This document shows, in pieces, positions 1 to 64,000 of a DNA stretch of 64,000 nucleotides (position 1 is its first letter; every line of letters starts with the position of its first letter). The translations under genes were made by a program, and so were the position numbers. The stretch comes from Octopus vulgaris (lineage: Eukaryota), in contig CATOCA020000001.1 of NCBI GenBank assembly GCA_951406725.2, positions 11,594,001-11,658,000 of the forward strand, written 5' to 3'. Below the pieces are notes generated by a model. The model was not told the origin of the DNA. It was given only the letters and a program-made list of their open reading frames with translations, and made no database searches.

Positions 1-140
1 AATTCCCACCTTGCTATTAAGAACATGTTTGCATTCCAGGAAATAATGACCATCAAACTTGAGTTTACCATATCAATATGTATCTATCTATCTTATCCAT
101 CTATGTGCGTTTATGCGTATATATATTTATATATATATAT

Positions 141-392
141 GGTTCGGGGTTCACTTTGGCCAAATGACTTCTACTATAGCCTCGGGCTGACCAAAGCCTT
201 GTTTGTGTGTCTGTGTTTGTCCTCTCATCATCGCTTGGCAACCGATGTTGGTGTGTTTGCGTCCCCGTAAATTAGCGGTTCGACATTAAGGAACCGATAG
301 AATGAGTCCTGCACTAGTAAAGAATAAATTCTGGTGTCGATTTGTTTCACCAAAAGACACCGCTCCATCATGGCCGCGGTCAAGTAAAAGAG
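141..392 (+). mobile_element. Degenerate tRNA-derived SINE (family A, same family as 45579-45975), internally deleted
   Basis: Blocks ttctactatagcctcgggctgaccaaagccttgt, caaccgatgttggtgtgtttgcgtccccgtaa and ctccatcatggccgcggtcaa align by eye to the complete copy at 45579-45975. Confidence 0.8.
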
Positions 393-643
393 TATACATA
401 CATACCTATATACAAACACACATGCATACATATACATACATACATGCATACATGCATATATACACATATGTGTATATATATATATATATATATGAGTGTG
501 GGGTGTGTGTGTGGAAGAAAAGCTGTCTTCTTATTCACACAATTCGTTTCACAATTCTACATCTTACTCATTGGATATTACAAAAATACTTGATTTTTTA
601 TTTTTAAAAAACCTTTTTTTTTCCTCATATGTTCACACACACA

Positions 644-699
<56 letters not shown>

Positions 700-856
700 C
701 CCCACGTATTTCTAAACATAACCTGTATACCGTAACCCTTAAACCTAACCAAAACCTACAACTTCAACCCTAACCTAAAAACTCAAACGCATGGCCTCTC
801 TTTTAAACCCATCTCTCGTTCTAAATCCCCAATAAAAGAAGTTTTCTTGATACGTT

Positions 857-1245
857 TGTCAACTGCTGTTTCTTTAGGTTTAGCCATATCAAATGTCCGT
901 TCGTTTGTCCTGTTCCCCTAAACTTTATTGAAATAAGTTTCAAATGCAGTTGATTATGGAACCTCTAAACGGGAGAATACAAGGTGAGATGATGAATGAG
1001 ATGAGAGGGTAATAATGCCTTTCCAGATATATAATAATCCCGTATATGAAATAAAGAATAGTTTTCAAATATGAACAGGCTGAAATTAAGCGTGTGTGCA
1101 GTAAAGCACTTTGAAATTGCATAATTACAGCTAATTAGAAGTAATTAAAGATATAATTACTATGTTTATGTTGTATCCTCAATTTGTCTAAACTGGGAAA
1201 TTTGGGATGTATTTTATAAATACCAAGAATTTATAACTTGCTCCT
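857..1245. repeat. About 390-bp dispersed direct repeat, copy 1 (copy 2 at about 4868-5255)
   Basis: Direct sequence match, e.g. cctctaaacgggagaatacaaggtgagatgatgaatgagatgagaggg...ccaagaatttataacttgctcc, in both copies. Confidence 0.9.
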
Positions 1246-1252
1246 TTCCTCC

Positions 1253-1288
<36 letters not shown>

Positions 1289-1311
1289 TGCACAAACCTA
1301 TACCCATAGGT

Positions 1312-1346
<35 letters not shown>

Positions 1347-1360
1347 CATGCATACAGTTT

Positions 1361-1560
1361 GAGCCGGCAGAACCGTTACTGGTAAAAATGAAAGTGTTTA
1401 GCAGCAATACTTCCAAATTGAGGTTCTGAGTTCGAATGTCGCCTGGGTTGCTGCTACATGTCATCGTTTCGCTCGATAAAATAAATACTTATTAAGCACG
1501 TGGGTTGATATAATCCACTTAAATCCTGACTTGAAATTGCTGGTCGAGTGCCAGAGTTTA
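1361..1560 (+). mobile_element. Degenerate tRNA-derived SINE (family B)
   Basis: gagccggcagaaccgtta...gttctgagttcgaatgtcgcc has A/B-box-like motifs and matches the copies at 31301 and 52500. Confidence 0.6.
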
Positions 1561-1700
1561 AAACCGATGTGTGTGTGTGTGTGTCTATGTGTATGTGTGT
1601 GTATTTGTATTTGTATGTGTGTGTGTGTGCGCGTGTGCATTTGAAAGTGTGTGTGTATGTGTGTGTGTGTATGTATGTGTGTGTGTGTGTGTGTATGTGT

Positions 1701-1752
<52 letters not shown>

Positions 1753-1932
1753 TTGTGTGTATGTGTGTGTGTGTATATATACATATATATATATATGTGT
1801 GTGTGTATGTGTGTGTCATTATGAATACCGTTATATTATGTATGTCTGTGTTTGTTCGGTTTGCAAAGAACTTTCTAGCATTTTGTAAGTAAATTTTTTT
1901 AATAGTCTTTAGATTGCCGTGCATAGCTTTAC

Positions 1933-2560
1933 TCAAACCAAATATTTCCCATTTTGTTCCACGATCTTTCGCCATCTTTGAGGCAGCTTCATGACCCTGT
2001 CCTTCCAGAACTTGGTATCTTTCTGGGTCATTAACTTGTCAAAGTGGCTTCTACACTCTTTTAAACAATCAAAGTTCTTCCCATTAAGAGAATTCTGCAA
2101 GGATCCCAATAAATGATAATCCGAAGGTGCAAGGTCAGGTTAGTACGGTGTGGGGGGTAAGACATCCCACCCAAGCTGCACCAATTTCTGCCGAGTCTGC
2201 AAAGAAATGTACAGTCTAGCGTTGTCCTTTCGGTAAGTCAGTTCTGGACGTTTTTCATAAATTACATCCTTCAATTGATGAAATCGGGGACAATAATAGT
2301 TTGAATTTTAATGACTGACTTCATGGAAGTAGCTCATAATAAACAATGCCCTTCCAGGCTCAGCAGATACAGGACATCACCTTCTACGGATACAGACCAG
2401 CTTTTGGAGAGATAGAAGACGGCTCATATCGTTTTCGCCAGGAGCTTTTCCATTTTATGTTGTAAATAATCACACGTGATCATTCGTTTCAAAAATGGAT
2501 AATCTTTGTTTCGTCTGATTAGTGAATTGCACATCGATATGCGCTCTATTAATTTTTTTC
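1933..2560 (-). pseudogene. Mariner (DD34D) transposase relic, C-terminal two-thirds
   Basis: Manual minus-strand translation gives RISMCNSLIRRNKDYPFLKRMITCD, PKAGLYP*KVM and DNARLYISLQTRQKLVQLGWDVLPPTPY*PDLAPSDYHLLGSLQNSLNGKNF...KLPQRWRKIVEQNGKYLV*. These match the mariner ITGDEKW, HDNARPH and YSPDLAPSDY motifs, with stops and frameshifts. Confidence 0.9.
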
Positions 2561-3351
2561 CATTAAGTTATGAGGCATCGAAAAGTATACACAACCTTAT
2601 CGATACCATGCGCATATATCATTATGTATATTTATAAGGGGAATCAGTGCCAACCATCACGCTCCTCTACATACTTCTGTCCCCGTGCATTAGGTTTCCA
2701 CTGTGCCAGAGTCGACCTTGTTCAGTGCCTCATCTTATTACACCCACCTTTGTAAGTGTTGGTCTGATGTCCGTTTTCTCACCACGCAGCACCACCGGAT
2801 ATGCACAGTCATATCACAGAGAAACAAACCGGACAGACAGACAAACAATCATACATGCAGTCAAGCAGAAATTAAAACTTAAGTCATCAAGTTAAAAACA
2901 GAAACGGACAGATATTGTTGTGTAGGACCACAAGGAAAATATATGTTAGGTTATCGAAATCAGCTGACCTCTCGACACCAATGGGGTTAGAAAAATGTAA
3001 GAAAAAGAGGACGTTTATTGACCATTGATAAGGAATTTTCAAGGCCATTACCCAAAATACACTTTCCAGCTCAAACCTGTTTTTATTGTAGCCAGAGAAT
3101 ATATACCGACCCGCCTGGAGCAAAGCATGTCCAAATGTGGAATATTGGGGAAAGAATTGAAATCTTTCATCCAAACTCTACAAGTGATCACGATATCTGG
3201 GACTAAAAACAGTTGGATGAAATGTCACTAAGCATTTTCGACCATCGTCACAATCATTCTGCCAGATCACTGCATTTTCACAGGCATCCGCTTCGATAAA
3301 TAGATATAAAGATATCTAAATGCATAGAAGTACAATAGACTGATATGTGAT

Positions 3352-4040
3352 GTTAGTTAGTTAGTTAGTTAATTTGGCTCAAAAGCAAATAGCAAGGCCA
3401 TGTAGGGGGACATGGAGTTAAGTACAGGGTGGTGTTCATGTAAAGAGTTCAGGCCACTTGAGGTCCAGGGAGGCTTTGAACAAAGCGGTCGTCGGCATCT
3501 TCACCATCTCGTCTGGCAGCTTGTTCCACGGATCCGCAACCCGGGCGGAGAAAGCTCCTCTCCTTCGATTTAGATGAAATCGTCGCAGGTAGAGCTTTTC
3601 GGAATGACCCCGCAGCCGACGCTCTGGAGCAGGAGTGAAGAACAGCTCCTTCGAGAGGTTACACTTCCCTCTTATGATGTTGTGGGCGAGAATGAGATCA
3701 CCACAGCGGCGGCGTTTTTCAAGAGAATAAAGGTCGAGCGTCCTCAGCCTTTCTTCGTAGGACAAATTTTTTAGACCATGAACCATGAGGGTAGCCAGCT
3801 TCTGGACTCTTTCGAGATGCTGTAAGGAGATAAGGAGAAGAGGCTTGAATCCCGTACTCCAATATGGGTCTCACAAGCGTAACATAGAGCGGTAGGAATA
3901 TGGCTGCTGTGAGCATTCCGAATGACCGTCGAATCAAGAACAGAACTCCGCGTGCTTTGTTGGTAGCATGGACGCACTGGGCCGAAGGCGAAAAGGAGGA
4001 ATCCACCAAGATACCCAGGTCCTTTACCTGATCGGTCACG
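3352..4040 (-). mobile_element. 5'-truncated CR1-clade LINE (ORF2 C-terminus, 3'UTR, (TAAC)n tail)
   Basis: ORFs 3719-4039 (KDLGILVD...LYVTLVRPILEYG) and 3436-3786 (LSYEERLRTLDLYSLEKRR.GDLI...WNKLP) are typical CR1 ORF2 C-terminal motifs; tandem tail gttagttagttagttagttaa at 3352-3372. Confidence 0.92.
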
Positions 4041-4272
4041 TGTTCTCTTAAGGTAGTTCTCGGGGATATTCAGCGTGACACAGGGAGTGACAAGGCCGGC
4101 CCTTTGAAATACAGGTACAACAGAAACAGGAAGTAATTATATTCCAAATTGAAAGCTTGTCTCTCTCTTTCTTCATTTCTCTATCTCCCTATGCCTGTCT
4201 GTCTCAATTTCCCTCTCTCTCTTTCTCTCTCTTTATCTATCTATCTGTCTATTTATATATCTCTCTGTATAA

Positions 4273-4303
<31 letters not shown>

Positions 4304-4346
4304 CATTTGTATATTTAAAGGGCAAAAACCACTAGGTGGTCAGCCG

Positions 4347-4413
<67 letters not shown>

Positions 4414-4416
<3 letters not shown>

Positions 4417-4745
4417 ATCGCGGTTTCGATTCCCAGACCGGGCGTTGTGAGTGTTTATTGAGCGAAAACACCTAAAGCTCCACGAGGCTCCGGCAGGGAT
4501 GGTGGTGATCCCTGCTGTACTCTTTCACCACAACTTTCTCTCACTCTTACTTCCTGTTTCTGTTGTACCTGTATTTCAAAGGGCCGGCCTTGTCACTCTG
4601 TGTGTCACGCTGAATATCCCCGAGAACTACCTTAAGAGAACACGTGTCTGTGGAGTGCTGAGCCACTTACACGTTAATTTCACGAGCAGGCTGTTCCGTT
4701 GATCGGATCAACCGGAACCCTCGTCGTCGTAACCGACGGAGTCCT
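4414..4745 (+). mobile_element. tRNA-derived SINE (family C, resembles octopus OR-type)
   Basis: Head ggatcgcggtttcgattcccagaccgggcg (B-box-like) is shared with the minus-strand copy at 55755-56010, but the 3' tail differs. Confidence 0.8.
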
Positions 4746-4867
4746 TCCACAGTGGATTTTGCAAGCATGAAGTGGTTTCGATCCACTACAACTTATATTC
4801 TAACCCTTTCCCTATTTCTCGTCCTAAATCTTTAATACGAATTCCAAACGATCTTTTCCTGGCATAT

Positions 4868-5255
4868 TTGTCAACTGCTATTTCTGTTAGGCTTAGCGAT
4901 ACCAAAAGTCTCCTTCGATTGTCCTGTTCCCCTAAATATAAATGAAATATAAATTGCAGTTGATTATGGCACCTCTAAACGGGAGAATACAAGGTGAGAT
5001 GATGAATGAGATGAGAGGGCAATAATGCCTTTCCAGATATATAATAATCCCGTAAATGAAATAAAGAATAGTTTTCAAATATGAACAGGCTGAAATTAAG
5101 CGTGTGAGCAGTAAAGCACTTTGAAATTGCATAATTACAGCTAATTAGAAGTAATTAAAGATATAATTACTATGTTTATGTTGTATCATCAATTTGTCTA
5201 AACTGGGAAATTTGGGATGTATTTTATAAATACCAAGAATTTATAACTTGCTCCC
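4868..5255. repeat. Copy 2 of the about 390-bp repeat at 857-1245
   Basis: Direct sequence match. Confidence 0.9.
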
Positions 5256-5285
5256 CCTCCTCTCTCACCCTGTCTCTCTTTCTCC

Positions 5286-5318
<33 letters not shown>

Positions 5319-5331
5319 CACACTCACTCAT

Positions 5332-5489
5332 ATAGGTGCAGGTGTGGTTGTGGTAAATACGTTGCTTACTATCCACAGGGTTTCAGATTCAGTGCCACCG
5401 CGTGGCAAACTTGGGTCTCTTCTACTATAGCCTCCAAACGACCAAAGTCCTGTAAGTGGATTTAGTAGACGGAAACTGAAAGAATCCCG

Positions 5490-5531
<42 letters not shown>

Positions 5532-6186
5532 TTGAAATATTATTTATTATATATGTATATGTGTACAGATATATATGTATGTATACATACTTCTCTGTTT
5601 TTGCATCTGTTTGTCCTTCTATTAACCCTTGACAACTGGTGTTAATGTTTTTCCGTCCCGTAACCGGTCGGTTCGGGTAAAGAGAGCGATAAAATCATTA
5701 CAAGGCTTCAGAATAAGAGATCCCACTGTTGAATTGTTCCACAATGTGTTGCTCCAGTATGGTCGTATGCAAGTGACTGAACAAAATAAGAAAATAAAAG
5801 AATATACATGGCTGTGTGGTAAAAATCTTGCTTCCCAAAGACATAGATCCGGGTTCAGTCTCACTGCGTGGCATCTTGGGCAGTGTGCTATACTATAGGC
5901 TCAGGCCGCCTTGTGAGTCGACATTGTAGAAAGAAACTGAAAGAAGCCTGTCGTATATATATATATCTGTGTGTGTGTGTATTTGTATGTTTGTGGTTGT
6001 CCCCCTACTATCGACTAAAAAAACCGATGTTGGTGTGTATACGTACCCGTAACTTAGCGGTTCGGTAAAAGATACCAAGAGAATTAGTCGTCCTTGGCTT
6101 AGAAAGAATAAGCCCTGGGGTCGATTTGCTCGACTATAGGCGGTTCTCCAGTGTGGCCACAGCCAAATGACTGAAACAAGTAGAAG
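5332..6186 (+). mobile_element. Two tandem family A SINEs (about 5332-5790 and 5808-6186)
   Basis: Repeated heads (tggctgtgtggtaa...gggttcagtc.cactgcgtggca.cttggg), internal (TA)n/(TG)n, and 3' block ggcggttctccagtgtggccacagccaaatgactgaaacaagt. Confidence 0.8.
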
Positions 6187-6320
6187 AATATATATATATG
6201 TAGATATATATATATGCATATATATATGTATATATATATATGTGCATATATATATATATATGTATATATATAAATATGTATATGTATATATATAAATATG
6301 TATATATATATATGTATATA

Positions 6321-6360
<40 letters not shown>

Positions 6361-6364
<4 letters not shown>

Positions 6365-8460
6365 TATTAGAGACAAAACCACTATTTTGCAAAACAAACA
6401 AGGAAAGACTTAATCAATACATAAAATTTTAATAAATAGTCAAAAAAACCGCCACTACAATCGTTTCTTGTCTTGATCGACAATCTTCAGGTGGACTTCA
6501 ATCTAAAATATCAATATTTTAAAATATATAAATAATAATTTTAAAATAATTAAAGTATGAATGAAAAAATATAAATATATAATCCATATATAACCTATAT
6601 ATAATCCATATATAATCAATATATAAACAATATATAAACTAAAATAAACCTATCAACAATTAAATATAAAATATAAAATATAAAATATAAAATAAAAAAT
6701 ATAAAATATAAAACAAAACAAAAAAATAATAATAATATAATAATAAACTATATATACACCCATACACATATACCTAATTATATATAACCATATCTAACTA
6801 CATACACTAAATCACACACCTATATATATATCCCTATACATACACATAAAAACGTCTAGGCAACTATAAATAAATAAAATAGCTAAATACTTCAACACAA
6901 TACTTATTCATACTCCCACACACACACACATACAACCCACATTCACGCTCTAGAAAACGGACATCACTCAAAATTATGAACGGAGAAATGGAATAAATGG
7001 AATTAAAAATTATATTCACTTGGTAAAACGAACACTACTTAAAAATTATGAATGAAACAATGCAATAAAACAACAGACATCGCAAATATACACAAATTAC
7101 TACGAATTCCTAAACAAACCTACCATGATAAACCAAAACTCACAAAAACATATAATGATAAAATCTCCCTTTACTAAACTCTATAACATACCTATATAGC
7201 AATCCCCCTAACCTAAACATTCACACACAAATACACACACGTAAACCACACACCCACGACATATACAAATATCCACACCACTTACACATACCAATACATA
7301 CATATAAACCTCAACATATACTCCAAAAACCCACTCAACCCCACAAAGACAAATCAACACAAAAATTATGAATGGATTCTTTTATAAAACTACCATGATA
7401 AACTAAAACTCATAAAACAGAAATGATAAAACCTCCCTTTACTAAACACTATAACATACTTATATAGCAATCCCTTTAACCTATACATTCACACACAAAA
7501 ACACACACGTAAACCACACACCCATAACAAATACAAACACCCACCCCACTCACACACACCCACAAGTACATATAAGCCTCAACATATACACCAAACAAAA
7601 ATACTTTACCAAGGAACTTAACATATGTATAAAAAGTATAACCGCTCTGGAAACGAACATCTCTAAATTAATGAATGGAGAAATGGAATAAATGGAATTA
7701 AAAATAATATTCACGTGGCAAAACGAACACCACTCAAAAATTATGAATGAAACAATGTAATAAAACAACCAACATCGAAAATAGACAAATTACCACGAAT
7801 TCCCTAAAAAAAAAAAAAAAAAAAAAAAAACCATGATAAACCAAAACTCTTAAAAACATATAACGATAAAATCTCCCTTTGCTAAACTCTATAACAAACC
7901 TATATAGCAATCCCCCTAACCTAAACATTCACACACAAATACACACACGTAAACCACATACCCACGACTTATACACATACCTATACTAACTTATAAACCT
8001 CAATATACACCAAAACCCACTCCCTCCCCACACAGACAAATTAACACATACATCCCAAAACCTAAATAACAAACCCATATACACATTCACACACAAACAC
8101 ACACACACGCAAAACACACACACACAACAGATACATATACTCCCTCACATATACGCATATACATACTCACTAAACTCGATATATACAACAATATTTACAC
8201 ACCCACACTCATACAGATAAATAAATTATACAACTAAAAACTCACACACAATCTCATATACATAAACACTCCTATGAAAACAACATTAAATACATCGTAA
8301 TTAACCAGAATATCAAAAATAACAATATGACATAAGGATAAATAAAATACATACTTACAAGTCAGTTTCAAATTATAAAGTGAAATTAAATTCTTAGCCG
8401 TTAAAAAAAAACCAAACCAAAATTACGTTACCATAGAAATAACTTATGTAAAAACAATAC
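6361..8460. mobile_element. Degenerate AC-rich Penelope-like element: hammerhead-bearing terminal segment plus internal tandem duplications (6971-7360, 7363-7600 partial, 7668-8060)
   Basis: Hammerhead core at 6452-6494; terminus ttagagacaaaaccactattttgcaaaacaaacaagg resembles 46711-46750; flanked by (TA)n; no intact ORF. Confidence 0.5.
6452..6494 (-). ncRNA. Minimal type I hammerhead ribozyme motif
   Basis: Minus strand reads ccac-CUGAAGA-uuguc-gaucaa-gacaa-GAAAC-gauu-GUA-gugg: intact CUGANGA and GAAA core, 5-bp stem II, 4-bp stem I, minimal stem III, GUA cleavage triplet. Confidence 0.8.
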
Positions 8461-8742
8461 GCGTCATGGAAAGAAAACGTCATTTAAAATTATATATATG
8501 TGTGTGTGTGTGTGTATATGTGTATATATATGTATATATATACGTATATATGTATATATATGTATATATATGCATATATATATATATGTATGTATGTATA
8601 TATATATATATGAATATATATGTATATATATATATATATACGTATATATATATATATATGTATGTATATATATATGTATGTATATATATAGATATATATA
8701 TTTCCCTCTGTCCGCCCTTCTCTGGATCTTTCCTTCTCCTAT

Positions 8743-8777
8743 GTTTCCGACGAAGAGCTCCGCTCGAAACGTTAAAC
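8743..8777 (+). ncRNA. Hammerhead-like motif with a core substitution, inside a short repeat (about 8700-8872) in (TA)n
   Basis: guuu-CCGACGA-a-gagc-ucc-gcuc-GAAACGUUA-aac: CUGANGA is changed to CCGACGA; stem III region is the palindrome AACGUU. Confidence 0.5.
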
Positions 8778-8873
8778 CATCCTTCTTTCCTTTTTCCTGA
8801 GCGTCCAATAATACTATATTTGTTCCACGTCCACGCGTTGTGTTCTTTTGTGCTTTCTTGTTTGGATTAACTT

Positions 8874-8907
<34 letters not shown>

Positions 8908-8944
8908 TAGATAAGAAAGTTTGTTTGGTAAAGCACGTGGGTGA

Positions 8945-9401
8945 ATATATAAGAAAATAGTAAAGTGTGAAAAAACGACAGAAGGCTTAAATGTTAAAAA
9001 ATATATATATTTGTGTCAAAATGTCTGGAGAATATTGGAAAAATTTTTTTCCTTTCCTTAAAATGACATAATTTAAAAATTTTTAAAGAAATTACCGGTT
9101 TCGCGTGTAGCTTTTCAAATTTCTTGTGACGTTATGTTTATATTGCATGGAATTATCGTTGTTTTTATTTATGGAAATAAAAACAACGATAATTCCATGC
9201 AATATAAACATAACGTCACAAGAAATTTGAAAAGCTACACGCGAAACCGGTAATTTCTTTAAAAATTTTTAAATTATGTCATTTTAAGGAAAGGGAAAAA
9301 AATTTTTCCAATATTCTCCAGACATTTTGACACAAATATATATATTTTTTAACATTTAAGCCTTCTGTCGTTTTTTCACACTTTACTATTTTCTTATATA
9401 T
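8945..9401. repeat. Near-perfect palindrome: about 226-bp arms, 4-nt spacer (atgg, 9171-9174)
   Basis: Arms are reverse complements apart from one 1-bp indel (cc versus ggg); each arm carries a degenerate hammerhead (9220-9259 on +, 9086-9125 on -). Confidence 0.95.
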
Positions 9402-9680
9402 ATATATATATATATATATATTCTATTTATTTATTTATTTTCTCATTGATTCTTCTCATTTCAAAAAACGCTCTGGCCTTTTGACCACTCCCCTAAGAAC
9501 AGTAGCCTGTGACCTGTTTATCTCCTAAATACCAACCTACCCAAAAAACGTCCCTCCTGCCACCACCACTCCATTAAATCTGCCTAAATACATAAATACC
9601 AGAACTTATTTTCACAGCCAGCTTCCTGAAGATTTCATCTGAATGAAACAGTTCTAGTCATGTAGAATCTCCTTCTATAA

Positions 9681-9735
<55 letters not shown>

Positions 9736-9881
9736 AAATAGAAAGATGAATAATCTTGTTGCAGATTAATCAAAAGTTTAACCGATACCTTGGTAGCAAA
9801 AATCACAGCAGAAGACAGCACGGTTGGAGGTACAACCATATGGTGTTGCAACCGTGCGTTGGTGCGGATAATTGAATTTTA

Positions 9882-9970
9882 ATATTATTAGTGAATTGAA
9901 GAAATGGAGTTGAAGGAAGATTGAACGATTTCTGTTCAATCTTCGTTCAACTCCATTTCTTCAATTCACT

Positions 9971-9978
<8 letters not shown>
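9882..9978. repeat. 45-bp inverted-repeat hairpin with a 7-nt loop
   Basis: atattattagtgaattgaagaaatggagttgaaggaagattgaac / gatttct / reverse complement, one mismatch. Confidence 0.9.
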
Positions 9979-10017
<39 letters not shown>

Positions 10018-10172
10018 TATACATATGTATAAAGTTAATCATTTATATACATATATACATATATATCCATATATATACATATGCATATACATATATATAT
10101 ATACACATATTTATATATACATATATATAAACACATATATATATACATATATATATATACAAATATATATAC

Positions 10173-10238
<66 letters not shown>

Positions 10239-10327
10239 TTTGATACTTTGATACTTTGATAGGTTTTGGCCATTATTGGCCCAGGCCATGTCTAACTTAA
10301 TAGCACCACCTGGTGAAGTCTTTCAAG

Positions 10328-13300
10328 TCAGAATTTGGGCACTATGGCCCACTCAAGTAGAGAGTTATTGTTTACAGAGACATATCCAGGTGTAGGGGGT
10401 TTATCCGGGATTTCTTGAAGGAATCTGTCCAAAGACTTCTTGAACCCTATAGGGTCAGTTTCTGTTTTAATGTGTTTTGGTGTAATGTTAAAGAGAGCGG
10501 GGCCCATTGAGGTGAAATAATTGTGCCGTATTGTTGTTATGAGATGAGAGTGCGATTTTTGTTTTGGACGGATGGCACGGGGCCCAAGCCTTGGATGTAC
10601 CTTAAAGGTGATACCAACATCATTTGGGCAATGCTGATGGAATATTTTCCACATCATGCAGATGATGTAGCGCTCACGACGACGTTGGAGAGAATAGAGT
10701 TTTAGCTTTTCTAGCCGACCCCAATAGTCGAGGCCTGTCATGCCATCTATCTTTTTTGTGATTGCCCTTTGAGGTGCTTCAACTTTTATGATACCTTGTA
10801 TTGTGTGGGGAGACCACAGTGGACAACAGTATTCAAGGTGGGGTCGGGCAAAAGTGGAGAAGAGAAGGATAATGGTGTGGATATCTCTCGACTGGAAAGT
10901 TCTGAGAATCCAGGAACACATTCTGCGGGCCATGTCAACTTTGGTGTTTATATGAGTGGCCCAGCTTACGTTGTTGTCCACAATTACTCCCAAGTCTCTG
11001 ATGTTGTTGGACGCCGCGAGAGTTTCACCTGAAGGAAGGGAGTATGGGAGTTTCAGGGCATCCTCTTTTCCAAAGTGGATTAGCTCAAATTTATCCTCGT
11101 TCAGCAGCATATTGTTTTTTTCTGCCCATTGGATAACAGCCAGTAGATCTGACTGAAGGCATGTCCGGTCACTCGCCTCATTTATGACCTTCTGTAGCTT
11201 GGAGTCATCTGCAAAGATTTTTATGTTGCTGTGCTTGATGATGTCATTAATGTCATTAATGTAAATGATGAAAAGAAGTGGGCCCAGCACAGTGCCTTGC
11301 GGAACGCCACTACTGACTTTGGCTGGGCTTGATTTTACCCCTTCAACTACAACATGTTGAGATCTGTCTGTCAGGAAACACTTAATCCATTTCAGTAACT
11401 TTCCAGAGACACCAATGTTGGATAGTTTTTTCAATAGGATCTTGTGATCGACCCTGTCGAAGGCCTTACTGAAATCAAGGTAGATGACATCGGTGTTGGA
11501 GCCCTCTCCCAAAGCTCTCAAAATGTCCTCAAAGTGATGCAGGAGCTGCGTTAGGCAGTCCCTTCCATTACGGAACCCATGTTGGTTGGAGATCAGCCGT
11601 CTGTTGCTTTCCAGAAATTGGGTTATTCGAGATCTCACCACCCTCTCAAATACCTTGATGATATGAGAGGTGAGTGAGATCGGACGGTAATTCACTGCAA
11701 GGGACTTGTTTCCCTTTTTGAAAACTGGGACAACAGACTGGGACAGAAGGTTTTTGGAATATAGCCAGCATCCAGTGAGTTTCTCCACAGATTAGCAAGG
11801 GGAGATGCAAGTTGGTGTCGACACACCTTCAGGACACAAGCAGGGAACCTATCGGGGCCTACTGCTGAATTGTGTTTTATTTCGTTTATCGCCGCTAAGA
11901 CATCAGGGGCACTAAACGTTATGTCCGATATAGTGTGTTGGGGGTTGACATCACTGATACAGCCCAGATCGGCCATATCAGGATTGCTGAAAACAGAGCA
12001 GTATTGTTTCTGCAGTATCTCGGCCATGGATTTGGCATTATCTTGGAGAGTGCCAGTTTCGTCAATTAGAGGGCCTACAGTGGAGACAGTGACCCTGCGT
12101 TTCCTCGCAAATGAAAAGAACACTTTGGGGTTGAGTTTGATTTTTTCAATGGCCCACTTCTCCTCAGCTGATCTTTGGTTATTGATGAGGGTCTTCATGC
12201 ATTGTTGGAGGTTATATTTTTTGGATTCAAGCAGTGCGATAGCCGTCGAATGTGTGTGTTGCTGTTGGCAGTACTTTAGTTTGTTAATTTTTTTGTTTGT
12301 TCTTTTTATTTTTCTGATAATGGTTTTTCTGTTTTGGGGGATTCTGCACTTTTTGTTCACAGGTCTTGGTGGGGAGTGTTTTGCACATATGTCTGTGACG
12401 GTGTCTACAAAGATCTGCCAAGATGTTTTATGGTTGGTGGAGATGTGTGTATGTGTAAAGGACCAGTCAACATTTGATAGCTCGTTCCTGATTGCATCCC
12501 AGTTGGCTTTATGGAGATCCATGTTGTCAAATGGGTGGGCTGGAGGAAGGTCACTAGGATTAGCTTTCGGCTGGTGGAATTTCATGTTACAGAGAACCAT
12601 GTCATGGTCTGAAAGAAGGGTTTTTTCCACTGTAACGTTATGTATAGTGTTAGTGTGGTTACTAAACACTAGGTCCAAAATGTTCTGATGTCTTGTTGGT
12701 GCAAGGACAAGTTGGGACAAGAAAAACTCATTCGTAAAGTCGAAAAGTGACTCTGCTGCTTCTTTGTCAGCGGTTGAGGCGGGAGTGCTTGGTTTCAAAC
12801 AGTTTGTAGTCCAGTCAACACAGGGTAGATTGAAGTCTCCCATCATGAGTAGGTTGCTAGAATGGCACTGTTGAATAAAGCACTTAATGCTGTTGAGGCA
12901 TTCTTTAAAGCACTGTATGGATGTTTGGGGCGGCCTATAGAGCCCAATTACTGTAAGGCCATTGGCTTTGTTGTGCACGGTGACTGATTCACAGTAGCCG
13001 TTGGAGAATATACTATTTCCATCTGCCGTAAATGAATCATGCAGGAAAATGGCAGTTCCACCCTTCCTCCTGCCGATACGATCCGCGCGGATGGTTGTGA
13101 AATTCTTCACTCTCTCTTCGGCTTCCAAGTGGGAGTTGTCAAGGTGGGTCTCAGTGAGAATGAAGAAAGGGATGTGGTGTGAATGGTTACCAACCCAGTC
13201 TTCAATGAATTGGACCTTCCATTTTTGTGCATTGATGGAAGGGCTGACACCTTGTGCATTGAGTAGGAATGTGGAGGTTAGTGTAGTGGCTGGTTTTGAC

Positions 13301-13566
13301 TGTTGCAGGGGGCTTGGATTTTTTGTGTGTGTTAGTGGCAGCAATGTGGGGAATTGGTGCACTGGGGTAATAGCATAGGATGGTGTTGAGTGATGGCTAG
13401 AATGTTTTTGTGTATCTCTTTTGCCATGTTCAACATGGCTAAAAAGAATTTTCCTGCTTAGGGAGCAGTTTTTGGCTGGAGGTGTGGTTGCACTGTTGGA
13501 TAGGGTTGTAGTTTCCACTTTTGTTGTTGTTGTTTTTGTGTCTTCCTGAAAAGACTGGACCAGCAT
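10328..13566 (-). CDS. LINE ORF2: apurinic endonuclease + reverse transcriptase (about 1079 aa if one frameshift at the T5 run 11751-11755 is repaired)
   Basis: APE motifs LLNAQG, LTETHL, GLYRPP, MGDFN, LDLVF, SDHD; RT motifs YRPISLTS, QHGFR, LDFSKAFD, GVPQG, FADD; adding one A gives GYIPKNLLSQSVVPVFKKG. Confidence 0.92.
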
Positions 13567-14563
13567 TACTGCAGCATGGTGTGTTTCTATTTTTATTGTT
13601 ATTCAGGTTTGTGTGTTGGCTTGAGGCCCCGTTTCTGTTTGTGCGTCGGGTCCCTGGAAGATGAGTGAAGGGACAGTCACTCAGTAGACATGTTCTCTCA
13701 CGTTGGGAATACCGGCAGATTTTGGGACTCCGAGTTGTGTGTGTTTTGAATTTCGATTTACTATTTGGTGGTGTTGATGTTATTGTGGGATGCGTGCTTT
13801 GGCCTTGGCCGGTAGTGCGTCTAGTGCCGGGTAGATGCGTGAAGATGCAGTCACTATTTGTGCAGAGTCTCTGGCGCAGTGAATAGCGGCATATTTGGGG
13901 ATTTCTTGTTTGTGCCGTGGGGGGCGCATTCTGCTTCCTATGTTTCTTTAAGTTTTTGTTACTGCAGTAGTATTGAGGTGGTGATGTGGGGGAAGAGGGC
14001 AGTGGTTTCTTATTTGGTTTTCTGTCGGTATTTTTGGTGATAGAAGACGATGGTGGCAGCGGTGGTGATGATGATGATGATAATTGTGGTGGTTGCTGTG
14101 AGAGCGGTGAAAAGATACTGGCATTTAGTGAATCGTCTAGTAAGCTAGAGTTGAGGAGTGGCTGTTGTTGTTCTTGTTGCTGTGGCTGTTGTTGTTGTTG
14201 TTGTTGTGCCTGACCGATTTCAGGGTCAGCCATTGTGCTGGGAACCAGGAGTGGCTCATTCTGTTGTTGTTGTTGTTGTGGCTGCTGATTTTCTAGCTGT
14301 TGTTGTTCTTGAACTGTGAAAATATGTAGAAGCTTTTCATAATGGCCTCTTATCAGTTTGAAAGATACTTCGATATGTTTCAACTTGCTACGAATCTGTT
14401 TGACGGATCGTGTGTTGACCACTTGTGATGTTTTTTCGGCAATCTCATTCAAACACAAGACATTTAGATTTTCTGTTTGGGAAAGAGAGAGCCATGTGTT
14501 TATTAAAACATCAATTTCGTTATCAGACCAATTTCGTCTGTTGCAGGCCTGCAAGTTAGTCAT
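13439..14563 (-). CDS. LINE ORF1, 374 aa: Myb/SANT-like N-terminus, polyQ and Ser/Pro linker, two CCCH zinc fingers
   Basis: NWSDNEIDVLINTW...RSVKQIRSKLKHI; CRYSLRQRLCTNSDCIFTHLPGTRR and CRYSQRERTCLLSDCPFTHLPGTRR (C-x8-C-x4-C-x3-H). Confidence 0.85.
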   Translation of the reverse strand: MTNLQACNRRNWSDNEIDVLINTWLSLSQTENLNVLCLNEIAEKTSQVVNTRSVKQIRSKLKHIEVSFKLIRGHYEKLLHIFTVQEQQQLENQQPQQQQQQNEPLLVPSTMADPEIGQAQQQQQQQPQQQEQQQPLLNSSLLDDSLNASIFSPLSQQPPQLSSSSSPPLPPSSSITKNTDRKPNKKPLPSSPTSPPQYYCSNKNLKKHRKQNAPPTAQTRNPQICRYSLRQRLCTNSDCIFTHLPGTRRTTGQGQSTHPTITSTPPNSKSKFKTHTTRSPKICRYSQRERTCLLSDCPFTHLPGTRRTNRNGASSQHTNLNNNKNRNTPCCSNAGPVFSGRHKNNNNKSGNYNPIQQCNHTSSQKLLPKQENSF

Positions 14564-14796
14564 GTTTGTTTTTCTTTTGTTTGTTTTCCTTTTGATTTTT
14601 GAAAATATATATATTCTTTCTTGGGAGTTAAAGAAGTGTATATATATATATAAATGTTCTCTCTTAAGGGTGTGAGTTATTGATTATTTGGTTGTTTGAG
14701 GATATTAAAAGAAAAACAGTTGTATATAACAATTTGTAGTTAAATGAAAACGTACTTACGGGTTTGTAGGCAAACACGTGGTTACAAATATATATA

Positions 14797-14959
14797 TCCA
14801 AACAGAAATTATCTCTTTAATTACTAACCAAACAGAAATAGCAGCTTGACAATCCCGTATATGCATAATGCATATATAGTTTTATGCATATGTGTATATC
14901 ATTCTATATATCGATATTTATATATTTATATATTAAATATATATATATATATATATATG

Positions 14960-14999
<40 letters not shown>

Positions 15000-15250
15000 C
15001 ATGTATATATATATGCATTTTGAAATATCGATATATAGAATGATATACACATATGCATAAAACTATATATGCATTATGCATATACGGGATTGTCAAGCTG
15101 CTATTTCTGTTTGGTTAGTAATTAAAGAGATAATTTCTGTTTGGATGTAATTAAAGAGATAATTACAATGTTTGTGCTGAAAGAGAATCCTGTATTTGCC
15201 ATAATTAGTCATCTTCATAATTAAGGTGGCGGGCTGACAGAATACATACA
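14797..15250. repeat. AT-rich palindrome P, copy with truncated left arm
   Basis: 14797-14918 is the reverse complement of about 15025-15146; the whole block is a direct copy of 16539-16990. Confidence 0.9.
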
Positions 15251-15304
15251 TATATATAAGCATTTATATATATTTATGTATGTACATATATATATTTGTA
15301 TATA

Positions 15305-15361
<57 letters not shown>

Positions 15362-15412
15362 GTATAGGTATATATATATGTATATATATATATGTATAGG
15401 TATATATATATG

Positions 15413-15443
<31 letters not shown>

Positions 15444-15467
15444 TTGTATATATATATATATATATAT

Positions 15468-16083
15468 TGTATCTAGGTTAGTTGAAATATGTTTCTGATA
15501 TATTTCCACTGCTGAACGACAAGGTGAAAAGGTATAAAAACGACATATGTGTCCAGTGCTTCCATCTCAACAGCGAAATTGCTAGAAACATCAACGTCTG
15601 TGATCCTGGCACTGGACAGAAATGGCGTTTTTATATACTTTTAGGTGAAGAGAGAATTCTCACCACGTTGTAACTGCTGTAAATTTGCCTTTTAACAGTT
15701 GAAATATTTATTAACTAGAATAAAATTTGCATAATACTGGAAAATTTTTAATGAACGGACAATATTAATATTAATTAATAATTCATGTAATGACACGATG
15801 ATGTTGATAATGGTGATGACAACTATAATGGTAGTGACGGGGGTGGGGTGGATGTATTCAGTTTTATACTGAAAAATATAAAAATACTTGAAAACAATTG
15901 TTTAGAAAAACAAAACACTTCAGATGGCCAGAATTTGTCGATGGAATAGTTATCAGCATCCACCAGTTGGTCAAATTTGGAGTGTCAGCACTTAAGAGGG
16001 AAAAACAAAATGAGAACTTTAAAAATTCCACGAACTGCTGCAAACGGATACCATCTGCACTGAGTATTAGAAACACACAGACA

Positions 16084-16119
<36 letters not shown>

Positions 16120-16330
16120 ATGTGTTTGCCTGTAAACTCAAGTGGTTGTTAAGCATAGGATGGGTGGAAAAATTTTGTATCAGAGAAATACAATGTTATT
16201 TATTTAACATGAAACGAACCAATATTTTTGCACACACTAACGCATGTCTATCTATCTATCTATCTATCTACCTATCTATCTATCTTTCTATCTATCTAGA
16301 TATCAATCTCTCTCTATTCATATATATATA
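15468..16330. repeat. Duplicated block A, copy 1 (copy 2 at about 27200-28000)
   Basis: ttgtatctaggttagttgaaatatgtttctgatatatttccactgctgaacgacaagg... matches with few substitutions and one about 14-bp indel. Confidence 0.92.
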
Positions 16331-16350
16331 TATGTATGTATATATATATG

Positions 16351-16433
<83 letters not shown>

Positions 16434-16443
<10 letters not shown>

Positions 16444-16676
16444 TCTGTCAGCCCGCCACCTTAATTATGAAGATGACTAATTATGGCAAATACAGGATTC
16501 TCTTTCAGCACAAACATTGTAATTATCTCTTTAATTACATCCAAACAGAAATTATCTCTTTAATTACTAACCAAACAGAAATAGCAGCTTGACAATCCCG
16601 TATATGCATAATGCATATATAGTTTTATGCATATGTGTATATCATTCTATATATCGATATTTATATATTTATATAT

Positions 16677-16736
<60 letters not shown>

Positions 16737-16978
16737 CATGTATATATATATGCATTTTGAAATATCGATATATAGAATGATATACACATATGCATAAAAC
16801 TATATATGCATTATGCATATACGGGATTGTCAAGCTGCTATTTCTGTTTGGTTAGTAATTAAAGAGATAATTTCTGTTTGGATGTAATTAAAGAGATAAT
16901 TACAATGTTTGTGCTGAAAGAGAATCCTGTATTTGCCATAATTAGTCATCTTCATAATTAAGGTGGCGGGCTGACAGA

Positions 16979-16990
<12 letters not shown>
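16434..16990. repeat. AT-rich palindrome P, complete: about 228-bp arms around a (TA)n-rich spacer
   Basis: tattctgtcagcccgccacc...atcgatattt and aaatatcgat...ggtggcgggctgacagaata are reverse complements. Confidence 0.93.
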
Positions 16991-17025
<35 letters not shown>

Positions 17026-17029
<4 letters not shown>

Positions 17030-18135
17030 GCAATATCGTCTCTCATTGCTATCTTCACTATTTGAGAAGAGTATTAAGAATAATCTCATTCGAGATTACA
17101 AACATCTTCGGCTAGTTTAACGCTGTTGTAAACACTAAGCTGATTGGTTGGCAGTTGACACGTGGTCTCTACATAGTCCGCGCCACGTGACACGAATTGT
17201 CTCAACTTATTTTCGCACCATAGTTCCAAGCAGCCAATCACATCTTTCCATTTCTGAAGTTCACTGGGAGCCTGTTGAAGCTTATAAATAAGGTTTCTCA
17301 GAAGAAATATCGTCTTTGACTTTTAGTTCTTCTCAGAGCTAAGTCTCTGACCACAGAGCTCGTCTTAGGTTTCCAGTCCTTCTAAGGGCGAACCTCTGAC
17401 CACACAGCATACTCGACCAAGTTCCAGTTCAAGGCTGGCGACCAACATTAATACAAGAGGTTACAGATACCTCTTATACTGTTAGTGTGAAATATCACCA
17501 TGAAGAAAACGGTTACAATATATCTATAACTAGAGAAAACATCAAGCAAAATAATGAAGAAGCAACAAGAACCAAATCGACAAACGTCGAAGATTTAAAT
17601 CGTACACGAGACCAACTCCAGATTCAACTATAGCGGTTAGGTGAATTATCGCCACGAAGAAAACGGCTACAGAAACATATCTGGAGGTATGTTCATATCA
17701 AGAGAAAGATAAACACAACGAGTGATTCAATTAATCTCAACTGCGACACGCAGCTCTTGATATGGAATTCTACTGTACCTCATAAACGGTAAATCAATTA
17801 TCTGTTCTTGGGTTCTAGATTCTTCTAAGAACTACCTTAAGCTATCTGTTAATACCTGTTGCCAGGCCAATACCAACAACATGAGCTGTGATTCAAATCC
17901 CATCGTCATTTCACTGGTCAGTAATTTTTACATCTAACAAACACACAGACACAAAAACATGCTATCACTTACAAACTCCCAACATCAAGCATGATTGTAA
18001 ACTATGTAAAATAAATATGTATATATCTTAAAAAGAAATCTTGTTGTCATTCCAAACTTATGTGTTTTGCCGCTGCATGTATTATATAGTCAGTAAAGAC
18101 TTATTAAGAATAGGATCACGTTCCTATTTTTATAC
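17026..18135 (+). repeat. 5' LTR (starts TG; CCAAT 17234, TATAAATA about 17283, AATAAA 18010)
   Basis: Matches 20202-21311; I saw only one substitution (cgcacca versus cgcgcca). Confidence 0.95.
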
Positions 18136-18145
18136 TGGTGACCCC
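18136..18145 (+). promoter_or_regulatory. Primer-binding site 1 (tRNA-Trp-like, TGGTGACCCC)
   Basis: Immediately follows the LTR; same first 10 nt as the tRNA-Trp PBS of avian retroviruses. Confidence 0.85.
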
Positions 18146-19140
18146 AACAGGATAGCGAACGAAGAACAGAAGTACAACATCATGCTTAGTAACTTGCCGC
18201 CACCGCTAAGCAATGAAATCAGGGATCTGTTACTGAACCCTATGGAACCGCAGTCGTATTCTTCGATTAAGGAAGAAATATTGAGGCGCACGTCTAGTTC
18301 CAAGCAAAAGGAATTCGCGAAATTGTTTAACGGTGAAGAGCTGGGTAATAGAAAACCCACGCAACTGTTAAGGAGAATGAATGAACTGCTGGGGAACCAG
18401 CAAATAGAGGAATCGTACCTCAAAGAGGTATTTTTCAACAAACTGCCGCATAAAACACAAACTTTGCTCTCGGCAGTAAAAAACCAGAACTCAATCCAAC
18501 AGTTGGCGGACCTAGCGGACGGTATTTTGGAATTATCGTCCAAGGAGACTCTTAGTGCAATTCCTTCAATTTCAAGTGAGATTCAAGAATTGAAGAAATG
18601 TTACGAGCTACAGTTCGAAGCTTTGACAAAAAATATTGAGAGCTTACAACTGGAGAGGAACAGCCGAGCCGATCGGAGAAATAACACAAAGTGGCGTAGG
18701 AGATCGAAGAGCCCTAGCGTGAACAGAAACGCCATATGCTGGTATCACGCAAAATTCGGAGAGAATTCCTTTAAGTGCATCAAACCCTGTGCGTTCGATT
18801 TCCTCGCTAAAAAAAAAAGGAAGTTCGGGAAACTTCTAAACCATAGATTGGAAGCGACGAAGTCTGTGGATAGCATTGTAAAAAGTCGCGTGTTTTTCGT
18901 ATACGACTTAAAATCAAAAGAAAGATTTCTCGTGGATACAGGAGCAGCTTGTTCGATATGGCCGGTAAGGCTCTTAAAACAGAAGACGAAACCCGTGTAT
19001 ATGACTCTTCAAGCGGTGAATCAGTCTGAAATTCAAACGTTTGGAGAGATCAGCTTAACGCTCGACATAAATTTGCGAAGAGAATACAAATGGGTATTCG
19101 TAGTAGCAGATTTACCATATCCAATATTAGGAGCGGATTT
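18146..19140 (+). pseudogene. Gypsy gag (N-terminally deleted) fused in frame to aspartic protease
   Basis: LGNRKPTQLLRRM, CWYHAKFGENSFKCIKPC knuckle, FLVDTGAACS protease site, PILGADF. Confidence 0.9.
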
Positions 19141-19142
19141 TT

Positions 19143-19889
19143 TTGGCGCACTACCATTTAATGGTAGATGTGAACAAACAAAAGTTAATAGATACACAAA
19201 CTTCCCTAAAAATTCAGGGAATGAGATGCAGAAGAACAACAATCAGTCCACTATATTTCATAGCGTCCACAGAAAATAAGTACCACAAAATTTTGGAAAA
19301 CTATCCACAAATAACGAAGCAGTTAGCTCTGAATACCACGTGTACGCATTCGGTGACACATCACATCATCACACAAGGACCACCGAGTTTTTCTAAAGCG
19401 AGGAGATTATCGCCAGAGAAATTGAAGGTGGCTAAGGCGGAGTTTCGCCATATGATGGACCTGGGTATAATCCGTCCTTCTAGTAGTAGCTGGTCAACAC
19501 CATTAGTTATGGTAAAGAAAAACCTCATCGACTGGCGACCTTGTGGTGATTTTAGACAACTGAATGCGAAAACAAAGCCTGACAAATATCCAATACCCCA
19601 CATAATGGATTTTGCGACTTCTTTGAGTGGTTGTACCATTTTTTCGAAGATAGATTTAGTCAGGGCGTACAACCAAATTCCTGTGGCAGAAAACGATATA
19701 CCAAAGACAGCCATTACCACCCCATTTGGTTTGTTTGAATTTCTTCGCATGCCCTTCGGATTGAGGAATGCGGCAAATACTTTTCAAAGGTTTATGGATG
19801 AAGTGACACGAAATTTACCTTTCGTGTTTGCTTATATAGACGATATTCTCATCGCTAGTCCATCGGAAGAAACGCATGAAGAGCATTAA
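19143..19889 (+). pseudogene. Gypsy pol reverse transcriptase, truncated just after YIDD
   Basis: [57 protein letters not shown]. Confidence 0.93.
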
Positions 19890-20023
19890 AAAGAAATCTT
19901 GTTGTCATTCCAAACTTACGTGTATTACCTGGTCATAGTATAATTATTAAGAATGGGATCTCGTGCGATGGTATAATTATACGATACGACCGCATGTGAT
20001 CTTATTTTTATACTGGTGACCCC
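19886..20023 (+). other. Internal divergent U5 copy plus second PBS (20014-20023)
   Basis: 19886-19918 is identical to LTR 18028-18060, then diverges, and ends tttttatac-TGGTGACCCC like the 5' LTR/PBS junction. Confidence 0.9.
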
Positions 20024-20201
20024 TTTAATACGCAGGACTTCTGATATACTGCGCGGCAAACGGTAGACATGAGTTACGAAATTGACACAAGAGAACGATG
20101 AAGGAGGAACTTTTCAAGAAAAACAAAAAAAATAGTTATATATAATAATGTCAATTTTATCGACGTTTTGTCGTAGACAAAACGTCTGGCAAGAGGCTAT
20201 A

Positions 20202-21312
20202 TGTAGCAATATCGTCTCTCATTGCTATCTTCACTATTTGAGAAGAGTATTAAGAATAATCTCATTCGAGATTACAAACATCTTCGGCTAGTTTAACGCT
20301 GTTGTAAACACTAAGCTGATTGGTTGGCAGTTGACACGTGGTCTCTACATAGTCCGCGCCACGTGACACGAATTGTCTCAACTTATTTTCGCGCCATAGT
20401 TCCAAGCAGCCAATCACATCTTTCCATTTCTGAAGTTCACTGGGAGCCTGTTGAAGCTTATAAATAAGGTTTCTCAGAAGAAATATCGTCTTTGACTTTT
20501 AGTTCTTCTCAGAGCTAAGTCTCTGACCACAGAGCTCGTCTTAGGTTTCCAGTCCTTCTAAGGGCGAACCTCTGACCACACAGCATACTCGACCAAGTTC
20601 CAGTTCAAGGCTGGCGACCAACATTAATACAAGAGGTTACAGATACCTCTTATACTGTTAGTGTGAAATATCACCATGAAGAAAACGGTTACAATATATC
20701 TATAACTAGAGAAAACATCAAGCAAAATAATGAAGAAGCAACAAGAACCAAATCGACAAACGTCGAAGATTTAAATCGTACACGAGACCAACTCCAGATT
20801 CAACTATAGCGGTTAGGTGAATTATCGCCACGAAGAAAACGGCTACAGAAACATATCTGGAGGTATGTTCATATCAAGAGAAAGATAAACACAACGAGTG
20901 ATTCAATTAATCTCAACTGCGACACGCAGCTCTTGATATGGAATTCTACTGTACCTCATAAACGGTAAATCAATTATCTGTTCTTGGGTTCTAGATTCTT
21001 CTAAGAACTACCTTAAGCTATCTGTTAATACCTGTTGCCAGGCCAATACCAACAACATGAGCTGTGATTCAAATCCCATCGTCATTTCACTGGTCAGTAA
21101 TTTTTACATCTAACAAACACACAGACACAAAAACATGCTATCACTTACAAACTCCCAACATCAAGCATGATTGTAAACTATGTAAAATAAATATGTATAT
21201 ATCTTAAAAAGAAATCTTGTTGTCATTCCAAACTTATGTGTTTTGCCGCTGCATGTATTATATAGTCAGTAAAGACTTATTAAGAATAGGATCACGTTCC
21301 TATTTTTATACA
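20202..21312 (+). repeat. 3' LTR
   Basis: TGTAGCAATATC...TTTTTATACA, preceded by a weak purine tract ggcaagagg. Confidence 0.95.
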
Positions 21313-22610
21313 TATATAGACACATACAGACACACATATACATGAGGAGGTCGTGCCTACTACATCCTGTTTCATTAGAAGTTTCCTTTTAACTGTTGGT
21401 AGTGTCACATTTTCATCGTCGTTTGAACAAAGCAGACGCTGAATTTTTCTGAGAGAGAAAAACTTCAACCCGAACCAGAACATAATATTCGAATTTGGTA
21501 AATAATTTTCTTTTGATATATATTCGTTTAACACAAATGTTCATCTAATGATACAATATTTTAGGTAGTTAACACTGGTTTTCTAACTCTTGAGTGAAAT
21601 TTAAAATATTGTTTTTTGATAACTTCTTTTTCTCAAAGCTTAGTCAGCGAGAATTTTACTATCCACGCATTTCAACTCATAAAATATAGGTCTACATTAA
21701 TATAGGGATTTCAACTCACAAAATATAGGACTACATTAAATACTTTAAGGCCTCACGTCCAATATCTAATTCCAGAAGACCACCACTTCAGACTGATATT
21801 TTTTTTTAAAACACGTTCATAATAAAAATCAAAATTGACCTTAGGAGGATTTGAAACCAGAATACAAAGAGTTACATTAATACCAATAACAACTCTACTA
21901 ATTTTATCTCTTTCGTCTTTCAATCAATGAAATTTTTTAAATGATTTTATTTCAATTTTAAAATTTGAATAATTATAAACAGTAATATGAATCTACAATG
22001 GAGTGTCTGAAATGTAGCGCAAGGTTAACATATTAGATAATAAAGAATATGGGAAGGTCATGGTTAGAACGCCTTTGGTCAAAGTGTTCCTGGATAAGAA
22101 TTAACTCAAGTTAAACATGCAATTAAGTTTAAAAAGATTATAGTTTTATAGATTACATTTAAGTATTGTATTTGAGAAAAATAATCTATCATAATTTGTT
22201 AAATTTCGAAATATTATTGATGAATTCTGTGGAATTGTCCAGTGAATTGAAAGAGAAATGGAAATAATTATGTAAAAGTGTAGATTGTAGATGAGAAAGA
22301 AAGACAAAATAATAATTGAAGGGTGAGTGTGACGTTTGTAGATGGATATAAATTAACAGACTAAATGGTGGTGGCAGTGGAGAGATTTCAAGCTATATAA
22401 TATGTGAGTTAGATGTTTTAATCATTGAAGCGTGGCCATCCAGGAGCTTTAACTTGGTATGTTCGATGGATCATATGAACCCCAGTATTTCTCCCTAGGT
22501 CTGGCGCATATTTTAAGTGTATCTATTTGTGCAACTGCTATATTCGGAAATGTAGCAGGTTTATCAGGTACTAACACATTTACAGCATGATTCAATGATG
22601 GATTTTCTAA

Positions 22611-22849
22611 ACATACATACATACGTACATACATACATACATACATACATACATACATAAATACATGCATACATGCATACATACATACATACATACATAA
22701 ATATATGCATACATACATACATGCATACATACATACATACATACATACATACATACGTACATACATGCATATATACATACATACATGCATGTATACATAC
22801 ATACATACATACATACATACATACATGCAAACATACACACATACAAACA

Positions 22850-22882
<33 letters not shown>

Positions 22883-23070
22883 GAACACGAACATATATAC
22901 ATACATACATACATACATACATACATACATACATACATACATACATACATACATACATACATACATACATACATACATACATACATACATACATACATAC
23001 AGACATACAAACATACATACATACATACATACATACGTACATACATACATACATACATACATACATACAT
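22611..23070. repeat. (ACAT)n tetranucleotide microsatellite
   Basis: Directly visible. Confidence 0.98.
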
Positions 23071-23390
23071 GAACACGAATATACATACATTTATATTCAC
23101 AGTTGAGCTGGTTTTCTCAAATCATTTTATAAACAATAAAAAATGTGTCCAGGATTTCAAGTATGTTTACAAGAAGAGAATGTTTATATGTTTTTAAAGA
23201 ATCTCAAAAATAGTTGATAAATTTGAAAGAAAGAAAATGTTTTGGATTTTTATATTTCAAGGAAATTCAAAATTTGTGAATCAATTTTTCCTGAAATAGA
23301 AAATATAAACCTTGTCTTCTTCATATACTTTAAATTAATCTATACAATAAATCTCTGCCTTCAGCTAAAAGGTGATATATATATATATAA

Positions 23391-25839
23391 AAGATGGAAA
23401 TTAAGGATTGAAGGATTAAAGGGTTAAATTTCGTAGAGAAAGGATAGGAAAAACGAAGCAGTTATTGTATGAGTACAGACGTTTAACAATAGTAACGAAT
23501 GAGGTACGAAAGATAATGGGATAAAATGTTTTTGCAACTTGCTGCGAATATGAAAGCCGGAAGCCGCTGTTGGAGAAGAAAGGAAGTCTAAAAATTGGGA
23601 ACCGTAAATCGTAATGGCGACTAAGAAGAAGAAGAAGAAGAAAAGAAGAAGACGAATGGCGGAAAAGATGGAAATTAAGGATTGAAGGATTAAAGGGTTA
23701 AATTTCGTAGAGAAAGGATAGGAAAAACGAAGTAGTTATTGTATGAGTACAGACGTTTAACAATAGTAACGAATGAGGTACGAAAGATAATGGGATAAAA
23801 TGTTTTTGCAACTTGCTGCGAATATGAAAGCCGGAAGCCGCTGTTGGAGAAGAAAGGAAGTCTAAAAATTGGGAACCGTAAATCGTAATGGCGACTAAGA
23901 AGAAGAAGAAGAAGAAAAGAAGAAGACGAATGGCGGAAAAGATGGAAATTAAGGATTGAAGGATTAAAGGGTTAAATTTCGTAGAGAAAAGATAGGAAAA
24001 ACGAAGCAGTTATTGTATGAGTACAGACGTTTAACAATAGTAACGAATGAGGTACGAAAGATAATGGGATAAAATGTTTTTGCAACTTGCTGCGAATATG
24101 AAAGCCGGAAGCCGCTGTTGGAGAAGAAAGGAAGTCTAAAAATTGGGAACCGTAAATCGTAATGGCGACTAAGAAGAAGAAGAAGAAGAAAAGAAGAAGA
24201 CGAATGGCGGAAAAGATGGAAATTAAGGATTGAAGGATTAAAGGGTTAAATTTCGTAGAGAAAGGATAGGAAAAACGAAGCAGTTATTGTATGAGTACAG
24301 ACGTTTAACAATAGTAACGAATGAGGTACGAAAGATAATGGGATAAAATGTTTTTGCAACTTGCTGCGAATATGAAAGCCGGAAGCCGCTGTTGGAGAAG
24401 AAAGGAAGTCTAAAAATTGGGAACCGTAAATCGTAATGGCGACTAAGAAGAAGAAGAAGACGAATGGCGGAAAAGATGGAAATTAAGGATTGAAGGATTA
24501 AAGGGTTAAATTTCGTAGAGAAAAGATAGGAAAAACGAAGCAGTTATTGTATGAGTACAGACGTTTAACAATAGTAATGAATGAGGTACGAAAGATAATG
24601 GGATAAAATGTTTTTGCAACTTGCTGCGAATATGAAAGCCGGAAGCCGCTGTTGGAGAAGAAAGGAAGTCTAAAAATTGGGAACCGTAAATCGTAATGGC
24701 GACTAAGAAGAAGAAGAAGAAGAAAAGAAGAAGACGAATGGCGGAAAAGATGGAAATTAAGGATTGAAGGATTAAAGGGTTAAATTTCGTAGAGAAAAGA
24801 TAGGAAAAACGAAGCAGTTATTGTATGAGTACAGACGTTTAACAATAGTAACGAATGAGGTACGAAAGATAATGGGATAAAATGTTTTTGCAACTTGCTG
24901 CGAATATGAAAGCCGGAAGCCGCTGTTGGAGAAGAAAGGAAGTCTAAAAATTGGGAACCGTAAATCTTAATGGCGACTAAGAAGAAGAAGAAGAAGAAAA
25001 GAAGAAGACGAATGGCGGAAAAGATGGAAATTAAGGATTGAAGGATTAAAGGGTTAAATTTCGTAGAGAAAAGATAGGAAAAACGAAGCAGTTATTGTAT
25101 GAGTACAGACGTTTAACAATAGTAACGAATGAGGTACGAAAGATAATGGGATAAAATGTTTTTGCAACTTGCTGCGAATATGAAAGCCGGAAGCCGCTGT
25201 TGGAGAAGAAAGGAAGTCTAAAAATTGGGAACCGTAAATCGTAATGGCGACTAAGAAGAAGAAAAGAAGAAGACGAATGGCGGAAAAGATGGAAATTAAG
25301 GATTGAAGGATTAAAGGGTTAAATTTCGTAGAGAAAAGATAGGAAAAACGAAGCAGTTATTGTATGAGTACAGACGTTTAACAATAGTAACGAATGAGGT
25401 ACGAAAGATAATGGGATAAAATGTTTTTGCAACTTGCTGCGAATATGAAAGCCGGAAGCCGCTGTTGGAGAAGAAAGGAAGTCTAAAAATTGGGAACCGT
25501 AAATCGTAATGGCGACTAAGAAGAAGAAGAAGAAGAAAAGAAGAAGACGAATGGCGGAAAAGATGGAAATTAAGGATTGAAGGATTAAAGGAAGTTAAAT
25601 TTCGTAGAGAAAGGATAGGAAAAATAAATTTCGTAGAGAAAGGATAGGAAAAACAAAGTAGTTATTGTATGAGTACAGACGTTTAACAATAGTAACGAAT
25701 GAGGTACGAAAGATAATGGGATAAAATGTTTTTGCAACTTGCTGCGAATATGAAAGCCGGAAGCCGCTGTTGGAGAAGAAAGGAAGTCTAAAAATTGGGA
25801 ACCGTAAATCGTAATGGCAACTAAGAAGAAGAAGAAGAA
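23391..25839. repeat. Tandem satellite, about 274-bp unit, 9 copies
   Basis: Units start at 23391, 23665, 23939, 24213, 24473, 24747, 25021, 25286, 25560; length variation lies mainly in the (GAA)n tract; the last unit has an internal duplication; flanked by (TA)n. Confidence 0.97.
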
Positions 25840-25898
25840 ATATATATATAGATATAGATATAGATATATATATACATATATATATATATGTATATATA

Positions 25899-25939
<41 letters not shown>

Positions 25940-25999
25940 GGGCATGTAAGGAAAATATAAGGTAGAGAATTCTAAAATAATTTTCAGTCTTTGAGACTG

Positions 26000-26283
26000 T
26001 AGGCGTAGGAGTGGCTGAGTGGTAAGTAGCTTTCTTACCAACCACCTGGTTCCGAGATCAGTCCCACTGTGTGGCAGCTTGGGCAAGTGTTTTCTCGGGC
26101 CAAACATGTACATATTTACGACGGGGCTTCCTTCAGTTTCCGTCTACGAGATCCACTCACAAGGCTTCGGTTTCCCGAGGCTATAGCAGAACTCACTCGC
26201 TCAAGGTGCCACGCAGTGGGACTGAACACGGAACCATGTGCTTGGTACGCATGCTACTTAACACATACCCCAACCCCGCCTAT
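26000..26283. mobile_element. Two family A SINE heads in inverted orientation (26000-26092 on +, 26116-26283 on -)
   Basis: taggcgtaggagtggctgagtggtaagtagc...cttgggcaagtg, followed by the reverse-complement head caaggtgccacgcagtgggactgaac...cgcctat. Confidence 0.8.
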
Positions 26284-26587
26284 ATTTCGAGAGTTATCTC
26301 CGCTTACTTGCCATCGAACTTAAATCCGGCAACAGAAAATTTGAAATTAATTGGGACACCGGATACGTTGCTACCATTTAAAACTAAACTGAGGTAAGGC
26401 ATTTTAAATACCTTTGGGGTCATTTAACGCTTGAATGAACATCCTTTCATTTTAAACTCTGTCTGTGTGTCTATAAATTAATGATACGATATTAATTATC
26501 GTAAAAGTGTAAAAGTGCGTGATCCAATTATGAGATCAGGAAGTTAATGTTTTTGTTTTTCGTTATGAAACTTACAAGGGCGTGGCC

Positions 26588-26865
26588 GCTTTGTGGGGGA
26601 CAGAGATGGAGGTAACACAGAGTAGGATCTCTGTTAAGTCAGACTGAAATGGTAGGGTTTTGTGTATATGTTTTAACAAGGGTGGATTCTCCGCTGTGGA
26701 AAGTGGATACCATTTACTTAAGAAGAGTGGTCCTGGTGCGCGCCCTCGTTTACTCGCGCATCCTCGCTAGATAGTCGTGACTAGTCGATCCTACAACGAC
26801 TTCCTAGCAAAGTAAATGAAGCACAAAAACACAAAGTAAGGATCGACAAGTCCCGACTAACTAGT
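26588..26865. repeat. Duplicated block B, copy 1 (copy 2 at 28574-28850)
   Basis: gctttgtgggggacagagatggagg...aaggatcgac near-identical in both copies. Confidence 0.92.
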
Positions 26866-27036
26866 CATCTATCCTTAGTGTCCTCATTGACCACCAGATA
26901 AGGGATCGGGGGACCCTGTCGAAAGCTTTCTCCATGTCAACAAAAGCCACGTACAGGGGTTTATCTTTGGCTAGGTATTTCTCCTATAGCTGCCTTACCA
27001 GGAATATAGCTTCAGTGGTACTTTCCCTGGCACGAA
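26865..27036 (-). mobile_element. Internal RTE-clade RT fragment
   Basis: [46 protein letters not shown] matches RTE RT domains 2-3. Confidence 0.85.
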
Positions 27037-27055
27037 AATATATACATATACATAA

Positions 27056-27093
<38 letters not shown>

Positions 27094-27106
27094 CTATATA
27101 CATATG

Positions 27107-27140
<34 letters not shown>

Positions 27141-27159
27141 TACACGTATATATTATACG

Positions 27160-27199
<40 letters not shown>

Positions 27200-27203
<4 letters not shown>

Positions 27204-28003
27204 ATCTAGGTTAGTTGAAATATGTTTCTGATATATTTCCACTGCTGAACGACAAGGTGAAAAGGTATTAAAACAACATATGTGTCCAGTGCTTCCATCT
27301 CAACAGCGAAATTGCTAGAAACATCAACGTCTGTGATCCTGGCACTGGACAGAAATGTTTTTTTTATATACTTTTAGGTGAAGAGAGAATTCTCACCACG
27401 TTGTAACTGCTGTAAATTTGCCTTTTAACAATTGAAATATATATTAATTAGAATAAAATTTGCATAATACTGGAAAATTTTTAATGAACGGGCAATATTA
27501 ATATTAATTAATAATTCATGTAATGACACAATGATGTTGATGATAGTGATGACAACTATAATGGTAGTGACGGGGGTGGGGTGGATGTATTCAGTTTTAT
27601 ACTGAAAAATATAAAAATACTTGAAAACAATTGTTTAGAAAAACAAAACACTTCAGATTGCCAGAATTTGTCGATGGAATAGTTATCAGCATCAACCAGT
27701 TGGTCAAATTTGGAATGTCAGCACTTAAGAGGGAAAAACAAAATGCGAAACTGCTATCAAACGGATGCCATCTGCACTGAGTATTAGAAACACACAGACA
27801 CACACACACACACACAGATATGTTGTGTTTGCCTGTAAACTCAAGTGGTTGTTAAGCAAAGGATGGGTGGACAAATTTTGTATCACAGAAATACAATGTT
27901 ATTTATTTAACAAAAAACGAACCAATATTTTAGCACACACTAACTCATGTCTATCTATCTATCTATGTATCTATCTATCAATCTCTCTCTCTATATATAT
28001 ATG

Positions 28004-28057
<54 letters not shown>

Positions 28058-28137
28058 TACATGCATGTGTGTATATCATTCTACATATCGATATTTCAAA
28101 ATGCATATATATATACATGTAAATATATATATATAGA

Positions 28138-28183
<46 letters not shown>

Positions 28184-28200
28184 CACGTTCAACAACGTTC

Positions 28201-28240
<40 letters not shown>

Positions 28241-28573
28241 CTATTCTATTTTCTCACTTGACCGCTGGTGCCAGAAAATTTTTCTTGAATTTTATGTTAC
28301 CCTTATATTGATTGATTAATATATATATATATATATATATATGCATTTTGAAATATCGATATATAGAATGATATACACATATGCATAAAACTATATATGC
28401 ATTATGCATATACGGGATTGTCAAGCTGCTATTTCTGTTTGGTTAGTAATTAAAGAGATAATTTCTGTTTGGATGTAATTAAAGAGATAATTACAATGTT
28501 TGTGCTGAAAGAGAATCCTGTATTTGCCATAATTAGTCATCTTCATAATTAAGGTGGCGGGCTGACAGAATAC
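27200..28573. repeat. Block A copy 2, followed by remnants of palindrome P (inverted piece 28061-28130; arm 28343-28573)
   Basis: Direct matches to 15468-16330 and 16755-16985. Confidence 0.9.
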
Positions 28574-28721
28574 GCTTTGTGGGGGACAGAGATGGAGGTA
28601 ACACAGAGTAGGATCTCTGTTAAGTCAGACTGAAATGGTAGGGTTTTGTGTATATGTTTTAACAAGGGTGGATTCTCCGCTGTGGAAAGTGGATACCATT
28701 TACTTAAGAAGAGTGGTCCTG

Positions 28722-28881
28722 GTGCGCGCCCTCGTTTACTCGCGCATCCTCGCTAGATAGTCGTAACTAGTCGATCCTACAACGACTTCCTAGCAAAGTA
28801 AATGAAACACAAAAATACAAAGTAAGGATCGACTAGTCACGACTAGCTTCCTCGGATGCGCTTGTACACGATTGCGCGCAC
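28722..28881. repeat. CpG-rich imperfect foldback (MITE-like hairpin) in block B
   Basis: gtgcgcgc..gcgcatcc..tagtcgtaactagtcgatcct pairs with aggatcgactagtcacgacta..ggatgcgc..gcgcgcac. Confidence 0.75.
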
Positions 28882-28933
28882 TCGTCTTAGGTTGTACCCT
28901 GTAAATTAATGTGTGTCTATAAATTAAAACTTA

Positions 28934-28995
<62 letters not shown>

Positions 28996-29444
28996 GTGAT
29001 AAAGTCGAGTTTCATGTATTTATTATCTGTAACTGTAACTCCCTCCCACTCCTTTTGCTGTTTTAGCTTTCTTTCTGACCTGTCCATAAATTATCTTTAC
29101 AACTTCCACACTTCCGAACTTCAAATTGTAAACCCAGTGTTTATTTCAATGCCTCCGATTCCTCCCTCTCTTATTCTTCTCTTAGCCTATGTTATTAAGT
29201 CTGCTATGCATATATATGTGTATGTATGTGTGTGTATAATATATACGAGCATTCCCCAGGCCTTTGTCTCCGTGTGTAGTGTACACAAATGTATTCATAA
29301 AACATCTTTCGTAATGCTTATGTATTAAGATCTTTATTAAAGGTTACAAGTCGATACTCTTCACAAGAAATAGTTTTAAATTCCAACCTTAAGTACACAC
29401 ACTCATATAGACACACACACTTATATATATATATATACACACAC

Positions 29445-29505
<61 letters not shown>

Positions 29506-30438
29506 CATATATATATACGTATATATACATACATATATATATATGTACATATATATATACACATATATAATTATGTAGTCACATGATCGATTATACTGCA
29601 TGATGTTACACATCACTTGTCACAATGTGCTTTGCATCGTTTTACGTTTTGAATGATGCCACTCCACTGGTTAGGAAAGCAGGCGAACATTCGGAAATCT
29701 TGGGAAAGGAAGGGCATTGCAAGAATCAAACCCACGATCTAGCTATTGTGAGGGTAACACCCGAATCACTATGCCATACAGCTACTCACACATGCGCACG
29801 AGTATGCACATACATAGACTTATATATGTACGTATATGTATATAAAGCAATCATTTTACACCTTTTCTCCATACTACCATGGGTTGTATGAGTATATTAT
29901 TGATCCATTCTTTTTGGATCTGGATCCCCTTCATGTTATTAACCCTTACCAGTTGTTCAAGGGATCACTTATTCCAATGGTTTGTCTATTAATAGGGAAA
30001 ATGATAATCTAATCGTTCATAGCTGAGCAATTTTCAGTAAAAGCAAATGGAAACATACACACACACACTCAAGCAGGTGTGTGCATATATATATGCATAC
30101 GTACACTCACACAAACACACAGACATTTCATTTTGGCAGTTTTTTCACTGGTCCTCAGATTTTGTCCAGTGGTGTACGATGGGCTTCTCTCAGATTATCT
30201 CTATTTAATCCACTCAGAAGCCTTGATCAGCCATGGGATTTAGAAGAAGTTTCTTGCCCAAGGTGTCATACAGTGGGACAAAACTGGTGGTTGGCGTTTG
30301 GAAGGGCATCCAGCAGTAAAATCCTTAAATAGACAGTAGCCCAGGGTAGTTTTTTTCACCTGGCCTGCTCCTGTGTCACCCATCTTACTCATGAATGGTT
30401 GAATAGTGGACGTTAAGTGATGATGGCAATGATATATG

Positions 30439-30485
<47 letters not shown>

Positions 30486-31057
30486 GGAAATTTATTAAAT
30501 AATTATGAAATAGTCATAAAGATATTTTCAAAAATCTATAAAGTAAGCACTTGTTAATAGTGTCTGATTCCATCTCATCTACTTTGCTAGTGTTTTGACA
30601 AAGATCAATACAGGAGGTTTTATTGAACAAACTCTGTTTCATTGATTCTTTTACTATATTTCGTATATTTACCTTTCTTTGGAGAATCAGTTTGTCTTTG
30701 ATATAAAGTGCCCTCCACCGTAGCTGGGGTATGATCCACAGATTTATAGCTCAACATGTACGCTGCCTCTACGTAGCTGATCAACAGACTGTACATTCCA
30801 ATATTGAGGGTTTAATTGTAACCAGTCAATCTGTAATCTAACCTAGAGACACAACACAATGACTGTTGTTAGGTTTATTAGTGTCAAGAAGAACATTCCG
30901 CTATGAATAATACTTTAGATAAACTGAAGTTTACAATGTCAATGTTATCTCATGCAAGATTTTAGAACCATTAATTTCTGTTTATTGTTGTTTACCTCAT
31001 TTTATATGTTTTTAAAAACTGTTTTAATCTTTTTTTGTCATCTTTTATTCAGAAGAC

Positions 31058-31135
31058 ATGGCCTCAATCCATAATATGATTTATAATAATGATGTGGAAG
31101 GATTGAAAATATTAATTGAGGAGAACCCAGGCGAA
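31058..31135 (+). CDS. Ankyrin-repeat/RING (Mind bomb-like) gene, coding exon 1: MASIHNMIYNNDVEGLKILIEENPGE
   Basis: Acceptor ttttattcag (31052), ATG at 31058, donor gtaagt, phase 0; joins exon 2 to complete an ankyrin repeat. Confidence 0.75.
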
Positions 31136-31300
31136 GTAAGTTGTTCTGTTTATTGCTTTCTCAAATTTGCCTATTTCTTTATTATTTTATACACAATTTG
31201 AAAACTTCAAAGTAACTGCATATATTTCTCCATAATATTTCATTTCTTTCTCCATCTCTTTCCTCTAATCGCCATTAATATTATAATAAAAGTATTGACC

Positions 31301-31517
31301 AAGGCAGTGAGATGGCAGAAGCGTTAGCACGCCAGGTGAAATGTTTAGCAGTATTTCGTCTGTGTTTACGTTCTGAGATCAAATTCCGCCGAGGTCGACT
31401 TTTCTTGTCATCCTTCCTAGGTCGATATATTAAGTACTAGTTGCCTACTGCGGTCGGTCTAATCGACTGGCCCCCTCCAAATGTCAGGCCTTGTGCCTTG
31501 AGTAGAAAAGAATATTA
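31301..31517 (+). mobile_element. Family B SINE
   Basis: aaggcagtgagatggcagaagcgttagcacgcc...ttctgagatcaaattccgccgaggtcgac; similar copy at 52500-52712. Confidence 0.8.
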
Positions 31518-32879
31518 TTCTTGACCGAATTTTGAGCATGGCAAAGTAGATGGAATGTGAATGAGAGAGAAACCCATCATCACACACTGCAAGGGAGTAT
31601 TCTGATATGAAATTTTCAGATGAGATGAGAGACAAATGGAGTCCGAAGATGGATGGTGACTTTTTAAAGAAATCCTCTTGCCATACACAGACGAAGGTTT
31701 TACTGATGTCAAGGGCTACACCATTTTATGCAGATTTTGTCAAACATGAAAACACTGGTGTGTCACACAAGTACCAAGCCCCTCTTGATCTGGCTTTATA
31801 AGACTGTACTGGTGTTCATTGAATAATGAAAGATACCTAAAGGGACAAATATGATGGTTGTTTGTGACCTTTTACTTCATAATTGAAACATTGGAAGTTA
31901 GAATGACTGGATGGTAGTCACTCGATAAGAGATTGTCTGCAGGAATATTGAGCAGGATATCCCAGTGAGGTCAGTACTACCCATGCGTGGGGGCGCTGTG
32001 GGAAAATTGCATATGCGGTTATGTATATATGAAACACAAAGAATGTGTACCCGAGTTTACCTGAAGCTGTGTATCAATGGTTGGATTAGTAAAGAAAACT
32101 AAGTGGTGAAGCATCAAGTATTCACTTATTCTGGTGAAGGTTCTGTGGTAAGTGGTCACCCATGTCAAGACTAGGATCGATAGGGAAATTTATCTGATCT
32201 GGTATTAATTAAAACGACATTAATTATGTGTTATATAGAGTCGTAGCAAAGAAAGGGACATTGGGAAATCCTTGGTAAATGAAAAGAAACCATATTTAAA
32301 AGGTTTGAGAATCCCTGGTATAGGACCATCATGGTTAGGAAGCAGTTGGTAGGATGATTCTGTTAAATTTATAGAGATTCTGTTGGTAGGGGACCAGAAA
32401 TCTTGGTTTTAAATTAGGAGTGAAGAGAGCTGACAGATGGTGAAATGCAGAAAGAAGCATCCTTTATTTTCTTGATGACCAACATACCTGTAATTCAATG
32501 GTGGGTGTATGTCTGCCACTTTGTGATGGTAGGTGTTTTCCTCCAGATGATGTTGATATTGTTGTCTAAACAGATGTATTACAGTTGTGTATGAACAACT
32601 CACACCTTTTAACATTTTGTATGGCTACAAAGTACTAACGAAGCACTTAATTTAAAATGAAGCACTGCCTTATTTATGTTTTTATTCCCCCATCGTTTCC
32701 TTTCATTTGTATCCACTTTTTCACATTTTGAACATATTCAACAGAAGTTGGTGTCATCCAGAAGTCCCCACAGGGATCTAGTCTCAAATAATTACTTTAT
32801 ATTAGATACAGTGACAAACATAAAGTGGTTTTCTTTCTCTTCATTGAGCTTATGCATGAATTGAACCATCTTGCTATGC

Positions 32880-34170
32880 ATTTCGAGGAGCATGGTTATC
32901 AGGGAGGGCAGTAAGGTAACCACCAAAATCAGACTCCAAGTGCAAGGAGCATTCCATCAATAGAGATAAATCCTAGTAAATGCCTTGAAAAGATGTTTGA
33001 CAAGTCGCTGTCAGAGAGAAGCAATGTCACCAAAATTGTAAAGCAAGCAGAGGAGTGGCGGATGAGGATTGATAAATCAGGGCTTCCAGGAAAGTTCAGG
33101 GCATGGCTCTACCAACACAGAATGCTCCCAAGACTCATATGGTTGCCGACGCTGTATGACGTTCCAAGTGTGGAAAGGGTGGAGAGAAAGATAACTAAAT
33201 ACCTCTGAAGATTGCTTGGAGTTTCCCAAGCTTCACTTCAGTAGGCCTGTCCATAAGTTCTGGAAGGCTAAAACTTCCCCTGTCGTATTTAATGGAGGAA
33301 TTTAAAGTAGCAAAATGTAACATAATGATGTACAGAGTCTCTAAGGACGAGCTTGTCAGACATGCAGGTATTACCACAAGGTGTGGGTAACTAGCACTGC
33401 TGTCGCTCAGGCTGAAGGCATGCTGGAGCTACGCGCCATAATTGGAGCTACATGTTGGTGTCGCCAGGGATTTGGCTCTTTCTATTTCCAAAAATGGAAG
33501 AAAGCAGACACCAGGGAGAGGCGGGCTATGACCGAGACAGCGGTGCGGTACCAGGAGGAAGATAAAAGGAAATCAAGAGCTGTGGAGTTGATATCTCTGA
33601 GTGCATGGACTAAATGGGATCTCCCTGAGAGAAAGCTCACATGGAGTGACCTGTGGAGGCTGGAACCTTTGCAGATCTCCTTCCTTCATGGAGCTGTGTA
33701 TGACACACTCCCGATGCCAACAAACCTACACAGATAATGTTTGAGGGAAGACCAGCTGTGTAGACTTTGTAGGAAAGGGGTTCTCTGGCACACATCTTGG
33801 CAGGGTGCAGAATAACACTTTCTCAGGGCAGATACAAATACTTGCTCACACCCTGGAGCAGTAAAGGTGTGAGAAACATCATCACCAAGGGAAGATAACT
33901 GCCGCAATTAAGTTCGTGAAAGAGGGACAGAAACCAGTAAAGCCAGCAAAAGCAATACACAGCTTGCTGCAAGGGTCTCAACCATGGTATATGAAGGTAG
34001 ACTTAGGGAAAAGATTGCAGTTTCCCCAGGTTATCCATACAACACTGAGGACTGATGTGGTTCTGTGGCCTGAAAAGGCCCAGAAAATTATCATAATTCA
34101 ACGAACAGTCACGTGGGGAGCGGGTTATAACAAGGCCCATGAACGGAAGTGTGACAGATATAAGAGCTTT
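32880..34170 (+). mobile_element. Degenerate Hero/R2-group non-LTR retrotransposon, 3' half (RT thumb, CCHC, restriction-like endonuclease)
   Basis: IDKSGLPGKFRAWLYQHRMLPRLIW, AWTKWDLPERKLTWSDLW, AVYDTLP.PTNLH, CRLC, TTLRTDVVLWPEKAQKIIII..TVTW....KAHERK; several stops and frameshifts. Confidence 0.8.
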
Positions 34171-34454
34171 CTGCAGGCTCCATTCGCTTTGGTGAATAGA
34201 TAAAACACATCCTTACTGGTGTTATTAACTCGTATATATATGTGTGTGTGTATGTATGCTTGTGTATCTATGCTAGAGTGTGTCCCTAACTGGTAATTGA
34301 TAAGCCGTGTTGGTGTATTTGCATCCCTGTTACTTAGCCCTGAAGCAAAAGAGAGCTATAGGTTGGTGCTAAATAAACAGGAAAGGTACCACACATAAAA
34401 GACAAAACCGAGGAGGAATCCCAGCATGGCCGCACTCTCATGACTGAAACAAGT

Positions 34455-37400
34455 AGAAGAGAGAAAGAAAAAGAAAGAGAAAAAAGAAGAGAAGAATAGA
34501 AGAAAGAAAAGGAAAATTGAGAGAGAATTATAGAGAAGACAAAAAGAGAAACGAAACAGAGAAAGAGGGAGAGAAAAGATAAAGAGAATGAGATTGAAAA
34601 AAGAAAAACAAGAGAGAAAAGAAAGAGAGAGAAAAAGGAACGAGAGAAATGAAAGAGTGAGAGAGAGGAAGAAGGATAAAAAGAAAACGAGAGGGAGAAA
34701 GAAGGAGAAAAAATGAGAGAGCGAGAAAAGAAAGAGAGAGAAAAAGAAACGAGAGGAAGAAAAAGAGAAATGAAAGAGTGAGAGAGAGGAAGAAGGATAA
34801 AAAGAAAACGAGAGGGAGAAAGAAGGAGAAAAAAATGAGAGAGCGAGAAAAGAAAGAGAGAGAAAAAGAAACGAGAGGAAGAAAAAGAGAAATGAAAGAG
34901 TGAGAGAGAGGAAGAAGGATAAAAAGAAAACGAGAGGGAGGAGGAAAAAAGTGAGACAGCGAGAAAAGAAAGAGAGAGAAAAAGAAACGAGAGGAAGAAA
35001 AAGAGAAATGAAAGAGTGAGAGAGAGGAAGAAGGATAAAAAGAAAACGAGAGGGAGAAAGGAGGAAAAAAGTGAGACAGCGAGAAAAGAAAGAGAGAGAA
35101 AAAGAAACAAGAGGAAGAAAGAGAGAAATAAAAGAGTGAGAGAGAGGAAGAAGGATAAAAAGAAAGCGAGAGGGAGGGAGAAGGAGATAAAAGCGAGGGA
35201 GCGAGGAAAGAGAATGAAAAAGAAACGAGAGGAAGAAAGAGAGAAATTGAAGAGTGAGAGAGAGAAAGAAGGATAAAAAGAAAACGAGAGGGAGAAAGAA
35301 GGAGAAAAAAGCGAGAGATCGAGAAAAGAAAGAGAGAGAAAAAGAAACAAGAGGAAGAAAGAGAGAAATGAAAGAGTGAGAGAGAGGAAGAAGGATAAAA
35401 AGAAAACGAGAGGAAGAAAGAGAGATATGAAAGAGTGAGGGAGAGGGAGAAGGATGAAAAGAAAACGAGAGGGAGAAAGAAGGAGAAAAAAGTGAGTGAG
35501 CTAGAAAAGAAGGAGAGAGGGAGAAAGAAATTAGAGGAAGAGAGAGAGAAATGAAAGAGTGAGAGAGAGGAAGAAGGATAAAAAGAAAACGAGAGGGAGA
35601 AAGAAGGGGAAAAAAGCGAGAGAGTGAGAAAAGAAAGAGAGAGAGGAAAAGAAACGAGAAGAAGAAAGAGAGAAATGAAAGTGAGAGAGAGGAAGAAGGA
35701 TAAAAAGAAAATGAGAGGGAGAAAGAAGGAGAAAAAAGCCAGAGAGCAAGAAAAGAGAGAGAAAAAGAAAGGAGAGGAAGAAAGAGAGAAATGAAAGAGT
35801 GAGAGAGAGGAAGAAGGATAGAGAGAAAACGAGAGAAAACGAGAAGAAGGATAGAGAGAAAACGAGAGAAAAAAGTGAGAGAGCTAAAAAGGAAGGAGGG
35901 AGAGAAAGAAACGAGAGGAAGAAAGAGAGAAATGAAAGAGTGAGAGGGAGGAAGAAGGATAGAAATAAAACGAGAAAGAGAAAGAAGGAGAAAAAAGTGA
36001 GTGAGCGAGGAAAGAAAGAGAGAGAAAAAGAAACGAGAGGAAGAAAGAGAGAAATGAAAGAGTGAGAGAGAGGAAGAAGGATAAAAAGAAAACGAGAGGG
36101 AGAAAGAAGGAGAAAAAAGTGAGAGAGCGAGAAAGGAAGGAGAGAGAGAAAGAGAGAATTGAAAGAGTGAGAGAGAGGAAGAAGGATAAAAAGAAAACGA
36201 GAGGGAGGAAGAAGGAGAAAAAAGTGAGGGGGCGAGAAAAGAGAGAGAAAAAGAAAGGAGAGGAAGAAAGAGAGAGAGAGGAAGAAGGATAAAAAGAAAA
36301 CGAGAGGGAGAAAGAAGGAGAAAAAAGTGAGAGAGCGAGAAAGGAAGGAGAGAGAGAAAGAAAGGAGGGGAAGAAAGAGAGAATTGAAAGAGTGAGAGAG
36401 AGGAAGAAGGATAAAAAGAAAACGAGAGGGAGAAAGAAGGAGAAAAAAGTGAGAGAGAGAAAGAAAGGAGAGGAAGTAAGAGAGAAATGAATGAGAGAGA
36501 GAGAGGAAGAAGGATAAAAAGAAAACGAGAGGGAGAAAGAAAGAGAAAAAAGTGAGAGAGCGAGGAAAGAAAGAGAGAGAAAAAGAAAGGAGAGGAAGAA
36601 AGAGAGAAATGAATGAGCGAGAGAGAGGAAGAAGGATAAAAAGAAAACGAGAGAGAGAAAGAAGGAGAAAAAAGCGAGAGAGCGAGAAAAGAAAGAGAGA
36701 GAAAAAGAAAGGAGAGGAAGAAAGAGAGAAATGAAAGAGTGAGAGAGAGGGAGTAAGAAGGAGAAAAAGTGAGAGATCGAGGAAAGAAAGAGAGAGAGAA
36801 AAAGAAAGGAGAGGAAGAAAGAGAGAAATGAAAGAGTGAGAGAGAGGGAGAAAGAAGGAGAAAAAAGTGAGAGAGCGAGGAAGGAAAGAGAGAGAGAAAA
36901 AGAAACGAGAAGAAGAAAGAGAGAAATGAAAGAGTTAGAGAGAGGGAGAAAGAAGTGAAAGAGCGAGGAAAGAAAGAGAGAGAGAAAAAGAAACGAGAGG
37001 AAGAAAGAAGGGGACAAAAGCGAGAGAGCGAGAAAAGAAAGAGAGAAAGAATAAGAAACGAGAGGAAGAAAGAGTGAGAGAGAGGAAGAAGGATAAAAAG
37101 AAAACGAGAGGGAGAAAGAAGGAGAAAAAGCGAGAGAGCGAGAAAAGAAAGAGAGAGAGAAAAAGAAACGAGAGGAAGAAAGAGAGAAATGAAATGAGAG
37201 AGAGAGGAAGAAGGATAAAAAGAAAACGAGAGGGAGAAAGAAGGAGAAAAAAGCGTGAGAGCGAGAAAAGAAAGAGAGAGAAAATGAAACGAGAGGAATG
37301 AAGAGTGAGAGAGTAAGAGAGTAAGAGAGAACAGACAAAGAAAACGAGCGAAAGAGAGAAAAGAAAGAGATAGAGAGAGAAAGAGAGAAAGGAAACAGAG

Positions 37401-38563
37401 ATGGAAAGAGGGTAATATAGGAAAGAAAATAGAGTGGGAAATAGAGAGAGAGGAAGAAAGATAGAAAAGAGAGAGAAAGAGAGAACAAAGTGTAAGAGAC
37501 ATAGTGAGAGAAAGATAGAAAAGCAAATGTGAGAGAATGAATGAAGAAGAGAGAGGAAAGGGAAAGAGAAAGGACATCAAAGAAAGAGAGACAAGTAAAA
37601 GAAAGAGGGTGAGAGAGAGAAAAGGCAACGAGAAGCAGAGAGAGAGAGAGAAAGAGAGACGAAAAAGGTTGGGTGAAAGAGAGAAAAGGAATAGTGAAGG
37701 AGACAGAGAGAGAAAGAAAGAATAAAAGGTAATAGAGAGAGAGAGAAAGAATGAGAGAGAGGGAAAAAGAGGAAAAAGAGAGAGGGAGAAAGAAAGATAG
37801 AGAAGAAAAGGGAAAGAGAAAGAATGTAAGAAGAGAAAGAGAGAAATGGAGAAAGAGAGAAATTGAGAAATAGAGAAAGAGAAAGATAAGAGAAAAAAGA
37901 AAAAGAGAAAGAGGAAGGAAATGAGAAAGAGAAAGAGAGGAGAAGAAAATGGGAAAAGAGAGAAAAGAAAGAGAGAGAGAGTAACAGAGACACAAAGAGA
38001 GAAAGAGAAAGAAAGAAAGAGAGAGAAAGTGAGAAAAGAAAGAGGGAGATAGAGAGAGAAAGAAGTAGAGAAAGAGGAAAGAAAACGAGAAAGAGAATAA
38101 GAGACAAAGAGAGAGAGAGTAAAAGAGATACGGAGAGAGGAGAAAGAAAGAGAGAGAAAGTGAGAAATGAAAGAGAAGGAAAGAAATGAAAGAGGCGGAT
38201 AGAGAAAGAAAGATTAAGAGAAAGAGAGTGAGAGACAAAGAGAGAAAAGAGAGAGAGAGTAAAAGAGATACGGAGAGAGGAGAAAGAAAGAGAGAGAGAA
38301 AAAGGGGAAAGAGAGAGAAGGAAAGAAATGAAAGAGGCGGATAGAGAAAGAAAGATTGAGAGAAAGAGGAAAGAAAACGAGAAAGAGAGTGAGAGACAAA
38401 GAGAGAGAGGGAGAGAGAAAAAGGGGAAAGAAAGAGAAGGAGAAAGAAAGAGAGAGAAAGTGAGAAAAGAAAGGAGATAGAGAGAGAAAGAAGGAGAGAA
38501 ATAGGAAAGAAGGAGAGAAAGAGAGTGAGAGACAAAGAGAGAAAAGAGAGAGAGAGAGAGAAA
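34455..38563 (+). repeat. 4.1-kb polypurine (GA-rich) tract with an about 100-120-bp higher-order repeat, starting at a SINE 3' end
   Basis: Recurring gagagaaatgaaagagtgagagagaggaagaaggataaaaagaaaacgagagggagaaagaagg; begins after tgactgaaacaagtagaag (family A SINE tail). Confidence 0.95.
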
Positions 38564-38607
38564 ATGGAATTTCTCTATTTCACATGTTCTCACTTTCTTC
38601 ATTACAG

Positions 38608-38762
38608 ATTAATAAACCTGATGGAGATGGAACAACTCCTTTAATATTGGCCTGTGAATGGGGCGCCGATAGAAGAATCCTCGAAATATTGATAGAAGCA
38701 GAAGTCAAGATGAGATCGAAAGACGGATGGGGTGATACAGCTTTACATTTGGCTGTTGATGG
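38608..38762 (+). CDS. Ankyrin/RING gene exon 2: INKPDGDGTTPLILACEWG...GDTALHLAVDG
   Basis: attacag / gtaagt; phase 0 to 2; ankyrin TPL and TALH motifs. Confidence 0.93.
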
Positions 38763-38949
38763 GTAAGTTGAGAATCAAGTAAAATCTGCAGATGTGTTTT
38801 TGTTTGTAAATTTGTTGCAATTGCAGACACAGGTTCAATATCCAAAGAGGCCAGAGTTGTGGGACAACAGCAGACTAGCAAACAACAACAACAACAACAA
38901 CAAGCTTCTCTTTAGTCATCGATCCAATTCATTAGTCATTATTCAATCA

Positions 38950-40379
38950 TAACAATCCCGATGATGATGATGATAACGGCGATGATGATGATGATGACGG
39001 TATTGGTGATGTCGACCATGATGATGGTGTGATGATGATGATGGAGCCGATGATGGTGATGATGATGATGATGATGATGATTATATGATGTCGCTGATGA
39101 TGTTGATTATGATTATAGTGGCGACGAATGATGATGAAGACGATGGTGGTGGCAATGAGGGGGATGATGACGATGATGACGATGATTTTTATGATGATTA
39201 TGATGACGATTATGATGATGATGATTATGATTATAATGATGATAATGATAACGACGATGATGATGATGACGATCATGCTGAGGATAACAACAATGATGAT
39301 TATGATGATGTTGATGATGATGATGACGATGATGATAAAAGATGATAATTATGATGATGATGATGATGATGATTATATTGAAGATCATTATATTGATGGC
39401 GATGATGACGATGATGATGACGATAATTATGAAGCTGATGATGGTGATTATGATGATGATGATGATGATTATGATGATCATGATGATAACGACGATGATG
39501 AGGCTGATGATGGTGATGGTGATGATGATTATGATGATGGTGATAAAGACGGTGTTGGCAATGAAAGTGATGATGATGATGATGAATGCTATGATGATGA
39601 TGATGATAACGATGATGATAAAGTTGATGATGATGATGGGGATGATGATAATGATAATGATTATAATGATGATGATGAATACGACCATGATCATGCTGAT
39701 GACGATGATGATTACGATGATTACGATGATGATGATGATGATGATGTGGGTGATGATGAGAATGATGATGACTATGTTGACGATGATGACGATGATTTTT
39801 ATGATGATTATGATGATGATGATCATGATGACTGTGATGATGATGATTGAGATGATGATGATGATGATGATTACGATGATATTATTATGATGATCATGAC
39901 GATAATGATGATTATGTTAATGATGATGATGATGTCGATCTTGCTGATGATGGTGGTGATGATGATGATGATGAAAGTCGATGATGATCATGATTATGAT
40001 GATGATTATGATGATGATGGCGATGATGATAATGATGATGATGATGATTATGATGACGATGACGATGATGGTGACGATAGTGATGTTGGTGTTTATGATG
40101 GTGATGACTATGATGATGCCGATGAATGATAATGATGATGATTATGATGATTTTGGAGATGTTGAAGATGATGGTTGATATGAATGATGATGATGATGAT
40201 GATGATAGTGTTGTCAATGAGGGTGATGATGATGATGGAGATGATGAAAATGATGATGATGAAGGCGATGATGATAATGGTGATGATTACGTTAATGATG
40301 GAGGTGGTGGCAATGATGATGATGGCGATGATGTCGATCAGGATGATAGCGATGAAAATAGTGCTGCTGATAATGATGG

Positions 40380-40417
<38 letters not shown>
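38950..40417. repeat. Degenerate (GAT)n tract, intronic
   Basis: Directly visible; stops and frame switches are present; exons 2 and 3 join in phase without it. Confidence 0.95.
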
Positions 40418-40487
40418 TTTCGTCTGAAAGCCAAAACAATTAGGTGTTTAATGTAAATCAGTCAATGTTTCTATCTTTTACTCTCAG

Positions 40488-40635
40488 CTGTCATCTTGAA
40501 GCCGTGGAACTCTTACTATCTCGGGGCAGCGAGATAAACGGAAAGACCAATGATGACCGGACTCCTCTCCATGTTGCTGCAGTGAATGACTGGACAGATG
40601 GCGTGGCATTCCTATTAAAACAGACCGATGTTGAG
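40488..40635 (+). CDS. Ankyrin/RING gene exon 3: [18 protein letters not shown]...RTPLHVAA...KQTDVE
   Basis: ctctcag / gttagt; phase 2 to 0. Confidence 0.93.
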
Positions 40636-40688
40636 GTTAGTGGTTATATATATATATGCGTGTGTGTGTATGTGTGGGTCTGTATACT

Positions 40689-41180
<492 letters not shown>

Positions 41181-41584
41181 ATGTAAATTGTTTTTTGTTA
41201 GTGTTTCTCTTTATTCATATTATATTCCGAAATAATCCTAATCTTCTCCGAAAGGTTTTTCTCGATACTTTCCTAACAATTTATCCACTTTTTGTAAAAT
41301 TATGAGGAAACATAATACTCTTGCGAATTTTTACTGAACTCTTCTCCCGAACTTTGGGGTACACTTATATAGGTACGTATATATAATCGTATATATAATG
41401 TATACATGCCTATAAGATATAATATATATGTATAGATATAGATATGTATATATATATATATACATATGTATATACACATATATATAACAATATATATATA
41501 TACACACACATATGTATGTATATAAACGTATATATGAGTATACACATACATATATACATACACACAAACACACATATACATATT

Positions 41585-41618
<34 letters not shown>

Positions 41619-41930
41619 CTTCATGAGACCCTTATTTTTTCCCCATAGCTTTGTGGTGTTTCCTATTTTATAATGAAAATCATTGATTTTCGATGACGAT
41701 TATGTTGAGAAAATGGAAGCATTTGACGAGTTTCAAACGAATCCCAACTCCAGACATAATTGTTGATTAAGACATTGAAAGGGATGGATTTTCAGAAAAT
41801 GTTATTTAGAAATATTTATTATTAAAAGCTTCATGATGAACATACAACCACATTCATATATATATATATATATATATAGGCAGAGGAGTGGCTGTGTGGT
41901 TAGTAGCTTGCTTACAAACCACATGGTTCC

Positions 41931-43380
41931 ATAAGAAATCGGTTTCTCGATTTTTTACACTCATCGATTGTTTTATTTTATGTAACCCCATTTTGCCCAT
42001 GGATTGAGAACCCTTCCAGCAAGGTAAATAGGACGCCCAAAAGCGCTCCTGATCCTCTGTGTGAGAAGCGGTTATGTTCAGATCACAACTAATTTTATAT
42101 ATATGGGCAAAACACACACACACATATACGTACATACACCTATTGTATACATGTTTTTGCACGCCTTTGCCCCTGCCACTGTCCCACCACCACCACCTAC
42201 CCGAGTAATACCATCAATTGAAGCAAATTTGGCTCCCGGAAGTAAGTTTTGTAACAGGAATAGAGAAGCCTACCTTCTCCCGCAGAGATGTGAAAGTCAT
42301 ACCTCACCTGGTCAAACTAAAGCGTTTGACCCGGTCCTAAAAACAAACAAAAAAATTGTGTAACAGGTGTAAAAAAAATTCCTCTAAACGAATATGACCC
42401 CCAAAAATGTGCGCTCGCGAAAGGGGGTGAGGGAGAGGCCTCGGAAAATTCACATCGTGAATGTTACGTGACTGACCCGGGCACAAAAAAAAAAAAATAG
42501 TGTAATAGGTGTAAAACAACTTGTTCTAAACGATTATCAAGGACACACACACACACACACACAAAGAGAAATGGTTGGTTCAAGGCAAGACTGCATGGAA
42601 CTGAATTTAAATACGCAAGAAAGATATTATCAAAGAAAAGGCCATAGGCCTCTCCTCCCACCCTCCTTTCGCGAGAGCACGTTCTTTTGGTCATATTCGT
42701 TTAGAGGAAGTTGTTTTACACATATTACTACTTTTTTGTTTATTTTTATGACCGGGTCAAACGCATTAAGTTGACCCCTCTCCTTTCGAAAACACGAACA
42801 GTTTCGAAACATTGTTTACAAAATAATAGCTGATCGTTTGCGAAGGAGCATGTCTACAGTCAACACGTAGGTCTTTTGCTCTTGTCACCTCTGCTCTCTC
42901 CCATGTTCACGCACGACCAGCTATATATCGCTATGATTAGAACAACGGATTCAGCTAATTTGGAAATTAGTTGTGGAGAAACGGAGAATATCGTTTATGT
43001 TGCCCGTATATATATACGCGCAACACACACACACACAAACATTGCATATTTGTGTCTTTTACGCATACATGCTCGCGTGTGTGTATGCGTGACTGAAGCC
43101 ATTCACACATACAAACATACATAACAACACCTGTCTGTCTGTTATTGCCAGTAAAAAGACGAAATTATAAAAATCTCTCTCTCTCTCCGTCTCTCTCTCT
43201 ATCTCTCTCCCTCTCCCTCCCTCTCTTTACACCGTCGCTAGGAGGGGACTTAACTCATGTTTGCTTTGTAAACAATGGTAGCTTTCGCCATCTTAAAAAT
43301 TTAGAAGTTATGGCTCAAAATTATTTACCGCTATTCGCGGGTGTCTCGGGGGAAAATAATTTGACGAAAATACAGCTAGG
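41931..43380 (+). mobile_element. Helitron-derived element with internal inverted repeats, splitting a family A SINE (head 41877-41930, 3' half about 43490-43735)
   Basis: LLSPMFTHDQLYIAMIRTTDSANLEI...TENIVY (42876-43000) resembles the PIF1-helicase C-terminal motif VFSHGQLYVALSRV...TxNIVY; ends cagCTAG (43376-43379) after a ccgc-tattc-gcgg hairpin; boundaries approximate. Confidence 0.6.
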
Positions 43381-44077
43381 GTCGGGACAAATGTCCTCCT
43401 AAAATTTGAGCGACATGCGTGTTAATTTGTGGATGTGCATAAAGTACAAAAACGTTCACACACACACACACATCTTGCATTATATATATATATCTACATA
43501 TGTGTGTGTGTGTGTTATGTGTGTCTGTGTGTACGTGCGTGTGTTTGTGTGCCTGTGTTTGTCCCCCAACATCGCTTGACAACCGATGCTTACGTCCCGT
43601 AACCTAGCGGTTCTGCAAAAGAAACCGATAAAATAAGTACTAGGCTTCCTGGGGTCGATTTGCTCGACTAACGATAGTGCTCCAGCATGGCCACAGTCAC
43701 GTGACTGAAAGAAATGAAAGAATAAAAGAATAAATGTAATTATGAACACACACACACACGAACACACATATATACACACACACACGCCCATATTTTGCTG
43801 CTCTATGTGTTTATTTATTGAGTGGTTCATCCTATATGCGTGTGTTTGTGTGTGTGTGTGTATAAATATATTTATATGTACATATGTATGTGTGTATACG
43901 CGTGTGTGTATATACAATAGAAATCTCTATTACCTACTCCCCACCCCAATCATTCCACCTGTTTAATTAATTTCATTCCTTCTCTTCTCTTTTTCTGTGA
44001 GTTTTTCTTTTAATTCTTCACCACCCGACTCCCCTTTCAGACGCCATTTTTAATGTTTTTATTCTTTTCTTTATCAG

Positions 44078-44232
44078 GTTAATCCTCGAGATAAATATGG
44101 TCAAACACCGCTGCACCGGGCCTGTTGGTTGGGACGCTTGCACACTGTCGAGCTGTTGTTGGGTCACAATGGCATCGATGTCAATGTGGTGGACAACGCT
44201 GGAGACACACCACTGCATCGGGCAGTTCAGCA
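44078..44232 (+). CDS. Ankyrin/RING gene exon 4: [19 protein letters not shown]...[10 protein letters not shown]
   Basis: ttatcag / gtaagt; phase 0 to 2. Confidence 0.94.
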
Positions 44233-45201
44233 GTAAGTCCCCATTGGACCTGGAATATCCAAAACTGTTTCTTTTATGTTTTCAATAATGTTTGTTTCTT
44301 TTTCATTCAGTCATTCATGTCATAATCCCACCATGGGGTCATTGTCTTTCTTCTCTCTTTCGCACTATAATCTACTTCATTAATTAATCATCACCATAAT
44401 TGTTATTGTTGTTGCCTGACTGGACACTTTACTTCAACTCGTTCTCCATTTCCTCAACGTCACAGGTTCAAATCCTCTCTCTTCTTCCTTTCATCCCATC
44501 TAGAACTACTTTCTCTCTCTCTCTCTCTTTCTTCCTCACTCTCTCTCCTTTGTAGTTTCCCTATTTCACTCCGACCCTGGGCTAAATACAGAATCATCCC
44601 CTTACAGTATTTACATTTGTCTCTTTTATGTTCCATGTTCAAATCCTACCAGAATATTTACTATCACTCTGGGGTCAATATAATCTGTACCAGTAATACC
44701 CAGGGGTTCCTTTAATAAACTGTCTTCCTTCCTTTCTCCTGTTCTTGTTTCTTATTACTTTTGAAGAAAATAAATTGTGTTATTTTATTTTCGACTCTTT
44801 ACGTTCAGAGTTCAAATCCTGCCAAGGTCAACTTCTCCTTCCATCTTTGCAAGGTTGATAAAATACAATACCAGTCATGTACTGGGGTTCAAATGATTAC
44901 CTGTAGTCCTTCTTTCCTTCCTAAATTTCATGTTTATATAAGCTGTCAGAATTCTTAGCAGTATTTTTCCTGTCTTTACATTTCTGGGTTTACTCAGGTG
45001 TGTATATAACATTGTTCTATTGTGTAGAGTGTGTATTGAATAAATACATATGTGTGTGAGTATGTGTGTAATAATTGCTGTAATTAAGTTATTGTGACCT
45101 AATTACATTTGTTTTCTTTAATGACCTAATAATTATTATCTCAAGCTGTGTGATGTTTGTTTTTTTATTCATGTTTTTCTTTCCTCATCCAGTCCTTTCA
45201 G

Positions 45202-45238
45202 GCGACAGTATAAAGTGGTGTGTCTGATGCTGAACCAG
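45202..45238 (+). CDS. Ankyrin/RING gene exon 5, 37-nt micro-exon: (Q)RQYKVVCLMLNQ
   Basis: cctttcag / gttagt; phase 2 to 0; supplies the second helix of an ankyrin repeat and is required to keep the frame. Confidence 0.8.
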
Positions 45239-45510
45239 GTTAGTTAATAAATACATATTATATACACTCTCCAGTATTATATTGATCTGTATAATATAAA
45301 TATTACCAATGTACCAGTAAAATAATGGGGATGGATTTAATCACATGTACTACAAAAGCCTTGTGTTTGTGGAGGAATTGTATATTGATCATGTTGATGT
45401 TGATATTAGCGGTGTTGACTGTCCAACTGACCACCACCACTGATAATAATATCTTTAATTGTCAAATAAAACAAGGTCATTATGAGATGAACCAAAATAT
45501 AACAGATATC

Positions 45511-45562
<52 letters not shown>

Positions 45563-45578
45563 ATAGTTAGATAGATAT

Positions 45579-45975
45579 ATAGGCGCAGGAGTGGCTGTGT
45601 GGTAAGTAGCTTGATTACCATCCACATGGTTCCGGGTTCAGTCCCACTGCGTGGCATCTTGGGCAAGTGTCTTCTGCTATAGCCTCGGGCCGACCAATGA
45701 CTTGTGAGTCGATTTGGTAGACGGAAACTGAAAGAAGCCTGTCGTATATATGTATATATATATATATGTGTGTGTGTATGTTTGTGCGTGTGTGTTTGTC
45801 CCCCTAGCATTGCTTGACAACCGATGCTGGTGTGTTTACGTCCCCTTCAAAAAAGACCGATAGAATAAGTACTGGGCTTACAAAGAATAAGTCCCGGGGT
45901 CGATTTGTTCGACTAAAGGCGGTGCTCCAGCATGGCCGCAGTCAAATGACTGAAACAAGTAAATGAGTAAATGAA
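45579..45975 (+). mobile_element. Complete family A tRNA-derived SINE
   Basis: A-box-like tggctgtgtgg, B-box-like ggttcagtccc, internal (TA)/(TG) tract, 3' tail gtaaatgagtaaatgaa. Confidence 0.9.
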
Positions 45976-45989
45976 TAAATATATATATT

Positions 45990-46380
45990 AATTGTTTTAG
46001 GCATTTGACTGCGGCCATGCTGGGGCATCACCTTGAATTTTTAGTCTACTGTATCGATCCCAGTACTTTTATTATTTTAAGCGTATCACTTACCCTCTCA
46101 GCCTCTTTGCTGAACCACTACACACACACATACAAAGACACACACACACAAACACTCACTAACACACACATACACACACAAACACTCACTAACACACACA
46201 TACATAGGCACACACATAGACACCCGTTATTAAGCTTCTTTCAGTTTTCATTTACCAAATCCACTACCAAGATTTTGTTCAGCCCTAGGTAAGAGTGGAA
46301 TCTATTTGCCTGAGTTTCCATGCAGAGGGATTCAACGTGGAACCGTGTATGGTTGGGGAAAAAGCTCCTTACACTACAAC
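45990..46380 (-). mobile_element. Degenerate family A SINE, inverted relative to 45579-45975
   Basis: catttgactgcggccatgctggggca is the reverse complement of the SINE 3' block; agcttctttcagttttc is the reverse complement of gaaactgaaagaagc. Confidence 0.7.
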
Positions 46381-46555
46381 ATTGTATATATGGATGTGTG
46401 TGTATCTATTTCTATATATTTATCTATCTATTTATCTATCTATCTATCTTTATATATATATAAATATAAATATATATATGTATATATATATATATGTATG
46501 TATGTATTTGCAAACGCATGAACTCACAGGCACACACACACACAAAAATGCACAA

Positions 46556-46612
<57 letters not shown>

Positions 46613-46624
46613 ATATATATATAT

Positions 46625-47015
46625 TAAGGAGTATAACTCAAAACTTACAGGGAAAAATTCAATTTAGTATTAAATCAAATTTCACAATGTAAATATATAA
46701 TATATATAAATTAGAGAAAAACCATTATTATGCAATTCAAACAATGATAGACATAAACCAAATCATAAAGAAAAAATAAAATATACTATAAAACATATAA
46801 CTAGATCACAAAAAGTACAAAAATGAATAAATAATATTTGTTAAGTAAAAAGTCTACGTACGTTTCATGGCTAGAATTTAAATTCGAATTACAATTAAAC
46901 TTTAATTTAATCAAAAGACAATTCAATTTGAAAGTATAGTAACTCCTCAGGTCAACAATAATTGCAATAATAGTTAAATAAATAATTAAATAGAATTAAA
47001 CAATATTTATAAAAG
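46625..47015 (-). mobile_element. Penelope-like terminal segment with hammerhead core (46852-46953)
   Basis: Minus strand reads gac-CUGAGGA-guuacua...(long AU loop)...uagccau-GAAAC-guac-GUA-gac; region similar to 6361-6500; a related terminus is at 48430-48480. Confidence 0.6.
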
Positions 47016-47019
47016 AAGC

Positions 47020-48170
47020 ATAGTTTCCTAGTCCCTTGTTCTGAAGGTTCTCAAAATCCAGCCAGCCATATGCCTGCACACTGCAACCATATTGGCGATA
47101 TGGATATGAAACTAGGTATTGTTGCTTATATCAATCCAAGATCATGCTCCGTATGTGATTTTGGCTCATACAATTCACTTAGACACGCCACATTTTATTG
47201 CTGTTTTCGTGGAGAGGGCTCTGTTGGCTGCTACAGCCTGGTCTCTTTCTTTTAAGAAGTCATGCAACCACTCTCTGAGGTTTCCAGTTATGCCAGGTCT
47301 TATTAGTTTGTGACTTATCGTCACATGATCAACCTTACCAAAGGCCACGTTAGAGCGATTTTTTAACTGTATCACCACCTAGCCACTGTACTGCAAAATC
47401 TGTGTAAGGCAGCTTCTTCTATGCCGGGTGTCAGGAGACAAGTAGATACCTTCAAGGAACGCAATTAGTTTCTTCCTGACAATGTGCTCCACGATTTTGC
47501 TGACATGGCTGGTTAGAAAGACAGGTCTATCCTTTTTAGCATTTGCTGTTACCTTCTTTATAAATAGGGCATATTATTCCTTACTTTAACCTTTTGGAAA
47601 GTCTCTCTGATGCAATGAAGATCTGGAAGAGAATCTGATGTGATCTTGCTAGAACCCCTTTGCATTTCTTTAGGAAAATTGCTGGGAATCCATCAGAGCC
47701 TGTGGATGAGTTTGAGCTCACTTCAACAATGGCTGATATCACATCCGTTTCCTCTATTTTGATGCTATCAATAATAGTCATTTCGTTGTGTAGAGCTTTG
47801 GAGCCAAAGAATCATTCAGGCGTAACTACTTGCAAGTGTCCCAATGGAGTGGTAAAACACTCTTGTATTGCACATTGAGTATTTCACTGATCCTCTGGGG
47901 GCCTGTAGTTGGCGAGCCATTTTCTTCGAATAATGGCCCTATTTTATACCATACTAGTGCAGACCTTTTTGCATATCCATAGAAGAATTTAGGGTTTGTC
48001 TTAATATTTGTGACAGCCCTGGCTTCCTTTTCTGCCCTATCCTTTTCAAGAGAGTATTTGAGTTCACTTTCGATCTCGAGCATTGTTTGTTTGAGACGGG
48101 ATCGTTTGTTATTCTTTAGCGACCCCTTTAGACGATTTGAGATTTTTGCACGTTGTCTCATAAGTAAATA
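47020..48170 (-). mobile_element. Degenerate CR1-group ORF2 fragment
   Basis: AEKEARAVTNIKTNPKFFYGYAKR..KIGPL, SSTGSDGFPAIFLKKCK and GITGNLREWLHDFLKERDQAV parallel the ORF2 at 10328-13566. Confidence 0.85.
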
Positions 48171-48208
48171 ATACACATAATTCCTCGTCTCTTTAATATA
48201 GAACTGTA

Positions 48209-48246
<38 letters not shown>

Positions 48247-48359
48247 ATGTATGTATATAAGTATGTATGTATGTATGTATATAAGTATGTATGTATGTAT
48301 GTATATAAGTATGTATGTATATATATATGTATATGTATGTATATATATATGCATACATA

Positions 48360-48424
<65 letters not shown>

Positions 48425-49299
48425 TAATTATTTGAGGGAATATTATTCCCAACTTGCGGGGAAAAATTCAATTTAGAAACACTAAATAACACACACATAT
48501 ATATATTTCACGTGATCACGTGACCAACCAGGCTATCAGACGTTGCTACACGTCGCTGGTCACAACGCGCTTTGCATTGTTTTAGCCTTCAAATGACGCC
48601 ATCCCGCTGGCTAAGCGAGCAGGCCAATATATATATATATATATTGCGCGTAACCCGGAAGGTCACTGACGGTCCAGGTTATAAAATATTGAATCTGATT
48701 TCAACATTAAATAAAATGAAAGTTAATTTTATGATGATTCAGTTAAATATTTCAATTTGTACGTGTCATGAAAGGTGTGGTTTACAACTTAATGGTTTAG
48801 GTTTTAGCAATAGAACTTTCAGGGTAAATTTAAATTCTAGTAACAGCATTTATTTGTGGTATATGTGCACACGTCTACAAAAATGCAAAAGGAATTTTTG
48901 AATAACGTGTATATAAAATTAAAGGGAAATATTTTCCCATTTTAGGGTTATGTTCCTTTCGGAGTATTTTCCCATTATGCACTGTTTTGGCTATTTATGA
49001 AGGTACCCCCAATAACCGCCTATCTCGAGAATCCGTGGTCCGATTTATGCAAAACTTGTTTTTTTCCGTTTGTATTCACATTTCAGGTGTACCTTACTTT
49101 CAGAGCATTTTCCCATTATGCGCCGGTCTGACTATTAAATAACAGACAAGTATGCACGTATGTACACAAACAAAACTGGCGAAACTACGGACAAATTGCT
49201 ACTTTTTAATCAAATTTTCAACATATACCTCTAAGCGGATGTGGTTTCAGAATATATAGGGATTTATGGGAAATAGTTTTTTCCAGAGTGGAGGGAGAG

Positions 49300-50800
49300 G
49301 AGGTTCGAAAAATTCAAACAATGAGACTTCTCCATAACTTTCAGAAAAATGGATATCATTTAATGGAATTTTATACAAATACCTTTCAAAGGAGATAGAT
49401 TACGATTCTAATGAAATTCGCAGGGGAAATATTTTCCGAGGGGATGGGGAGAGGATTTTCGAAAAACGGAGTTTCGGCCCAGAAAGACTAAATATGTTGG
49501 AACTACTCCGTTTTGACGGGCATTTCTCCACCTGTTTTTTTAAAAAACCACCGACTTGGAATTGATGTGGGCGGGGAACATCTTTTTATGAAAAAACATG
49601 TTTAAAAAATATTTTATACACCCCCAACCTTTTTCATCCCACTTCAACTGATTTTAGTTAATTTGTTTGCACTTCAAAACGATGGGAGGAACTTTTAGGT
49701 AAAAACGAAATTGAAAAAAATCAGAGGAAAAGTGAGTGAATTAAGAGATATTTGACAGTTGCTTCTAGCACATCTCAAAACAGCCCTGCTCTTTTCTTTC
49801 TCACTCTCAAATGAATTGATGCTTTTCTATATCCTTCTTCCCCATAAATACATTTACATGCTATAAAAAATTTGAAACATTATGATCTTTTTAAAATCCC
49901 TCTCTCTACCACAATTGTCTTATTTATAAATTACAATTCTGGAGAACCTGAGAAGGTCATTGCTGGCATTTATCCACAGTGATTATAAAACAGTGTTCTG
50001 CAAACGATAATTCATTTTAATAGCATACTTTTCAGTTAGAAAATATTCTTCTTACACACACAGCTTCGCTTAATTGAGGTGGGGACAAGAAACAAAATTA
50101 CAAATTTTTAGTTGCTTATATTCCACCAACGAACCACGCCTACTTTTCAGTTAGAAAATGTTTTTTTTCTTACATGCACACGGCTTCGTTTGATTGAGGT
50201 GGGGGTAAAAATTAACATTACAATTTTTTTTGTTCCTATATCCCATCAACAGACATGTATGTTACTTCGGCAACATCATTCCATTAAATTTTTAATGGGA
50301 AAAAAATTACTGAGAAAACATAAATGTTAAAGTGAAAACGGATGGGGGATTGGGATGTGCTGGAAACAACAGCCAAATCTCCTTTGAATCGTATAGTTTT
50401 CCCTCTGAATATATTTACATTTTTTTTTACCGAAAAGGATCCTCCCATGCTTTCTAAATTTAAAAAACAAACTGCCAAAATCGGTCCGGAGTGGGATGGT
50501 GAGGAATTTCCAAAAACTTTCAACACTTTTTTTTTCCAAAAAAGATGCCCCTCATAATTTCGAAGGCTGTGGTGAAATAAAAATGGGGAAAATCCCCGTG
50601 AAAACAGAGTCGTTCCCACTTATTTGGTCTTCCTGATCCTAAACTCAGTTCTTTCGTAACTACTGTCCTCACCACATTGGAAAAAGCTTCCCCTCAAATT
50701 TATAATCATAATCTATTCCGTTTAAACGGTATTTGTATAAAATTTCATTAAAATAAATCAATTTCCCTGAAAGTTACGAGGGAAAAATTCGGATCTTGTG
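49300..50800. mobile_element. Old foldback/MITE-like element with long diverged inverted arms (about 49300-49735 and 50395-50800)
   Basis: taactttcagaaaaatggatatcatttaatggaattttatacaaatacc is an inverted match of ggtatttgtataaaatttcattaaaataaatcaatttccctgaaagtta; the catcccact and atgggagga blocks are also inverted. Confidence 0.65.
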
Positions 50801-51371
50801 AATTTTGGAAAATGTCTCTCCCGACTACATTGGAGAAATTCTTTTCTATAAATCCCTATATACTCTAAATCCACAGCATTTGTGCTTGGCATGCTGTTGC
50901 CAGGAGGTTTTTGACTATAATACTATATCCAAGAACCACCTGGCAACAGCAACATGCCAAACGAAACGGAAGATATTTAGCGAGATATCTTCTTTAAAAC
51001 AAGACACCCGATGACATGCAGCTGCACCGGAAGATGTAACACAATCTGTTGCACAGTATCCCATCAGCAGTTTTATGAACCCCTTATTAATATAGCAACA
51101 TCAAAAGTAAACATTCGAAATTATAATTCTCCTTAATAGACTTGATCTGCCAATCATATGTGCAGCCTTGTTCATCTCTGCTAAAATTTACTATAATGAT
51201 GGATAAAGATGGATTAGACTGAAACAAGCAGTTTATGACAGCGTAATAGGTTTATCATGCCTCTGACACATACACATAGCAAGTTATAGAGGAACCTTGA
51301 CAGAAATGATACATTGATATCCACCCTGATTTTCATGTAAATTTTCATTTTGTATTATTAACTCCACATAG

Positions 51372-51581
51372 GATTCCGTGAAATTCGATATGGAGGGCGA
51401 TCACAAAATGACACCATTTCTTCAAGCCGTCGAGTGGGGTCACCTTGGTGTAATAAAAGAGTTGTTAGCCAAGGGTGCGAAGGTAAATGCAGTCAACGAT
51501 GAAGGCAACAATTGCCTTCATCTCGCACTGCAGAATGATGCATTCCATTCTGAGGAGGAGCACATTGCTCTTTTAGATAAG
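51372..51581 (+). CDS. Ankyrin/RING gene exon 6: DSVKFDMEGDHKMTPFLQAVEWGHLG...GNNCLHLAL...LLDK
   Basis: cacatag / gtaagt; phase 0 to 0. Confidence 0.93.
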
Positions 51582-52499
51582 GTAAGTTTTATATTTGTGA
51601 GTGAATATATATATATTTGTGTGTGAAGGAGAGTGGGGAAAGAGAGACATTGCTTGTCATGTATCCATTCGCACCACCCAATCCGCTCTTCCGTTACCAT
51701 TTCATGATACAGTCTCACACCATATTATGTAACAAACTATATTACATCACGTTTCACCCCAAATGCTATTGTGCCCCCACCGTAAAGTAGGGAACCCATC
51801 TTGTATGTCGGCCATAGAAACACAGTCATCCCAGTGTGAAGGAGAAGTGACGTAGTAAGGAGAGGAGATATTATTCCTAAATAACAATGATACAGGGTAG
51901 AAGAGAGATCTGCCTGACATAACCTTTATATTGCTGATTCCATGATAAAAAGAACCAGTCTATTCTACGAGGAATTCATAATGAAACAGCTCTCTATCAC
52001 ACTTCTTTCATACCTTATATATGCTCTGACGTTTTGTGGAAATGTCATAAGAATGTTGAAGCTTAGAACACTAGAGAACAGATAGAATGAAGCAAGGCCC
52101 TGATTGCGTTTTCCTGTACATACATTTTGTATATATAATTACACATATACATATACAAAGGTAGCAACATCTTTCCATGTGTAGATCTAATGGCAATTAT
52201 TGTCAGCTGTTGCAGAATTTAAGCAATGCATTGATTCGCAAATAAAGAAAAGTCACTGCAGGTGTGTGACGATATTTCAGACAGTTGATGGCCGTCTGTA
52301 GATTGTAGTAATGTCTATTTTGGTGGGACGAATCTTCCCTGGCAGTTCGCCACACGACCAGAATTCTCTATCAAACTAACAGTATGAACAATTTACTAAC
52401 TAAAATGTGTTGGTGTGCTGTCTCACTCGTGACACCAATTCTTACTTCCTTTACTTCACCTTCATTATCTAAAGATGTTTATTTATTCTGAAATATTAA

Positions 52500-52712
52500 A
52501 AGGCGGCGAGCTGGCACAATCGCTAGAACGCAGGGTGGGTGGAAATGCTTAGCGGTATTTCGTCCGTCTCTACGTTCTCAGTTCAAATTTCGCCGAAATC
52601 AATTTTACCTTTCAACCTTTCGGGGTCGATAAATTCATGTAATCGCATAGTCCCCTTAATGAAACAGGTCTCTATTACACTTCAGGACTTGTTCCTTCAA
52701 TAGAAAGGATTA
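52500..52712 (+). mobile_element. Family B SINE
   Basis: aaggcggcgagctggcacaatcgctag...agttcaaatttcgccg...cggggtcgataaa. Confidence 0.8.
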
Positions 52713-53086
52713 ATTATGGATATATTATTGATATGTTTTGGATATGTCTGTATGATATTGATTTTGTTCTGTTTGAAGAACTTGCTATTTTGTAGGTGTT
52801 TTCTTTTCTGATATAACTTATATTATTATCATTGTTTTTGCGTTATATGTATTTATAACACAACAAATGTATCTCACCATGCTTCTATAAGTATTTCTTT
52901 TGGTATGACCAATCCGTTTTACCAAGCTAGTTTTATAAATAGATTCTTGTTGATTTGTTTTGTATTTTATTATTTTGATATTTGTTCCATTATATTTCTT
53001 ATATTTGACATGAAGCTATGATTTTTTTTGTATCTATAATATATATTTGTGTATTATTGAACTTACCATTGTTTAATCATTTGTAG

Positions 53087-53262
53087 TGTGCCTTTAAGCT
53101 CTCTCTGACCCAGGGAAATAGGACTTGTAGCACTGTAGTTGCTACATACCTATTTCATTTTGGAGCCAACTTTTACCACCCAAATGGAAAGAAAGTGATT
53201 CCGCTGGACCTTATTCGGGACACAAATTTGAAAGAAAAATTAAAAACCTTTTTACCACCACC
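53087..53262 (+). CDS. Ankyrin/RING gene exon 7: CAFKLSLTQGNRTCSTVVATYLFHFGANFYHPNGKKVIPLDLIRDTNLKEKLKTFLPP
   Basis: ttgtag / gtaagt; phase 0 to 2; parallels the Mind bomb segment IACFLA..GADL...NKKGQ.PLDL. Confidence 0.9.
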
Positions 53263-53746
53263 GTAAGTATTTCCTGACAATGGCAAGATAAACCTTTATC
53301 TTTTCTATTTTGCATGTAATCATGTTTAGAGCACAGGTCTACTACAACTAACTGGAAAAGGTTTAAAGAGGGGACAAGAAGCAGCAGTTCGTCAAGTAAA
53401 GACAGCAGTGAAAGCTGGATCATGCAAAATACAAAGAATGAAAGAGAATGACAGAAAAGAGAACAGTTAAAGAGTAATAAAGAGGAAAAAGGTGCATAGG
53501 TAGATCAGGTGTAGTGTTGGGGAATTTGAAGAAGTAGGGAATGTTCTGAAGCATGCGGTGTCCTGACAGCTAACGATCGTGAGCAGGGGAAAATATTTCT
53601 GAAAGTCATGGGGGTTGCACTGTTTATTGTTTTTATTTTTTGTATGTGTGTGTGTGCATGCGGGGATGTGCATGCGTGTGTGTGTGTGTGTGTGTGTGTG
53701 TGCATTTGCATGTGTGCACTGTTCGTATATACAAAAATCTGTTTGA

Positions 53747-54035
53747 ATCATCATCATCATCATCATCATTTAGCGTCCGCTTTCCATGCTACCATGGGTT
53801 GGACGGTTGAACTGGGGTCTGGGAGGCCAGAAGGCTGCACCAGGCCCAGTCTGATCTGGCAATGTTTCTACGGCTGGATGCCCTTCCTAACGCCAACCAC
53901 TCCGTGAGTGTCGTGGGTGCTTTTTACGTGCCACCGTCACAAGTGCCAGACGGGGCTGGCTAACGGCCACGGTCGGATGGTGCATTTTACGTGCCACCGG
54001 CACGGAGGCCATCGGGGCGGCGCTGGCAACGGCCA
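53747..54035 (-). mobile_element. Short retroelement with an RTE-like 3' end and (GAT)n tail; further copies at 58028-58420 and 60507-60965
   Basis: (cat)n-ttagcgtccgctttccatgct...tggatgcccttcctaacgccaaccactccg shared among the copies. Confidence 0.75.
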
Positions 54036-54178
54036 AATTGTTAAAAGAAATCTTTCTAATGTAGTCTTACTCTTCATTGTAATGTCTCGTAATATTCTCT
54101 ACTCTGAACAGGTACAAAATGTAATCTTTATTATAAATGAAAATTATTGTCGGGATGTGTTTGTATTTTGTTCCACAG

Positions 54179-54318
54179 GTGTACGTATTGTCGAGTTAGA
54201 GCCTCTGCAGAATCCAAACCCTGTGAACATATAGCCCTCTGTCGTGATTGTTGTATCAGAATTAAGGGGGAATCATGCCCCACTTGTCATCAGCCAATAA
54301 GTGGTGTGAGAGAATTTG
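54179..54318 (+). CDS. Ankyrin/RING gene exon 8: RING-HC finger CTYC...PCEHIALCRDC...CPTC
   Basis: ttccacag / gtaaga; phase 2 to 1; C3HC4 ligand spacing of the MIB/IAP type. Confidence 0.93.
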
Positions 54319-55637
54319 GTAAGAAAACTATTTGATAATCTGTCTGTTTGTCTCATTGACTTTATGATATATAATACGTATATATAGTATTTAATGTGCT
54401 TCAGAATTGTCGTGTAGACCCAGATCTGCCATAATCTGGCAGATTCATGTTGAAAGATGTTCCAGGTGTCATTTCTCTGTGATAGTGTATCTCTCACTAC
54501 ATCCACAAAACATTGCCTTTATCCAAATAGAAGACTTGTCACATTTCAAGAGCGTCCTGTCTGCAGCACAAGACTAATGAATCATGCTGCAGCACAAGAC
54601 TAATGAATGATACAGCAAGATAATTTGCAACTAACTGAAATATCAGTACATCCGTTTTTATATCAGTAAACACCAATTTCTAACAATTGATTGTGAGTCA
54701 TCAAAGTTGATTAATGATTTATCAGTATCTAGGGAAGGTGATGATTAAAGACAAAGATATTCCCAAGAACATCATTTCGAGCTTTGCTGAAGTAAGATAT
54801 TTAATCATAAAATCTCAGGTGAGAGTTTGAGAACCAGCATTAGAAAGTCTGACTGTTAAATCGGTTGTTCTGTGTAGGTGTAAATACTGGCAACTTGTAA
54901 AAAACGACATGGATATTTTATAAAGTTGTCCTCCGGAAATACATAAAGATCTCAAATAATTGCTTGATATGAGATATCATCTCTTGCGGTATATACACAG
55001 AAGGTCACAACTTCGAATATATACTCTAGAAAGTAAATAAAACAAAATTGAATATTAACTCTGTATCAGAATATTGATCATTAAATTACTTTTATCGAAT
55101 GGCTATTTTGTTCTGTCTTGTAAGGGTGATAATACCCAACTCTGCTGCTGGGACTTCGATTCAGCTTTTGAAATATCAGACTCAAACACACAACTACTCA
55201 TTTAATTTTCCATTGATATTACTGTTAATCTCTCCGTTTTCTCTTTCGTTTCTTATATCTGTGCCAGATCTATGACATGGCATCGTTCTCTCACCTCTAG
55301 ACTTCCCAAACCAACATGTTCCTATCTTCTGCTTGATTCTAATGTCAACCAAGTTGGTCATCGAAGTTGGTCATGGTTAGATTATGTAGGATGTCTTAAT
55401 AGGCAGCGGAGATTTAAGAAGATTAGAGATTTAAGAGTTAAGAAGGTTTGAAGGTTATTTTGTTGTGCACCTAAATATTGAGCTATTAAATGGTAAAACC
55501 GTTGAATCTGTCTTCCAAAACCATAATGGTCACCAGTTGTTCATTTATGATACGAATGGCTCACAATAATATAGATTATTAATAAAGATAAAGAAAATTT
55601 TTCTATAAAGTATAAAACTTGAAAACACATATCTCAG

Positions 55638-55688
55638 GGAGTCCAAATTTTAAAGAGAAGGAAGCCAAGATGATGGCAGGGGCAGTTA
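55638..55688 (+). CDS. Mini-exon 9 (51 nt, phase 1-1): GSPNFKEKEAKMMAGAV
   Basis: atctcag / gtgagt; flanking intron sequence homologous to that of mini-exons 10-12. Confidence 0.65.
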
Positions 55689-55754
55689 GTGAGTATAAAT
55701 TAAAAGTACCTTATAGATTTCTATAAATTAACAGTACCTTATCACCGTTATCAC

Positions 55755-56010
55755 TGTGACCGACCAGGCTATCAGATGTTGCTACACATCGCTGGTTACA
55801 ATGCGCTTCGCATTGAGTTAGCCTTCAAGTGGCGCCACCCCGCTGGCTAAGCGAGCAGGCCAACAGAAGAAAGAGTGAGAGAAAGTTGTGGCGAAAGAGT
55901 ACAGCAGGGATCGCTACAACCCCCCCAGCCGGAGCCTCGTGGAACTTTAGGAGTTTTCGCTCAATAAACACTCACAACGCCCGGTCTGGGAATCGAAACC
56001 GCGATCCTAC
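55755..56010 (-). mobile_element. Family C SINE with probable TSD (aacagtacYttat at about 55729 and 56034)
   Basis: Head matches 4414-4550 in reverse; a 3' fragment of the same tail is at 48510-48627. Confidence 0.8.
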
Positions 56011-57698
56011 AACTGTGGGCCGTTGCGCCTCCACAACAGTACTTTATAGATTTCTATAGCATTTATCTTCGCCTGAGTGATTTTACTTGTCAGGCTGATC
56101 GAGAACAAGTTCCGTTCTTAATTTCTATTTGTAAGATTAGGTGTAACATGATTCTATTAAATATTCCACTGAAATTTCATAAAATCAAGGTTAACTTGGT
56201 TGGTAAAATGGTTAAATAAGAAGACACAATAGAGTTAATGATGTCTTTTAGGACAGAGAACTAAAACATTTTGTTGTTTATTTGTAAACAGGTGAGTTAA
56301 CGAGAAAGTTTTTTGTTTCTTTTGCTACTAAGGTCTTTCCTAAGTTTTCTGATAGGTTATTGTTGTTGTTGTTGTTATGTAGCCAGATGTCTGTCATGAC
56401 ATGTTGTTTAGGTACCTACCCTGAATGTCTCAGGTCAGAATAACTTTGTTATAAATTAAAGAAATTAAAAATCAAATCTCTAAGAGTATAAGTATAATGA
56501 TCATTAACGTTGATTAAATATTAAATTTAGTATTGAACGGTGAACATCTGTTTGCATTTAAACAAAACATTGGTGTTGACATAAAATATAAAGATAGGAA
56601 TTAAATATGAGTTCCCTGTGTGACTTGATCTCACAAATCCTTGTTTGTAACTATATATAATATACACTTATTACATTGTTTGAACAACATTTACCATCCA
56701 TATAGTCATTCTTTTTCTCACTCTTGTTAGATTTTAGATGATATTAATGCTAAAAGAGGCACAGTTTTCTAAGTGTTTCACCCTTTGGTCTTGATTGTTG
56801 GGTTCAAATTATTTGATGGAAGTTAGTCATTGTTATTTGACCGGGAAATGAATTAATCATTAGTATTTGGCAGTAGACTTGGTTATATCTTTCTTCGTTT
56901 GCTCATGGAACTACCATAATATTAGCTGTGCTGAGACACAATCATATTCATAGTAATGAAGGCTATATGTTCTTTACTCAGATTATATACAATCTATATT
57001 GATATCTAGTATTGCACCGTCAAGCACATTGCCATTGTATCACATATATACCCAATTATCATGATAATTAATAAGCTATAATTCATTAACTCTCTTACAT
57101 TTGTATGTCTGAAATGTAAACATACTTTGTGATAGGAACATCGTGTACCCTCACCTTACATTTTATATCTTGTTAGGGATCATGTTGGGGAAGGGTGTAT
57201 GGAATTTGGCTTGTGCAGATGTGTTTTAGGGGACAGATTGTGTGCAGAGTGGAGGGTATACACATAAAGGACATGTCTTTATGGGCTCAGTTTCACTTAA
57301 TTAGAGAGGAATGTTTATTAGTGAATTCTAGAGATGAGAAGACTGTGCCATGCCATAGATTTGGCAGAGTTATAAGAAAAGAAAGACAAAGCTAAGAGAA
57401 AACTGTCATCAAGTGTTAATTTTAATGAGATAATTGCTACATTGTTAGAATATTTAATGTGTTTCTAGAGAGAGAGAGGGTGGATTTAGAGATGTTAGTC
57501 TGTTTTATTGTGGACATATTGGGCTATTACATGGGACCACTGTAGAAAGTACAGAAATATTGACCAAAACCATAATGGTCAACAGTTGACCAGTAACGAC
57601 AGGAATTGAATGTCTCACAATAACAAGATAGAGTTTAATAAAAATAAAGATAAAGAAAGTTTATTATTAAATGTAAAACTTGGAAATATTTATTTCAG

Positions 57699-57776
57699 AG
57701 GCTCCAAAGTTTGAGGACAGGTGTGTACAAACAGAGGCTACATGTCAGGAATTAGGGGCTACATCTCAGGCAATTG
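57699..57776 (+). CDS. Mini-exon 10 (78 nt, phase 1-1): APKFEDRCVQTEATCQELGATSQAI
   Basis: tatttcag / gtgagt; open reading frame; length divisible by 3. Confidence 0.75.
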
Positions 57777-58431
57777 GTGAGTATAAAATAATAGTTCCCA
57801 ATTGATTTCTGTAAGGTTTTCTTCCCCCGAGTATATTGTGCTTGAAAGAATAACTGAAAACAGCTTCCATTCCTATTTTCCAATTGAATGATTATCTGTA
57901 TAATAATTGAATTAAAGATATCGATTTACTGATAGTTTATGAAATACCCATTGAGGTTAATGCTGTTGGTAATAATGTTCAAATTAGAAGACACAATAGA
58001 GTTAATTTTGTCATTTGGTCACAGAACTCATCATCATCATCATCATCATCATTTAACATCCGTTTCTTATGGTGGCATGGGTCGGACGATTTCACTGGCA
58101 AGGCAGTAGGCTGCGCCAGGCCCCAATGTGATCTGGCAAGGTTTCCACATATGTATGCCATTCCTAACGCCAACCACTCCGAGAGTGTGGTGGGTGCCTT
58201 TTACGAGCCACCGACACAGGATCCAGTTGAAGTGGGAGCTGGCATCGACCACGTTCGGATGGTGCTTTTTACGTGCCACCGGCACAGGGAACTAGTCAGG
58301 CGGCAGTGACAAGGACCTATGCTTCTATGGTACTTATAACGTGACACGGGAACAGGTGCCAGTCAGGTGGCACTGGCATCGGTCACAACTACAATTTCCA
58401 TTTTGATTTCGATCTTGAATTGCTTTTGATT

Positions 58432-58600
58432 TTTCATTTCTGTTATTGCCTGGTGGACTATGATGAAAACGAGGGGTTCAGGAATGATCCCTAGTGAACT
58501 ACTTCTATCCGGAATTCTTCACTATACTCATTGCCGATCCTCACATTACTACAGGGCCTCTTCAACTCTTATAATCGCTCGTCAATCCCTAGTTTCCGCA
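58432..58600 (-). mobile_element. Internal RTE-clade RT fragment at the duplication junction
   Basis: MRKLGIDE...VRIGNEYSEEFRIEV.H*GS.LNP..FIIVHQAITDE (RTE GVHQGSVLSPLLF region). Confidence 0.75.
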
Positions 58601-60176
58601 TTAGCTGTAAAAAGGATTCTATTAAATATTCCACTTAAATTTCATAAAATCAAGGTAAACGTGGTTGGTAAAATGGTTAAATAAGAAGACACAATAGAGT
58701 TAATGATGTCTTTTAGGACAGAGAACTAAAACATTTTGTTGTTTATTAATAAACAGGTGAGTTAACGAGAAAGATTTTGTTTCTTTTACTACTAAGGTCT
58801 TTCCTAAGTTTTCTGATAGGTTATTGTTGTTGTTGTTATGTAGCCAGATGTCTGTCATGATATGTTGTTTAGGTACCTACCCTGAATGTCTCAGGTCAGA
58901 ATAACTTTGTTATAAATTAAAGAAATTAAAAATCAAATCTCTAAGATTATAAGTATAATGATCATTAACGTTGATTAAATATTAACTTTAGTATTGAACG
59001 GTGAACATCTGTTTGCATTTAAACAAAACATTGGTGTTGACATAAAATATAAAGATAGGAATTAAATATGAGTTCCCTGTGTGACTTGATCTCACAAATC
59101 CTTGTTTGTAACTATATATAATATACACTTATTACATTGTTTGAACAACATTTACCATCCATATAGTCATTCTTTTTCTCACTCTTGTTAGATTTTAGAT
59201 GATATTAATGCTAAAAGAGGCACAGTTTTCTGAGTGTTTCACCCTTTGGTCTTGATTGTTGCGTTCAAATTATTTAATGAAAGATAGTCATTGTTATTTG
59301 ACCAGGAAATGAATTAATCATTAGTATTTGGCAGTGGACTTGGTTATATCTTTCTTCGTTTGCTCATGGAACTACCATAATATTAGCTGTGCTGAGACAC
59401 AATCATATTCATAGTAATGAAGGCTATATGTTCTTTACTCAGATTATATACAATCTATATTGATATCTAGTATTGCACTGTCAAGCACAGTGCCATTGTA
59501 TCACATATATACCCAATTATCATGATAATTAATAAGCTATAATTCATTAACTCTCTTACATTTGTATGTCTGAAATGTAAACATATTTTGTCATAGGAAC
59601 ATCCTGTACCCTCACCTTACATTTTACACCTTGTTAGGGATCATGTTGGGGAAGGGTGTATGGAATTTGGCTTGTGGAGATGATTTTTAGGGGACAGATT
59701 GTGTGCGGGGTGGAGGGGATACACATAAAGGACATCTTTATGGCCTCAGTGTTACTTAATTAGAGAGGAATGTTTATTAGTGAATTCTAGAGATGAGAAG
59801 ACTGTGCCATGCCATAGATTTGGCACAGTTATAAGAAAAGAAAGACAAAGCTAAGAGAAAACTGTCATCAAGTGTTAATTAAATGAGATAATTGCAACAT
59901 TGTTAGAATATTTAATGTGTTTTTAGAGAGAGAGAGAGAGAGAGAGAGAGGCAGAGGGTGGATTTAGGAATGTTAGTCTGTTTTATTGTGGACATATTGA
60001 GCTATTACATGGGACCACTTTAGAAAGTACAGAAATATTGACCAAAACCATAATGGTCAACAGTTGACCAGTAACAACAGGAATTGAATGTCTCACAATA
60101 ACAAGATAGAATTTAATAAAAATAAAGATAAAGAAAGTTTATTATTAAATGTAAAACTTGGAAATATTTATTTCAG

Positions 60177-60254
60177 AGGCTCCAAAGTTTGAAGACAGGT
60201 GTGTACAAACAGAGGCTACATGTCAGGAATTAGGGGCTACATCTCAGGCAATTG
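60177..60254 (+). CDS. Mini-exon 11 (78 nt, phase 1-1): APKFEDRCVQTEATCQELGATSQAI
   Basis: tttcag / gtgagt; differs from mini-exon 10 by one synonymous change (GAG/GAA). Confidence 0.75.
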
Positions 60255-60505
60255 GTGAGTATAAAATAATAGTTCCCAATTGATTTCTGTAAGGTTTTCT
60301 TCCCCCGAGTATATTGTGCTTGAAAGAATAACTGAAAACTGCTTCCATTCCTATTTTCCAATTGAACGATTATCTGTATAATAATTGAATTAAAGATATC
60401 GATTTACTGAGAGTTTATGAAATACCCATTGAGGTTAATGCTGTTGGTAATAATGTTTAAATTAGAAGACACAATAGAGTTAATTTTGTCATTTGGTCAC
60501 GGAAC

Positions 60506-60552
<47 letters not shown>

Positions 60553-61061
60553 GTTTAACGTCCGTTTTTATAGTAGCATGGGTCGGACGATTTCACTGGC
60601 AAGGCAGTAGGCTGCGTCAGGCTCCAATGTGATCTGGAAAGGTTTCCACATATGTATGCCATTCCTAATGCCAACCACTCCGAGAGTGTGGTGGGTGCTT
60701 TCTACGTGCCACCGACACAGGAGCCAGTTGAGGTGGGAGCTGGCATTGACCACGTTTGGATGGTGCTTTTTACGTGCCACCGGCACAGGGAACCAGTCAG
60801 GCGGAACTAGTAACAAACCACGCTTGAATGGTACTTATTACGTGCCAACGGCACAGGTGTCAGTCAGGCGGCACTGGCATCGGCCATAATTACAATTTCC
60901 ATTTTGATTTCGATCTTGTTTTGATTTTGATTTGTGATTTCTGGTTTTTGGTTTTACTTGACTCAAAGGAATTGAATGTCTCACAACAAGAAAGAGTTTA
61001 TTTAAAATAACGATAAAGAAATTCTATTATTAATTCTAAAACTTGGATATATTTATTTTAG

Positions 61062-61118
61062 AGTCTCCAAAGTCTGAAGACAAGTGTGTACAAACAGAGG
61101 TTGCGTCTGAGGAAATTG
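61062..61118 (+). CDS. Mini-exon 12 (57 nt, phase 1-1): SPKSEDKCVQTEVASEEI
   Basis: attttag / gtgagt; older paralogue of mini-exons 10 and 11. Confidence 0.75.
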
Positions 61119-61998
61119 GTGAGTATAAAATAACAGTTGCCAATTGATTTCTATAAGTTTTACTTCCCCTGGCCATATTGTGCTTCAAAGAATAACTGAA
61201 AACAGGTTACATTCCGATTTTACGATTGAAAGATTAACTGTATAATAGTTCTATTAAAGATATCGATATTATTGAAAGTTTATGGAATAACCATTGAGGA
61301 TAGCACTGTTGGTAATAATGTTTAAATTAGAAGACACAACAGAGTTCATTCTGTCATTTGATCACGAAATTAATAATGCTGTTTAACCCTTAACTTCCAA
61401 ACTTTTATTCATACTTTTTGGCTTTGCCTGATGTCTCAGGAGTTAAAAATCATATATAGCATTTAAATTTTCTTCATATGTGATTTATTTTGGAAATTAT
61501 GATAATTGTTTCGATAAGTCCCAAATGGGGATCGCTGAGAAAAAGCATATTTATCTCTTTCTATTCAATTGCAATAATAAAGATTTTAGTTTTTCTGAAA
61601 CTAGAGTATCAAATGCGAATGTGTATGAAATATCAATGAATGATATAGAAGGGAAATGCAAGAAAAAAAAACAAAACTTTTCAAAACAGTCAATATTTTT
61701 GTAGTTCAAAAATTGCGATTTATGATATAAATGTCCTCTAGAATTAGCCAGAGTTAATAATGACAAAATTTAATTACTAAATATTGTTAAACACACCTCT
61801 ACAAATGCAATGTAAGCAAGCAATTCACTTAAAATACAACGAACAACCGGCAGTGAAACTATTTTTATCAGATCCTCAAATGGGGCTCATGGCAGGCCAT
61901 GGGTTAAGTGTAAGCAGGAGAATTAGGATTTTGTTTGTTTTTCATTCTTACTGTTTATGGATAGGCAGTTATTGTTATTGTTGTTGTTGTTTAGGCAG

Positions 61999-62030
61999 AT
62001 GTCTCTCATAATCTCGCAGAGTTACAATGA
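61999..62030 (+). CDS. Candidate terminal exon: DVSHNLAELQ-stop, followed by AATAAA at 62068 and 62190
   Basis: (ttg)n-tttaggcag acceptor, phase 1; brings the spliced CDS to 1395 nt (464 aa + stop). Confidence 0.5.
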
Positions 62031-62459
62031 AATTTGTTCCAAGTGTGAACATACTTTTCTCACTGAAAATAAATCTAGCATTAAATGCACTAAACATTGT
62101 CTTTGTCCAAGAAGAAGACTTTGGTTTCCTGCTGGGACAACCATTGTCTCACTCTCTTCAGGATAAATATTTGCTGCAAGATACAATACAATAAATGACA
62201 TCGTCCTCATCATTTATCATCTGATTTCCATCCTCCTATCAATTGGATGGATGGATGGCCACTATCCAAGTCAGTTCTTATTCAGAATTACTATCCACCG
62301 TCATTGGTTGAGGAACACATCTCACTGCAACATTCCGACTTTTCCATGGTGGTATGTCTTTCCAAACATCAACCACATTCTACGGGGTCCTGGGGACATT
62401 TTATTGTACCAAAAACCCTAGAAAGATTGTTTGGTCTTCAAGAATATTAAACTTCCATT

Positions 62460-63800
62460 TCTAACTTATGCAAGGAAATATCAGACACATTGGCAGAAGA
62501 AACGAGAGTAAACAAATTAGAGAAGAGATCCTTAAAAACCCTAATGAGGTTACTAGGAAACCATTTGCAGATACTAAATATGGTAGGGGAAAATATACTG
62601 AAAATGGACTGGACGGCCATATACAGGAGACCTACAGTGACCCAAAGCGAGATCAACCATTCCTACTCGTGGACAGTTTGAAATGACCATCGAAAGCAGT
62701 AGTCATATATTTCAGCTTGGTTGATTTCAGCAAGAGGAAAGAGCGCCCCAGAAGGTGTTTGTCTACCATATAAAGACAAAGTGTACAAGTATTGTACGCA
62801 ACTATGTTATAAGCTTTGGCTTCCGTTTAGAGTGTTGTAGCATAAAAATGAACTGTTGATGCCTGGTGCAAGGCAGAAGAGTTTAATTAACAAAAGAAGC
62901 TAAAGTAAAATTTATTGGTCAATTCAGACCAGTTTCAATCCTGACTGTAGATGACAAGATTTACATGGATTTACTTGCTAAAGGGATCAGCTACATATCT
63001 ACAAAATCATGTCTATAGGACGGGAAATGTCCAGAAGGCTGACATTCCCGGAATTCGTGGATATGTGGAACAAGCATTTTCAATCTGGGATGCATACAAG
63101 ACAGACAGGAGAGTAAAAAGGAGTTGAATGTTGTATGGTTTGATCTGGCTAATGCTTCTGGTTCTGTACCACTCGGTAGATAGCTACAATCAGTTGTTGA
63201 TGAAAGCAATGGACTTCTTTTATATACTGGAAGAAAAGATTATCTGATGAAGAGCTGCTATAACAATTTCAAAATGCAGTTCATGGCAGAAAATTTCACA
63301 ACAGAGTGGGATCGTCTTGAATTTGAAATACCTGTAGGTTGCACAATATCGGTCATTTGAGCTTGTTATGGAGAAGCTACTTAGATCAGCAGATTGATCA
63401 GAAGAAATGGCTCAAGTGAAATCACCTGAGAAGGCATTAATTGATGATATAACAATAATAACAAGAGAGTAAAATGATATACAAATCGTCCTGGATAGAC
63501 TGGATGGACTAATTACTTCGGCAAGAGTGTGGTTTAAAGCTAATAAGTTACGCAGTCTGTCAGTTGTCAAAGGTCATCAGAAGAAGTTCAAAATAGCAGG
63601 TGAAACCATGTCAAAGGTTGAAAAGAAACCTATAAAATGTTTAGGACAATGGTACACTACCTCATTGTCCAATAAGAGTAGAGGCATTGAGATCATGGCA
63701 GAAAGAGAGGGTGGGTTATAAGCAATAGATAAGTGAGGACCTCTCGGAAAATACGAGATTTGCTGCGTCCAGTTTGATCTATATCTCCGTCTTGCGTATA
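62460..63800 (+). mobile_element. Highly degenerate Hero/R2-group RT fragment
   Basis: QFRPVSIL, QKADIPG, LNVVWFDLANASGSVP, WFKANKLRSLSVVKG, PIKCLGQWY; many stops. Confidence 0.75.
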
Positions 63801-64000
63801 TATTCTTGAGCATCCGTTCTTGTGTACCATTTCAGATATCTTTTGCCGCCATAACGTGTGGATAATTAGTTATATGAAGTTAATGAGGTTTGTGCAAATG
63901 TAGACTGTAGCGTGTAAAATCTAGCATGCAATAATTTCAACACTTCTTATTAATAACTGCACTTTTTGATTCCACGTAAATTGACAACTGAATGTTCAAA

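Follow-up and report, generated by a model that had tools for sequence, protein, structure and literature searches.

A mini-exon array that joins RING and Death domain in an octopus gene family and encodes predicted LC8-type motifs

Results

A mini-exon array between RING and Death-domain exons

The window analysed here is a stretch of 64,000 nucleotides of the Octopus vulgaris genome. On its forward strand (+) lies a gene whose 529-aa open frame starts with an ATG at 31058, runs through all the exons described below and is closed by the stop of the second of two Death-domain exons. The putative first coding exon (31058..31135) ends in a GT donor and gave no Pfam match when searched alone. It is followed by ankyrin exons at 38608..38762 (Pfam Ank_2, E 5e-7; family tblastn), 40488..40635 (in frame, 68% to P0003 by tblastn) and 44078..44232 (Pfam Ank, E 1e-12), a short in-frame exon of the ankyrin region with AG/GT sites at 45202..45238, and a further ankyrin exon at 51372..51581 (Pfam Ank_4, E 7e-9), spliced to 53087 in three of four runs. 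The last-ankyrin/post-ankyrin exon (53087..53262) has its homologue in the corresponding exon of the MIB2-like gene of this genome and is joined in run contigs to the RING exon (54179..54318; C3HC4_3, Pfam E 4.5e-6), which ends in phase 1.

Four mini-exons had been predicted downstream of the RING exon, and all four are open in its frame, with AG and GTGAGT splice sites and phase 1-1. Mini-exons 2 (57699..57776, 78 nt) and 3 (60177..60254, 78 nt) both encode EDRCVQTE and differ by one synonymous change, and mini-exon 4 (61062..61118, 57 nt) encodes EDKCVQTE, so that three of the four carry D-[RK]-C-V-Q-T-E. Mini-exon 1 (55638..55688, 51 nt; KEKEAKMM) has a weaker acceptor and lacks the QT motif and an LC8 anchor; its peptide was found in 0/93 database proteins. 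The peptide class of mini-exon 2 is present in database models. Homology extends to the flanking introns (70-82% between copies other than the twins), and the 2.47-kb tandem duplication is real: its units (56136..58442 and 58600..60943, offset about 2.46-2.50 kb) are 96.3% identical over aligned bases. An artefact of assembly is unlikely, since the units show 86 mismatches and contigs contain joints from one mini-exon to another.

The intron that starts after mini-exon 4 (61119..64000) leads out of the window toward the two Death-domain exons. The first (72 nt, phase 1-1; G000:C31:11659354-11659425) lies 1.35 kb past the window end, has mini-exon-like flanks and is the fifth homologous exon of the array. 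The second, from G000:C31:11662125, carries the stop codon and matches Pfam Death on its own (E 1e-5). The array therefore encodes a RING-to-Death linker, and not the C-terminal tail of the original prediction.

Splicing of the mini-exons

As evidence of splicing we used contigs from four runs, presumed by guess to be RNA, aligned at a likeness of at least 93%, a threshold at which paralogues contribute to the evidence. A RING to mini-exon 2 joint (54317-57698, GT..AG) was recovered, together with joints from mini-exon 2 or 3 to mini-exon 4 in two runs, and mini-exon 4 was joined onward to Death exon 1 by a 29-nt contig end. Mini-exons absent from spliced sequence would have spoken against the prediction; the run contigs do contain mini-exons, and mini-exon 1 is apparently skipped by the RING junction among the joints listed. 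Splicing of the mini-exons is hence established at the level of the family. Furthermore, NCBI models of O. vulgaris, O. sinensis and O. bimaculoides place mini-exons between RING and Death domain.

In the intron that follows the RING exon, the reading frame runs into a stop ending at 54335 (GKKTI-stop). Read-through to this stop as the main form is unsupported, with an intronic contig depth of 11-33 versus 893 for the spliced joint, contig depth being a weak measure of the two outcomes. One O. sinensis model (P0004) terminates by read-through of the RING exon.

An ankyrin-RING-Death family related to MIB2

The gene had been described as Mind bomb-like. Its ankyrins, post-ankyrin segment and first RING indeed have homologues in the MIB2-like gene of this genome, which also has a phase-1 intron after the RING exon, and the profile of the family RING gives 63.6 bits on that gene's first RING versus 13.9 on the terminal one. 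An ankyrin array followed by RING1 is thus present, as in Mind bomb. The remaining Mind bomb modules are absent. The N-terminal MZM (two MIB/HERC2 domains and a ZZ finger) has 10 PF06701 matches in the genome, none of them on C31, and is missing from the Pfam annotation of all 68 family matches; no family exon was found in the 20 kb upstream of the window. For the REP region (Mib repeats, SH3_15), PF18346 matches number 18 and are confined to C26 and C13. Instead of a coiled coil and a terminal catalytic RING, there is a single RING like RING1 and a frame ending in a Death domain. By its domain content the gene is a member of an expanded octopus ankyrin-RING-Death family and not a Mind bomb proper, and the family has kept the ankyrins and first RING of MIB2 without the substrate-binding domains and the coiled coil/last RING. 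MIB1 dimerises through its coiled coil and RING3, and its ANK-RING1-2 portion is predominantly monomeric (PMC10925295); the part that dimerises MIB1 is the part missing from the octopus family.

A six-helix Death fold is supported by a pLDDT of 79-94 for the domain in paralogue P0060, and the best solved match of that of paralogue P0091 is the RIPK1 Death domain (E 2e-8). Long relatives (>511 aa) of the RING-linker region were not found. The family is labelled MIB2-like in databases and is apparently undescribed in the literature searched.

Paralogues carry 0-6 motif exons, and the motif is also found in O. bimaculoides (P0106). No anchor exon was seen in 28/62 block-strands (partial coverage), and the motif is therefore dispensable in many members. 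The proposed origin by duplication and the variation in copy number are supported; growth of the array is indistinguishable from gain and loss.

Origin of the mini-exons

A single acceptor/donor pattern retrieved Death exon 1 and the QT mini-exons alike (70 matches, 0 in the control), and a flank matrix retrieved 171 exons in 1.06 Mb and 0 in reversed sequence; one of the 171, an unrelated 87-nt match, was dropped. A 57-nt deletion variant of the Death exon was counted as a mini-exon in the tally of 114 and as a Death exon in the tree and selection work. In a gapless register, mini-exon classes are 57% identical in nucleotides to Death exon 1, versus 37% for shuffles. Because flanks, phase and register are common to both, the mini-exons are most likely diverged copies of the first exon of the Death domain; the homology is evident from sequence, and the direction of copying we infer. 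The Leu, Leu, Val-Ala and Trp conserved in Death exon 1 are lost in mini-exons. The E/D-K at -4/-3 already exists in Death exon 1, and the Q0 and T+1 pair is found in 0/16 Death exon classes versus 11/21 mini-exon classes. The flank tree has a star-like base, compatible with one or with several origins of the QT motif, and contains a five-class clade at a bootstrap of 100.

Spread of the exon by a transposon was rejected. A 16-nt CVQTE-coding word has 53 exact matches in the genome (4 for the reversed control), 51 of which fall in 22 clusters by our grouping, and wherever the blocks retrieved cover the neighbouring exons, the mini-exons have the post-ankyrin/RING exons on one side and Death exon 1 on the other.

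Kinase-less RIPK1-like genes on C26 interrupt the Death domain at the equivalent position, its first exon being 75 nt long and phase 1-1, and are a plausible donor. Likeness of the flanks is no more than suggestive (the donor score is reached by 3/560 background sites; the acceptor is not significant). An nhmmer search of the RIPK1-like and MIB loci with Death-exon flanks of 100 nt gave no match, and the donor gene is therefore not proven.

Predicted binding of LC8

The mini-exon motifs agree with published LC8 rules, as had been proposed. Scored against the published consensus and position rules (PMC6607443), mini-exon 4 matches [D/S]K-X-[T/V/I]-Q-[T/V]-[D/E] exactly, and mini-exons 2 and 3 deviate in a single place, with R instead of K at -3, a residue that the position rules favour. 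Family motifs are near-identical to the validated binders EDKATQTL, SDKGVQTP, EDKGVQCE and EDKSTQTT (Table S4 of PMC6607443). Anchor-bearing peptides often fail to bind: the same work has 32 non-binders, one of them D-R-x-I-Q-T, and by our reading of its list D[KR] at -4/-3 occurs in 13/79 binders versus 1/32 non-binders. Canonical LC8 is encoded in the octopus genome, by an intronless gene (L021:1489-1755).

In an AlphaFold model of a paralogue, the linker is mostly below a pLDDT of 50, with a low-confidence helix (about 36-53) partly over the motif. This helix counts against binding, because LC8 requires an extended strand in its partner. Prediction of a complex of four LC8 and two copies of P0002 residues 168-216, with the alignment unused, scored 0.39-0.43, versus 0.23 for one control, and counts neither for nor against binding. 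We consider it likely that LC8 would bind the D-[KR]-x-[VT]-Q-T motifs of the family.

A model of LC8-mediated pairing and the state of the RING

The explanation that we favour with moderate confidence is that spliced, in-frame cassettes derived from Death exon 1 form the linker between RING and Death domain of an ankyrin-RING-Death protein and constitute a predicted LC8 zipper. Copies of Death exon 1 would have lost core residues and gained Q0/T+1, and an LC8 dimer bound to the linker motifs would zip two chains together and so likely replace the coiled coil that served dimerisation in the MIB2 ancestor and has been lost. The Death domains and RINGs could then engage, two of each, a RIPK1/FADD-type platform for Death-domain signalling. 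It seems reasonably probable that LC8 pairs and stiffens the linker, exon number and skipping setting avidity and the spacing of Death domains and RINGs; copy number would then likely tune the strength of pairing.

Whether the paired RINGs are active is a separate matter. The label of E3 ligase is unproven, because the protein has no MIB/HERC2 or Mib-repeat domain and its RING corresponds to the first Mind bomb RING; neither this RING nor RING2 shows activity in human MIB1 (PMC10925295). LC8 might accordingly bind a protein with a catalytically inert RING, a dimerised Death-domain adaptor or decoy, a reading that overlaps ours at the step of LC8 binding and that we hold to be unlikely, if the strongest of the rivals. 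Besides the likeness to RING1, the residues around the last Cys, which vary widely in the family, fit it. At the E2-contact and linchpin residues, which are P993, I994 and R996 in MIB1 RING3, the window RING reads P-T-C-H, with His after the last Cys. Against it, the C3HC4 zinc ligands are present in the window exon and, with one exception, reach 90% conservation or more in 46 proteins, Arg follows the last Cys in 16/44 family RINGs, and the closest folds, albeit weak (E 4e-3), are the active dimeric RINGs of IDOL, cIAP and XIAP. Ubiquitin-ligase activity of the family protein is doubtful, and we give an active LC8-paired RING slightly less than an even chance.

Selection on the motif

If the array consisted of tolerated spacers from a duplication-prone, unstable region, with an inherited and functionless QT motif, the pre-existing E/D-K, the many paralogues without a motif exon and the youth of many copies (96-100% identical) would be expected, as would the broken anchors (QT to KK or QR) in 5/50 recent 78-nt copies. 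The exons are of 3n length in 111/114 cases, with an in-frame stop in 0/111. The xQT anchor is present in 82/114 mini-exons, and D[KR]x[TVI]QT in 61/111 versus 0/52 Death exons; loose LC8-type motifs number 21 in 2,678 linker residues versus 0 in 15,166 elsewhere, and arise in 266 and 305 of 100,000 shuffles of codon-shuffled exons. Across classes the anchor is kept in 11 diverged ones and missing from 10/21.

In the five-class clade, for whose definition only intron flanks were used, motif sites have a pN of 0.034 and a pS of 0.39, versus a pN of 0.37 at other sites, and rank 1 of 2,002 site sets; the clade was chosen after the tree was seen and its pairs are not independent. Its V, Q and T codons show synonymous changes and no replacement, and neutral simulation kept the motif in 219/200,000 runs. 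These results, the Q0/T+1 pair missing from Death exons and the motif in O. bimaculoides make the spacer reading improbable. Selection on motif positions thus appears as strong purifying selection in one flank-defined clade and is weak when all 21 classes are taken together (rank 89 of 2,002).

The conserved residues could also be kept for a different partner or for a helix, for example as a TRAF-type site ([PSAT]xQE/EE) or a spare Death helix 1 swapped between chains. Helical ancestry, low-confidence predicted helices, the TCQE, ASEE, TQEE or TVEE shortly after several motifs and a Death-domain context fitting TRAF-type partners speak for it, but conservation peaks at D-4, K-3, V/T-1, Q0 and T+1, which is the LC8 pattern, the T of TCQE is I in 12/50 copies, and the core residues of Death exon 1 are lost, which makes this the least probable reading.

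Discussion

Multivalent LC8 clients (ASCIZ/ATMIN, Nup159, Chica, Bassoon, the KANK1 linker) resemble the octopus linker in having several xQT motifs in a low-confidence or disordered stretch, and in ASCIZ motif number tunes activity (PMC5963919). The octopus array differs in that every motif occupies a symmetric exon to itself, which most likely was copied from the exon of a folded domain, in that motifs vary from 0 to 6 between paralogues and apparently by splicing, and in its place between RING and Death domain. The family likewise stands apart from MIB1/MIB2: it has homologous ankyrins, post-ankyrin segment, first RING and phase-1 intron, lacks MZM, REP, the coiled coil and the terminal catalytic RING, and carries a fused Death domain in their place. 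In mammals, MIB2 intervenes in death signalling by RIPK1/cFLIP (PMC7815719). RIPK1 is the best solved match of the family Death domain, and the kinase-less RIPK1-like proteins (octopus P0117 and P0122; Argonauta P0115) have no ankyrin or RING, unlike the octopus family. The expanded oyster IAPs (BIR-DD-RING) are also a lineage-specific molluscan expansion joining Death and RING; they have BIR rather than ankyrin and a last rather than internal RING, and no motif-exon array appears in the passages of PMC8917759 that were consulted.

As a tentative extension, in a MIB2-derived family of about a hundred genes the coiled coil may have been replaced by an LC8 zipper recycled from Death exon 1, copy number and skipping dialling the dimerisation and activity of the RING at death and immune platforms of the RIPK1/IMD type.

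The origin of short linear motifs, singly or in multivalent arrays, is as a rule deduced from scattered substitutions. This one genome contains the probable parent exon, 72-nt intermediates, motif-bearing and motif-less classes and arrays of 0-6 copies, and the path from a helix exon to an LC8-type site is therefore traceable, peptide by peptide. The multivalent LC8-type linker, most likely built from copies of a domain exon, is real and apparently undescribed in the literature searched; if the tentative extension is true, it would document in a genome how a linear-motif array was born from a folded-domain exon. The natural series of paralogues would offer a ready titration of LC8 valency, and the ankyrin-RING-Death family is a candidate for the regulation of cell-death or immune signalling in cephalopods.

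The mini-exon array lies between the RING and Death domains

The four mini-exons that follow the RING exon (54179-54318) are located at 55638-55688, 57699-57776, 60177-60254 and 61062-61118 (mini-exons 1-4; 51, 78, 78 and 57 nt). The window covers G000:C31:11594001-11658000. As originally noted, all four have AG|GTGAGT sites and phase 1-1, three of the four code for D-[RK]-C-V-Q-T-E, and a tandem duplication holds mini-exons 2 and 3 (copies 96.3% identical over aligned bases). A loose LC8-type motif arises by chance in about 0.3% of codon shuffles. The gene comprises ankyrin exons from 31058 to 53262, the RING exon and, beyond the window on contig C31 of the octopus assembly (G000), two exons coding a Death domain: Death exon 1 (72 nt, phase 1-1, G000:C31:11659354) and the last exon, Death exon 2 (from G000:C31:11662125; Pfam Death, E 1e-5). 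All these exons with mini-exons 2-4 form an open frame of 529 aa, in which the last RING cysteine is residue 356, the motif glutamines are 377, 403 and 429, and the Death domain is at 442. Because the glutamines fall between RING and Death domain, the array codes for a linker and not for the C-terminal tail first proposed. The frame is also open with zero mini-exons or with all four.

A second intact Death exon 2 lies 8 kb past the first (G000:C31:11670279-11670484; positions 2279-2484 of stretch L002). With this exon, too, the frame comes to 529 aa, so it may serve as an alternative end of the gene; no Death exon 1 belonging to it was found. The window also contains an LTR-retrotransposon-like element (17022-21311), in which 1.1-kb direct repeats, 99.9% identical, enclose frames matching DUF7041 and reverse transcriptase, and a tandem array at 23389-25839 (unit about 274 bp, about 95% identical).

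Mini-exons 2-4 are spliced at the family level

Contigs from four probable-RNA runs (four studies) were placed at 93% likeness. Among the joints listed, GT..AG joints connect the RING exon to mini-exon 2, leaving out mini-exon 1, mini-exon 2 or 3 to 4, and mini-exons to one another; a 29-nt contig end joins mini-exon 4 to Death exon 1. These joints are products of splicing, pooled over near-identical paralogues such as the one at C6:135.44 Mb with its matching set of exon classes. Inclusion in transcripts thus holds for mini-exons 2-4 at the family level, and mini-exon 1 is apparently skipped. Database models agree with the contig joints, since D[RK]CVQTE is present in 13 of the 93 proteins checked and the mini-exon 1 peptide in none. 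Database models P0020-P0025, annotated as isoforms from a single O. sinensis locus, have different linker exons.

Mini-exons probably derive from a Death exon

A single tight acceptor-plus-donor pattern finds both Death exon 1 and the QT exons (70 matches, control 0). A flank matrix run over 63 blocks (1.06 Mb) picked from earlier matches, and hence not a census, found 171 exons (114 mini-exons, 56 Death exons and one unrelated) and 0 in reversed sequence. In gapless register, mini-exon classes share 57% of nucleotides with Death exon 1, as against 37% for shuffles (highest 40%); mini-exon 2 of the window reaches 69% with its best Death exon. Seven mini-exons keep the 72-nt length, and several O. 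bimaculoides models join RING straight to Death. The Death fold is ancient, so the likely direction, on this unrooted sequence comparison, is from Death exon to mini-exon and not the reverse.

The family retains the first RING of a MIB2-like gene

Searches of G000 gave 136 Death exon 2 matches among 148 candidates, broken copies and RIPK1-like genes included; C29 and C31 together hold about 80 of these matches. A profile search returned 68 proteins, mostly ankyrin-RING-Death, 67 of them named Octopus vulgaris, O. sinensis or O. bimaculoides. A wider protein library gave 185 matches (27 scanned with Pfam, ten checked by name); eight of the ten belonged to Octopus, and the single matches from Argonauta and Branchiostoma had neither ankyrin nor RING.

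The gene had been called Mind bomb-like. This stands for the post-ankyrin exon and RING, which match a MIB2-like gene on C26 (the RING scoring 63.6 bits against that gene's first RING vs 13.9 against its terminal one), and fails for the Mind bomb domains, which domain searches of G000 placed on C26 and C13 and not on C31. For human MIB1, PMC10925295 reports that only coiled coil plus RING3 dimerise and transfer ubiquitin, ANK-RING1-2 being predominantly monomeric and without activity. Having kept only a RING1-type RING, the family therefore lacks exactly the dimerising, catalytic part of MIB1.

Other loci vary on this layout. Nine RING exon copies lie in tandem within 7 kb at G000:C30:5122599-5129048 (L103), the exon-duplication habit here acting on the RING. 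A cluster of Mib-repeat (SH3_15) matches at G000:C26:0.73-1.66 Mb (L115-L119), accompanied at one of the loci by ankyrin and RING1-type exons, is probably a second MIB2-derived expansion with its repeats kept. In proteins P0032 and P0038 the same linker holds PSTSQPE-type low-complexity repeats in place of QT exons. Frameshifts in Death exon 2 of the P0002 locus (G000:C31:1662243-1662397), and 71-, 73- or 77-nt exons at a few others, indicate that some members are broken or mis-assembled.

An LC8-type motif is conserved in part of the family

Position rules and validated binders came from PMC6607443, including Table S4; the consensus [D/S]K-X-[T/V/I]-Q-[T/V]-[D/E] is given in PMC3078936. Q occupies position 0 in 94 of 114 mini-exons and 82 carry the xQT anchor; motif classes include EDRCVQTE, EVKETQTL, KDKETQTQ, EDKEVQTV, EDKASQTE, SDKAVQTV, EDKGVQTD and AEKEIQTE, and an O. 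bimaculoides protein has SDKGVQTV. In a five-class clade set by introns alone, D-4, V-1, Q0 and T+1 are invariant, with only synonymous variation in the codons for V, Q and T (motif sites pN 0.034, pS 0.39; other sites pN 0.37), and 219 of 200,000 neutral runs retained the motif. Across all 21 classes the motif sites rank only 89 of 2,002, which counts against selection on the motif; the anchor's absence from 10 of 21 classes and its breakage in 5 of 50 recent copies count against a motif role. The AlphaFold model of paralogue P0060, with a low-confidence, partly helical linker, also counts against the LC8 reading. Copy number varies across paralogues, block-strands carrying 0 to 6 anchor exons; the 28 of 62 with none count against a motif role as well.

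Novelty and possible function

Our literature search, limited mainly to non-subscription journals, found neither the family nor the array described, no octopus MIB2 gene family, no multivalent LC8 TQT E3 ligase and no exon duplication in the LC8 literature found. Passages of PMC6408891, PMC11463336, PMC11431876, PMC13218726, PMC4199593, PMC8917759 and PMC12057147 mention neither array nor family; supplements of octopus genome papers could include it. Arrays that bind LC8 multivalently are already known; what appears to be new is an array of domain-exon copies with a predicted LC8-type motif, variable across a gene family, between RING and Death domains.

The closest solved structure to the family Death domain is that of RIPK1, and the domain is split as in kinase-less RIPK1-like genes on C26. 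These form a tandem cluster (G000:C26:12.80-12.93 Mb, L124-L129) and are candidate donors and partners of the family Death domain. Protein P0110 (O. bimaculoides) is an LRR-GPS-7TM adhesion GPCR with a terminal Death domain near the family's (E 3e-16); PMC6408891 mentions one such receptor. Death-domain matches with stop codons, in tandem runs at G000:C1:102.72-102.73 Mb and 216.93-216.96 Mb, look like processed or decayed copies.

Most likely, LC8 dimers would bridge the predicted motifs of two chains, and this putative dimerisation would pair RINGs at one side and Death domains at the other. Mini-exon number may set avidity and spacing, by analogy with ASCIZ, which is tuned by motif number (PMC5963919). 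The Death domain's affinities, together with MIB2's action at RIPK1/FADD-type platforms (reported in PMC7815719), suggest that these putative ligases may act at such platforms.
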